This document shows, piece after piece, positions 1-64,000 of a stretch of 64,000 bases of DNA (the stretch's first letter is position 1; every line of letters begins with the position of its first letter). The notes below the pieces were generated by a model. It saw nothing but the letters and a program-made list of their open reading frames with translations. It did no database searches and was not told the DNA's origin. Source of the DNA: Malacoraja senta (Eukaryota). The stretch is from assembly GCA_038087875.1 (NCBI GenBank), contig CM075977.1:228346001-228410000 (forward strand), given 5' to 3'. A program made the translations under genes and the position numbers.

Positions 1-1088
1 TATTTCTATCACCTGGAGGTTCCTTTCCAAAGTGCACATCATTCTGACGTGGGAATATATCACTGCTCTTATACCAAAGTCTAAAGCTTAGGCCTTACAA
101 CATAACCCTTCACAGCATAACGGCACCAGTTCACAAAGGCAACTCATGTTCCAAAACATACATTTAAAAAAACTGGACAACCCAAAATGAGATAGACCAT
201 AGAAATGAAAACCATTCCTTGGCTGATACTTAATATTCTTGAGTAAATTTGACTAAGAATTAAATAGTGGGAAATTAAGATTTTATCGTTGTTAAAAAGG
301 TGAATATGTTTGCCATTGGAGAGCTTGGTAACATAATATGCGCATTACATTTCAGAAAGTATGGCACATATGCCTGGAATCAATAGAAACCTAGGAGTTT
401 CAATCTAATATTCTTCCCATAATTGTGATATTTCTATTTTCCAGCCTGCTTTGACATTTAACGAAACAATATTTCCAGAGTCCAGTAATTTCAGGATAAC
501 TACTTTAATTTACTACAGTATACTTTAAATTTGAATAGTACGTCAAATGTCCTCATAATGTGTGATCCATTGATCTGTGTAGTCTTTGGGAAGAAGGTTA
601 AAAAAAAAAAGAAAGACCAGAGGTGTTGCATGATGTTAAGATCACATTTTTGGCATTTAAAAATTAAAATATGAAAATAAAATTTTGCAAAGGTAACTTA
701 GATGCTGAAGTGGAAGACAGAAATTAACAAAAACATAGAGCGGGTTAGTTAACATTTGATAACATTATAACTCCTGAATTGTTAAATCCTTGCCTTTATT
801 TAGTGGCTGATTTGTTGTGGCTATCCTTGCTTTTCAAAAGCAAATTAAACACAGATATATTAATTTTCATAATTATTGCTAGCTGTGGTTACATAATGGT
901 ATTCCTACACAACACCATGGCTACTCAATGGACATATTTAAACAATGAACTTGGTTGTTCTTTCCTTTAAAACACTGCATCTTACATTGTGGATCTGTTG
1001 TACGTTGAGAGTTTCTGTGACACAAGCCAGAAACAAACATTTTTATTTGGAAATTCTGACATGTTTTAAACATATACTTTCCTTCCAG

Positions 1089-1206
1089 ATTGTCCATTGA
1101 TAGCGTTAATGCCGACCTACATTCACTTGACAGTAGAACAAAATCGATGCAAATACATCTAAAGCAAGACGTTGAACTATTTAATCAAATGGAGGATTTC
1201 ATTCAG
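1089..1206 (+). CDS. FHDC1: Internal coding exon of FH2-domain formin FHDC1/INF1 (LSIDSVNADL...QMEDFIQ)
   Basis: Acceptor ttccttccAG at 1087-1088, donor GTgagc at 1207. The 118-nt exon ends in phase 0 and splices in frame to the next exon. Peptide resembles recalled human FHDC1 (LSLENTEAEL...QMEDFLQ). Confidence 0.9.
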
Positions 1207-2803
1207 GTGAGCCAGTATCTAAAAGACAAACTAGTGCATGTCCAAATAACAGCAAGATGGAGTAGAGGTTAATTATTGTGGTGAGATGACTGCAGTTTAT
1301 TTAAAAACAGCATGGAATTCTAAGCTTCTGCAGTAGATTGCATGAGCTAGAAAGATTAACAAATGCAGGTCTGTTTGTTGTTCTGCTGGCAATCTTAATG
1401 TTCACACTGTACCTATCTCAAATGTCCAACGTTCTTCATGAGCTTTGTTTGAATTTATAGAGAATACTCAGAGTTTAGTTCTGGAGTACAATATTTATCC
1501 CACAACTGGGGTGATCAAATTACATACAATTGGTGTATACATTGATGACTTGTGGCCATCTTCCCTTGTGTGTAATAAATCTATATTCATTGCCTAAACA
1601 AAGAACATTCTGTTTCTGGCATAATTATAAGTATTAAATAACTGTTCAGAATTTTTGAAAGAGACCAAAAAGAACATGATTATTATGCTAACAAAATTTG
1701 GCTGCCATTTTAAAAATTGGACTTTATTCAAAGTAACATGATAAATTCCAATCTTATTAGGTCAATAATAGAGCTAGAAAATTGTAGCTCTGTTAATGAC
1801 GGCACAAAGATAGATCAGTGAGATTTAACAACTGTGCCAACTACAGGACAGAATCTTTGAGTATTCAACCTTTGCTGGATGTATCATTTAGAGGGTTTGA
1901 TTCGTTTATGTTTGAATTCTATTTCTGCTAGCAGTAGGGAAATGAATAATGTGTAAAACATGCCTAGGGAAGAAGTACTCATAAAACAGGTGGTTAAAAA
2001 AAACTCACAAGGCTGTGGATCTGGAGGATCTTGATTGTATGTTGTAGGATTTTCAAAAAAAAGTGATGGAGAGTTTGTGAGTTTATTCTTGTATAATTTA
2101 ACTCGCATTGAACAAGAACATAAGAAATAGGATCAGGAGCTGCCCTTGTGGTCCTCCAAGCTGGCTCCACTATTGAATAAGGCAGTGACTGGTCTGATAA
2201 TGATAAGATAATGATTTGCCTAATTTTCCCTTTCCCTCACCTCCTCCTTCTTAAGAGTCAAGTCAAGAGTGTTTTATTGTAATTTGTCCCAGATAGAACA
2301 ATGACATTCTTACTTCTCCTCCTCCTCACATCTCATGATCATTAACTCTTCCATGGACAAGTAAGTGTGTATCAGGGCCCTGAATAGATTCAATGAATCA
2401 TTAGGGAAAGTACTGTGCTATTTCACATTAGGCCAAAGTAATACCCAGATACATGAGGCTCATTGTTTACTTTAATGATTAAATTAATGATCAAGCTAGA
2501 TAGCAGGTACTGGCTATCATTTAGTGTCATTTGCTTCTAAAATCTTAATAACTATAATTTAGAAGAACAAGAAAGCTAGATTTTTTCAAAAACATCATCA
2601 TTTAGATTACCTGATTTTAGGACATTATTGTAATGTAACCTGTATGATGTTTGCAGATAATAATTGGTGAGAGTTTCACTGTACCTTAATTGGTATACGT
2701 GACCATAAAATACCTTTGAACTTTTTGAACCTTTGAGAATGAAGGCACAATTTTATTTCTGTTCATCGCGTGTTTGCTGATGTACTGTTATCTTACCCTG
2801 CAG

Positions 2804-2968
2804 CAAGGTTTGAGAGAAGTGGACAGATTAGAGGTGCAACGGATGGAATTGCAGAGGGAAGCCAATACTCTCATTGATTTCTTCTGTGAAGACAAAGAAA
2901 CAATGAAATTAGAAGAATGCTTCAAAATTTTCCAAGACTTTTGTGATAGATTCAAAAAAGCTGTCAAG
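2804..2968 (+). CDS. FHDC1: Internal coding exon of FHDC1, FH2 C-terminal part (QGLREV...LIDFFCEDKETMKLEECFKIFQDFCDRFKKAVK)
   Basis: Acceptor ccctgcAG at 2802-2803, donor GTAAGT at 2969; 165 nt, 55 codons. LIDFFCED...F..F..FC..F.KAVK is the FHDC1 FH2 signature. Confidence 0.93.
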
Positions 2969-3204
2969 GTAAGTGGGCACACAACTACACTGACCTGCCA
3001 AATGACAGCTGCGTGTGAACCATTTTGTCGGTTTTTGGAATGAGGGATTTCTGATTGCCTCACTGTCACTAAATATACAGTAGATGGTGCTGTTTACTGA
3101 ATAACTAAAGGAAAGCTCTGGTAACTCTGAAACCTAAAATCTGAAGCAAATCTTAAAATAAGATAACAACTGAATGCATTGTAAGTGCAGCTGAGTATGA
3201 ATAA

Positions 3205-3480
3205 GAATGATGAATGAGTACATTTATTGGCCAAGTATTCACATACAAGGAATTTGCCTTGGTGCTTCCGTCAGCAAGTGACAACATGACATACAGTGAC
3301 AGTTAGGAATGACACATAAAACATTAAACATTCATAATAAAACATTATTGATTAAACATGCGAAGTAAATAAAATACCAGAGCAAAATTAGGCTACAGAT
3401 TTTTGGTTATTGCGTAGAGCTACTACTCGTGGAAAAAAACAACTGTTTTTATGTCTGGCTGTGGCAGCTTTGACAGTGAC
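3205..3480 (-). mobile_element. 3' fragment of a Rex1/Babar-like LINE
   Basis: Minus-strand tail ending ...ggccaataaatgtactc. Similar tail at 16065-16110. Family assignment is tentative. Confidence 0.45.
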
Positions 3481-4409
3481 AACCAAAAAATCAGCCTTAT
3501 TTTGAAAAACATTTGAGGTTGATGTTTCAATTGGTGAATGCACTGTCTCGGACCGACTATGAAACATCGACTGGACATCGCTCTGCGTTGACTGAGGTTT
3601 CTCAAGCAGGGCAGCACCAGGTGTTTTACTGGCTTTACTGCAGGCGAGAGAAAGGAACCATCTTCTCCAGTCCTGATGCTAATCAGTGACTCAAACTAAT
3701 ATTTTATGTAGACAGACATTCTTCAAGGACAAAATCTAGATCAGTTATGATTACAGATCATGAATCAAAACAAAAATCCTGTCTGATTTGATGCACAACT
3801 TAAAATAACATTTTGGTCAATGAACATTAGAGGGAACATAAGGTGCGAGAGGAATGTTTAACCTGTTCACTGCCAAGTTTTTCTTCAATATTGGCCATGA
3901 TCCTTGTATACTCGGGGGTGGCACTGTTCAGGTTAATGAAGATGTGTGGGGCAAGGTTTTACACAGAGAGTGGTGGAAGACCTGGAACACAAGGCCAAGG
4001 ATGGTGGTGGAGGCAGCAGATATGATAGTGGTGTTTGAGGTTTTTGGATAGACACTTAGAAGTGCAGGAAATAAAGGTATATGGATCATGTACTGGCAGA
4101 TGTGATCAGTTTAACTTGGCATCATGTTTGGCACAAACATTGTGGCCCGAAGGGTCCCTTCTTGGCCTGTTCTGTTCTATTTATTATTATCTATAGAATG
4201 GAGAAGGGCCATTGGGCCCCATTGAATCACACTTGTAAATTCCATCCTGTCCAAAGACCATAAGACTAATGGGCTCTTTTGAGAGTTAATATAGGAAATA
4301 TCAATGTCTTCTCCAGAAGAGGGGAGATGTTTGAACCAAACAAATTATTCTAAGAAGAAAATAACTGAATTGTATTTGTGGTTTTCAGACATTTTCGCCA
4401 CAAGGGATT

Positions 4410-5873
4410 CATAGATACATAGAAAATAGGTGCAGGAGTAGGCCATTCGGCCCTTCGAGCCTGCACCGCCATTCAATATGATCATGGCTGATCATCCAAC
4501 TCAGTATCCCGTACCTGCCTTCTCTCCATACCCCCTGATCCCTTTAGCCACAAGGGCCACATCTAACTCCCTCTTAAATATAGCCAATGAACTGGCCTCA
4601 ACTACCCTCTGTGGCAGAGAGTTCCAGAGATTCACCACTCTGTGTGAAAAAGTTTTTCCTCATCTCGGTCTTAAAGGATTTCCCCCTTATCCTTAAGCTG
4701 TGACCCCTTGTCCTGGACTTCTCCAACATCGGGAACAATCTTCCTGCATCTAGCCTGTCCAACCCCATAAGAATTTTGTACGTTTCTATAAGATCCCCTC
4801 TCAATCTCCTAAATTCTAGCGAGTATAAGCCAAGTCTATCCAGTCTTTCTTCATATGAAAGTCCTGACATCCCAGGAATCAGTCTGGTGAACCTTCTCTG
4901 CACTCCCTCTATGGCTATAATGTCCTTCCTCAGATTTGGAGACCAAAACTGTACGCAATACTCCAGGTGTGGTCTCACCAAGACCCTGTACAACTGCAGT
5001 AGAACCTCCCTGCTCCTATACTCAAATCCTTTTGCTATGAAAGCTAACATACCATTCGCTTTCTTCACTGCCTGCTGCACCTGCATGCCTACTTTCAATC
5101 ACTGGTGTACCATGACACCCAGGTCTCGCTGCATCTCCCCATTTCCTAATCGGCCACCATTTAGATAATAGTCTGCTTTCCTGTTTTTGCCACCAAAGTG
5201 GATAACCTCACATTTATCCACATTATAGTGCATCTGCCAAACATTTGCCCACTCACCCAGTCTATCCAAGTCACCTTGCAGTCTCCTAGCATCCTCCTCA
5301 CAGCTAACACTGCCCCCCAGCTTAGTGTCATCCGCAAACTTGGAGATGTTGCCTTCAATTCCCTCATCCAGCTCATTAATATAAATTGTAAATAGCTGGG
5401 GTCCCAGCACTGAGCCTTGCGGTACCCCACTAGTCACTGCCTGCCATTGTGAAAAGGACCCGTTTACTCCTACTCTTTGCTTCCTGTTTGCCAGCCAGTT
5501 CTCTATCCACATCAATACTGAACCCCCAATACCGTGTGCTTTAAGTTTGTATACTAATCTCTTATGTGGTACCTTGTCGAAAGCCTTCTGAAAGTCCAGA
5601 TACAACACATCCACTGGATCTCCCCTATCCACTCTACTAGTTACATCCTCGAAAAATTCTATAAGATTCGTCAGACACGATTTACCTTTCGTAAATCCAT
5701 GCTGACTTTGTCCAATGATTTCACCACTTTCCAAATGTGCTGCTATCCCATCTTTAATAACCGACTCTAGCAGTTTCCCCATGTTAGACTAACTGGTCTG
5801 TAATTCCCCGTTTTCTCTCTCCCTCCCTTCTTAAAAAGTGGGGTTATGTTTGCTACCCTCCAATCCTCAGGAA
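4410..5873 (-). mobile_element. 5'-truncated CR1/HER1-type LINE (family B here): RT C-terminal half and 3' tail
   Basis: ORFs 5099..5782 (YLDFQKAFDKV, GVPQGSVLGP, KFADD) and 4598..5098; (ctatgt)n tail at 4410. Nearly identical to 26970-28056 plus 30669-31087. Confidence 0.93.
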
Positions 5874-5896
5874 TTCTCCTAAATATCATTCATAAT

Positions 5897-8800
5897 AGTA
5901 AGATTAAATGAGAACTTACCAGTTTGAAGTTTGATCTTTATTTTATGAGGAGTTACGTTGGTGATTACGTGAAGAAGACCCGTCAGGGCGCATGCGCGTC
6001 AATCTTCAAAGCAGCGGTATGAAATCACAGACAACACAATAATTGAGGTAACATATTAAGATGAGCAACATGAGAACTACCATATGACCTTTTTTATGGG
6101 AGAGGGTTGGGGGTGGCGGGCACGTAATCACCAACGTAACTCCTCATAAAATAAAGATCAAACTTCAAACTGGTAAGTTCTCGTTTAATCTTACCATTTT
6201 ACTTCGGAGTCACGTGAGTGACTACGTGAAGATTTCAAAGCTCTGTGATTTTATGCCGCAGATCCAAATCCCGGACTCACTGCATTGATTGACTTTCGAT
6301 GAGAAACAATCAATAATGCGTTAAACATGAAATGGTAATATCATGCAGTAACAATTGATTTGAATAATCAAAACAACCAGTAACCCCTCTATCCCAGGGG
6401 AACTAAACAGGACTTAATACTGAATTTGCAAACAGCCTCTCTCCGATCGGCCGATGGTAAAATGTTTTAAAAATAATTCATTTGACCTATAAAATATGGC
6501 CGCTGTGAACATCCATCGTCCTAGCCGACGACGTTGCTGCTGCGCTAGTGGAAAATGGATATATACACTTCAGTGTTAATACCTGCCTTAATCAACATTT
6601 GCTTTAAACCACCTTGAGATAGTCTGCACTGACACTCTCCTGTGTGGCTTCATGTAACTGATAAACAATGCTGTTTCCACATTTCTTAAGGTCTTTATTG
6701 CTTCAATATAATGAAAATAAATGTGCCATTACACATAAACATGGATCAGTAGGTTATGCTGAAACACAATTTTAACAAACCTGTGACACCTGGCCTGCTC
6801 TGCTTAAGCAGTACGCAATTATATAACATAACATTCTCTTCAGCAACTTCCAACCTGTCTAGCAGAAGTTTTTTCAAAATCTGCACTTGCTATGCTGAAC
6901 CAATGCCAAGAGCATAACCACTTTCATGATTATTGGCAAATTCAGAGACATGCCAGGAACCTACTGTCGAAACATCTTGAGGACCTCACTTATATCCCAG
7001 ATCGTCATATACCTGGGTTTAGGAGGTTTAGAGTTGAAATTCCTTTCATCAATCCAGGTATGATATGATGAAACTCAATAGGATCTTTCCTGACCCCATC
7101 CAAACCATACGATGACAAAGCACTTAAAGCTGTATTAATGGTGCTATAACTGAGCCCCTCATCATAGAGTGTCAACAGGAACTCTAAAATATCCACAATA
7201 CCTGTAGTATTATAGTCAATATTATTTTGTACACAATATTGCTCCCATTTTTTAACATAAGTAATATACCCCTTTTGAGTACTCTTTCTCCAGGCTACAG
7301 TGAGCATGTCCACCGTAAACCCAGACAGTCCTTGCTCCAGGTATGGCCTTCTTAAAACCTGCAAATTAACAAGTCAATACAATCACATAACAGATGACTT
7401 TCCCGTGTTAGCGGATGCTCCAGTAAATTCCTACGCTTGGGAACCACCAAAAAGAGGTTGGATCCCTAACTGTAACATCAAAGGGAAACCATGCTTGATT
7501 CGGTCAATTAGGTATTACAAGCACTCCCAAAGCAGCATCCTGCTTGATTTCTTGCAGACTCAACCTATTAGGCAAAATGGTAGGAAAATATATAAAACAT
7601 ACCACCTCAATGTCAAAGTATTAATTGCAACTGCCACCTGGTCTGGTTCCCATGAAACCTATTTAGGCATCTGATGGTTGCCTTGATGCAAAACAAATCG
7701 ATATCTGGCATTCATATACAAGTACTATATTATTGAACACCTCCTTGTTGAATATTCAATCTATGTTGTCATGGAACTTTTGTGGTAGATAAATAGCTGA
7801 AATATCTTTTCCAATGCACCAGGCCCAAATTTGATTAGCCAATCTGTCACAAAATACCGACTTGATTCCACCGATGTGATTAATATATATGCCACTTGCG
7901 TAGTATTGTCAATCTGAAACTGAACATGCAGATTACATTTGTTAGAGCAATAAGCCTTGTCCATAAAAACCTCTTAATAGTTAATTGCCCATGTCTGCAG
8001 AAACGATGCCTCTTGCTCAGTCCATCTGCCTCCACAGTTGAAACTCGTATCCGTGACACCCCACCCGAGTGCACTGACATTCATCTGCAAAATCGTGGAA
8101 GGCTGGTCAAGCATTACCTTGCTATAACTCCTGGACACATGGTGAATCCACCATTGCAAATCAGAATAGCTTTTACTGATAACTGCATAGGTCTATTATA
8201 ATGACCCGAATGTATCCTTAATGCCTCAATTAGCTTGATACAGCTGTCAATTAGCTCTACCCTTTTTCCCTGGGCAGAGCACTTAATTGAATCAATTGTG
8301 ACCCAAATAGTCAGGTGTTAAATTGGATTTCTCTGGATGGATCAGCAATCAGCAACTGAGCAGCAATTTTAGAGGCAAACGCCCACTGCTTACCCTCATG
8401 CATTCAGCACGGGATCCCGGCACATAGCCATGTTTGGATTCCTGTTTGGAGTTAATCCATACTAACCTTAGACACTCTTTTAGAGTGGGACTTATCGAAG
8501 CTGAAGCAGGTATCACCATCCATCTCCTCCATTTGCTTGTACATGCCTCTGTACCAAGCATGTTGTTCGACTCCATTCCCCACAATCTTATCACATATGT
8601 GTGTGGCTCCATCTTCATCCACTATACATCCACGTGGGAGGACTTATGCAACCTGCAACAGGAGCTGCCCCAGGCCTGTGTACATGTATTTTAGCACCAT
8701 CTCGAGTGGGAGTAATGGCAGCCCTGCAAACAGGTGTTGCCTCAGGCCCATGTGCATACTCCTGTAGCACTCTCTCGACCACTCCGCCATTTGAGTGGGA

Positions 8801-10566
8801 GAAATTTTTGGCAACCCTTTACTAGGCGTCACCTCAGGCATGTGTGCATGTATTTTAGCACTATCTCGACCACTGTGGTGCACCAAGTGGGAGGAATGGC
8901 AACCCTACAAACAGGTGTTGCTTCAGGCACATGTGCATCCTCCTGTAGCACTCTCTTGACCACTCCAACCCTTGAGTGGGGGGACCTTTGCAACCCTTTA
9001 CTAGGTGTTGCTGCCTGACATGCCTTACGATGGAGCGTTCTTGAATTGCAACGAGACGCAATGTTGTCTGACATTGATACCCCTGGCTTGGCACCCACTC
9101 TGAGTTGGGTTATCAGGTCGCTGCCTACAGCAGCCGCCAGGACTAGCCATGCAATTCGATACTCTGTTGGTATCCTCCTTCCCCAAACAGGCTGCACGTG
9201 CTAGTGACTCCAAATCGTGCTCCTTCCCGATGCCAACGCCGTCTATAGGGAAGAATTGGAGCGCCTCTGGCCCCCGTACATCAGACATAGTGGGAAATGC
9301 TGGAACAAACTTAACAATTATTTGTCATAGGCAAAGACATTTATGTGAATGAAGACGCCCATCCCAGTTAAACCTGGGATTTATTTACTTTTAATATGAG
9401 TAATCCGTCGTCTTGGGGAAGAAACCGTGCACAGTCCCTTTTAATGACCAGCAATTACTATGACGCCACCTGGTGTAACTCCCACAGGTGACTGATAATA
9501 CAGCTCTACAAGGCTTCCCATCTCCTTAATTGAATAAATGATAATCATCTATCTCAGTATAATAGTCACAATGTGACCAAGTGGTAACTATAATGTCTAC
9601 CCTTTTGAACGCTTCCCAAAATTGCGTTCGTCTTTAATTTGGAGGGCAACCTGAAACCTCCTCAGAATTAGCAGAAAATGCTACTTTTTCACCTTGACAC
9701 ATAAGGGTGATAAACCACTAATCTCACTTCCTGAGTTGGGGTTGGAGTCAGCCACACACTGACCCTTTGTACTCCTCTCCACTGAGGAATTGATAAGCAG
9801 CCCTGAGACCTTACTCCTCTCCACTGAAGACATACATATATAACAGAGGGGACCCTCCTGGCCAGGCTCCACATAGTTCAAACTCATATGGGCTGCCAAA
9901 GTCGGGGTCCTTGCCTCAATGAGCCGGGTAGTAACCCGACGACCACGCTCAGTCTGCACCCCCCCTCGGGAGTCGCTGACCTTACTGTCAGCGACTCTAA
10001 CAAGAAATCCGACGGCCACCGGCCCCTCACTTTACCGCGGACCGTAGCCGGTATCCCCGCGGTCTAGTGAAACCCCGCGGCCCCATATTTAAAACATATC
10101 TCTGGAGTCGCTGACCTGCCTGTCAGCGACTCGAAATAACAAGCCTAACAGCCACCTCTATCGTGACCGTAGCTTGCTTAACCCGTGGTCTACAAAAAAC
10201 CCGCGGCCCGAATTAAACCTCGGGAGTCGCGGACCGTTCTGTCCGCGACTCAACCAGCAAAACCCACCGGCAGCCTGCTACCGCACTCCCACGGTCCGAA
10301 GCCGACATCCCCGCGGTCCACAATTTTTCCGCGGTCCACCGGGTTTTGCTGAATTTTTCCCATGTCCAGCAGGAACCTGAGAAAATGATTCCTGCAATGG
10401 ACAACCTGAAAAGTAAGTTTAAACTTACCTGCAGGATTTTTCAAACTTACCGCTGGAGAACTGTGTTCCTCCCAGCCTGTCTGCGCCAATGCGACTGACG
10501 TAATGACGCGCATGCGCCCTGACGGGTCTTCTTCACGTAGTCACTCACGTGACTCCGAAGTAAAAT
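5897..10566 (-). mobile_element. DIRS1-like tyrosine-recombinase retrotransposon (copy 1), both ends intact, ORFs decayed
   Basis: Inverted terminal repeats (about 5970-6000 vs 10506-10536). Internal complementary region 6121-6232 pairs with both termini. YR N-terminal remnant 7005..7364, RNase H remnant 7974..8159 (LGWG...GGRW), RT C-terminal remnant IHPEKS near 8330, gag remnant about 8350-9350. AAT at both boundaries. Confidence 0.9.
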
Positions 10567-10659
10567 CTATGATTAGAAAGATTTATTTTAAGTTGTGCAT
10601 CAAATTGGACAGGATTTTTGTTTTGTATATCTACGTCAATATAAGTCAAGAAGTATCAT

Positions 10660-10980
10660 TAGTTAATGGTCAAGTCAAGAGAGTTTATTGTCATATGTCC
10701 CAGATAGGACAATGAAATTCTTGCTTTGCATCAGCACAACGGAATATAATCGGCACAAATACAGAACATATATCAGTGAGTCCATATACCATTATATAAA
10801 TATATACACACATCAATAAATAAGCAGATAAAGTGCAAATAAACAGATAATGGTCTATTAGTGTTCAGAGATTTGTTTCAGTTGAGTTTAATAGCCTGAT
10901 GGCTGTGGGGAAGTAGCTGTTTCTGAACCTGGATGTTGCAGTCTTCAGGCACCTGTACCTTCTACCTGAAGGTAGCGGGG
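10660..10980 (-). mobile_element. 3' fragment of a Rex1/Babar-like LINE
   Basis: Tail gtcaagtcaag...tttattgtcatatgtcccagat, also seen at about 2255-2310, followed by sequence resembling the Rex1 RT C-terminal coding region. Confidence 0.55.
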
Positions 10981-11075
10981 AGTTAATGTGGGGATTTTGT
11001 GTTTATTTATTTAAGGGAAATTGTCATTAAAATAAAATAATGAATTAATGAAAAACAAATCTCTGTACCCCATAG

Positions 11076-13496
11076 GAAAACAGAGACAGAGAAATTAAGG
11101 AACTCTGTCAACAACAAAGGCTAAAGGAATTGGAAGAGAAACGGCATTCGTGGGCTGCTGGTGAACGAAGTATCTTTGGAAGGAGTAGTAGCGAAAATGA
11201 TGTGAAACTGCTCATCAAGGATGGACTACATGACCTTATAGCTTTCACTCATCCGAGATCTCAAAGCCCCGGGGGTGTAAAGAGAACTAGAAGCAGGCGC
11301 TTACGCTCATCGGAAGGTTCTGCTATTGACAGCCATTTATTGTCATTTTTGCAGGCTGTGAGTACAGATGAACAAGTTAAGTCAAACAGTATCCCTCGTT
11401 CTGTTGCACGTTGCTCTAGACAGAGGGTAGCCTGGCAAGAGATGTCAGAAACCCGTGATGGAAGCTTAGACAGTGCCCACTTTGACTCCAATCAGGGCTG
11501 TGCTCATACAACAGTTATAAAAGATAGCTATCTCTGCATGGCTTCAGCTGAGCCATGCACTGCTAGGAATACAGAGACTGCTCCTACAGAGAACTTCACA
11601 AAGACTGAAAGTGAAATTGGTCAGCATGAACAAGATGCCTACAATAACAATGAGAATATAATAAAGGATAATGCCCACACAGAGTATACAGACATCACAA
11701 ACCTAAACCAGATGATCGCCTCCAAACAGCAGCTTGAGCTTCTTGAAGGTTTACAGATTTTCAATTACTCCAGTGTCGCTGACTCTAGCCAAGTGACGAC
11801 GTGTGATGATGTTACACTAACAGACCTGGAGTACAGCGAAGACCTGAGTTTGCATACTCCTACTACAGATGTGGGTTTGTCGACACCGAGTACAGATGTG
11901 AGTGTGCAGACTCCAAGTACAGATGTGGGTATGCAAACTCTCAGTACAGATGTGGGTGTGCAGACTCCAAGTACAGATCTGAGTGTGCAGACACCTAGTA
12001 CAGATGTGAGTGTACAAACTCCTGGTACAGAGGAGAATTTGCAGACTACAGATGCAGATGTCATTGTGCAGGCCTGTGATACAGATATGAGTCCCCTGAT
12101 GTCTAGCACTAGTGTAGGCATTCAGACATCTACTAGCTCTGCTTCTGGTGTATTTTCTGGTCTGGTCTCAAAGATATTTGATGGTGAATCATCCTGCTTT
12201 ATGGGTTCTCGGTCATTACCACAGAAAATAAAGAATACAGAAGGGACTGAAGTATCCATCCAGAGTTCAGATGCAGCTAATAACTCTGTTTTAAACAAGG
12301 AAAGTAGAACTGTGTTTTTTGTTTTGGGATATACAGGTGGTGGAGATTGTTCTGAACCTTCAGAGCAATGTGAAGTAAAAGCTGCCTGCCAGAAAATCCA
12401 AGAATCACAATACCAATTTAAAAGTCCTAAAGGAGATCACACAGAAGTTTCTAATGATTTGTCAGACATGAAAAGGGACAATCCTCTCATTCCCATTACC
12501 AAAAATATTACCATTAATAATGACAGTGCTATTGAGGCAGTCTCTGAGATAATGAACTTACCAAAGGTAGCAAAGCAGATTTGCAGTTTAAAGCAGCCTA
12601 GTACGGTTAGAGGAGAAGCATTGCCCACTCCAAAAACAACTTTGCATTGTTTGAGCCGTCCAGTTCCTCCTAAAACTTCAAGGACAACAAACCACCCTAA
12701 TAATGAGGAAATCAGGAGGGTTTTGCCAATATCAAAGTCAAGTAGAAGATCCAATAGTGTCAGAAGACCAGAAGCAAAAGCATTAAGTAGTGATGAACAA
12801 AAACACTCTCAAAAGGCTTCAGGGTCAAAGTGGCGAGACAATTGGTCAAAGATTCCTCGCAGGTCTAGCTATCCAGTGGCAGAACAAAAGCCAACAAAAG
12901 AAACTGCTGCTTTGGCTAATTCATCTAATAGCATTACAAAGCGTAAAGACTCCCTCAGAAAACCTAGTGCTAAGCCAGTCCGAAATATTCCCAAGCCAAA
13001 GCCTGATGAAAGCAGCAAGATTTGTCGCTCAGTTACAAGAAGCGTCCCCAGGCACAGCACAAATACAGGTGGAACAACAGAATCCATGGAAGGAAATAGT
13101 AATTCAGCCTCACCAATGCTTACTCCCAGCTTTGCCAGAAACACTGTGGCCTCTTCCTCTCGACGGCAGAGGACAGATTCCAGACCGATTCCCAGCACAC
13201 CTCCGCAGTCCACCAAAGCAACAAACCTCACCAGAACCTCTTCGCAGAGGCAAACTATGCCCGAATACGTTGGAACAAATCATACAAAGAGCAGTGAAAA
13301 TACCAACATGAAACGGCCAAGTACCCAAAAACTGGGGAGCAAGACTGAAGAGGAGGATAAGGCACCAACATGCAAAACACTGTCCACCTACACAGGCGAC
13401 AACACTTTGCAAAAATCAACTGAAAAGAAACACCTTCCAGCCACAGATTCCATTAGAAGCAAGAAAACTCCAGAAAGATCATCGAAGTGGAAGTAA
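11076..13496 (+). CDS. FHDC1: Terminal coding exon of FHDC1 (long low-complexity tail with C-terminal microtubule-binding region)
   Basis: Acceptor ccccatAG ends at 11075; frame continues ENRDRE... into ORF 11130..13496 to TAA. Contains RHSWAAGE, RSSSENDVKLL and TPSFARNTVASSSRR, motifs I recognise from FHDC1/INF1. Confidence 0.9.
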   Translation, partial: ENRDREIKELCQQQRLKELEEKRHSWAAGERSIFGRSSSENDVKLLIKDGLHDLIAFTHPRSQSPGGVKRTRSRRLRSSEGSAIDSHLLSFLQAVSTDEQVKSNSIPRSVARCSRQRVAWQEMSETRDGSLDSAHFDSNQGCAHTTVIKDSYLCMASAEPCTARNTETAPTENFTKTESEIGQHEQDAYNNNENIIKDNAHTEYTDITNLNQMIASKQQLELLEGLQIFNYSSVADSSQVTTCDDVTLTDLEYSEDLSLHTPTTDVGLSTPSTDVSVQTPSTDVGMQTLSTDVGVQTPSTDLSVQTPSTDVSVQTPGTEENLQTTDADVIVQACDTDMSPLMSSTSVGIQTSTSSASGVFSGLVSKIFDGESSCFMGSRSLPQKIKNTEGTEVSIQSSDAANNSVLNKESRTVFFVLGYTGGGDCSEPSEQCEVKAACQKIQESQYQFKSPKGDHTEVSNDLSDMKRDNPLIPITKNITINNDSAIEAVSEIMNLPKVAKQICSLKQPSTVRGEALPTPKTTLHCLSRPVPPKTSRTTNHPNNEEIRRVLPISKSSRRSNSVRRPEAKALSSDEQKHSQKASGSKWRDNWSKIPRRSSYPVAEQKPTKETAALANSSNSITKRKDSLRKPSAKPVRNIPKPKPDESSKICRSVTRSVPRHSTNTGGTTESMEGNSNSASPMLTPSFARNTVASSSRRQRTDSRPIPSTPPQSTKATNLTRTSSQRQTMPEYVGTNHTKSSENTNMKRPSTQKLGSKTEEEDKAPTCKTLSTYTGDNTLQKSTEKKHLPATDSIRSKKTPERSSKWK
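11856..12131 (+). repeat. Coding 27-bp tandem repeat (unit TPSTDVSVQ), 6 well-conserved plus about 4 degenerate units
   Basis: Units start at 11856, 11883, 11910, 11937, 11964, 11991, 12018 and so on: TPTTDVGLS/TPSTDVSVQ/TPSTDVGMQ/TLSTDVGVQ/TPSTDLSVQ/TPSTDVSVQ/TPGTEENLQ. Confidence 0.95.
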
Positions 13497-15277
13497 AATG
13501 TTTTATTGATGTAGAGCTTAGGGCAGTAGCAAGTTAAAATCTTTGTAGATCTTCCCGAATGGAAGTTCTCCCTTTGTGTGCCTGCAGTTCAATTTTCCAT
13601 TGGTATGTATTGGTGTTCTGCATTGGTCAAACATACCGCGTCTTGCCGGCAGGAATCAGTTACCTTTTGTGAACCATCCTTTGTGGCACCAAGAAATGGA
13701 GCAGAAAACTGCCAGGACCAGCTCTGCCTTTTAGACGTGAGTCTCTTGCCATTCATTCACAAATTAATTGATGTACCGAAAAAGCCTGTTGGCCTTATCG
13801 CATCTTACATGGCAGCAAGAGGCAGAGATTGAAAATCCAGTGGGGGAATGATAATTGAATTTGAAAATAATAATCCCATTCGACAGAGGTCGAACCAGAT
13901 CTCAGCAGCATTTGGTTTGTCGCAACGTATTTGCTAATTCCTCAGGAAGAAGTACCGATCCATGGTATTTTCAGGATTAAGTTTGAGTGCTGCTTCTCCA
14001 TAATGGATTTTGATCCATTACATGAAAATGTCAAGAAGCTAAGCTAGCTTTATATCTCTCTGCAGCTGGTGAATGTATCTTTTTAAAATGTCAAGATTAA
14101 ATCTTCAAATTTTTAGAAGATGGCTATTTATAGTTATGGTGGGCTACTACTTTCTTTTTAAGGGAGGAAAGTACTGGTGCTAAGGAATAGAAATGTATAG
14201 AGAAACTAGTGAACGAATGAGTGGGCTGGAGTTTCCACTTGATTACATAGTTGCAGCACAATAATTTATTTTTTGTATTGTGATATGAATAATGTGTATA
14301 ATACACAGTGCATAGCATATTCTGTACAGTATTGGTATATGTTAGTTAAACTCCATGGATGGGATAACTATTGTGTTCAGTCACTTTCACCAAGGGCTCA
14401 TTACCATTAGTGGGCTTGCAAGAGATTGGAACCAAGGATCGAAGGGACCACTGTATGTAGCTGAGACAAGTCAATATAAATTGATACTTCTTCTGGTCGC
14501 CCCTATGTTAGAGGAGTCACATGAGCGCAAACCAGTGAACATTGTAACGTTCTTACTCTGAAACACAACAATAATCCATTCCATGTCGAATGTTGGCTGG
14601 TGAATTTTGAACACAAGCAGTGCCATGAAACAGCCGCACACTTTGTAGTTAATGATATCCTTATATTTAATATTGTGCTATTATGCATATGGGGATGTTG
14701 CACTTTCTTCAACAGTTGTCTTTTTACTGATCTAATTAAATATGAAAGCTGCTCATTTGTCTGCAACTGCTTTGTTAGGCCTGTGCCTGTCCTAGCAATG
14801 GCGTATAGGACATTTCCTGCTCTCGTTCTGTAGTGTTTTTTATGGGGCTAAGTTACACCCTAATTTCTCTCCAGGTGGTACTTTAATCTAAAAAATATAT
14901 ATTTTTGTTAGATATGAGATCATTATATCTCTTAACAGACACACATACTGCCTGTGAAATGGACTAGACTGAATGTGGGTAGGACTGAGAGGTTCCTGGC
15001 TTCTGAAGCTGCCCCATTTACTTGAGATGAATGTTTTTTACTATTGGCAGATTAAGGAATTCCAGTCTCTTTTTGTTTGTAATTCAATTAGCATGGGGTG
15101 TTACTACACATCCGCAATAGTGTTAGAGTTTAGTGTAATATAACAAGACTGATTTACATCCTGAAGAGGTCAATTTTAAAGTGTCTATTTTTTTCGTCTT
15201 CATAATTTACAAGCGTTTGCTCATTTGGATTTGAGGATTGAACTTGGTTTCATTGTCCATTCCACCCCTTGTCTATT

Positions 15278-15291
15278 GCGCCCTCTGGTGG
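15278..15291 (-). promoter_or_regulatory. CTCF-like core motif
   Basis: Reverse strand reads CCACCAGAGGGCGC, a perfect match to CCASYAGRKGGCRS; outside any recognised TE. Confidence 0.5.
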
Positions 15292-15677
15292 CATTGTGTA
15301 ACATATTTATGGTAATTGCTTTCTTTTATCGTTCCATCAGCATCCACCCTCATTAACTATTAAATTGTAATGGCTCAATGGGCGTTCAAATTTTAAGATT
15401 ACCTTACATTTGTAAACAAAAGTGATGTATCTCTGTAAATTGAAATGAAGTGTTGTAGTATTTGCACGTTCCACATAACTCCTGTTCAGTCAAGTATTAA
15501 AAGTCAGTTCTGTCCCATTAAATAGAGATTGTGTTGTCTACTTATTGCAATGTGCTTTCCTAATGAAGCTTTATAAAGATTAACTGTTAGAAACTGCAAT
15601 CTAAATTGGGCCTATTGGTGTGCAAAATTGGGACGGTGATTTGCTCTGCCAATATTCAGTTCCATTCTGAATAATAT

Positions 15678-15986
15678 AGTTTAGTTTCTAGATACAGCGT
15701 GGAAACAGGCCCTTCGGTCCACCGAGTCCACGCTGACCAATGATCCAGTGATCCCCATACACTAGCACTATCCTACACACAATAGGGACAATTTACAATT
15801 ATACCAAGCTAACTAACTTACAAACCTATACGTCTTTGGAGTGTGCGAAGAAACCGGATATCCCAGTGAAAACCCACGCAGGTCACGGGGAGAATGTACA
15901 AACTCCGTGCAGGTAAGCACCCGTAGTCATGATCGAACCCGGGTCTCTGACACTATAAGGCAGCAACTCTACCACTGTGCCGCCGT
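15678..15986 (-). mobile_element. HE1/V-SINE-type tRNA-derived SINE
   Basis: Minus strand: ggcacagtggtagag (A-box-like), gggttcgatc (B-box-like), V-domain gagtttgtacattctccccgtgacctgcgtggg, HER1-like tail aagggcctgtttcc. Confidence 0.8.
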
Positions 15987-18267
15987 CTACTGCTACACCA
16001 CCGTGCATAATAGGGGTTGATGGAACGATGATAGGGGTTGAATTTTGCAGCCTCGATGGCAAAGATAGATGAATGAATTAATACGTTTATTGGCCAAGTA
16101 TTCACATACAAGATGCTTTGCAAAATCACACTAATTGAAATGTGATTGAAGTTTTGCATCATAAAATCCCAAAGAGAGATCTGTGATAGCAATCTTCTAA
16201 CTTTGAAGAGTTAGTATTTATTCTTTTCCCACTGTGTCCACGTATTCATTACTGGATTACAGTGGGAGTTGGAAAGATGGAGAACTGAGCATATGGATGT
16301 CAGTGGGTGTTTAGTAATGGACGCATACATAAGCAGCAAAATAGGATATAACCCCTTGAATGTGATCTACATTCAAAAGTACATCTGATCTTGGCTGTCC
16401 ATTCCCTGAACCGGTTGTCCCCAGGTTGCAGCAGGGTTCTGTGCCTGTCTGTAAATAACAGTTCACAATTTGGAAATGTGTCCGTGAACGGAGTTCCCAC
16501 ACAGCAGAAGTTGCCTGCACCCCGCAGCAGCTGGCAAATCCAACCTACAATCGGTCATCCAATTGTTTATTTGTATGTATGGGCTGTACATAAGTCACCC
16601 GTTCATAAACTGTAACTCTTGATTTCCAGGTCATCTATCTGAACCTTGAGTATATTCAATGACTCAATCACCTCAGCTGTCTTGGGTAAATGTTTTTTTA
16701 ATATTTGAAAGCTACAAGAAGGATACTAAAACATGCCGACTCTTGTGTACTGACTCAGTATGGTCTATCTTACACTCAGTATAACTGTGCCTAATGTATA
16801 GTAGAATCATCACTGAATTGTATACAAAAACATAATTTCACTGTACTTCGGTACACAGGACAATAAAGTACCATTGATAAAGTATTATTGAACTATTAAA
16901 TAATTCCAAATGCTCTGTGAGTGGAAAGAAAATACACTCATCAGACTAAAAGATAGACTCCATAATCTAGAGCAATTCCCCCTCGGTCCTGGGTCGCCAA
17001 CATGTAAACATTGTCTCAGTATTCACCCTGTCAAGCCCAGACTCTTACACATTTCAGTAAGTTCATCTCCCATTCTAAACACCAATGAGCGTATGTTCAA
17101 TCTGCTCAACTTCTCCAAGGCAACCCCAAGTGAACTTTCTCTGAACTTCTTTTAATAGAAATATATTGGTGACCTGTTGCCTTGGAGAATAGCAACCAGT
17201 GTGAATGGGACATGGGATTAAATGGGAAGGTATGACACTTATGATAAAAAAAAAAGGGACTGGCCAGGTTGTGGAACACCTGATTTATGGAAATCTGCCT
17301 TTATGAAAAATTATCATTAATTTTTTAAGATTTTTTTCAAGATAGTAATATATTTCATGATATCATTAATAACCCGGATGCGGTATATCTTTCATCAGAT
17401 ACATTATGGGAAATGTTAAGGAGAACATAGAAAATATTCAATGAAGTAAAAGAATTATGGGAAGTATGCAGTGATATGCTATGGGCAGTGACAAAAAAAG
17501 TTATATTTTTGAAAAATCAGTAAATGCAGTTCCTCAGCAAATGGAACCTTACGTAACCCAGAGACAACCTGTTATCTGCTATCCCACTTCAACTTTCTGA
17601 GCTCCCTTTTATACATCAGAGCACCGGTTACCATGCTCTCTTTCACACACAGGGGCATGGTTCATGCACTCCCTTTCACACACTGGGACTTCAGTTGCAA
17701 CGCTCCAATTACACTGACAGTGCCCAGTTTCAACACCCACATTAAACTCAGCATTTATTCCTGCATTCGTTTGAATCTCACCCAGCTTTGTTTTTAGCAC
17801 TCCTTTGAAACTTGGTCAGGCCTCGTTTCCCGTGTCCTTTGAACTTACCGTATTAACTGGAAAATGTATTATTCTACTGTGTAATATCTCAAGAAAGTGT
17901 TGGAGAATTAATAAAAAGAAATCCAATTGGCCAGAAAATCTACTAGTTCACCACCAAGACTGAGCATTCTGGATTAACAGGACTTTACTGTAGGTGTGGG
18001 TTAAACAACACGTTGGAGAATCATTGGGTATCCATGGTGTGGCAATGTGAGTGATTTAGTACACATTGCTCTGATGTATAGTGTTAGTTGGCATTTTAAC
18101 ATTAAAATTTGCTGACACTTTCCTCGTGAACTGCACATGATAAAAGTTCATAGCATTGTGATTAATTAATTAGCAAGGATTGAGAACTAGCTAACAAATT
18201 GGGATAAAAGAGCCATTTTCATATTAGCAAAGAATCTGGAAAGGGGAACATTCAACATTTCAGGTCT

Positions 18268-18479
18268 TGTAAGATATCACGGCTTCAGCTAGTAGATAGA
18301 AACAAGCACAGGTTTTCAGTGGACGCTGTTGCCAGTGTGGGTCTTCTTTATTGTGCAAAAGTACACTGCACATACTCATATTCACGAGACTGATAAGATA
18401 TAGAATATATCACATGACATAGATCATACCATTATAGTACTCAGTTCTTAAAGTTACAGTTACCATTATATACACTACA
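18268..18479 (-). repeat. 3' LTR of the Gypsy element
   Basis: TGTA...TACA termini, AATAAA on the minus strand, preceded by the PPT; homologous to 34119-34335. Confidence 0.9.
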
Positions 18480-19241
18480 CTGCTCTCCCCTTAGAAGGTA
18501 AAAAAACTTGTAAATTAGACAAACAAGAATAATTTTACAAATGTAATCTGACGACTGGTTTACACACTCGTTCTGATCTGCTGAGTGGTTTAGGGGGTCA
18601 AGTTGTGGGTCTAAACGAGAGTCAAGTTCAGGATCATTTACCTTTGTCTCGACTTTCTTTGGAGATTCTGCTCTTACATCTGAACTTGGAATAATACCAA
18701 GGTCTGACAGATCTACTTCTTCGTCTGTGCTTTGCTCTTGTACCGGTTCATCCCTTGCTGGGATCATATGGTTTATGTGCACACTTCTAACATGTCCTCC
18801 AATTCCCACCAAGTATTTCCTGGTACCACACACTTCAACTACTGTTCCCACCTCCCATTTGTTTGTAAGGGGGGCTGAGAACACGAATCTGATCATATAT
18901 ATTGAACTTACATTCTTTTTGACTTCCACTATAATGACGTTTCTGATCAGATTGTTTGCATTCAACCTTAGGAGATAGGTTAGGTAGAACCAAATTCAGT
19001 CTAGTTCTGAGACTTCTTTTCATAAAATCAGCAGGCATATACCCGGTGGTAGATTGTGGCGTGGTACGATATTTCAGTAAGAAACTAGCTAGCCGCTGTC
19101 ACATACTGAATTTTGAATTCCCTTCAAGAACTTGTTGCTTGAGCTCCTTTAATTATCCTGACTGACCTTTCAGCTGCGTCGTTAGATGCCAGATGGTAAT
19201 TTGGCACTAAGCTATGCTTGATTCCATTTAGCTTCATGTAA

Positions 19242-20270
19242 TTATGGGCCGTTGTCAGAGACAAGCTCTTCAGGTAATCCATGACATGCAAAGATAGACC
19301 GCAATGCCTCTATTGTCCTTTCTGTTGTGTTTGTACCCATATGTATCACCTCAATCCACCTATCGACTAAAACAAGAAAATTATTATTCCCATGTTCACA
19401 AAAATCCACATGAACCCTCTGAAAAGGTCTTGTAGGCCAAGACCATGTTTGCAAAGGGGTTTTGGCAGGCCTACTTCTACAACTCTGACAGGTGCGACAT
19501 TTGCTTGCCATTGCTTCTATGTCATTGTCCAATCCTGGCCAATACGTGCAACCTCTGGCTGTAGACTTCATTCCCACAATACCTGTGTGTTCACTATGGA
19601 GTTGTTTATGTAATCTTTGTCTTAAACAATTGGGTACTACAACTCTGTGACCACATTTAATACACCCTTGCTCATATGACAGTCCATGTCGTCTATTGTG
19701 ATAAGGTTTTAGTTCATTAGTACATTGTTTTATTTCTGACCATCCACACAAAGTTTGTTCATATACTTGTTTTAGCACTGTGTCTTTTTGAGTTTCAGCA
19801 GCAATTTCAGCTGCTGTGACTGGAAAGTCATTGTCCACTGCTTCTGTAACATAGATAGCACCTTCAGTGCTCACATCTGATGCTTCATGAGGCAAACGCG
19901 ACAATGCATCAGCGATAGCATTTTCTTTTGAGCTGCGGTACTCAATGCTGTAGTCATACTGTGACAGGAGAACTGCCCAGCGCTGCATCCTCGAGGCTGC
20001 CATTGTAGGTATTGCTGACCGAGGACCAAGAATAGCGAGAAGTGGCCTATGATCAGTAACCAGGGTGAATTTCCCACCCAACAGATACTGATTGAATTTC
20101 TTGATCCCAGAGATGATACCAAGGGCTTCTTTTTCGATTTGTGCATAATTACGCTCACTCTTGGTAAATGTACGTGATGCAAATGCTATAGGCTTTATTG
20201 TCCACGTTCCATTACATGTGAAATCACAGCCCCAACCCCACAACTAGACGCATCACAAGCTAACTTTAGC
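19242..20270 (-). pseudogene. Gypsy pol: RNase H and integrase remnant
   Basis: LKLACDAS...PIAFASRT...YAQIEKEALGII...TDHRPL; H..H..C..C zinc finger; RVHVDF; ELVSDNGP. Frameshifts present. Confidence 0.92.
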
Positions 20271-20748
20271 CCGAGAGCCGTTGGAGAGGTCGCAGAGGGA
20301 GGAGCTACACCCGAGCGGTAGGATTTAAAGAGGAGCGCGGGGCTTGCTTCTACAGAGGCCCGAGAGCCGTTGGAGAGGTCGCAGAGGGAGGAGCTACACC
20401 CGAGCGGTAGGATTTAAAGAGGAGCGCGGGGCTTGCTTCTACAGAGGCCCGAGAGCCGTTGGAGAGGTCGCAGAGGGAGGAGCTACACCCGAGCGGTAGG
20501 ATTTAAAGAGGAGCGCGGGGCTTGCTTCTACAGAGGCCCGAGAGCCGTTGGAGAGGTCGCAGAGGGCGGAGCTACACCCGAGCGTTAGGATTTAAAGAGG
20601 AGCGCGGGGCTTGCTTCTACAGAGGCCCGAGAGCCGTTGGAGCGGTCGCAGAGGGAGGAGCTACACCCGAGCGGTAGGATTTAAAGAGGAGCGCGGGGCT
20701 TGCTTCTACAGAGGCCCGAGAGCCATTGGAGCGGTCGCAGAGGGAGGA
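20269..20748 (+). repeat. 89-bp GC-rich tandem repeat (5 full units plus a partial) at the 5' end of a CR1-type LINE
   Basis: gcccgagagcc recurs at 20269, 20358, 20447, 20536, 20625, 20714; units differ at only a few positions. Confidence 0.96.
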
Positions 20749-23700
20749 GGGCCCGAAATCTGCAACGTTCCAAGTTCCACTTAAAAAACAAGTGGGTTTG
20801 AGGAAGCCGCTGATTGGCGGAAGCAGACAAGAGGGAGCAGCTGATTGGGAGTCAGATCCCTGCTGATTGTACTGTATTGTAGCAGTTTGTTTTGTATTGT
20901 ATCTTAGGTAAGAGGAAAAAGAGAAGAGGTCTTGAAAGGAGAATTTAGGGAGTTGGGAGGAGAGTTAAGGAGAAGGACTACAAAGGTAACAATCTCAGGA
21001 TTACTACCTGTGCCATGCGACGGTGAGAGTAGGAATGGAGTGAGGTGGAGGATAAATGCGTGGCTGAGGAACTGGTGCAGCGGGCAGGGATTCAAATTTC
21101 TGGATCATTGGGACCTCTTTTGGGGAAGGTGTGACCTGTACAGAAAGGACGGGTTGCACTTGAACCCGAGGGGGACCAATATCCTGGCGGGGAGATTTGC
21201 AAAGGCTACTGGGGAGACTTTAAACTAGAACGGTTGGGGGGAGGGACTCAAATAGAGAAAGCTAGTGGAAAATGTGGGAGGCAGGAGGCAGAGAAGGGAA
21301 GCACTTGGACCCAAAATGTAGGGGAGAAAGAAGAAAAAGATAATAAACAGAGAATAAGTGGTGGTGGGTTTCTTAAATGTGTATATTTTAATGCTAGGAG
21401 CATTGTAAGAAAGGTGGATGAGCTTAGAGCCTGGATTGACACCTGGAAGTATGATATTGTGGCGATCAGTGAAACATGGTTGCAGGAGGGCTGTGATTGG
21501 CAAATAAATATTCCAGGATTTCGTTGCTTCAGGGGTGATAGAATTGGAGGGGCAAGAGGTGGGGGTGTTGCATTGCTTGTCAAGGAAGATATTACAGCAG
21601 TGCTTTGGCAGGATAGATTAGAGGGCTCGTCTAGGGCGGCTATTTGGATGGAACTGAGAAATCGGAAAGGTGTAGCAACACTTATAGGGGTGTATTATAG
21701 ACCGCCAAATGGGGAGCGAGAATTGGAAGAGCAAATATGTAAGGAGATAGCAGATATTAGTAGTAATTGTGGGAGATTTCAATTTTCCACACATAGACTG
21801 GGAAACACATTCTGTAAAAGGGCTGGATGGTTTGGAGTTTGTAAAATGTGTGCAAGATAGTTTTTTGCAGCAATACATAGAGGTACCTACTAGAGAAGGG
21901 GCAGTGCTGGACCTCCTGTTAGGAAATGAGACAGGGCAGGTGGCGGAGGTATGCGTCGGGGAGCACTTCGGGTCCAGTGATCACAATACCATTAGTTTCA
22001 ATATAATTATGGAGAGGGTCAGAACTGGACCTAGGGTTGAGATTTTTGTTTGGAGAAAGGCTAACTTTGAGGAGATGCGAAAGGATTTAAAAGGAGTGAA
22101 TTGGGACATGTTGTTTTATGGGAAGGATGTAGAAGAAAAATGGAGGACATTTAAGGGTGAAATTTTAAGAGTACAGAATCTTTATGTCCCTGTTCGGTTG
22201 AAAGGAAATAGTAAAAAATGGAAAGAGCCATGGTTTTCAAGGGAAATTGGACACTTGGTTCGGAAAAAGAGAGAGATCTACAATAATTATAGGCAGCATG
22301 GAGTAAATGAGGTGCTTGAGGAGTATAAAGAATGTAAAAAGAATATTAAGAAAGAAATTAGAAAAGCTAAAAGAAGATATGAGGTTGCTTTGGCAAGTAA
22401 GGTGAAAGTAAATCCAAAGGGTTTCTACAGCTATATTAATAGCAAAAGGATAACAAGGAATAAAATTGGTCCATTAGAGAGTCAGAGTGGACAGCTATCT
22501 GCAGAGCCAAAAGAGATGGGGGAGATATTGAACAATTTATTTTCTTCGGTATTCACGAAGGAGAAGGATATGGAATTATGTGAGGTAAGGGAAACAAGCA
22601 GTGTAGCAATGGAAACTGTGAGATTCAAAGAAGAGGAGGTGCGGACACTTTTGAAAAATATGAAAACGGATAAGTCTCCAGGTCCTGACAGGATATTCCC
22701 TAGGACATTGAGGGAAGTTAGTGTAGAAATAGCAGAGGCTATGACAGAAATATTTCAAATGTCATTAGAAACGGGAATACTGCCGGAGGATTGGCGTACT
22801 GCGCATGTTGTTCCGTTGTTTAAAAAGGGTTCGAAGAGTAAACCTAGCAATTATAGACCTGTTAGTTTGACGTCAGTGGTGGGCAAATTAATGGAAAGGA
22901 TACTTAAAGATAATATATATAAGCATCTGGATAAGCAGGGTCTGATTAGGAACAGTCAACATGGATTTGTGCCTGGAAGGTCATGCTTGACTAATCTTCT
23001 TGAATTTTTCGAAGAGGTTACTAGGGAAATTGATGAGGGTAAAGCAGTGGATGTTGTCTATATGGACTTCAGTAAGGCCTTTGACAAGGTTCCTCATGGA
23101 AGGTTGGTTAAGAAGATTCAATTGTTGGGTATTAATGGTGGAGTAGCAAGATGGATTCAACAGTGGCTGAATGGGAGATGCCAGACAGTAATGGTGGATG
23201 GCTGTTTGTCAGGTTGGAGGCCGGTGACTAGTGGGGTGCCTCAGGGGTCTGTGTTGGGTCCACTGTTGTTTGTCATGTACATCAATGATCTAGATGATGG
23301 TGTGGAAAATTGGATTAGTAAGTATGCAGATGATACTAAGATAGGTGGTGTTGTGGATAATGAAGTAGATTTTCAAAGTCTACAGAGAGATTTAGGCCAT
23401 TTGGAAGAGTGGGCTGAAAGATGGCAGATGGAGTTTAATGCTGACAAATGTGAGGTGCTACATCTCGGCAGGACAAATCAAAATAGGACGTACACGGTAA
23501 ATGGTAGCGAATTGAGGAATGCAGTTGAACAGAGGGATCTAGGAATAACTGTGCATAGTTCCCTGAAGGTGGAATCTCATGTAGATAGGGTGGTAAAGAA
23601 AGCTTTTGGTGTGCTGGCCTTTATAAATCAGAGCATTGAATATAGAAGTTGGGATGTAATGTTAAAATTGTACAAGGCATTGGTGAGGCCAATTCTGGAG

Positions 23701-24300
23701 TATGGAGTACAATTTTGGTCGCCTAATTATAGGAAGGATGTCAACAAAATAGAGAGAGTACAGAGGAGATTTACTAGAATGTTGCCTGGGTTTCAGCAAC
23801 TAAGTTACAGAGAAAGGTTGAACAAGTTAGGTTTTTATTCTTTGGAGCGCAGAAGGTTAAGAGGGGACTTGATAGAGGTCTTTAAAATTATGAGCGGGTT
23901 AGACAGAGTGGACGTGGATAAGCTTTTCCCATTGAGAGTAGGGAAGATTCAAACAAGGGGACATGACTTGAGAATTAAGGGAAAGAAGTTTAGGGGGAAC
24001 ATTAGGGGGAACTTCTTTACTCAGAGAGTGGTAGCTGTGTGGAATGAGCTTCCAGTGGAAGTGGTGGAGGCAGGTTCGATGTTATCCTTTAAAAATAGAT
24101 TGGATGGGTATATGGACGGGAAAGGAATAGAGGGTTATGGTCTGAGTGCAGGTAGATGGGACTAGGGGGAAGTATTTATTTTTTATTTAAAAAAATATAT
24201 ATATATATAATTAAAAATAAAAAAATGTTCGGCACGGACTTGAAGGGCCGAGATGGCCTGTTTCCGTGCTGTTATGGTTATATGGTTATATGGTTATATG
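20269..24300 (+). mobile_element. Near full-length CR1/HER1-type LINE (family A, copy A1) with ORF1 internal deletion and one ORF2 frameshift
   Basis: 5' monomers; esterase C-terminal part 20932..21228; APE endonuclease 21234..21860 (ISETWL, YYRPP); RT 21769..24165 (YMDFSKAFDKV, PQGS, KYADD); tail ggcctgtttccgtgctg(ttatatgg)n. Confidence 0.93.
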
Positions 24301-24311
24301 GTAAGGGGAGT

Positions 24312-25247
24312 ATGAGGGCCAGGGCAGTTTACTGTTCTGGATGTCAGATGTGGGAAGTCATGGAGTCTGATAGCCCTCCAGACGTCCACATCTGCGCCAG
24401 GTGTATCGAGATGGGGCTCCTAATGGACCGTATTAGGAACCTGGAGCAGCAGCTCGATGACCTCCGTCTGGTCAGGGAGAGCGAGGAAGTCATTGAGAAG
24501 AGTTACAGGGAGGTGGCCACTCCAAGACCACAGGAGGCAGGCAAGTGGATCACGGTTGGGAGAGGCAAGGGGCACAGGCAGGGACTAGAGAGTACCCCGG
24601 TGGCTGTACACCTTGACAATAAGTACTCCTGTTTGAGCACTGTTCGGGGGGACAGCCTACCTGGGGGTAGCGACAGCGGCCGGGCCTCCGGTATAGAGAC
24701 CGACCCTGTTGCTCAGAAGGGTAAGGAAAAGAAGAGGAGGGCAATACTAATAGGGGACTCTATAGTTAGGGGGTCAGACAGGCGATTCTGTGGACGCAGT
24801 CGGGAGACCCGGATGGTAGTTTGCCTCCCTGGTGCCAGGGTCTGTGATGTGTCTCAACGTGTCCAAGATATCCTGAAAGGGCAGGGAGAGGAGCCCGAGG
24901 TCGTGGTACATATAGGTACCAATGACATAGGTAAAAAAAGAGAAGAGGTCCTGAAAGGAGAATTTAGGGAGTTAGGAGGGGAGTTAAAGAGAACGACAGC
25001 AAAGGTAACAATCTCGGGATTACTGCCTGTGCCACGCGACAGTGAGAGTAGGAATGGAGCGAGGTGGAGGATAAATGCGTGGCTGAAGGACTGGTGCAGA
25101 AGGCAGGGATTCAAATTTCTGGATCATTGGGACCTCTTTTGTGGAAGGTTCGACCTGTACAAAAAGGATGGGTTGCACTTGAACCTGAGGGGGACCGATA
25201 TCCTGGCGGGGAGATCTGCAAAGGCTACTGGGGAGACTTTAAACTAG
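24312..25247 (+). CDS. CR1-type LINE ORF1p (copy A2): Cys-rich/coiled-coil N-terminus plus SGNH esterase domain, apparently intact (311 aa)
   Basis: ATG at 24312; CxxC...CxxC; GDSIVR, GTND and DGLH esterase blocks; stop TAG at 25245-25247. Confidence 0.85.
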   Translation: MRARAVYCSGCQMWEVMESDSPPDVHICARCIEMGLLMDRIRNLEQQLDDLRLVRESEEVIEKSYREVATPRPQEAGKWITVGRGKGHRQGLESTPVAVHLDNKYSCLSTVRGDSLPGGSDSGRASGIETDPVAQKGKEKKRRAILIGDSIVRGSDRRFCGRSRETRMVVCLPGARVCDVSQRVQDILKGQGEEPEVVVHIGTNDIGKKREEVLKGEFRELGGELKRTTAKVTISGLLPVPRDSESRNGARWRINAWLKDWCRRQGFKFLDHWDLFCGRFDLYKKDGLHLNLRGTDILAGRSAKATGETLN

Positions 25248-28056
25248 AATGGTTGGGGGAGGGACTCAAATAGAGAATACTATTAGACAGTGTGTGAGGC
25301 AGGAGGCAGAGCAGGAAAGCACTCAGACCCAACATGTAGGGGGGAAAGATGAAAACAATAATAAACAGAGAATAAGAGGTGGTGGGGTTCTTAAATGGGT
25401 GAGCAGAGAAACAGAGGGGTGTAAATTGCGGGCGGAAGCAATAGGTAGCAAGGTGAAAAGTAAAAGTGGCAGGCAGACAAATCCAGGGCAAAAATCAAAA
25501 AGGGCCACTTTTCAACATAATCGTATAAGGGGTAAGAGCGTTGTAAAAACAAGCCTGAAGGCTTTGTGTCTCAATGCAAGGAGCATTCGTAATAAGGTGG
25601 ATGAGTTGAACGTGCAGATAGCAATTAATGATTATGATATAGTTGGGATCACGGAGACATGGCTCCAGGGTGACTAAGGCTGGGAGCTGAACATCCAGGG
25701 ACATTCAATATTCAGGAGGGATAGAGAGAAAGGAAAAGGAGGTGGGGTAGCGTTGCTGGTTAGAGAGGAGATTAACGCAGTGGAAATGAAGGACATTAGC
25801 TTGGAGGATGTGGAATCGGTATGGGTAGAGCTGCGAAACACTAAGGGGCAGAAAACGCTGGTGGGTGTTGTGTACAGGCCACCTAGCAATAGTAGTGAAG
25901 TTGGGGATGGCATCAAACAGGAAATTAGAAATGCGTGCAACAAAGGCAAAACAGTTATAATGGGTGACTTCAATCTACATATAGATTGGGTGAATCAAAT
26001 TGGCAGGGGTGCTGAGGAAGAGGATTTCTTGGAATGTATGCGGGATAGTTATCTAAACCAACATGTAGAGGAACCAACGAGAGAGCAGGCTATTCTAGAC
26101 TGGGTATTGAGTAATGAGGAAGGGTTAGTTAGCAGTCTTGTTGTGCGTGCCCCCTTGGGCAAGAGTGACCATAATATGGTTGAGTTCTTCATTAGGATGG
26201 AGAGTGACATTGTTAATTCAGAAACAACGGTTCTGAACTTAAAGAAAGGTAACTTTGAGGGTATGAGACGTGAATTGGCCAAGATTGACTGGCAATTAGT
26301 TCTAAAAGCGTTGACGGTGGATATGCAATGGAAGGCATTTAAAGACTGCATGGATGAACTACAAAAATTGTTCATCCCAGTTTGGAAAAAGAATAAATCA
26401 GGGAAGGTAGTGCATCCGTGGATAACAAGGGAAATCAGGGATAGTATCAAAGCAAAAGATGATGCGTACAAATTAGCCAGAAAAAGCAGCATACCAGAGG
26501 ACTGGGAGAAATTCAGAGACCAGCAGAGGAGGACAAAGGGCTTAATTAGGAAAGGGAAAATAGATTATGAAAGGAAACTGGCAGGGAACATAAAAACTGA
26601 CTGCAAAAGTTTTTATAGATATGTGAAGAGAAAGAGATTAGTTAAAACAAATGTAGGTCCCTTGCAGTCAGAAACAGGTGAATTGATCATGGGGAACAAG
26701 GATATGGCGGACCAATTGAATAACTACTTTGGTTCCGTCTTCACTAAGGAAGACATAAATAATCTGCCGGAAATAGCAGGGGGCCGCGGGTCAAAGGAGA
26801 TGGAGGAACTGAGTGAAATCCAGGTTAGTCGGGAAGTGGTGTTAGGTAACTTGAATGGATTAAAGGCCGATAAATCACCAGGGCCAGATAGGCTGCATCC
26901 CAGAGTACTTAAGGAAGTAGCTCCAGAAATAGTGGATGCATTAGTGATAATTTTTCAAAACTCTTTAGATTCTGGAGTAGTTCCTGAGGATTGGAGGGTA
27001 GCAAACGTAACCCCTCTTTTTAAGAAGGGAGGGAGAGAGAAAACGGGGAATTACAGACCAGTTAGTCTAACATCGGTAGTGGGGAAACTGCTAGAGTCAG
27101 TTATTAAAGATGGGATAGCAGCACATTTGGAAAGTGGTGAAATCATTGGACAAAGTCAGCATGGATTTACGAAAGGTAAATCGTGTCTGACGAATCTTAT
27201 AGAATTTTTCGAGGATGTAACGAGTAGAGTGGATAGGGGAGAACCAGTGGATGTGTTGTATCTGGACTTTCAGAAGGCTTTCGACAAGGTACCACATAAG
27301 AGATTAGGATACAAACTTAAATCACACGGTATTGGGGGTTCAGTATTGATGTGGATAGAGAACTGGCTGGCAAACAGGAAGCAAAGAGTAGGAGTAAACG
27401 GGTCCTTTTCACAATGGCAGGCAGTGACTAGTGGGGTACCGCAAGGCTCAGTGCTGGGACCCCAGCTATTTACAATTTATATTAATGAGCTGGATGGGGG
27501 AATTGAAAGCAACATCTCCAAGTTTGCGGATGACACTAAGCTGGGGGGCAGTGTTAGGTGTGAGGAGGATGCTAGGAGACTGCAAGGTGACTTGGATAGG
27601 CTGGGTGAGTGGGCAAATGTTTGGCAGATGCAGTATAATGTGGATAAATGTGAGGTTATCCACTTTGGTGGCAAAAACAGGAAGGCAGACTATTATCTAA
27701 ATGGTGGCCGATTAGGAAATGGGGAGATGCAGCGAGACCTGGGTGTCATGGTACACCAGTCATTGAAAGTAGGCATGCAGGTGCAACAGGCAGTGAAGAA
27801 AGCGAATGGTATGTTGGCTTTCATAGCAAGAGGATTTGAGTATAGGAGCAGGGAGGTTCTACTGCAGTTGTACAGGGTCTTGGTGAGACCACACCTGGAG
27901 TATTGCGTACAGTTTTGGTCTCCAAATCTGAGGAAGGACATTATAGCCATAGAGGGAGTGCAGAGAAGGTTCACCAGACTGATTCCTGGGATGTCAGGAC
28001 TTTCATATGAAGAAAGACTGGATAGACTTGGCATACTCGCTAGAATTTAGGAGATT

Positions 28057-30668
28057 TTTTTTAATTTTTTTTTAAAGTTATTTTTATTAGAAGTACGGTA
28101 AATTACAGTAATACACAACACTTATATCTTAATACATTTTTTATACCGCTTCATTTTTTTGAGCTTTAAGAGAAAGATAGAAGTAAGAAAAGTAAAGAAA
28201 GTGCGCAAGAGTCGTGAAGTGCAAGAGAGTGTTGTGAAAAGAAAGCCCCTTAGAAAAGAAGTTAGAGAAGGAAGTAAAGTAAGAAAGTAGACCCTAGAAA
28301 AGAAAGAAAAAGAAAGTAGGAACAATCGCAGAAAGGGAACCACCAACCAAGTCTGTTTTTATTGTTTTACCTCCCATTACCAGGTCCTGATACCATTTCT
28401 TTATTTATTTATTTTTAAAATTACTATTGCACCTCATGCTTGTAATAGGTCCAGAAACGTAGACCACGTCTTTTGAAATTGGTCTGCTTTACCTGCTAAG
28501 AGGAATCTCATCTCTTCCAGATGTAATGTTTCCAACATATTTGATGTCCACATTTTTATTGTTGGTGTGGGCGCATTTTTCCAGAATTTAAGTATGAGCT
28601 TTTTTCCCATTATTAGCCCGTAATTGAATAAGTTCTTCTGATACACGTTTAATTCAGGGATACCTTCCGATATTCCAAAAATGATCCATTCTGGTTTTGG
28701 TACCAGTTTTATTTTAATTAATTTTGAGAAAATATCAAATATTTCATACCAGAATTTTTGGATTTTTGTACAAAAAAACAAAGAATGCGCTATGGTAGCT
28801 TCTTGACATAGACATTTATCACAGATTGGTGAAACATTAGGAAAGATTTTATTTAATTTAGTTTTTGAATAATATAGTCTATGTAATGTTTTGAATTGGA
28901 TGAGCGTATGTAGTACGTTGATCGAACATTTATGCACCTGTAGTAAATGGTTATCCCAGCTCTCTTTTGAAATTTTTATAGCTAATTCTTGTTCCCAGTC
29001 TCTTCTAATTCCATCTGTTGTGGGTATTTCTATGTTTAAAATGATATTATATACAGTGGCTTGCAAAAGTATTCATACCCCTTGAACTTTTCCACATTTT
29101 GTCACGTTACAACCACAAATGTAAATGTATTTTATTGGGATTTTATGTGATAGACCAACACAAAGTGGTGCATAATTGTGTAGTGGAAGAAAAATGGTAC
29201 ATGGTTTTCAAATTTTTTTACAAATAAAAAACTGAAAAGTGTCGCGTGCAAAAGTATTCAGCCCCCCTGAGTCAATACTTTGTAGAACCACCTTTCGCTG
29301 CAATTACAGCTGCAAGTCTTTTGGGGTATGTCTCCACCAGCTTTGCACATCTAGAGACTGAAATTTTTGCCCATTCTTCTTTGCAAAATAGCTCAAGCTC
29401 AGTCAGATTGGATGGAGGGCGTCTGTGAACAGCAATTTTCAAGTCTTGCCAGAGATTCTCAATTGGATTTAGGTCTGGACTTTGACTGGGCCATTCTAAC
29501 ACATGAATATGCTTTGATCTAAACCATTCCATTGTAGCTCTGGCTGTATGTTTAGGGTCGTTGTCCTGCTGGAAGGTGAACCTCCGCCCCAATCTCAAGT
29601 CTTTTGCAGACTCTAACAGGTTTTCTTCCAAGATTGCCCTGTATTTGGCTCCATCCATCTTCCCATCAACTCTGACCAACTTCCCTGTCCCTGCTGAAGA
29701 AAAGCATCCCCACAGCATGATGCTGCCACCACCATGTTTCACAGTGGGGATGGTGTCTTCAGGGTGATGTGCAATGTTAGTTTTCCGCCACACATAGTGT
29801 TTTGCATTTAGGGCAAAAACTTCAATTTTGGTCTCATCTACCCAGAGCACCTTCCTCCACATGTTTGCTGTGTCCCCCACATGGCTTGTGGCAAACTGCA
29901 AACAGGACTTCTTATGGCTTTTTTTTCAACAATGGCTTTCTTCTTGCCACTCTTCCATAAAGGCCCGATTTGTGGAGTGCACGACTAATAGTTGTCCTGT
30001 GGACAGATTCTCCCACCTGAGCTGTGGATCTCTGCAGCTCCTCCAGAGTTACCATGGCTGCTTCTCTGATCAATGCTCTCCTTGCCCGGCCTGTCAGTTT
30101 AGGTGGACGGCTATGTCTTGGTAGGTTTGCAGTTGTGCCATACTCTTTCCATTTTCGGATGATGGATTGAACAGTGCTCTGTGAGATGTTCAAAGCTTGG
30201 GATATTTTTTTAATAACCTAACCCTGCTTTAAACTTCTCCACAACTTTATCCCTGATCTGTCTGGTATGTTCCTTGGGCTTCATGATGCTGTTTGTTCAC
30301 TAATATTCTCTAACAAACCTCTGAGGCCTTCACAGAACAGCTGTATTTATACTGAGATTAGATTACACACAAGTGGACTCTATTTACTAATTAGGTGACT
30401 TCTGAAGGCAATTGGTTGCACTGGATTTTATTTAGGGGTATCAGAGTAAAGGGGGCTGAATACTTTTGCACGCCACACTTTTCAGTTTTTTATTTGTAAA
30501 AAAATGTGAGAACCATGTATCATTTTCCTTCCACTTCACAATTATGCGCCACTTTGTGTTGGTCTATCACATAAAATCCCAATAAGATACATTTACGTTT
30601 GTGGTTGTAACGTGACAAAATGTGGAAAATTTCAAGGGGTATGAATACTTTTGCAAGCCACTGTAAGT
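28057..30668 (-). mobile_element. 5'-truncated L1/Tx1-type LINE (ORF2 C-terminal Cys-rich region, 3' UTR, poly-A), carrying a Tc1 insertion
   Basis: ORF 28434..29066 (QFKTLHRLYYS...CDKC...H.LFFC); poly-T on + from 28057; 12-bp TSD ATTTAGGAGATT at 28045-28056 and 30669-30680. Confidence 0.88.
29054..30663 (-). mobile_element. Full-length (1610 bp) Tc1-family DNA transposon, IR/DR-type TIRs, frameshifted DD34E transposase
   Basis: TA at 29052-53 and 30664-65; 213-bp TIRs (29054-29266, 30451-30663) with inner and outer TGCAAAAGTATTCA repeats. Transposase 30284 to 29272 with DETK, QQDND and NPIE (34 residues between D and E). Confidence 0.96.
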
Positions 30669-31087
30669 ATTTAGGAGATTGAGAGGGGATCTTATAGAAA
30701 CGTACAAAATTCTTATGGGGTTGGACAGGCTAGATGCAGGAAGATTGTTCCCGATGTTGGGGAAGTCCAGGACAAGGGGTCACAGCTTAAGGATATGGGG
30801 GAAATCCTTTAAGACCGAGATGAGGAAAAACTTTTTCACACAGAGAGTGGTGAATCTCTGGAACTCTCTGCCACAGAGGGTAGTTGAGGCCAGTTCATTG
30901 GCTATATTTAAGAGGGAGTTAGATGTGGCCCTTGTGGCTAAAGGGATCAGGGGGTATGGAGAGAAGGCAGGTACGGGATACTGAGTTGGATGATCAGCCA
31001 TGATCATATTGAATGGCGGTGCAGGCTCGAAGGGCCGAATGGCCTACTCCTGCACCTATTTTCTATGTATCTATGTATCTATGTATC

Positions 31088-33214
31088 GTAGTAAACAAAT
31101 AATGCATCACTGGTCAAGCACTTCTTACATGCATCATAAGCATTTTGTTGCTCTTTGGACCATTCCCATTTTTAATCCTTTTTCAACAACTTGTGAAGAG
31201 GAGCTAGCATTGTTGCTAACTCGGGTAAAAAGCGTGAGTAATACTGTACCATACCCAGGAAGGAGTGGAGTTGAGACACATTCTGTGGTGTTGGTGCGTT
31301 TGCTGTAGCTTCAATCTTTTCCATCACTGGTTGTTGTCCATGTTGATCCACTTTCAAACCAAGATACACTACTTCGGTCTGTAAGAATGCACATTTGCTT
31401 CTTTTCAACTTTATATTGTGATCATCAAGCTGTTTCAACACTTCTCTGAGTATCTCCAGATTCTCCTCCTCAGTAACAGTCGTAATCAGCAAGTCATCTT
31501 GATTGTTCAAACAATGTGATGTTCCTTGCAGAATCTTATCCATTGTAGCTTGGAAGGTTTTTGGTGCTGACTTCACACGATAGGGTAGTTTTGTGTAGGA
31601 ATACAGCCCCATGTGTGTGTTTATCATGAGGTACTGCTAGCTCTTATAATAAACATTTAACGGAGCATATGCATGTGACAGATCTAACTTAGAGAACACC
31701 TTGGAACCAGCAAGTTCAGTGCATAAATCTTGTGAGATTGGTAGTGGATACTGTTCATCATCTACTGCCTGGTTGATGGTCACTTTGTAGTCTCTACACA
31801 ATCTCACCGTGTTGTCCGCTTTCAGAACCACTACTGTTGGAGTAGCCCAATCACTGCGATCTGCTTTAACCAGTACACCATTTTGTTCCAACCTTTTGAT
31901 TTCCGCTTTACTTTTCAGCGAATATGGCACTGGTCGCAGTCTAGAGTGGACAGGTTCCACATCGGGTTGAATCCTGATGTGTGCTTGCTCACCCTTTATG
32001 CCATCGTAGCTGTCATTGAACATAGCATGATGTTTCTGCAACTACTGATCCAGTTGTGTTTGCGCTTCGACTTGGAATACAGTTTTCCAGTCCAGTTTCA
32101 GTAAGCTGAGCCAATATTTGCCCATCAACGTTGGCCTATTGGCATAACTTGCGACAACTATTGGCAACTTCAAAGTCTTGCTTTGTCATAAATCACAAAC
32201 AAAAATCATAAACACACATATCTCCAATAATTCTCCAGAGTACGTTTTCAGCTGAACATTTGTTTCTGCGATAGGCATATTGCTAAACTTGGATTCATGG
32301 GTGGCTTTGCTTATAATTGTGCAATCAGCAGCGGTATCAATACACATAGTAATGTATTGATTGTTCACTTTGACCCTTGTCTGAAAGTCTTCCTTTCCAG
32401 ACCCACCGTTCGTAGTATAGATGCCATACAGTCCAAGTTCATTACTCTCTGACTGTTCTTCGAGGTTGTGAATCACACGCATTTGGTTTTGTCGAGCCTT
32501 TTGTTTTGCTTTGTCCTGTGATGGTGCTCTGCATGCTGATCCAATATGACCTTTCTTTCGACATTTGTAGCACTTAGAGCCCTTGAACTGGCATTTTTGC
32601 TTTGTGTTGACCATTGCATCGATAGCACATATCTGCGCTTTCCCCAGAACTTTGCTGTGAAGGCCTTTTCCGTCTCGTCATGCTTGTGTTTTGGAACTGC
32701 CTTTTGACTGTTGACTGTGCCAGCATGTGTTGGTCGAAACTCATGTGTACTTTGACATGCCATCTGAATGGCCAAAGCAGTTTTGCATGCCAAATCAAAG
32801 GTAAGGGCTGGCGTGTTCAGTAATTTTGATTGGATTCACTCATCCTGCATTCCATATACAAATCTATAACGCAAAGCTCGATCCAGAAATGTTACAAAAT
32901 TGCAGTGTAGACACAACTTCTTCAATGAGATAATGTACTCACCCACAGTCTCACCAGGCTTCTGGTTTCTTGTGTGAACTTTGTAACTTTCTGCATTCTC
33001 TATGGGCTTAGGGTTGAAGTGAGCATCATGTTTTGAAAGAACAGTCTCAAATGAAACATTCCTTGCTTTCTCTGGGGCTAGGATATTGGTGAGTTTCATA
33101 AAATCAGGACCAATTTCAGTTAATAGAATGGCTTTCTTTCGTTCCTGGATGGCCTTGTTTTGTGCTCTTACCTGTACTTGATCATCATCATCCTGTTTCT
33201 TCAGCTTCAATAAT
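31088..33214 (-). pseudogene. Gypsy gag C-terminal part, protease and RT remnant
   Basis: CYKCRKKGHIGSAC knuckle; MCIDTAADCTII protease; RLC.DYKVTIN, FSKLDLSHAY, QDDLLIT RT motifs; many frameshifts. Confidence 0.9.
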
Positions 33215-33764
33215 TCTATTGTGTACAGTTTTGGTCTCCTAATTTGTGGAAGGACATCCTTGTGATTGAGGCAGTGCAGCGTAGGTTCACGAGATTGATC
33301 CCTCGGGTTGGCGGGACTGTCATACGAGGAAAGATTGAAAAGACTAGGCTTGTATTCACTGGAGTTTAGAAGGATGAGGGGGAATCTTATAGAAACATAT
33401 AAAATTATAAAAGGACTGGACAAGCTAGATGCAGGAAAAATGTTCCCAATGTTGGGCGAGTCCAGAACCAGGGGCCACAGTCTTAGAATAAAGGGGAGGC
33501 CATTTAGGACTGAGGTGAGAAAAAACTTTTTCACCCAGAGAGTTGTGAATTTGTGAAATTCCCTGCCACAGAGGGCAGTGGAGGCCAAATCAGTGGATGG
33601 ATTTAAGAGAGAGTTAGATAGAGCTCTAGGGGCTGGTGGAATCAAGGGATATGGGGAGAAGGCAGGCAAGGGTTATTGATTGGGGACGATCAGCCATGAT
33701 CACAATGAATGGCGGTGCTGGCTCGAAGGGCCGAATGGCCTCCTCCTGCACCTATTTTCTATGT
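33215..33764 (+). mobile_element. Short CR1/HER1-type LINE 3' fragment inserted in Gypsy gag
   Basis: RT C-terminal ORF 33308..33556 and tail; flanking direct repeat TTCAATAAT at 33206-33214 and 33765-33773. Removing it rejoins gag (...IANYIIE...). Confidence 0.88.
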
Positions 33765-34118
33765 TTCAATAATGTAATTTGCAATAAAAAAACATTTCCA
33801 TTCGCTCACAGTACGAGGTAAAGGTTTCACAGTTCTTGTCAAGAGTACCTAGTCGGCCTATGAATCCCAAGGACGCCATCTTGCCCCATAGACACAACAC
33901 AACGATAGCCTGACAAACTCTAACGATTTATACAGCTGCTGTTTTAAACTACAGTCCCATGCTTAGAAGGATCTGCGGACTATCGTGTCCAGTTCGCAAA
34001 CAACTGCGACACAGCTTCATATTTACAGTTTAAAATGTTAAACAATACTGCATGTTGCAAAACAGTCCAGCACTGTATTTAAAGGTTCAGTTCACAAATT
34101 ATCCAATCCTCGTCGCCT

Positions 34119-34335
34119 TTTTCAGAGATTATGGCTTCAGCATGTAGATAGAAACAAGCACACGTTTTCAGCACACGCTGTTGCCAGTGTGGGTCTTCTT
34201 TCTTTTTTTAAAGTATACTGCACATACTCACACATCTTCAACAGACTGATAAGATATAGAATATATCACTTGACACAAATCATACCATTATAGTACTCAG
34301 TACTTAAAGTTACAGTTACTATGATAATCACTGCA
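34119..34335 (-). repeat. 5' LTR of the Gypsy element
   Basis: Colinear with 18268-18479 (roughly 85% identical by eye); adjacent PBS-like sequence. Confidence 0.88.
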
Positions 34336-35159
34336 GGTCTGAAGTAGAGTTTCGACCCAAAACATCACCTATTCCTTTTCTCCAGAGATGCTGCCTGGCC
34401 TGCTGACACTTACTCCAGCATTTTGCATCTATCTTCGATGTAAACCAGCATCTGCAGTTCCTTCTTATGCATTTTCAGGTTGGTGATACTTTATCTAAAT
34501 TGGGAAAGATACAAATTACCTTTCTAAATTATTAAAAAACGATGTTTTGCATCTCTTTTACTAGTTTTCACAAAGGTTTGTAAACCCAAAACTTTGACTG
34601 TTTCCCTTTGCACAGATGATGCCCCACTTGCTGAGATTTCCCAGCATTCTTTGCTTTAGTTAAGTAGAAAAAGCAAGAATTTCATTGTCCTATCAGGGAC
34701 ACATGACAATAAACTCTCTTGAATCTTGAATCTTGAATCTTTAGTTACAGATTTTCAGCAGATGCAGGATTTATTTTGATTCTCTTGAACGGTTTCGGTC
34801 TCTTTATTTAGGAAGGAATATATTTGCTTCAAAAGGTAATTCAGAAAGAATTTACTTGATTCATTCCTGGGATGAAATGGGATAGTCTTACGGGGAAAAG
34901 ATGAGCAAGATGAGAAAAAATGGTGAAGACGAGAATATGTTTTGCATTATAGATTTATGTATTGAGTGTGAACATTTTAAAATCATGTTGTTTTGGCCAT
35001 TGCAATTTTAGGACTTGTTTGGTGTTTTGAAAACACCAGGATCCCTTGCTGTTGCAATGGTCCTTCACCCAAAGTTGTACGGGAGGAATGTAGAGTCTGT
35101 TAGGACCCCAGCTTTGGAATTGGACGGTAATGTGCTTAAATTGCATTGCCTATGCAGTG

Positions 35160-35295
35160 ATCCTGACACCAAGGGGTATGGGGGAGAAGCAGGAGCAGGG
35201 GACTGATTTTTGATGATCAGCCATGATCATATTGAATGGCGGTGCTGGCTCGAACGTCGAATGGCCTACTCCTGCACCTATTTTTCTATGTTTCA
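35160..35295 (+). mobile_element. CR1/HER1-type LINE 3' tail fragment
   Basis: gatcagccatgatcatattgaatggcggtgc...cctactcctgcacctatttttctatgtttc. Confidence 0.8.
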
Positions 35296-35384
35296 ATCTT
35301 TACCTTCTGAACCTTCTGAATTTTGTAGTCGGTAGGGCAGTACTCTGCGTATCGCCAACTTGGACAATTTAACATTTTTATCAA

Positions 35385-35583
35385 GCCTATTAATCAAGCC
35401 AATTAACCTACAAACCTGTACGTCTTTGGAATGTGGGAGGAAACCGAAGATCTCGGAGAAAACCCACACAGATCATGGGGAGAACGTACAAACTCCATAC
35501 AGACAGCACTCGTAGTCGGGATCGAACCCGGGTCTCTGGCGCTGCATTTTGCTGTAAGGCAGCAACTATACCGCTGTGCCATC
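35385..35583 (-). mobile_element. HE1/V-SINE fragment
   Basis: Same A/B-box-like head and V-domain as 15678-15986. Confidence 0.75.
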
Positions 35584-35924
35584 ATGACTTTAATCCTGAC
35601 ACCAACTCTTACACCTCAGCAGTATGATTATTGACTTCTCTAACTTCAAGTAACCCTTGCTTTCCCTCTCTCCCCATCCCTCCCCATCCCTCCCCCTTCC
35701 CAGTTCTCTGACCAGACTGTCCGCCTGATTACATTTTATCTCTGTTTGCTTCGTTGTCAACTTGTCCGAGCTAACAATGATCTATTCTACATTTTCCTTG
35801 AACTCCATCTCTGTTGATGTCTCGTTTTCACACCTTACACTTCCTTATCTCTGTGTCTCCCTCTCCCCTGACTTTCAGTCTGAAGAAGGGTCTCGAATGT
35901 CGCCCATTTCTTCTCTCCAGTGTC

Positions 35925-36400
35925 ATAGAGTCATAGAGTGTTACAGTGTGGAAACAGGCCCTTCGGTCCAACTTGCCTTGTACCTGTCTAACTGTTTCTT
36001 AAAAATGGGATAGTCCCAGCCTCAACTACATCCTATGGCAGCTTGTTCCATACCCACCACCCTTAGTGTAAAAAAGTTACCCCTCGGATTCCTATTAAAT
36101 CTTTCCCCCCTCACCTTGAGCCTATGTCCTCTGGTCCTCAATTCCCCTACTCTGGGCAAGAGACTCTGTGGATCTACCCGATCTATTCCTCTCATGATTT
36201 TGTACATCTCTATAAGATCACCCCTCATCCTCCTGCACTCCATGGAATAGAGACCCAGTCTACTCAACCTTTCCCTATAGCTCACACTCTCTAGTCCTGA
36301 CAACATCCTCGTAAATCTTTTCTGAACCCTTTCAAGCTTGACAATATCTTTCCTATAACATGGTGCCCAGAACTGATCACAATATTCTAGATGCAGTCTC
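35925..36400 (-). mobile_element. CR1/HER1-type LINE 3' fragment
   Basis: ORF 36022..36306 (YRERLSRLGLYS...RGDLIE...RGNFFT) plus (ctatga)n tail. Confidence 0.85.
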
Positions 36401-36913
36401 AGTAGGCGAGATCGGTCAAATTCAGCATGGATTTATGAAAGGGAAATCACGCTTGACTAATTTTGGAATTTTTTGAGGATGTAACAAGTAGAATGGATAA
36501 GGGAGAGCAAGTGGATGTGGTGGATCTAGACTTTCAAAAAGTCTTTGACATGGTCCCACACAAGAGATTAGTGTGAATAATTAGAGCACATGGTATTGGG
36601 AGTAGGTTATTGACATGGATAGAGAACTTGTTGGCAGACAGGAAGCAAATTGTAAGAATTAACTTGTCCTTCTCAGAATGGCGGGCAGTGACTAGTGGGG
36701 TGCCGCAAGGCTCATTGCTGGAACACCAGTTGTATACAATATAGATGAACGATTTAGACGAGGAAATTAAATGTAACATCTCTAGGTCTGCGGATGACAC
36801 AAAGCTGGGTGGCAGTGTGAGCTGCGAGGAGGATGCTATGAGGTTGCAGGATGACTTGGATAGGTTGGGTGAGTGGGAAGAAGCATGGCAGATGCAGTAT
36901 AATGTGGATAAAT

Positions 36914-39900
36914 AGTAAGATTAAATGAGAACTTACCAGTTTGAAGTTTGTTCTTTATTTTATGAGGAGTAACATTGAGGGATTAAGTGAAGACCCCGCC
37001 AGCACACATGCGCGTCAATCTTCAAAGCAGCGGTGTGAAATCACAGATAACAGTAGTTGAACTGAACATAGTAAGATAAGAGAACTAGAATGCCAGTTGA
37101 CCTTTATGATAGAGGGTGGGCGTGGAGGGCACGTAATCCCTCAACGTTACTCATCATAAAATAAAGATCAAACTTCAAACTGGTAAGTTTTCGTTTAATC
37201 TTACTTTTACTTCGGAGTCACGTGAGTGACTACGTGAAGATTTTAAAGCTCTGTGATTTCATGCCGTGGAACGAGTCCATGCGTCACACACTGTCGTAAT
37301 TGACCAAAGGAGGAAGTATGTTAACATATTCAGACATGAATCAGTTGTTCAAAACAATGATAAATTTGTTAACAAACAATAATAACCCTTTTCATTCGGG
37401 GTAAATTATAATACAGAACTTAAAATGAGTCTGTAAACACCGCAGGTTTGGCAACCGGTTTGTTATAAAATTGCTGAGAGGTCCTCTCTCTTAGACCATC
37501 CTGCTGTACCAAGGATGTGGTCCATGGGGACTTCCAACTCCCTTGCTGCCGATGTTGCTGCAGCCCTGGTGGAATGAGACTTAAAAACACCAGTATCCAC
37601 CCCTGCAGCCCCCAAAACCTGTCTAAGACACCTTGATATGTTTGCACGGATACCCTAGTATGAGGCTGTTTATGGCTGAGCAACAACGCCATGTCCTTGC
37701 CTCTAAGATGCTTTGTGACTTATATAATGTAATAGATGCATCATAATGCATAGGCGACCATCTATAGGGTATGCTCAGAACTCCAATTTGAGGCCTGATG
37801 ATCCAGGCCTTTTTGCTTCTCTAATTCATAGATGTAAGGAGTTATTTTATTGGTCGATATGGCAATCATGTCCAGCCTTAATTTGTGCAGTGACTGAACC
37901 TGTTGTGTCGAGACTAGTGCCATCAACATGACTATTTTATGTGTTAGTGTTTCCCCCAGGGACAGGTATGTTGCTGGTGATCAACCCCTGAGCAACGTTA
38001 GGACAACACTCACATCCCAACCCTGGGAGTACCTTGCCCTAGGGGATTGGTGTTGAAGATACCCCTCATTAGTTTTGATACCAGAGGGTGAGATCCAACA
38101 GTATGATGTTCTAATCCCTGCCACAAGTAAGCTGATAGGGCACTCCTGGCGTAGTTAATGGTACTGTAGCTGAGACCTTCATCAATGTGAAGGCCAGCCA
38201 AGAATTCCAGTACATTTGTCACAGTAGCCGTGTTGTATGTGATGTTGGGCCTGACACAATATATCTCCCATTTCCTGATATATGACAGATATTGATTTCT
38301 GGTGGATTCCCTGTGTGCCGCCGTGATCATATTCATGGTTCGGTCCGTCAGCCCAAGATCCAGAAGTGGTCTTTTCAAATTTTGCAAATCAACAGATTTA
38401 ACCTGTCATGGCATGGGTGACTTTCGCCCGTCACAGGATGGACCAACAAATCCGGCCTCACATGATATCGATTTGATTCCACCCATATGATTAGTATATG
38501 CCACCACCGTGGTATTATCAATCTGTAGGCAAACATGCAGGTGGTGCATTATTGAGCAGTACGCCTTTAGCCCATAGAACGCACCCAACATCTCTAACTA
38601 GTTTATACCAAGTGTCTGAAGTAAAGGCCCATGTACATCCCATCCGCCACCGCAGCTGGAGATGGTATTGGTAGCACACCATCCGTGAGTGCTGGCATCA
38701 ATTTGTAACACAACTGAAGGGTTGTTGAAAATGATGGGGCTGGAGCAAAGCCGAATGTTTTTGCCTCCACCATTGTAATTCCAAAACTGCTTAGCTGGTA
38801 GTTGCATTGGTATGTTGAAATGACCAGCATGATGTTTGAGTGCTTGCACCCTTGATCTCTGTAAATTTTAGTAATGCAAAGGTCCAAACTGTGTGGCTGG
38901 AAAAGCCGCCACAAACTTACCAATCACCCTACTGCTTGTCGAATAGATGGTTGACTGATGACAACAAGGCTGTTACAGGCCTCCATTAAGTCTGCTGCCT
39001 TGCCCCTTGGCAAAGTCACAGAGATGTGACTGAATCAATAGTGAACCCTAAATAATCCATTCTCGTAGAAGGCGTCAACTTAGATCTATCTGGATGGATG
39101 ATGAAGCCCAGTTTTGCTAGTATTGCAGTTTTACATGGTTAGATGCCTCTAAGCAGATGACAATGCCTTTATCCTTTGTGTGCTGTACAAACAAGTGTAA
39201 ATATTACCAACTTGTGAGTGGTCCACTTACCCATGTTTTGGAGTGACAAACACACCTTGTTGAGTAGGACTGGTAGGGTGCGTAGAACCTGTGCCCAGCT
39301 GTCATGCTGCCACCAACTTCAGTGAACCGCTTACTGCCGATGAAGGCATGGGGTGCGTTGTTGCTGAAACGATGAAGCTTTGCCCGCCATTGGCCTCTTT
39401 AGCTTCGTCCACCAGGTTTTACCTGTTGAATAGGCCTTACCTGAACAGAAGATTCGGCGGCTGGCTCTCATCCCCCTGATAGCGTTGTTCACTGCCGGCA
39501 CGCATGTGCTCCAATAAGTCAACATCTTAAATCCGGAGTCAGTTCCATCCGACCTTTCACACTCCCCTCCTCAGAGAGGGCGGTTCGTAGGCAGCCCTGA
39601 ACAGGTGCTGCCGCAGGCCCTTGAGGAAACCTGCGCTGATACGGGCCCCTCCAATGGACCTATACCAGGATGGAACATCTGTTGGGATGGCAAATTTGTT
39701 GTCAGGAACGGTACCTCTGACACGTGCCCTTCATCCCTTGGGGTATGCTCCACGGTTATACCCTCAGACTCGGCGTCAGAATTACACTGACCCGGCATGC
39801 TCTCCTCCTCCAAGAGGGAGACATGAAGCAGCCCTGTCCCAGGTGCTGCGGGCGCGGCCTCTACAATAGGCCGGCGCTGTCACCCTGGGAGGTAGAGGAG

Positions 39901-41697
39901 CTGGAATACGGGGTTGGCGCATCTTCCACAAAGGCCGTTCTGGGCTGTACGGCCTTTGAGCTTTCACCAGCTTCAGTGTATCGGGTTGCTGGTGGATGCG
40001 TAGGGGTGCTGCCGCCGGAGTTGTGAGGTCTTGCCCGATGATGTTGCCTTCATGAGCCCTTGTCATCTGCTTAGAGGCATCTAACCATGTAAAACTGCAA
40101 TACTAGCAAAACTGGGCTTCATCATCCATCCAGATAGATCTAAGTCGAGCTCCTTGACCTGTTTCGATAGGTTGCCCCAAATGGCAGTATCGGTGGTGTG
40201 TGTTACTGGTCTCCGATCGGGAAAACGCCGTTATCCCTGAAGCGAGCAGTTTGAGGATCTTTTGCAGCTTGCCCTCCTGGGCTTTGATGCCTGCACTGAT
40301 ATACCCCCAGATCGATCTGTTCACCGCAGGAAACATTGAGGGAAACAAAGTTCTCTGGTGCTAGGTATTTGGCAGTTGTTTCATTCACAGCCTGTTCCTG
40401 CAGCTGGTTGTTCCTGCACCCCTAGCACACTTGTGGCATCTTCAGCCAAACCCCTGTCTTCGGAGTTAGCCCAGAAGTGACTCCCAATGCTCCCCTCTGT
40501 CGAGGGAGATGCATTATGCAGCCCACTATAAGGTGCTGCCATGGGTGTCCTAGGAGACCCATGGTGACAAGTCTCCATATCCCGGAGCATGTCACGTTAG
40601 AGCATCTGCTCCATCAACCGCTCCATGCGGGATATGCGATCACGGTTGCTGCCCACGGCCCGACTCGTCCGAGCCTACAGGCCTGTCCGACTTCTGCTTG
40701 CCCTTCCCGCCAGTCCGTGGTGTCGATTTGGACTGTGCAGGTGCCAGGTCGGAGACTGCTGATCGCATAGATAGCGATCCAGGTGCAGTCGGCCGCTGCT
40801 GACTGCCCGCCCTTCCGCGGTCCTCCGTAGTCAGTCTGAATGCGATCCATTAGACTTAGTCTTGGACTTGTCCATAGTTCCTTTCCTGCAACAGAATTTG
40901 CACAGAAAACAGAACAAAAAACGACCTCAGAATAAAGTGCTTACCTGCAGGTCCTGTTTTTAAACATACCTCTGCGGGGGCAACGCTCCTCCTCCTGCCG
41001 TCGTTGCAGTCGGGATTCCCCTGCGGTCCCTGTAAAGGGGATCCCCGCGAGAACCATAGTCTCTGTAGCGGGTTCCCGTGGTCCGTGGGCGGCTTCCCCG
41101 CGTTGTTCCCCGTCGGGTTTTCCCCCACCGGGCTGGGTATCCCCGCGATATCCATAGTCGGGGGGGTCCTCGTAGTTTTCCCAGCCGGGATTTCCCCGCG
41201 GTCCCGTAAAAGGGATCCCCGCGATATTCATAGTGGGGGTGGGGGGTATCCCCGCTTTCTTCGCAGCCGGGATTTCCCCGCGGTCCTGTAAAAGGGATCC
41301 CCGCGATATCCACAGTGGGGGGTATCCCCGCTGTTTTCGCAGCCGGTGATTTCCCCGCGGTCCCGTAAACGGGATCCCACGATCCATAGTGGGGGGGGGT
41401 ATCCCCGCTGTTTTCGCAGCCGGGATTCCCCCCCCCCTCCCGCGGTCCCTGTGAGAGGGATTCCCCCGCCGGGAGGAGCCAGGATTTCGACCCCGGGACG
41501 GCTTCCAGCAGGAACTCTGCAAGAGCTTCCTGCAATTGGAAAATAAACCTGGAAAATTTGAAAATATTTACCTTCTGGTTTGAGCTCGTGGAGCAGCGCG
41601 CCACCAGCCCATCATAGCGCAATGCGAGAGGCGATATGACGCGCATGCATGCTGGTGGGGTCTTCACGTAGTCACTCACGTGACTCCGAAGTAAAAT
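36914..41697 (-). mobile_element. DIRS1-like tyrosine-recombinase retrotransposon (copy 2), both ends intact, internally rearranged
   Basis: Termini like copy 1; ICR 37130-37240; YR remnant 38010..38387; RNase H remnant (LQIDASTHGW, IDNTTVVAY); RT piece GFIIHPDRSKLTP; gag remnant (PAVNRSIW). Confidence 0.9.
41005..41470 (-). repeat. GC-rich imperfect tandem repeat (about 60-80 bp units) in the DIRS copy 2 leader
   Basis: Recurrent gggatt(t)ccccgcggtcccgtaaa(a)gggatccccgcgatatccatagtggggg blocks. Confidence 0.9.
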
Positions 41698-43040
41698 TTG
41701 AGGTTATCCACTTTGGTGACAAGAACAGGAAGGCAGATTATTACCTGAATGGTGTCAGATTATGAGAAGGGGAGGTGCAATGAGACTTGGGTGTGCTTGT
41801 ACATCAGTCACTGAAAATAAGCATGCAGGCACAGCAGGAAGTGAAGAAAGCTAACGGCATGTTGGCCTTTATTGTGAGAGGATTTGAGTTTAGGAGCAAA
41901 GAGGTCCTACTACAGTTGTATAGGGCCCTGGTGAGACCGCATCTGGAGTATTGTGTGCAATTTTGGTATCTTAATTTGTGGAAGGACATTATTGCTATTG
42001 AGGGAGTGCAGCATAGGTTCACCAGGTTAATTCCCGGGATGGCGGGACTGACATATAATGAAAGAAAGGGTCGACTGGGCATGTATTCGATGGAATTTAG
42101 ATGGATGAGAGTGGATCTTATAGAAACATACCAAAATCTTAGAGGATTGGACAAGGTAGTTGCAGGAAAAATGTTCCCGATGTTGGGGGAGTCCAGAACC
42201 AGGGGTCACAGTTTAAGAATAAGGGGTAGGCCATTTAGGACTGAGATGAGGAAAAACTTTTTCACCCAGAGAGTTGTGAATCTGTGGAATTCTCTGCCGC
42301 ATAAGGCAGTGGAGGCCATTTCACTGGATGGTTTCAAGAGAGTTAGACTTTGCTCTTAGGGCTAAGGGAATCAAGGGATATGGTGAAAAAGCCAGAACGA
42401 GGTACTGATTTTGGATGACCAGCCATGTTCATATTGAATGGTGGTGCTGGCTCAAAGGGCCGAATGGCCTACTCCTGCAACTATTTTCTATGTTTCTATG
42501 TTTCTATGTATTTATACATTATTCTCCCTGCAAAATATATCAAGCATGTTTCGCTTTTTAAATTAAAAGTTATAGTGAAATTTTTAATGGGATAGTAAAC
42601 TTTACCATTGCTAAAATAATCTTTTGCCCATTAAGAATTACTTTTATATTTGTGGATTGTGTTTATTCCAAAGTATTTGAAATTATGAGTACATTTGAAG
42701 AATGAAAACAATATTTAAAAAATATTTATATAATTCACTGACTCTTTTCTCTGATGCATTTGTGCTCTGCATGTTGTTTAAAGCACTTATCAAAAATTGC
42801 ACCTTTTGCATTCTGTTTGTAACTTATGAGTATCTGTCCGCTTGAAGACACTACTTACCAGCGATTCCCTGGAATAGTGGGTGTTTTTGCTTTGCTGCTG
42901 ATTACAGAATTCAGGCCCATATGTTAAGATATTTCTGCAACTCCCGTTTCCACAAAACCTACTGAGTGGTGGTCTGCTGCATTGACATGTGGCCTTCATT
43001 TTGTTTGTCATCAAAAAAAGTAAAAGCAAACTATGACAAA

Positions 43041-43835
43041 TTAGAAACATAGAAACATAGAAACATAGAAAATAGGTGCATGAGTAGGCCATTCGGCCCT
43101 TCGAGCCTGCACCGCCATTCAATATGATCATGGCTGATCATCCAACTCAGTATCCCATCCCTGCCTTCTCTCCATACCCCCTGATCCCTTTAGCCACAAG
43201 GGCCACATCTAACTCCCTCTTAAATATAGCCAATGAACTGGCCTCAACTACCTTCTGTGGCAGAGAATTCCACAGATTCACCACTCTCTGTGTGAAAATT
43301 GATTTTCTCATCTCGGTCCTAAAAGACTTCCCTCTTATCCTTAAACTGTGACCCCTAGTTCTGGAGTTCCCCAACATCGGGAATAATCTTCCTGCATCTA
43401 GCCTGTCCAACCCCTTAAGAATTTTGTACGTTTCTATAAGATCCCCCCTCAATCTTCTAAATTCTACCGTGTACAAGCCGAGTCTATCCAGTCTTTCTTC
43501 ATATGAAAGTCCTGCCATCCCAGGAATCAGTCTGGTGAACCTTCTCTGTGCTCCCTCTATGGCAAGAATGTCTTTCCTCAGATTAGGAGACCAAAACTGT
43601 ATGCAATACTCCAGGTGTGGTCTCACCAAGACCCTGTACAACTGCAGTAGAACCTCCCTGCTCTTATACTCAAATCCTTTTGCTATGAATGCTAACATAC
43701 CATTTGCTTTCTTCACTGCCTGCTGCACCTGCATGCCTACTTTCAATGATTGGTGTACCATGACACCCAGGTCTCGTTGCATCTCCCCTTTTCCTAATCA
43801 GCCACCATTCAGATAATAGTCTACTTTCCTGTTTT
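43041..43835 (-). mobile_element. CR1/HER1-type LINE family B 3' fragment
   Basis: ORF 43147..43782 is near-identical to other family B copies; (ctatgttt)n tail. Confidence 0.93.
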
Positions 43836-44329
43836 TGAAATGATGCTACAAGTCAAAGAACGGGATTTGCACAAAATAAGTTTTGAAGCAATGAAGCATT
43901 TTATTTGTTCAATGAAGATAAAAAAGCAAATGCAACTATATAAAGCTAAAAATGCATTAAGAAAACACAATGTAGTTGAACAACATCTGACATGGAGGCC
44001 GAATCATGTTTCAGTAGAGGGCGCTGTAGGCTGTGGATTCCAGTGGCGTTTGGGATTCCACACACCATCCATTTGGTTCCCATGGTGTTTTTACGGTATA
44101 GGCATTCTCTAGATGTCACGGCCGTAGCAGGTGTCTGCAGGGGGAGGTGGGGGTTTGCATTGGGGTTCTCCAGGTAAAGTTGGCTTTTGGTTGCAATTCT
44201 TGCAGCTGCAACAAAATATATGATCAATCAAAGATATATTTCTCATTAACACAGTCATAGAGCTATGCCACACATAAATATGCCCTTCAGCCCAACTCCC
44301 TCATGCTGACCAACATTCAAACTGAGCTA

Positions 44330-45110
44330 GCCCAGTTTCCCCTATCCCTCTGAATCTTTTCTATCCACTTATCTGTCCAAATGTTTTTTAACATTGTAAC
44401 TATATCCACCTCTGCAACTCATTCTGGTAGCTTGTTCTCGAAGCCCATCACCCTCTACATGGAGAAAAATTATCCTTCCCGTCCCTTTAAATCTTCCCCC
44501 CTCACCTTAAATCTATGCTCTTTAGTTTTAGAATCCCTGCTCTGGGAATATGCTGTGATCATCCACTTTCTTCACACTCCTCCTGATCACATATTCCTCT
44601 ATAAGGTCACCACTCTACCTCCTACAATCCAGGGGTAAAGGTCCCAGCCCATTTTGCCTCTTTGTAACTCAAGCCCTCCAATCCCTGTTACATCCCCATA
44701 AATTTCTTCTATCCCCTTATCAGATTAATGACATATTTTCTGTAGCTTGGTGAGCAGGACTGCACATAGAACACCAAGTGTGGTCTCACCATGACTTTTA
44801 GAACTGTAACATGATGTCCAAATTTCCATAGTCAATGGAAATCGCCCCTAACCAATGAAGAGAAGTGTGCCAAACACATTCACCCCCCCCCCCCTTTCTA
44901 TCTGTGTTGCCACTTTCAGGGAACTATGTACGTGTAACTCTAAGCCCCTGCATTCTACAATACTCTGCAGGGTCCTACCATTTACTGTGTATATCATGCC
45001 CAGGTTTAACTTGCAATAGGCACTTGTCAAAGTTAAATTCCATCTGCAATTCCTTGGCTCACTCCTCCAATTCATCCAGCTCCTGTTGTAATCTTAGATA
45101 ACTGTCTTCA
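44330..45110 (-). mobile_element. Old, decayed CR1-type LINE 3' fragment
   Basis: Degenerate RT C-terminal motifs (LHVHSSLKVATQ) with many stops. Confidence 0.65.
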
Positions 45111-47309
45111 TTATCCACTACATCACCAATATTGATGTAGTCCACAAACTTACTATTCAGGAGTTCCTCTTCTTGCCCTCCCGATTTCCTTCTTCAGTAT
45201 AGTCCTACATCTCTTATACTCCTCAAGGGATTCACTTGATCCCAGATGCCTATACCTAAAATATGCCTCCATTTTCCGTACCAGTGCCTCAGTATCCCAT
45301 GTCAACCAAGGGTCCTTCATACTTACATTGGAAGAAAGCCATAAAAGGATTTAACTGTGCAAATTTAGGTGTTCCCTATCATTTCATCTGACATCGATAC
45401 GTCAAACCAATGCAAAATGAATGAAAACATGACAAAGAATTGTCTTGGAATTATTTTTCAAATAAACAAAAGATTCCCTTATGCATTTAAAGGAAGCTTC
45501 CATCAGTTATATCTGAGCCATGGGAACATGAACTATTAGAAAAATTCTGGTTTTAATCTAAACCACATATCACCACTTATTTTGTTGTCCTTTCACTATA
45601 GTCAATATGCCATTGAGCACAACTTTGGAACATTGGAAATCATTCAGACTGCCATGTTGTGATGTCTCAAAATAAATGTGAAGTTCATTTCCACTTCCAG
45701 CTTTTTCTCCCAAACTCTGCAAATTAGTCCTCTTTAAATATAGTTTCTATTGTTATTGGAAGTTGCTCTTTCACATTATGTATAATGATGTATCACAAAT
45801 CTTAATAACCCTCGGTATGAAAACATTCTGCTAATTTCCTTGTAGAGACAAGAAGGTCTGCAGAAGGCTCCTGACCCAAAACATCACTTATCCATGTTCT
45901 CCAGAGATGCTGCCTGACCCGCTGAGTTACTCCTGCATTTTGTGTCTTTTTCTGATGATTTCCTCAGTTATTTTGACTATTTTACACATTCACTTGAGAA
46001 GATGGTTCCTCTGGCAATATTAAAAACCAAAACAATTCTGAATATACCTTTAGGTCTCCTTTTTGCCAAAATGTCCAACTGAAGCTTTCATACAATTATG
46101 GAGTCATATTGAAAAACAGATGGAAATAGGTCTTTTGGCTCACCAAGTCAGCAGCAACCATCAAGCATCCATTTTTACACAAATCCTAATTATTTAACAC
46201 TAATTCATTTTATTCTCCCCACATTCACTATTAACGCTTCCTCAGATTCTACCACTCATCTACACATTAGCGGTAATAGAGAATAGCCTGGTAACCCGCC
46301 AACCTTCATGACTTATAAACGTGGAGGAAACCAGAATACTCAGGATCCCACATAGTCACAGAGAAATAGTACAAACTCCATGAAACAGCACCCGAGGTCT
46401 GGGTCGAAGATCACAGGAGCAGAAGACAGCCGCTCTACTAATGACACCACCGTTCAGCCTGAGTTATTCAGTTGTTACTGAATATTCAGAAATGGCTCAA
46501 GGAGGCCTGATTTTAGCATTCTCGAGCTGTTGTTCCGAATTACACCACGTATTAAAATTTGAATACCAGATCTATTTTCCAGATGTCAGGTGTAGGCTGT
46601 GTTCTGAAACCTGCTCTAATTATATATTGCAAAAATAGAGATAAAAATATAAATCATACAAATCTGAAATTTTGTAGACAAACTTGTTCCGAATAGGGGA
46701 GGTTGGATCTAAAATGTTCTCTCTGCTCCTCGTGGGAACTCTGCAATAAAAGAACAATTTTAACATTACCATTTTAACATTACCAGAAATTGGCAGCCAA
46801 ATGCCATGAAGTAATTCTGCACATGGACAGCTTTCAGCTGACAGCATGGACAGCTGTGATTGTCCAACCACATAATTGTTGATGTGGGTAGGCAATATCA
46901 GTAATTGAAGGAAGAAAGTCAAGAATTAAAATAATCAATTGAAGATTATTACCTATGGCCAAGTAGTAATTACTGCAGCAATAGAAAAGAAGGGCATCCT
47001 GCATAATGATGTACCCTTTAAGTAACAAACATCACCGTGTATAAAGTCTATACCAAGTTGAAACTGAGTCGGTTTTGGATGATATAAGGTTGCTCCAGAA
47101 AATAATATGCAGTGAACTTTTAAGTCAGCGTGTAAATTGATTATCTCTTGGAAATTATTCCAGGAAGTTGTCTTTCACGTAAAATAGGAGGAATGAAATG
47201 GAAAGGGATTGCATTATGTTAGGATGTTCAGGGATCGCTAAGTCTTTCACAGATGATTAGATGGCATCTATTCTTTTCCATGGCCTAGTACTTCTTATAG
47301 TCACTAGAC

Positions 47310-47600
47310 ATTACTTTAGAAAACAGGCCCTTCAGCCCACTGAGTCCGTGTCAACCGGCGATCACCCCATATACTGTATTAACAATATCCTACATACTAG
47401 TGACAATTTCTTACAACATACGGAAGGCAATTAATTTACAAACCTGTACATCTTTGGAGTGTGAGAGGAAACCAGAGCACCTGGAGAAAACCCACGTGGT
47501 CACAGGGAGAACGTACAAACTCCACAGAGTGAGCACCCGTAATCAGGATCGAATGCAGGTCACTAGCGCTGTAAGGCAGCAACTCTACTACTGTGCCACC
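47310..47600 (-). mobile_element. HE1/V-SINE
   Basis: aaacaggcccttcagcccac tail and V-domain aaaacccacgtggtcacagggagaacgtacaaactcc. Confidence 0.75.
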
Positions 47601-47779
47601 CCTACTACTTTTCCTATGAATTGCTCACCCAGCAAACAAAACAACAGCTAACTCTTCATTCAGTGAAGACATGTTCAGTTCTCTGTGGTAATCTTAACTA
47701 TGGATACCACTATTTTCAATGTTTATCTTTGTGCAGCAACAGTGTTCAGTTTAGTTAGAGAAATAAGCACCAACACGAA

Positions 47780-49400
47780 AAATTGGAGCATGTCAGGATA
47801 ATGCATCTCGTAGTGGCATGGAATTATAATGTGGTGGCCATTATGGAGACTTGGTTGCGAGAGGGACAGGACTGACAGCACAATGTTTTCAGGATTTTGA
47901 TGTTTCAGACGTAATAGAGAGGGAGGTAAAGAGGTGGAGGAGTTGCATTACTAATCAGGGAGAATGTCACAGTGGCACTCAGAGAAGGCACAGAGGGCTC
48001 AACAGGAGATAGAGGAACAGATATGTAGACAGATTATGGAAGAGTCAAGAGGAATGGGGTTGTTATAATGAGTGACTTTTATTTCCCCAAATTGACTGGG
48101 ATTTCCTTAGTGCAAAGATTAGGACAGGGCAGAATTTGTAAGGTGTATCCAAGAGGGTTTCTTAAACCAATTTGTGGATTGTTCAACTAGTGGAGGGACC
48201 ATACTGGACCTGTATTGGGAAATGAGCCTGGCCAGGTGTTTCTGTGGAAGAACATTTTAGGAACTGTGATCACAACTCCATACGTTTTAAGATAGTTATG
48301 AAGAGGGAAAAGTCGGGACCTAGGGGCAAAAGTACTAAATTTGGATAAGACAGAGTATAACATTATTCGGCAGGAGCTTCGGAGATTTATTGGGAGCAGC
48401 ATTTATGGAGAAGTCCACATCAGATATTTGATATTTAGCTAAAGAATATCAGTTGATCAGAGTTGAGGATCAGCATGTTCCAGCAAGGAGGAGGGAGAAG
48501 GATGGCAACGTAAGAGAATCTTGGGTGATAAGAGAGGTTGTAAAATTGGTCAAAAAGTAAAAGGAAACATATGTAATGTTCAGGAAGATGAAATCAGACA
48601 GGGCCTTTGGGGCATGGGTGGAAAACCCGGGGGGGGGGGGGGGCAGAGGGGACACGCCCCCCCCCCATGTTTGAGAGGTGGGGGACATCCCCCCAAGTTT
48701 TTGTCACCCGGATTTTAAAATCTCCGCTTTCCGCGAGACAGTGGAGGTGGGACTGCTGATCGAGGGCGCCGATTGGACGAGAGAGACGTCGGTCAGCAGG
48801 CAATGGGGGCGGGACATGATGATTCAGCGCGATCATTGGAGGAGGGAGGAGTGAGGTGGGGTGGGACTGAGGATAGAGTGCGGTGATTGGAGGAGGGAGA
48901 CGTGACACAGACCGGCGCCTCATCCGCAGCCAGGATCGAACCCGGCTCTCCGGCGATGTCCCGTCCCCACCCGAGTGCCCCCCCCCATGCCCAGGGGTGG
49001 CCAGAGAGGTCGGGAGTCAGACGCGAGCTGTACCCCCCGGCCCACAACCAGCGCAGAGAAGCAGCGCTAAACCCAGCTCAACTCTGCCTGTCCTGCCAGG
49101 TTAACCTGCCTGGGCTTGCGGGAAATATGGCCAGTGCGGAGAAGCAGCACTGGTATTCCATCAGTCCAGTCAGGGCTTGTAGGTTAACTCGGCGAGACAG
49201 GCAGAGTTGAGCTGCATTTAGCGCTGGATTGAGCCTCCGAAGCCTCGCGCATGTGTGTGTGAGTGGGCGCATGCGCGCGAGGCTGCCAAAAAATTGTTTC
49301 CTTCTGTCCCCCGGTCCCCTCCATATTTTGATAGCGAGTTCCGTGCCTGCTTCGGGGAATATAGAGCAAGCAGGAAATAACTCAAGCAAGGAATCAGAAT
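47780..49400 (+). mobile_element. Decayed CR1-type LINE endonuclease-region fragment, interrupted by the 48613-49349 element
   Basis: Remnants of ETWL.EGQD, CIQEGFL.Q, ILDL.LGNE.GQV; sequence rejoins as cagggcctttgggg|aatatagagcaagcagg. Confidence 0.7.
48613..49349. mobile_element. Non-autonomous hAT-like DNA transposon (737 bp)
   Basis: 8-bp flanking repeat CTTTGGGG (48605-12) / CTTCGGGG (49350-57); imperfect TIR CATGGGTGGAA / CAGGCACGGAA; subterminal G- and C-rich motifs; no transposase ORF. Confidence 0.7.
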
Positions 49401-49844
49401 GGTTGTTAGGGGTTGTGTTGTGTTATGGTCTGACTCTGACTGATGTATTGATTGCCTCCTTTTTGTGATAACGATTCGATGAACCACAGCACAAAATTGC
49501 CTGCAGTCTCCAATAATTAGTCTTTTCATGTTACAACCATGTGGATACATTCACATATGAAAATGCATTTACTTACACAATGTGTATATCCCTCATGAGC
49601 TGCTCCACGCGTGCACCATTAGGCAATACAGAAACAACTGTTTTGGATGTGACAGTCACGCATTTACATTGTGATTTAACTAGAAGGTGGCTTTCAGCAT
49701 CAGCTGTAAGAAAAATAGATGTGGTTATTAGCTTTCTGAATCAGTAGCACTTATTATAAGTGTGGACGTTATAATGTCCAGCAAAATCCAGGTGGAAATT
49801 GAATGTATCTGTTAATTGGATTGCGAGTACAGAAAAAAACTATA

Positions 49845-50058
49845 AGATAAGATAAGATAAGATACCGTTTAGTGTCGTTTGAACCTAAGTTCAAACGGAA
49901 TTTCATTTCTGCAGTCATACGAACAAGAGAAAAACCCAAGACACACAATGAACACAATTTACACAAACATCCATCACAGTGAATCTCCAAACACCTTCTC
50001 ACTGTGATGGAAAGCAAAGTCTTGTCTCTCCCCTGTTCTTTATTCTTTCTCCCGATGT
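49845..50058 (-). mobile_element. Truncated copy of the non-autonomous retroposon at 62531-63380
   Basis: Colinear with 62531-62775; (cttat)n tail. Confidence 0.75.
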
Positions 50059-50123
50059 TTGTATGTATGAATGTAAAGATAAGATATAGAAACAAAGAAC
50101 TGCAGGTGTTGGTTTATTCCAAG

Positions 50124-50286
50124 ATAGACACAAAGTGCTGGATTAACTCAGCGGGTCAGGCAACATCTCTGGAGAAATAGGATGAAACAACAGTCTGAAG
50201 AAGAGTCCCAACCCGAAAAGTCACCCATACTTTTTCTCCAGAGATGCTGCCTGACCCGTTGAGTTACTCCAGCTCTTTGTGTCTAT
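50124..50286. repeat. Palindromic dispersed repeat (about 55-bp arms); family also at about 34336-34460, 35870-35920, 45845-45950, 59935-60080, 60840-60930
   Basis: atagacacaaagtgctgga...ctctggagaaa vs tttctccagag...ctttgtgtctat; the centre contains ctgaagaagagtcccaacccgaaaagtc. Confidence 0.85.
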
Positions 50287-50719
50287 ATACAGTTAAGACA
50301 GTTCTGCTCATCAACTGCATGTTCTCAACCTACTGTTAATAAGAGCAAAGTACAAAGGATCGATGGTCTTTAATAAAAAGATATTGGTGCGCTGGGGTTG
50401 GCAGTGGCTGGCAAGAACAGACGATGGGAAAGGAAAATCAGGTGAGCAGAATTCTAGATGATTGTAAACACCATCCCTGAATGCCCAGACCTCATCTGTG
50501 TAGTTTAATGAGAAATTAGTGTTTGCAACATTTATTACAGATATCAGAACTATCTACCACATAACAGGTGTCACTGTGCAAAATAATATACCTCTGTTTA
50601 TTCAGAAAATAATAACTTTATTCAAGTCTTCGTTACAAATGGTAAATTGCTCTATATGACCCATGAGTAAAACCATTTAAAGATCCTCTGAAAGAGAAAA
50701 TGTTTATTAAAATAGGAAA

Positions 50720-51330
50720 ATAGGAACATAGGAAAAAGAAACTGGAGTCGGCCTTACGTACACTTGTGCCTCTGTTGTTCATTAAGATCATTGCCGTTCT
50801 TTCCCCTCAACATTGATTTCTTGTACCAACCTCATTCCCTTAATATCTAGACATCTATTGCTCTCTGTGACTCTCTTCCACAGATTCCTTGGATAGAGAA
50901 TTCCTAACGGTTATTATATTCTGGGTGATTTTTTTGTCATCTGATACCTGAATGATCAAACCTTGGTTTTAGCCTCCCCAGTCAAGGGAAACAATCCCTA
51001 AATCTATCCTGTCAAGTCTCATAAAGATTTCATATGTATCAGTGAGATCATCTCTTATTCTCATTAATCTAAGAGATTGATGTATGAGAGCCTGGTCCCA
51101 ATCTGTTTCATCAAACCTCGTACAACACAACCTCTCTCATTAGAATCAGCCTGGTGAACCTTTGTTGCATTTTCTGTATGGCGAATCTACCCTACCTAAA
51201 TTAGGCGGGTATGTACACAATATTTTAATTGCAGCCTCAGGAAGCCTAGATAATTATTTTAAGCCATTTGTATTTTTGTACTCGAATCCTCTTGCAATAA
51301 AAGCCAACATAACTCAATACATGTTGTGCC
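50720..51330 (-). mobile_element. Old decayed CR1-type LINE 3' fragment
   Basis: Degenerate tail aggaacataggaaa and remnants such as ctggtgaacctttgttgc and ctcgaatcctcttgcaataaaagcc. Confidence 0.6.
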
Positions 51331-51760
51331 TGCATACTATCTTTTAGTAATTCATGTAAATGGTCACTCAGATTCCTCTAGCTATCACGTCATTCAATCT
51401 TTAATTACTTAAAAAGACTCTGGCTTTCATTTTTTTCTACCAAAGTGTACAAATGTACATGTTGCCACAATCAGTTCTTGCCTGTTTTCCTGAAGCCCCT
51501 GCACCCTCATCACAACCAACATTGCTACATAGCAATGTAGCAAGTACGAATGTGGAGATTTTACATGATATCTAAATGGACATAGAATGTGAACAGTTGC
51601 TCAGTCACTCTCTTTCACAAATATCTGTACCTTCTGGCAGATGAGTGCTGGCCTTCCCAGTGACACCAACATGCCATAAACATTCATCACAAACAAAGGG
51701 ACCGGAATATTATCTAAGCTGACGGATTTGTGGTTATCTGGTTTATCCCATCTAAAATAA

Positions 51761-51943
51761 TGTGGTGATTGTTGTGTATTTGGGTGCTTGGAACTGACTT
51801 AAAATAACACTCAGATACGGGAGTAAACTAACAAGCTTCTTTATTCCAGGATGCCACCTTGAGTCTCCCCAGCGCATGCGTGGTCTCGCACAAGACATAA
51901 CATATGCTAATTATATCAATACATCACACTGCTCCCCCTTTAA
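51761..51943 (-). mobile_element. Orphan Gypsy-type 3' LTR (51761-51928) with adjacent PPT
   Basis: TGTGGTG...CATCACA termini; minus-strand PPT TTAAAGGGGGAGCAG abuts TG and resembles the PPT at 18480-18492; AATAAAG on the minus strand. Confidence 0.6.
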
Positions 51944-52540
51944 CTTGGAGCCGGATAACACCATTTCAATTACATTAAATATAATTGAGTAACACACTGT
52001 TGCAAAATTATATTATTACAGTCATCTTACATTACATCCTCATAACTGTAATAATCGTATCTAAACTTAGCACTTATAATTTTTCATTCCACTCATCTAC
52101 CTTAAACCAAATACATTACCCCTTGCTTTATGTGTTATCCTTTTCCGTTCCCTTCTGTGTAAATTGCGCACTCTTTCTAATCACTCTAGCTCCTATTTTT
52201 CACTGCAGAACTCTGAAAAATTCTATAAATTATTTTACAATACTTAATTAAAAAAAAAATCCTACATTGAAAATCATTATGCCTTGAAGATTTATTTACC
52301 AAAAATCCATTATGTTTTTCCTTTACCTTTTAACATTTACATTCATTCAATTTTTCCTTGATTTGCATTTTGTTTTGTGTTGTTGATATTTTATTTCCCT
52401 CTGGATATAAAATATTAATTTCAAAAGTGCTCCGTTCACTTCGTGTTCAATACAATCTCACTGGTATCTTTAACAGATAGATTTTCCCTCTTATTGTTAT
52501 GTTTCAAAATGCATTTATATTAAAAATTAGATTGTTGGTT

Positions 52541-52816
52541 TTAACTTTGATGATGCTTGCAATTATTTTTCATGTTCTTGCATGTATTACTTAACATGCA
52601 CTCCTGATGAAGCTCTGAGCAAAGATGTGGTTATCTTATTCAAAAATAGTATTATAATGGCTGGCATTAGAAACGTAAATGTCTCTTTTTTGGCAGTGTA
52701 TATGCGTTTGGCACCGGGTTCAACTCGCATCGGGTTGAGGTAGAGGGTGGTTATATCAGTAGTCAAGTAATAAATGCAAGAACATGAAAAAAAATTGCAA
52801 GTATCATCAAAGTTAA
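52541..52816. repeat. Foldback/MITE-like inverted repeat (55-bp arms, about 166-bp spacer)
   Basis: 52541-52595 is the reverse complement of 52762-52816 with about 4 mismatches. Confidence 0.8.
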
Positions 52817-53539
52817 CACCCATTTATATACATTAGTTCATTTGAATTAAATCATGAAATAATGTATTTTGGAGTCTTTGAAATATAGTAGAGTTTTAGG
52901 AAACATAACAGTTTTTAAATTTGCTTTATATGTGATTTTAAAATTTGTAATCATCTTTTGTGAATCTGACCATTTATTTATACATTTATATTCTACAATT
53001 GCATTTTACTATTCTGTCAGAATTTTAAATATTTTTATTAAGCTTTTTAGTTTATTTTTGTTTTATTTATTTCAAAAAGTCTTAATTAATCGTCAAGGAG
53101 GCCCAATATAGCAGTGTCCTATCTGCTTGGATATGGATATCAATATGGAATGCTTTAGGACCTGTTATGACACTTTGCTTAAATAACTAAATGGAGATAA
53201 AGAATCCTAGCCCCTCAATTGATGAGGTGGTAATATTCCCTTTCTTTAGGTTCATGTATTACAGATTGACACTGGAACTATCGGTAATCTGTAGGTAATT
53301 TATGGTGAGTAGAAACTAAAACCTCTGTCGCAGAAACTCATTTCAAGTGGTTGCTCAAGTTTGGGAGGAATTACATAATTAGTAACTTTTATTAAAAGAA
53401 AGTCAAGATATGCCAAAGATGCACATTCATGGCCATGGAATACACAGCAAGAACAATTTTATCATTCATAAATCAATGGGACCGCTGCATGCTGAGGTGA
53501 TCATATTCATGTGCAAAGAGACTGCATGAGCAGACGATA

Positions 53540-53835
53540 TAGCATGGAAACAGGCCCTTCAGCCTTCCGAGTCCATGCTGCCTATCAATATATTGACTAT
53601 CACAAGTTCTATGTTATCCCACTTTCTCATCCACTCTCTACACATTAGGGACAATTTACAGAGGCAAATTAACCTACAAACCCGCACGTCTTTGGAATGT
53701 GGGGGAAAACCAGAACACCGAGAGGAAATCCGAGCGATCACAGAAAGAACGTGCAAACACCACACAGACCGCACCCAAGGTCAGGATGGAACCTGGTGTT
53801 GTGAGGCAGCAGCTCTACCAGCTGCACCACTGTGC
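53540..53835 (-). mobile_element. HE1/V-SINE
   Basis: atggaaacaggcccttcagcc tail; aattaacctacaaacccgcacgtctttggaatgtggg body. Confidence 0.72.
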
Positions 53836-54974
53836 CTCTCTAGTAGTAGTACAGTCTACAAATCAATTCACAACTAGTCTAATCAATGATTTCTGCACAT
53901 GCTTGTACCAATGTCTCCACAAACAATCAACTCATTGTTGTTGTTTCTCATTATTTAGGAAGAAAACTTCTTTATTATTTTGTTGTTTTTGTACTTTTTA
54001 GGTTTCTATTGCTAAGAAAACAGGAAATATTTATGCATCACATTATCACATTGCACAATGAAAAATGCAATAATTAAACAACACACCTGCTGCAAGAATT
54101 GTGAACAGCAGAATTGCTGCAAAAGGCTTCAGCATTTGTTTGTTCTTCATAACTGGAGCTTCACCTTCTATGATCTTCCTTTTGTCTTGTGGCTCTCCAA
54201 TTAATCTGATCAGAGTGCTCTAACCAAATGAAAGACCAAAGTGTTTTGCCTGTTTTTTGAATTTGTTCCTTTAATTAGCTTCATATTATTTTCGGTTCCA
54301 TTTTAAGACGTAGCTTCAGACAGAAACCAGATGCTGGATCTACTGCCTTTGATTGGGGAGTTTAAAAAATCAAAAATGCAACCGAAATTAAGTCAGACAT
54401 TCATCCAACCACAACTGGACAGCTTGCAATGATTTTTCTTAGTTTAAAAAAATCAGGTTTTGGCTCTAAACAGTGCAAGAAGCAGTAGAGACCCACAGAT
54501 AAGTGAGGTGCAAAGCCTGGTGACAGTAATATGGGCTGGAAAAAACAAACAAGTTAAAAAAAAACTTATGTATTAATAAGGACAAACTAAAGAGTTTAAC
54601 AGGCATATTGAGCGGGTGGCTGAAGAAATATAGAGCCCTCCAAAAACAGATGCAAGGGACATTTTAAATGCAAATCAGAAAACCGCAGAGTAGTTAAAAA
54701 TATTGCTTGAATCCTCCCAATAGGGATATGAGGAAACTAAAAATAAATCTATTGAAGAAATTTACTGGGTTTTAAAGAAATAAAAGAAAAGTAATGGTAA
54801 AAATAATAGCTTAGAAATGAATTTGCAACAATATTTTTCAGTGTTAAATCAATATTAGCCATCTCTGTGAAACGGCTTTGAGCATTTCTGACGAGAGTGC
54901 GTTTATTGGTGCCTGCATGAAAACTATGGGATGATTTCTCTTATGAAATGCTGCTGTGCTTCATGCAGGCAGAT

Positions 54975-56515
54975 ATGCAGGCGTTCCACAGGGCTGTGTG
55001 CTGAGCCCTCTTTCTACTCCCTCTTCACCTACGACTGCACATCTGTACATGGTACTAACACCATCATCAGGTATGCAGATGATACAACGGTGATTGGCCT
55101 CATCAGCGACAACGATGAGACGGCCTATAGGGAGGAGGTCCAGCTCCTAGCAGCATGGTGCGCTGACAACAACCTGGCCCTTAACACCAAGACGACCAAG
55201 GAGCTCATTGTGGACTACAGAAGGTCTAGTGGTGGCACGCACACCCCCATCCATATTAACAGTACGGAGGTGGAGCGTGTTTCCAGCTTCAGGTTTCTGG
55301 GGGTCAACATCTCTGATGACCTCTCTTGGACCCACAATACCTCAACACTGATCAAGAAGGCTCACCAGCGTCTTTTCTTCCTGAGGAGACTAAAGAAGGT
55401 CCATCTGTCTCCTCAGATTCTGGTGAACTTCTACCGCTGCGCCATCGAGAGCATCCTTAAGGGCCTGTCCCACGAGCATGCGACTGCATGCGGCAAGCGC
55501 GACCAAACCGGAAGCGGGGGCCGCGCAGAGGTCGCGTGATCCCCGTACAGGGCCGGTCCCACCAGCATGCGACTGCATGCGGTGAGCGCGACCAAACCAG
55601 AAGCGGGGGCCGCGCGGAGGTCGAGTGAGTGACGTGAAGTTCGAGCGAAGTCCGTGGGAAGTTTGCGCGTGACGTACGGCGTCAAGACGCTGCGTACGGC
55701 ATCGAGACGCTGCGTATGGCGTCGAGACGCTGTGCACGCCCGTCGAGGCGGTGCGTACGGCGTCGAGGCGGCTGCGGGCCGGCAGGCCGTTGCCACGCGG
55801 AAATTTTGAACAATGTCAGTTTTTCGGAGCCCCACGCGATGTCGGGACCAGCTCCGCACAACTCCATACGGCTCCGGCGATCGAATTGGGACCGGCCCCG
55901 CGAGGCCGTACGGCTCAAGCGACCACGTTAGGTCGCGCTTGCTGCATGCAGTCCCATGCTCGTGGGACAGGCCCTTAACTAACTGTATCAAAGTATGGTA
56001 TGGCAACTGCTCTGCCTCCGACTGGAAAGCACTACAGAGGGTGGTGAAAACTGCTCAACGCATCACCGGTTCCTCACTCCCCTCCATTGAGTCTGTCCAG
56101 AGCAAGCGATGTCTGCGAAGGGCGCGCAGCATCGTCAAGGACTGCCCTCACCCCAACCACAGACTGTTTACCCTCCTCCCATCTGGGAGGCGCTACAGGT
56201 CTCTCCGTTCCCGGACCAGCAGGTTCAGGAACAGCTTCTTCCCTGCGGCTGTTACCCTACTTAACTCTGCACCTTGGTGATTGGCAGTCATCCCCCCCCC
56301 ACCCCTTGGACACTCCTTCCCCCAGTGACTGATCTCCCACCCGAAAATTGCACTACTGCTACTGTATATCCATATATATATATATACTTTACTGTTCCAT
56401 TATTCTGTGATCACCCTTCTGGATGAGATGCTAACTGCATTTTGTTGTCTCTGTACTTGTACACTGCACAATGACAATAAAGTTTGAATCTTTGAATCTA
56501 AATCTGAATCTGAAG
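54975..56515 (+). mobile_element. 5'-truncated Rex1/Babar-clade LINE (RT C-terminal part), interrupted by a MITE
   Basis: RYADDTTVIGLI, LNTKTTKELIVDYRR, FLGVNISDDLSW, HQRLFFLRRL; after the MITE, WYGNCS...LPSGRRYRS; tail aatgacaataaa(gtttgaatct)n. Confidence 0.9.
55461..55974. mobile_element. MITE (514 bp) with about 44-bp TIRs GGGCCTGTCCCACGAGCATG..., flanked by TTAA
   Basis: TIRs have 2 mismatches; TTAA at 55457-60 and 55975-78; internal about 20-bp tandem gtacggcgtcgagacgctgc. Superfamily (PIF/Harbinger or TTAA-type) is unresolved. Confidence 0.9.
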
Positions 56516-57204
56516 CTGATATTGTTACCAGGATCGTAATATGGGCTGATTTATGTTTGTGCATAAGTGTACAGCACTGCCCCAATGAATACAGAGGGAT
56601 TGTGCCTGTCCGTTTATATAATGCTGCTTTAGAGCCTTCAGTATCAGAAAAAATAGTGCTGTTGAGAGTGAAGGGTGCCAGTTGTTTTTTAGACCAATGA
56701 AGATGAACATTTCACTAGAGATTAATTTTGGCCTTGAACTACGATTCATTTGTGTCCACGATTCCCTTGATAGTTATTGGAATACATCCCTTTATAATAA
56801 TGAAATAATCATGCCATGACAACTCCCCTCCCCCCCACCCCTTTGTTCACCTTTATAATTTTCACAGCATAGTTATTTCTCATTATAAATTCTGATAGCT
56901 ATTACTCAATCCTGCAAACAGGCGAGGTTATGTAAAATTCCCCAGACAATGAGGTTACACACAAGTTCTGTTCTGCAAGGCTTGGATGAGGACTTTGATA
57001 ATCCAATCTATGCACATTGAGATGCTTCGAGCATTGTCCTAACATTGTCCTAAAACTGCATTTAACATTAAGGGATAAGGGGAGTTCCGCTCTAAACCAT
57101 TCACATGCCTTTGTGCAGAGCCTTATGTCTATCCTCTCCAGCATGGAAGTGGAAGCCACTTGGAGCCAACCATGCTGTAGTGTTGGGTGTCAGAGATGTC
57201 TGCA

Positions 57205-57218
57205 CCAGTAGAGGGCAC
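57205..57218 (+). promoter_or_regulatory. CTCF-like core motif
   Basis: CCAGTAGAGGGCAC, a perfect CCASYAGRKGGCRS match; a one-mismatch relative TCAGTAGAGGGCGC lies at 44011-44024. Confidence 0.45.
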
Positions 57219-58244
57219 TAAAACGTTGAATGCTATAGTTGGAGTTCAGACTTCTACTGTGCAATTACAGATCAAGGCTTCATGACTAGATTCATAAAGG
57301 CGTAGAAGGTGCCAGGGCATGTGAACAATCTGTCCTCTTTCAGATTACTGGATTGTTAAAAATGTTTGCCAGAGGAAGAGGCAATAACCTTGTGCTGCAC
57401 AAATCAGCTGCCCTGTCACACACAAACTGGGACGGTGATTTTACCATTGTCACCACGCCATTGTGTTTAATGTTGATTGTCAGCGAGATGAGCTATTATG
57501 ATAACATGATGTTATGATAAGTGCAGTGAGGAGCTGGGCCATCTACAGTGTAGATGCAGAGCTGCTCAAGACAATCAGTCTTTCATGGTCCACAGCCTCG
57601 TCCATAGCCAGTGAGCCAACATCCACAGCTGCAGCCTTTAGGAGAATGCAACACAGGAACATTAAGGTGGATGAAGGGATATGTCAGACAAGACATGCAC
57701 AAAAGCAAGAAGTGCTGGATATACTCAACTGATCATGCAGCACTCTTGGAGAGAGGAACAGAGTCAATGCCTCAGGTCCCTCTCTACAGATACTGCTTCC
57801 AAAAGGGGTTGGACTGATAGATAAGTTAGGTCCTGTATGCATCAATGTGGTCAATTGATGTTTTGTTGATCAACGGCAGACTGAAGGTGAGATAGGAAGT
57901 GTGGAATTATTAGTTTTTTGTCTAGTATGGCAGGGTGGAAGATTGAAACCTTCACGTGGTCCACCCTGTTTCGACGAATGCAATCAACCCGGTGTGCACA
58001 ATCAAATAAGATCAAATAGAACAAGTTGTCCTACAACTTTAGGCTGTGCACGCCATACGCAAGAAGAAAAAGTCTAGTATGGCACGTTGGCCTTGCTAGT
58101 GTATCAGCATTTCCCAATGACTTGTGAGTGGGACAATGCTGTTGTTTTCTTGATCTATTGCAGTACCTGTGCTTAAGGCTTAGTTCAAGGCTTGAAGACT
58201 AACCTGTTAGTATCAGTGTACTGATTACTGCCTAGTCTTAGTTT

Positions 58245-58880
58245 AGTTTATTTAGTTTAGTTTACTTTAGTTTATTGTCACATGAACCGAAATACAGTAA
58301 AAAGCTTTTGTTGCGTGCTAACCAGTCAGCGGAAAGGCAATACATGATTACAATCAAGCCATTCACAGTGTACAGATACATGATAAAGGAAATCATGTGA
58401 ATAATGTTTAGTGCAAGATAAAGCCAGTAAAGTCCGATCAAAGAGAGTCTCCAATGAGGTAGATAGTGGTTCAGAACTGCTCTCCATTTGTGGTAGGATG
58501 GTTCATTTGCCTGATAACAGCTGGGAAGAAACAGTCCCTGAATCTGGAGGTGTGCGTTTTCACACTTCTATACCTTTTGCCCGATGGGAGAGGGGCGAAG
58601 AGGGAGTGGCCAGGGTGGGACTCATCCTTAATTATGCTGCTCTCCGAGACAGTGTGAGGTATAAATGGAGTCAATGGAAGGGACGTTGGTGTGTGTGATG
58701 GTCTGGGCTGCGTCCACAATTCTCTGCAATTTCTTGCAGTCTAGGATGGAGCTGTTCCCAAACCATTCTGTGATGCATCTTGATAAAATGCGTTCTATGG
58801 TGCATCTGTACACGTTGGTGAGGGTTGTTGGCAACATGCTAAACTTCCTAAACCTTCTAAGGAAGTAGAGGCGTTGATAT
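58245..58880 (-). mobile_element. Rex1/Babar-like LINE 3' fragment
   Basis: ORFs 58471..58719 (HPGHSLFAPLPSGKRYRS...RFRDCFFP) and 58628..58837 (YRCTIERIL); (actaa)n tail. Confidence 0.85.
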
Positions 58881-59721
58881 GCTTTCTTGGCCAGGAGATC
58901 GAAACTGTCAAGGCAAGTTGTTGATGTGCATTTTGCAGGTATTATATAATTTAGCCCCTTTGTGGGGTCAAGGAAAGAGCATTCACGTCACAGCCCTGTT
59001 TTCACCAATCTTTCCACCACCACGCACATGAAGCACAAGAAGCGCAAGACAGACACCATTGTATGCAGATGCCAAGAAGTGTGTTCGGCTCTGGCTGAAC
59101 AACATCTACTCTTGTGTGTGGACTCGATAAGAAGAAGACGCCCCTTTGTGAGTGTTATAGCAGGGGGCTACCTTTAGGTGGTTGAATGGGGTGCATTTAA
59201 TCTGGCTTTAGTCAGTGATGCCAATGTTCTTCTGTTGTTGAAGCTGCACTCGCGCTGACAAATGGAAAGTAACGCATGCCATCCCTGACTTATATAACGT
59301 AGATGGTGGAAGGCTAGGCAAGTTAGTTTAAATCAGTGTCACAGAATACACAGTCTTTGACTGACCATTGTAATTACAATAATTACATAGATGTCTTGTT
59401 TCAGTTTCAGACCAACGGTGTCTCCTACAATATTGTTTTCATGACTTCATGAAAGTTAATACTGTTGAATGTCAAGGAAAGTTAGTTACATTATTTCTTG
59501 TAAGAAACGAGTATTGTCTCCAACGGGGACTTGATGTGACAGTATGCACATGTATGTACCTCTAAAAAGTTTTAAAAAAGATTTTTCAATATTTTTAATA
59601 TTACAAAATGAGGACTAAATTGAAAAAGTAAAATGTATTAATTAAAGTAGACGGTCAGGCCCACAAGCAGCTTAAGCAGTTTAGTATACGATGATCTGCC
59701 ATAGACAACAACAGCAAGGAG

Positions 59722-59880
59722 CAATAGAAACATAGAAACAGAAATATAGGTGCAGAAGTAGGCCATTTGGCCCTTCCAGCCAGCACCGCCATTCAATATG
59801 ATCATGGCTGATCATCTAAAATCAGTACTCTGTTCCTGCTTTCCCCCATATATCTTAGTTCCTTTAGCTACATCTAACCC
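59722..59880 (-). mobile_element. CR1/HER1-type LINE tail fragment
   Basis: tagaaacatagaaac...ccgccattcaatatgatcatggctgatc, same tail as family B. Confidence 0.8.
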
Positions 59881-62361
59881 AACATGTGTACCTGCATATT
59901 TTTGTCTACAAATAAACAAAGCACTCTCAAATTTGGGCAAAACACAAAGTGCTGGAGGAACTCAGGTGGTCAGGCAACATTTGTGGAGGGAATGGAAAGA
60001 TGATGTTTGGGTCGGGACCCTTCTTTAGTCTGAGCTTCTCCAGTATTTTGTGTTTTGCTCATGATTCCAGTATCTGCAGTTTATTGTGTCTCCACTGTTT
60101 CAAACTTGTTGGGGCATATGTCACTTGTCACATAAGTCCAGTACTGAATGATGTCTGTATTTTGAGGCCTCATTGTCTTCATGTTTGCAATTCCATTCAA
60201 GCATTTTCTCACTTAAAACAAGATAGGAACTTGTCAATATACAAACCAAATAGGAGCAAGAGTGGGCTACCTGCCACTTTCAGCCTGTCCTGCCATTCAA
60301 AAATATTGCAACCTCAATGTGAATTCCTGCCTACCCAGCTAATCTTTCACCCCGTTGCTCATCAAAATTGTTTCCACCTCTGATTTAAAAATATTCAAGG
60401 TTGCTGTTTCTTCTTCCCTTTCAGGAAGACATTCCAAAACTCATTATCCTTGGTAGAGAAAAAAATGCCTCAAGCTTCCTCAACCCTGTCTTAAATGAAT
60501 GACTCCTTATTTTTAAACAATGTCCCCTAATTAGAGATTCTCATACAAAATGAAACGTCCTTTCACATCCACCATGTCAAGCCACCTTGGGATGTGTTAT
60601 CAGTCTGTTCAAGACATTCCAACAAAAAAACGGGGCTCCCGATATCATCTTCTTCCATCTCCCCCTTCTCTACCTTCTCCTCACCTCCTACTGTTCCTGC
60701 GCCTCCTCTTCCTCCTCTTTCTACCTTATACCATATTGGTCGGTGTGGGCGAGTGGGGCCGAAGAGCATCTTTCCACGCTGTATGACTATAATTATAACC
60801 ACCTCCCAGATGTTGGCAAATGCTGACTCTATAATTGCCAGGTTAAAGAAGGGTCCTGATCCGAAATGTCACCTGTCCATGTTCTCCGTAGATGCTGCCT
60901 GACCAACTGAGTTAATCCTGTATTTTGTGTTTTTAATTATAAAGTGGGATATCTACCACATGCTGTACTGCAAGTTGCAGAGTGCGTGGTCTGGTGTTGG
61001 AAGTCAGTTAAAACAATTGATTCTGCGAGACCACAAAGTACCTTCCAACTAACTCTAGACTTGGAAAACTGCTGTACATTGGGGTGTGCAGAATGTAAGA
61101 GTGGGATGATGACTTTAATGTTAACATTAATGGGCATGCAAGGGCCGGTCGTGTGACTTTCCTTGTGCAGATGAGACCACTGCAAAGAAGGATTTGTCAG
61201 ATGGTGTGTAGGTTCTATGAAACTCAGCAGCATCAGTAAGGCGTCGCATGTAACATGGTGTGTAGCAGCTGAACATTAATTCAGATGATCTTGTCCGTTA
61301 GAATTGTGAATATGCTATACAATTATATCTCTGAGTAAAGTTTTGAGATGAACTTTAATATCTAACTCAGATCAACAAACCTTGCACAATAGGTGAGGGA
61401 TTTGGAAAAGGTTAGGGATAGTTTTAAGTCACAGTAGACAATGCCTTTATTCAAAAGGTTAGTTTTGAATGGACTTAAAGTTTTCAGTCAATTTGTTGAT
61501 GAGTTATTTAGTGCCTCGATAACTCAGAACTTACGCTATTTCTCATTGGGAAGTTAACTACCCACACATCTGTTTTCTGCTTTGTAGTTTTATGCTGCTC
61601 CTCACTATATTTATTGTTTAAATATTGTAAGATGTCACCCTATGTCCTTTCATTCAAGATACATTTATTTGTCACATGTACCAATTGGTACAGTGAAATG
61701 TGTGAAATAAGTTCATTCTGACTTATGGCAGGTGTGAAGGTTTTACAAATAACTGTATGTCTAAATGTAATCTAGAGTAAGATTTCCAGTGGTTACAAAC
61801 AGGAAATAACCGTTCTTTAAACCTATACATCTGTCATTTTGCATATCCTGATAGAATTAATTGCTGACTAATATAATGAAGACATTCCATGTGAGAATCT
61901 TGCGACAAAACCTTTAGGCAGATTTTATCATTTTTCTTGCCTCAAAAGCAATACAATTAGTTTCCAAATTTAAGGAAAATGGCAGAAATATTCTAATAAT
62001 AGCTTGAGTCTGTAATGGAGCACAGTCAGATTACAACAATGATAAGATAAACTTTAGGAAGGTTTATAGAAAAGTTAGCTGAACAGGTGAACCTTAAGGA
62101 AAAATTAAAAGGAGGCGAGATGGAGGAAGTTATAGAGAAAAATTCAGAGTGGGTGACGGACAAAATTGGCAAAGATAAAGTATTGCTGTAAAATACAATG
62201 AGGGAACATAGAAAAGTACAACACTGGAACAGGCCCACAATGTCCACGCCAAACCGGATGCGAAATTAAACCAATCTCCCCTGCCTGTATGTGATCTATA
62301 TCCCCCCACTTCCTGTATATCCATGTGCCTATCAAAAAGCCACTTTAATTTCTCTTAACTT

Positions 62362-63528
62362 TAGTTTTGTTTAGTTTAGAGATACAGCGCGGAAACAGGC
62401 CCTTCGGCCCACCGAGTCTGCACCGACCAGCGAATCCCGCACATTAATGCTATCCTACACACACTAGGGACAATTTACATTTATACCAAGCCAATTAACC
62501 TACAAACCTGTACATCTTTGGAGTGTGGGAAGAATAGAATAGAATAGAATAGAATAGAATAGAATAGAATAGAATGCCATTTATTGTCATTTAAACATAC
62601 AAGGTTCAAACGAAATTACGTTCCTGCAGTCATAACAGCAAAAAACCAAAACACACAATAAGGCAATTCCACACAAACATCCATCACAGTGCATCTCCAA
62701 ACACCTCCTCACTGTGATGAAAGGCAAAAGTCTTATCCCTTCCCTGTTCTCTGTTCTTTATTCTTCTTCTCCCGTAGTCAAGCAGTCAAACTGTTGCATC
62801 GAGCTGATCGAGGCTTTTGATGTTAGAGCCCCCAGCGGGCGATGGTAAGTCCCGCTGCCGTTTAAGCCGCGCCGGGCGATGTAAGGCCCTGCTCCGGGTC
62901 GATTTAAACCCCTCAATTCGGGCGGGAGAAGTTGCCGTTGCGGGAGCTCCGAAAAGCGGTCTCCCACCAGGGACCCGCGAGCTCCCAATGTTACCATCCA
63001 CAGGGCCTGCAGCCGAAGCCTCCGAAGCTCCGAAGTCGGGTCGCAGCCGCGCGCCACCACAGCGCTCCGAAGTCGGCCAGCTCCGCGATGGTGAGTCTGC
63101 AGGCTCTGCGACTGGAGCCCCAGGTCGATTCCGGTTGGAGGCCGCCGGCTCCATGATGCTAGGCCCCAACGACAATGGAGACTCGACAGGGAAAAGGTCG
63201 AGTCCCCGTGCAGAACAGAGATTAAAAAGTTTCCCCCACCCCCTCCCCCGCTCCCCCACATATACACAGCTAAAAATAAAATAAAACTAAAACCAAAAAC
63301 ATACACCTAACAGGACAAAAAGAAAGGAAAGACAGACGGACTGCAGGCGAGCCGCAGTTGTTTGGGCAGTGCCGCCACTGAAAGAAACCGAAGATCTCAG
63401 AGAAATCCCACGTGGTCACGGGGAGAACGTACAAACTCCATACAGATAGCACCCGTGGATCAAACCCAGGTCTCCAACACTGCAATAGGTGTAAGGCAGC
63501 AACTCTACTGCTGCACCACCATGCCGCA
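62362..63528 (-). mobile_element. HE1/V-SINE split by the 62531-63380 insertion
   Basis: SINE halves 62362-62530 and 63381-63528 rejoin as ggagtgtggga...gaaaccgaagatctc, as in the 35385 copy. Confidence 0.8.
62531..63380 (-). mobile_element. About 850-bp non-coding retroposon with GC-rich body and (ATTCT)n tail
   Basis: (agaat)9 at 62531-62575; 3' end AATGACAATAAA shared with the Rex1-like LINE tail at about 56470; no RT or endonuclease ORF. Confidence 0.7.
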
Positions 63529-63534
63529 CAGTAA

Positions 63535-64000
63535 TATTTAGTTTAGTCTAGTTTATTGTCATGTGTACTGAGGTACAGTGAAAAGCTTTTTGTTGCACGC
63601 TATCCAGTCTGTGGAAAAACAATACATGATTATAATCGAGCTGTGCACAGTGTACAAATACAGGATAAAGGGAATAACATTTAATGCAAGATAAACTCCG
63701 GTAAAGTCCGATTAAAGATAGTCTGGGGTTCTCCGATGAGGTAGATGGTAGGTCAGGGCAGCTCTCCAGTTGGTGATTGGAAGGTTCAATTGCCTGATAA
63801 CAGCTGGGAAGAAACTGTCCCTGAATCTAGAAGTATGCATTTTCACACTTCTGTACCCTTTCCCTGATGGGAGAAGAGGGAATGTCTGGAGTGAGACTCG
63901 TCCTTAATTATGCTGGTGGCTTTGCCAAGGCAGCATGAAATTTAGATAGGTCCAATGGAATAGATGGTGGATTGTGTGATGGTTTGGGCTGCGACAACTA
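63535..64000 (-). mobile_element. Rex1/Babar-like LINE 3' fragment running off the window end
   Basis: Colinear with 58260-58720. Confidence 0.8.

Follow-up and report, generated by a model that had tools for sequence, protein, structure and literature searches.

A 27-bp coding minisatellite in the FHDC1 tail of skates and sharks, with candidate LC8-binding motifs in skates

The last coding exon of FHDC1 in the 64,000-nucleotide stretch of Malacoraja senta DNA that we analysed (the window) contains an in-frame 27-bp tandem repeat at 11838-12128 of the forward strand. This array is a genuine coding minisatellite found across the elasmobranchs. It arose by tandem duplication of an older short motif (acidic-DLSL-H/Q-S/T), no later than in the last ancestor shared by skates and sharks, is transcribed as part of the mature exon, and still gains and loses whole units. 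In skates the units resemble the motifs recognized by the dynein light chain LC8 (DYNLL). A ladder of LC8 sites in the skate protein is a plausible prediction from the sequence, to which we give a probability of about 0.4.

FHDC1 gene and its last coding exon

We identified the gene in the window by similarity as FHDC1 (INF1), a formin, since the exon matches Amblyraja radiata FHDC1 at 92-93% identity and two FH2-domain exons lie upstream of it (Table 1). The exon begins at a splice acceptor (ccccatag/gaaaac), and the match to an RNA contig of a related skate stops exactly at this acceptor, at 11076. It encodes a post-FH2 box, a disordered linker with the repeat, and conserved C-terminal boxes. 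The protein thus has the FHDC1/INF1 layout, in which the FH2 domain precedes a long tail that carries conserved microtubule-binding boxes towards its C terminus. Pfam FH2 was present in all full-length homologues found by protein search, and boxes 4-5 constitute the microtubule-binding domain, MTBD (PMC6080654). A preliminary description of this DNA had named the gene FHDC1 and placed the array between FH2 and the microtubule-binding boxes, and both assignments were correct.

Anatomy of the repeat array

Read in the exon frame, the units run in the order EDLSLHTPT, TDVGLSTPS, TDVSVQTPS, TDVGMQTLS, TDVGVQTPS, TDLSVQTPS, TDVSVQTPG, TEENLQTTD and ADVIVQACD, followed by one degenerate unit and TSVGIQTST. 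Tandem Repeats Finder (TRF) reported a 27-bp period at 11851-12031, with 6.7 copies, 80% matches, 0 indels and a score of 208-255. The Q codons of the six consecutive QT units, from 11907 to 12042, are exactly 27 nt apart, and SVGIQT lies 27 residues past the last array Q. The six motifs at exact nine-residue spacing and the additional SVGIQT, as first described, were therefore confirmed, and the synonymous variants noted among the units (act/aca, cca/ccg/cct, cag/caa) were present. We also noted a T>G variant at 12064, changing I to S within the degenerate units, in one run of the same organism (X10). An antisense ORF at 11765-12121 is a by-product of the stop-free repeat.

The array region is predicted to be disordered. 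AlphaFold2 gave pLDDT values of 36-42 with no secondary structure, and no Pfam match covered the region. A folded repeat, such as a β-solenoid or an RTX-like nonapeptide roll, was rejected because the units lack the glycines of such a fold and AlphaFold2 shows no structure.

Table 1. Features of FHDC1 in the window and the evidence for each
Feature	Position	Strand	Evidence
FHDC1 FH2-domain exon, partial match	1036..1206	+	tblastn with Amblyraja FHDC1 residues 112-165, 72% identity
FHDC1 FH2-domain exon	2798..2968	+	tblastn with Amblyraja FHDC1 residues 164-220, 95% identity
FHDC1 last coding exon, 806 codons + stop	11076..13496	+	ORF, splice acceptor, Amblyraja identity, RNA
TDLEYS + EDLSLHTPT, ancestral motif + first (seed) unit	11820..11864	+	Aligns with single-copy vertebrate motif
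Unit 2, TDVGLSTPS, S in place of Q	11865..11891	+	In-frame unit table
Six consecutive QT units: DVSVQT, DVGMQT, DVGVQT, DLSVQT, DVSVQT, EENLQT	11892..12053	+	TRF, unit table
Degenerate units ADVIVQACD, TDMSPLMSS	12054..12107	+	In-frame unit table
SVGIQT, GIQT-class LC8-like motif	12111..12128	+	Unit table
Conserved C-terminal boxes of FHDC1	12633..13493	+	Invariant blocks, e.g. FARNTVASSS stretch; dN/dS 0.27

Transcription, copy number and origin

RNA contigs of two related skates span the array, which confirms by RNA, as the preliminary description had proposed to do, that the exon with the repeat is included in the transcript. One of the related skates has one 27-nt unit fewer than the window, and Amblyraja has one more. 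The period is a multiple of three, the changes involve whole units, and the units are more alike within lineages than between them, with V5 and S9 shared by skates and L5 and D9 shared by sharks. All three features are those of a coding minisatellite.

The orthologue alignment revealed the array in all eight elasmobranch FHDC1 proteins examined, a sample of sharks and skates, with 3 to 15 units in each. The largest arrays were in sharks, and that of Pristiophorus was down to 3 units. Chimaera and ray FHDC1 orthologues were not among the matches of the protein searches. No array was seen in the FHDC1 proteins examined from mammals, birds, reptiles, frog, lungfish, coelacanth, bichir, sturgeon and teleosts, in agreement with its suspected absence from mammals. 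The suggestion that a ladder had been built in "this lineage" held for the presence of the array but not for its restriction to one lineage, as all sampled elasmobranchs have it. Matches of a representative search that covered the array region only (collagen-like, PEVK-like and other repeats) were low-complexity look-alikes, not homologues.

At the position of the array, bony vertebrates carry a single related motif, TDLETx[DE]DLS[LF][HYR]S, which we observed in FHDC1 of coelacanth, frog, birds, turtles and alligator and which has been lost in mammals. This motif, conserved among jawed vertebrates, looks like the seed of the repeat. It is flanked by the LxGLxxF box on one side and the FY/FFVxD box on the other, as the array is, and shares the D-L-S-hydrophobic core of the units. 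However, it occurs in one copy only and has H/Y/R-S instead of Q-T, and is thus not LC8-like.

Selection on the units

Few parts of the FHDC1 tail are as weakly constrained as the array, which has a dN/dS of 0.64 versus 0.10 and 0.27 in conserved boxes. Among the six core units, 9 of the 19 differences from the consensus were synonymous (omega about 0.4, P = 0.04-0.08), whereas over all nine units the excess was not significant (13 of 43 synonymous, omega 0.7-0.9, P = 0.2-0.4). The same test on a shark array gave the same picture. These DNA-level tests cover two species, with the orthologue DNA from Chiloscyllium (L001). The protein-level constraint that had been read from the synonymous variants was therefore seen faintly in the core units and not over the whole array, and the evidence of constraint is weak. 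At the protein level, we compared 79 units. Of these, 69 kept Q and 62 kept T, so that Q had decayed in 10 units and T in 17; the corresponding counts for D, S and the hydrophobic residue were 74, 65 and 77. D (position -4, counted from Q as position 0) and Q changed least, with 5 and 10 changes, and the positions differed from one another with a chi-square P of about 0.006, a value calculated on units that are not independent.

These observations bear on the possibility that the minisatellite is a tolerated spacer in the disordered linker, expanding by slippage or unequal exchange. Such a spacer would have no partner, only the linker length would change, and the resemblance to LC8 motifs would be coincidental. 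It would persist because the gain or loss of complete units leaves the reading frame intact, while frameshifts are forbidden by the essential C-terminal region downstream. The high dN/dS of the array, the whole-array counts indistinguishable from neutrality, the frequent decayed units and the wide range of copy number, with skates one unit apart in either direction, are all consistent with this explanation. It fits less well with the uneven conservation across unit positions, or with the retention of the array in every sampled elasmobranch despite a skate-shark dS of about 0.9. The changes at -1 and -2 in skates are also difficult to attribute to a spacer, as all of them are toward the LC8 consensus and they affect the repeats and also, as separate changes, the terminal SVGIQT. 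We consider a tolerated spacer a serious possibility, although short of even odds.

Match of the units to LC8 motif rules

The published positional rules for LC8 motifs call for a polar residue or Asp at -4, a residue of at least Val size at -3, no bulky aromatic at -2 and no internal Pro, with P, D or E favoured at +2 (Jespersen 2019). In both TDVSVQTP and TDVGVQTP, Asp occupies -4 and Val occupies -3 and -1, the residue at -2 is small, and QT is followed by Pro at +2; each of these residues is allowed or favoured. Together with TSVGIQTS, these skate units satisfy every published rule, bearing out the resemblance first pointed out. The Pro after each QT, raised earlier as a possible obstacle to binding, is favoured at +2 under these rules. 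Under strict application of the rules, four of the six array QT units passed. With SVGIQT included, this gave 5 units in the window and 6 in Amblyraja, versus 0 or 1 in sharks. LC8 motifs are also expected in disordered regions accessible from the cytoplasm, and the AlphaFold2 and Pfam results, with the cytoplasmic location of FHDC1 given in the literature, place the array in such a region.

The difference between skates and sharks lies in the anchor triplet. The window contains four VQT triplets and one each of IQT, MQT and LQT. Strict LC8-type anchors, in which -1 is V or I and -2 is often G, were present only in the two skates, and sharks have almost only LQT. Similarly, SVGIQT is common to both skates, and sharks have NLQT, NFQT or NFQP at that place. 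The LC8 anchor (Gln at 0 between β-branched or mid-sized polar residues, T/V/I/S at -1 and T/V at +1) is thus found in skates only, because LQT is absent from the 79 training binders, none of which has Leu at -1. The sole tested LQT peptide, from PLK1, was a non-binder of LC8.

Validated LC8 motifs include close relatives of the skate units. SON (RCVSVQTD) has the same VSVQT core, ZFPM1 (SDKGVQTP) and GKAP (QSVGVQVE) are like the G-containing units, and the core of KIBRA (LDVSSQTD) is nearly identical to DVSVQTP and DVGVQTP. However, ANKIB1 (SDVSSQTP) is a validated non-binder only two positions away from the skate unit. This sequence class therefore lies at the edge of LC8 recognition. Scoring by hand against the binder table did not discriminate between the two outcomes: the skate unit came to about 10.0, SON, which binds, to 9.35 and ANKIB1 to 9.25. 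Only 7 of 19 peptides predicted by PSSM bound LC8, and this high false-positive rate also favours the spacer. The suggested comparison with the ELM LC8 class gave no match of any unit to [^P].K.TQT, as no unit has Lys at -3 or Thr at -1; just 13 of 67 known LC8 instances fit that pattern. The LC8Pred proteome scan, with its 374 sites, does not include human FHDC1, and we found no paper linking FHDC1 mechanistically to DYNLL/DYNLL1.

The expansion might instead have multiplied the function of the ancestral motif itself, whose core is D-hydrophobic-S-hydrophobic, followed in the units by Thr-Pro. The array would then be a cluster of phosphorylation or docking sites for whatever partner the single-copy motif has in other vertebrates. 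The Plk1 phosphorylation consensus is [D/E/N]-x-S/T-hydrophobic, and this pattern occurs in most array units. The seed [DE]DLS[LF][HYR]S, which has no QT, has been kept in vertebrates as distant as coelacanth, turtles and birds, and D, S and the hydrophobic residue are widely kept among the 79 units. FHDC1 biology is also connected with PLK1 signalling: the effects of overexpressing FHDC1 are rescued by constitutively active PLK1, and the FHDC1 partner Cep170 is a PLK1-binding protein. However, the Plk1 consensus is very degenerate, and mammals are without the seed motif. Three window units have Gly in place of Ser, and units elsewhere have Asn or Gly there, so that the phosphorylation site is lost; the S to G change at -2 is compatible with LC8. 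Such a cluster also leaves unexplained why Q is better kept than S. We therefore regard it as improbable. Examination of the unit and the seed by eye gave no clean fit to a clathrin box, SIM, LIR, B56 LxxIxE, SxIP, polo-box S-pT-P or nuclear export signal.

Spacing and a possible LC8 strip

The nine-residue period leaves a one-residue linker between eight-residue motifs, and alternate units would leave a linker of 10 residues. The shortest characterized LC8 linkers have 3 residues in Drosophila ASCIZ and 4-5 in Nup159. Human ASCIZ has one case of a one-residue linker, which is uncharacterized, and ASCIZ linkers of 6 and 9 residues behaved well. Because one residue is below the linker of any characterized multivalent LC8 client, a fully occupied ladder is unlikely.

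We suggest that the move of skate units to V or I at -1, often with G at -2, may have created four candidate LC8 motifs in the array in addition to SVGIQT. With one residue between neighbouring motifs, we would expect LC8 dimers on no more than alternate units, in one of two possible registers, which makes about three dimers in the array and a further one at SVGIQT. Such a strip of weak predicted sites would, as its most probable specific role, pair both tails of the FH2 dimer, and it might stiffen the linker joining FH2 to the microtubule-binding region. The Thr-Pro after each Q could also act as a proline-directed phospho-switch, an idea based on the Bim DKSTQTP site, which is reportedly phosphorylated by JNK. 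The fullest version, in which skates, perhaps all elasmobranchs, have a working LC8 strip made by the repeat, with dimers on alternate units in two registers zipping the FH2-dimer tails into an adjustable rod between FH2 and microtubules, seems to us unlikely. To our knowledge, no link between a formin and LC8 was known before. If true, this would be the first LC8 ladder from minisatellite expansion in the literature on such ladders, with its valency set by the gain and loss of units.

Should the skate array bind LC8, it would be a multivalent hub-binding scaffold made in one step by expanding a pre-existing motif, and it would join FHDC1, a formin associated with microtubules and the Golgi or cilium, to the dynein light chain. 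The elasmobranchs would then offer a natural valency series (3 to 15 units), with VQT versus LQT anchors, for the study of LC8 occupancy. The effects of linker length and weak sites could then be followed at a closer spacing than in any array studied to date. In the absence of binding, the array would be a warning that a tolerated spacer can satisfy every published LC8 positional rule.

Comparison with known repeat proteins and LC8 clients

Two other repeat proteins share the period of the array. The Spt5 C-terminal nonapeptide repeats have QT or TP in each unit, but they are nuclear CDK9 substrates and not homologous to FHDC1. Abalone LOC124128908 contains about 30 SSPDVVVQT 9-mers, also with QT in each unit. 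However, it is not homologous to FHDC1, and its array, presumably an extracellular mucin-like stalk, follows a membrane span and adjoins SEA, Ig and chitin-binding domains. Such arrays can thus arise without LC8, which speaks for the spacer.

Among the multivalent LC8 clients, binding has been proven, whereas in the skate array it is predicted from sequence and shark units have Leu at -1. The literature on these clients does not present their arrays as tandem repeats at the DNA level, and their linkers, where characterized, have at least 3 residues rather than one. In common with the skate array, the yeast Nup159 DID, ASCIZ/ATMIN, KANK1 L2 and Chica/FAM83D have several close xQT-type motifs in a disordered segment, and the host protein is already dimeric or linked to the cytoskeleton. 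The microtubule adaptor KANK1 uses about 15 residues per site, unlike the skate array, but it shares the microtubule link and forms a multivalent LC8 rod in which short linkers of uniform length join many weak sites.

Gene structure and expression of the repeat

The 3' part of the formin gene FHDC1 lies in the window, and its assignment in the preliminary description was right: the last coding exon shares 92-93% identity with FHDC1 of Amblyraja radiata (thorny skate) and 55-64% with that of sharks, which marks the window as skate DNA. In full-length homologues the only Pfam domain is FH2. Within the last exon, Tandem Repeats Finder identified an array with a period of 27 bp (6.7 copies, 80% matches, 0 indels). 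The in-frame units read EDLSLHTPT, TDVGLSTPS, TDVSVQTPS, TDVGMQTLS, TDVGVQTPS and TDLSVQTPS, followed by TDVSVQTPG, TEENLQTTD, ADVIVQACD, one decayed unit and TSVGIQTST. This reading confirmed what had been described from the sequence alone: a run of six QT motifs spaced exactly 9 residues apart and, in addition, SVGIQT.

Features of the FHDC1 region and its surroundings (window positions)
Feature	Position	Strand	Remarks
FH2 exon	1036-1206	+	FHDC1, 3' part of gene
FH2 exon	2798-2968	+	FHDC1, 3' part of gene
Interspersed repeat	10700-11020		Intron directly upstream of last FHDC1 exon; very high copy
Large last exon	11076 to stop 13494-13496	+	806 codons; clean acceptor ccccatag|gaaaac
Antisense ORF	11765-12121	-	118 codons; overlies the repeat
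27-bp array	11851-12031	+	Tandem Repeats Finder
Long ORFs, series	21769-28050	+	Downstream of FHDC1, within 20269-31087
Strong GC skew	about 20000-28000		0.33-0.45

The simplest account of the antisense ORF is that a periodic sequence without stops produced it as a by-product. Word depth over the intronic repeat was 10^5-10^6 in the own-organism runs and 10^3-10^4 in those of relatives labelled as RNA; the exon, in comparison, had 4-30.

Inclusion of the exon in RNA, proposed earlier as a check, was found in two related skates, with contigs from their RNA-labelled runs covering both exon and array. The match of one such contig ended exactly at 11076 while the contig ran on for 1.6 kb elsewhere, the pattern expected of a spliced transcript. 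Contigs from the own-organism runs, whose kind is unlabelled, included the upstream intron too and thus look like DNA. One of these runs carried T>G at 12064; the Ile of the decayed unit ADVIVQACD then becomes Ser, the state found in Amblyraja and two other skates. The same run showed T>C at 12989, and both are probably allelic differences. AlphaFold2, given the array with its flanks and an alignment of eight elasmobranch sequences, returned a mean pLDDT of 41 (about 36-42 in the array) and no secondary structure in the array; a Pfam search of the last exon gave no match. Taken with the RNA contigs, these results place the array in an intrinsically disordered linker and show it to be transcribed.

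Distribution and origin

A 9-residue repeat occupied the same site in all eight elasmobranch FHDC1 proteins sampled, a set of two skates and six sharks with no chimaera or ray. The skates had 11-12 units, and Heterodontus, Scyliorhinus, Stegostoma, Chiloscyllium, Cetorhinus and Pristiophorus had 15, 11, 11, 8, 8 and 3, the array being nearly gone in the last. Among close relatives, one skate (sequencing run X5) had one 27-nt unit fewer, at 11905, and Amblyraja one more than the window. The unit consensus was TDVSLQTPD in sharks and TDVSVQTPS in skates. The array was not found in FHDC1 of coelacanth, lungfish, bichir, sturgeon, several teleosts or frog, nor in the lizard, turtle, alligator, many bird and mammal FHDC1 proteins examined. 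Its absence from mammals, suspected earlier, was therefore borne out for the proteins examined; the idea that "this lineage" built it needs correcting, since the array is shared by all the elasmobranchs sampled.

Sarcopterygians carry a single TDLETx[DE]DLS[LF][HYR]S at the homologous spot; in ray-finned fishes this motif has degenerated, and the mammals examined have lost it. It corresponds to the first unit of the array, EDLSL(H/Q)TP, so the array arose when an older short motif was amplified in tandem, in the elasmobranch ancestor or earlier. The result is a coding minisatellite present across elasmobranchs.

Constraint on the array

When the window was compared with the bamboo shark gene, the exon had a dS of 0.89 and a dN of 0.29. 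Of five segments, the array ranked among the highest in dN/dS (0.64, with positional orthology within arrays doubtful), against 0.10 for the post-FH2 box and 0.27 for the C-terminal region. Synonymous third positions had been taken as a sign of constraint. This held marginally for the six core skate units, in which 9 of 19 differences from their own consensus were synonymous (omega about 0.4, P = 0.04-0.08), but not for all nine skate units (13/43) or the bamboo shark units (11/35), for which neutrality was not distinguishable. Across 79 units, changes at positions 1-9 numbered 22, 5, 17, 14, 18, 10, 17, 23 and 32. The most stable residues were Asp at -4 (5 changes) and Gln at 0 (10 changes, to H, S, L, I or K), numbering from the Gln; Thr at +1 had decayed in 17 units to I, M, A, N or P. 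Heterogeneity over the first eight positions gave a chi-square of 19.9 (P about 0.006), a value to be read with care because the units share ancestry.

An exhaustive representative search recovered, besides FHDC1 orthologues, unrelated proteins matching only the array. Haliotis rufescens LOC124128908 has about 30 tandem SSPDVVVQT at residues about 245-520, a convergent 9-mer with the same DV-x-VQT. This protein has a membrane span, and its array is flanked by a SEA domain on one side and Ig and chitin-binding domains on the other, so that the array is presumably extracellular and mucin-like. Such arrays can thus arise without any link to LC8 (dynein light chain, DYNLL), which makes motif resemblance alone weak evidence. 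A 155-aa protein from an ENA assembly (P0150) has about nine tandem nonapeptides, mostly AVNAGLQT then P or S; a Pfam match assigns these to the Spt5 C-terminal nonapeptide-repeat family, a further type of QT-P 9-mer array. The weak constraint, the wide copy-number range and the abalone look-alike favor a tolerated, neutral spacer that stays in frame because of the essential region downstream, and we consider this quite possible.

Alternatively, the array may multiply the role of the ancestral D-hydrophobic-S-hydrophobic core, whether through another partner or through phosphorylation. This core fits the Plk1 consensus, active PLK1 rescues FHDC1 phenotypes, and the FHDC1 partner Cep170 is a PLK1-binding protein. 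However, Q is more conserved than S, and S changes to G in some units, removing from skates the serine that phosphorylation needs. Even taken jointly, these two roles seem unlikely.

Match to LC8 motif rules

The units were set against the positional rules of Jespersen et al. 2019 and the peptides listed there, 79 binders and 32 non-binders. Under these rules position 0 is Q, with a mid-sized polar or hydrophobic residue on either side of it (-1 and +1). Favored are P, D or E at +2, at least a Val-sized residue at -3, and a polar residue, especially Asp, at -4; a bulky aromatic at -2 and internal Pro are disfavored. TDVSVQTP and TDVGVQTP satisfy all of these. The Pro after each QT, earlier feared as an obstacle, is in fact a favored residue. 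Among the 79 binders, D at -4 occurs in 31, V at -3 in 7, S at -2 in 20, V at -1 in 6 and P at +2 in 12. Read strictly, the rules passed five of the window's units and six of Amblyraja's, compared with 0-1 in sharks. The shark state, Leu at -1, occurs in none of the 79 binders; the only tested LQT, a PLK1 peptide, did not bind LC8, although NCKAP5 RDIGLQTP passes LC8Pred in its proteome scan. Human FHDC1 was not among the 374 sites of that scan, and a literature search found no FHDC1-DYNLL connection. The array units failed the strict ELM LC8 pattern, as do most true sites.

The skate internal units have V at -1, where the outgroup single-copy motif has L or F and sharks have L, and three have G at -2, where that motif has S; the separate terminal unit reads GIQ, compared with NLQ or NFQ in sharks. 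All these changes run toward the common GVQT/GIQT LC8 class. This shift, of two or three events only, is the best internal hint of LC8 binding in skates. Judged by sequence rules, LC8 docking is plausible in skates and doubtful in sharks, and we give docking by the array a probability of about 0.4.

Comparison with known LC8 sites and scaffolds

Skate units share the VSVQT core with the validated binder SON RCVSVQTD, and the G-containing units and SVGIQT resemble ZFPM1 SDKGVQTP, GKAP QSVGVQVE and 53BP1 NNIGIQTM. In contrast, ANKIB1 SDVSSQTP, which departs from a skate unit at just two positions (-5 and -1), is a validated non-binder, while KIBRA LDVSSQTD binds, placing this class of sequence on the borderline. 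Rough log-odds from the binder table (skate unit about 10.0, SON 9.35, ANKIB1 9.25) do not discriminate, as the binder and the non-binder score alike.

The Bim site DKSTQTP is one at which a proline-directed kinase can switch LC8 binding. The Thr-Pro after each Q could allow similar switching in the array, so LC8 docking and phosphorylation are not necessarily alternatives.

With an 8-residue motif repeated every 9 residues, the linker is a single residue. Linkers measure 4-5 residues in Nup159, there is about one site per 15 residues in KANK1, and human ASCIZ has one uncharacterised one-residue linker. In Drosophila ASCIZ QT2-3, a linker of 3 residues already brings neighboring LC8 dimers into contact, and off-register species are seen. 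Adjacent array units would thus probably not be filled together, and a fully occupied ladder is unlikely. Alternate filling would place about three LC8 dimers in the array and one at SVGIQT, in two possible registers. Alternate units are separated by a 10-residue linker, just past the 6- and 9-residue ASCIZ linkers that behaved well.
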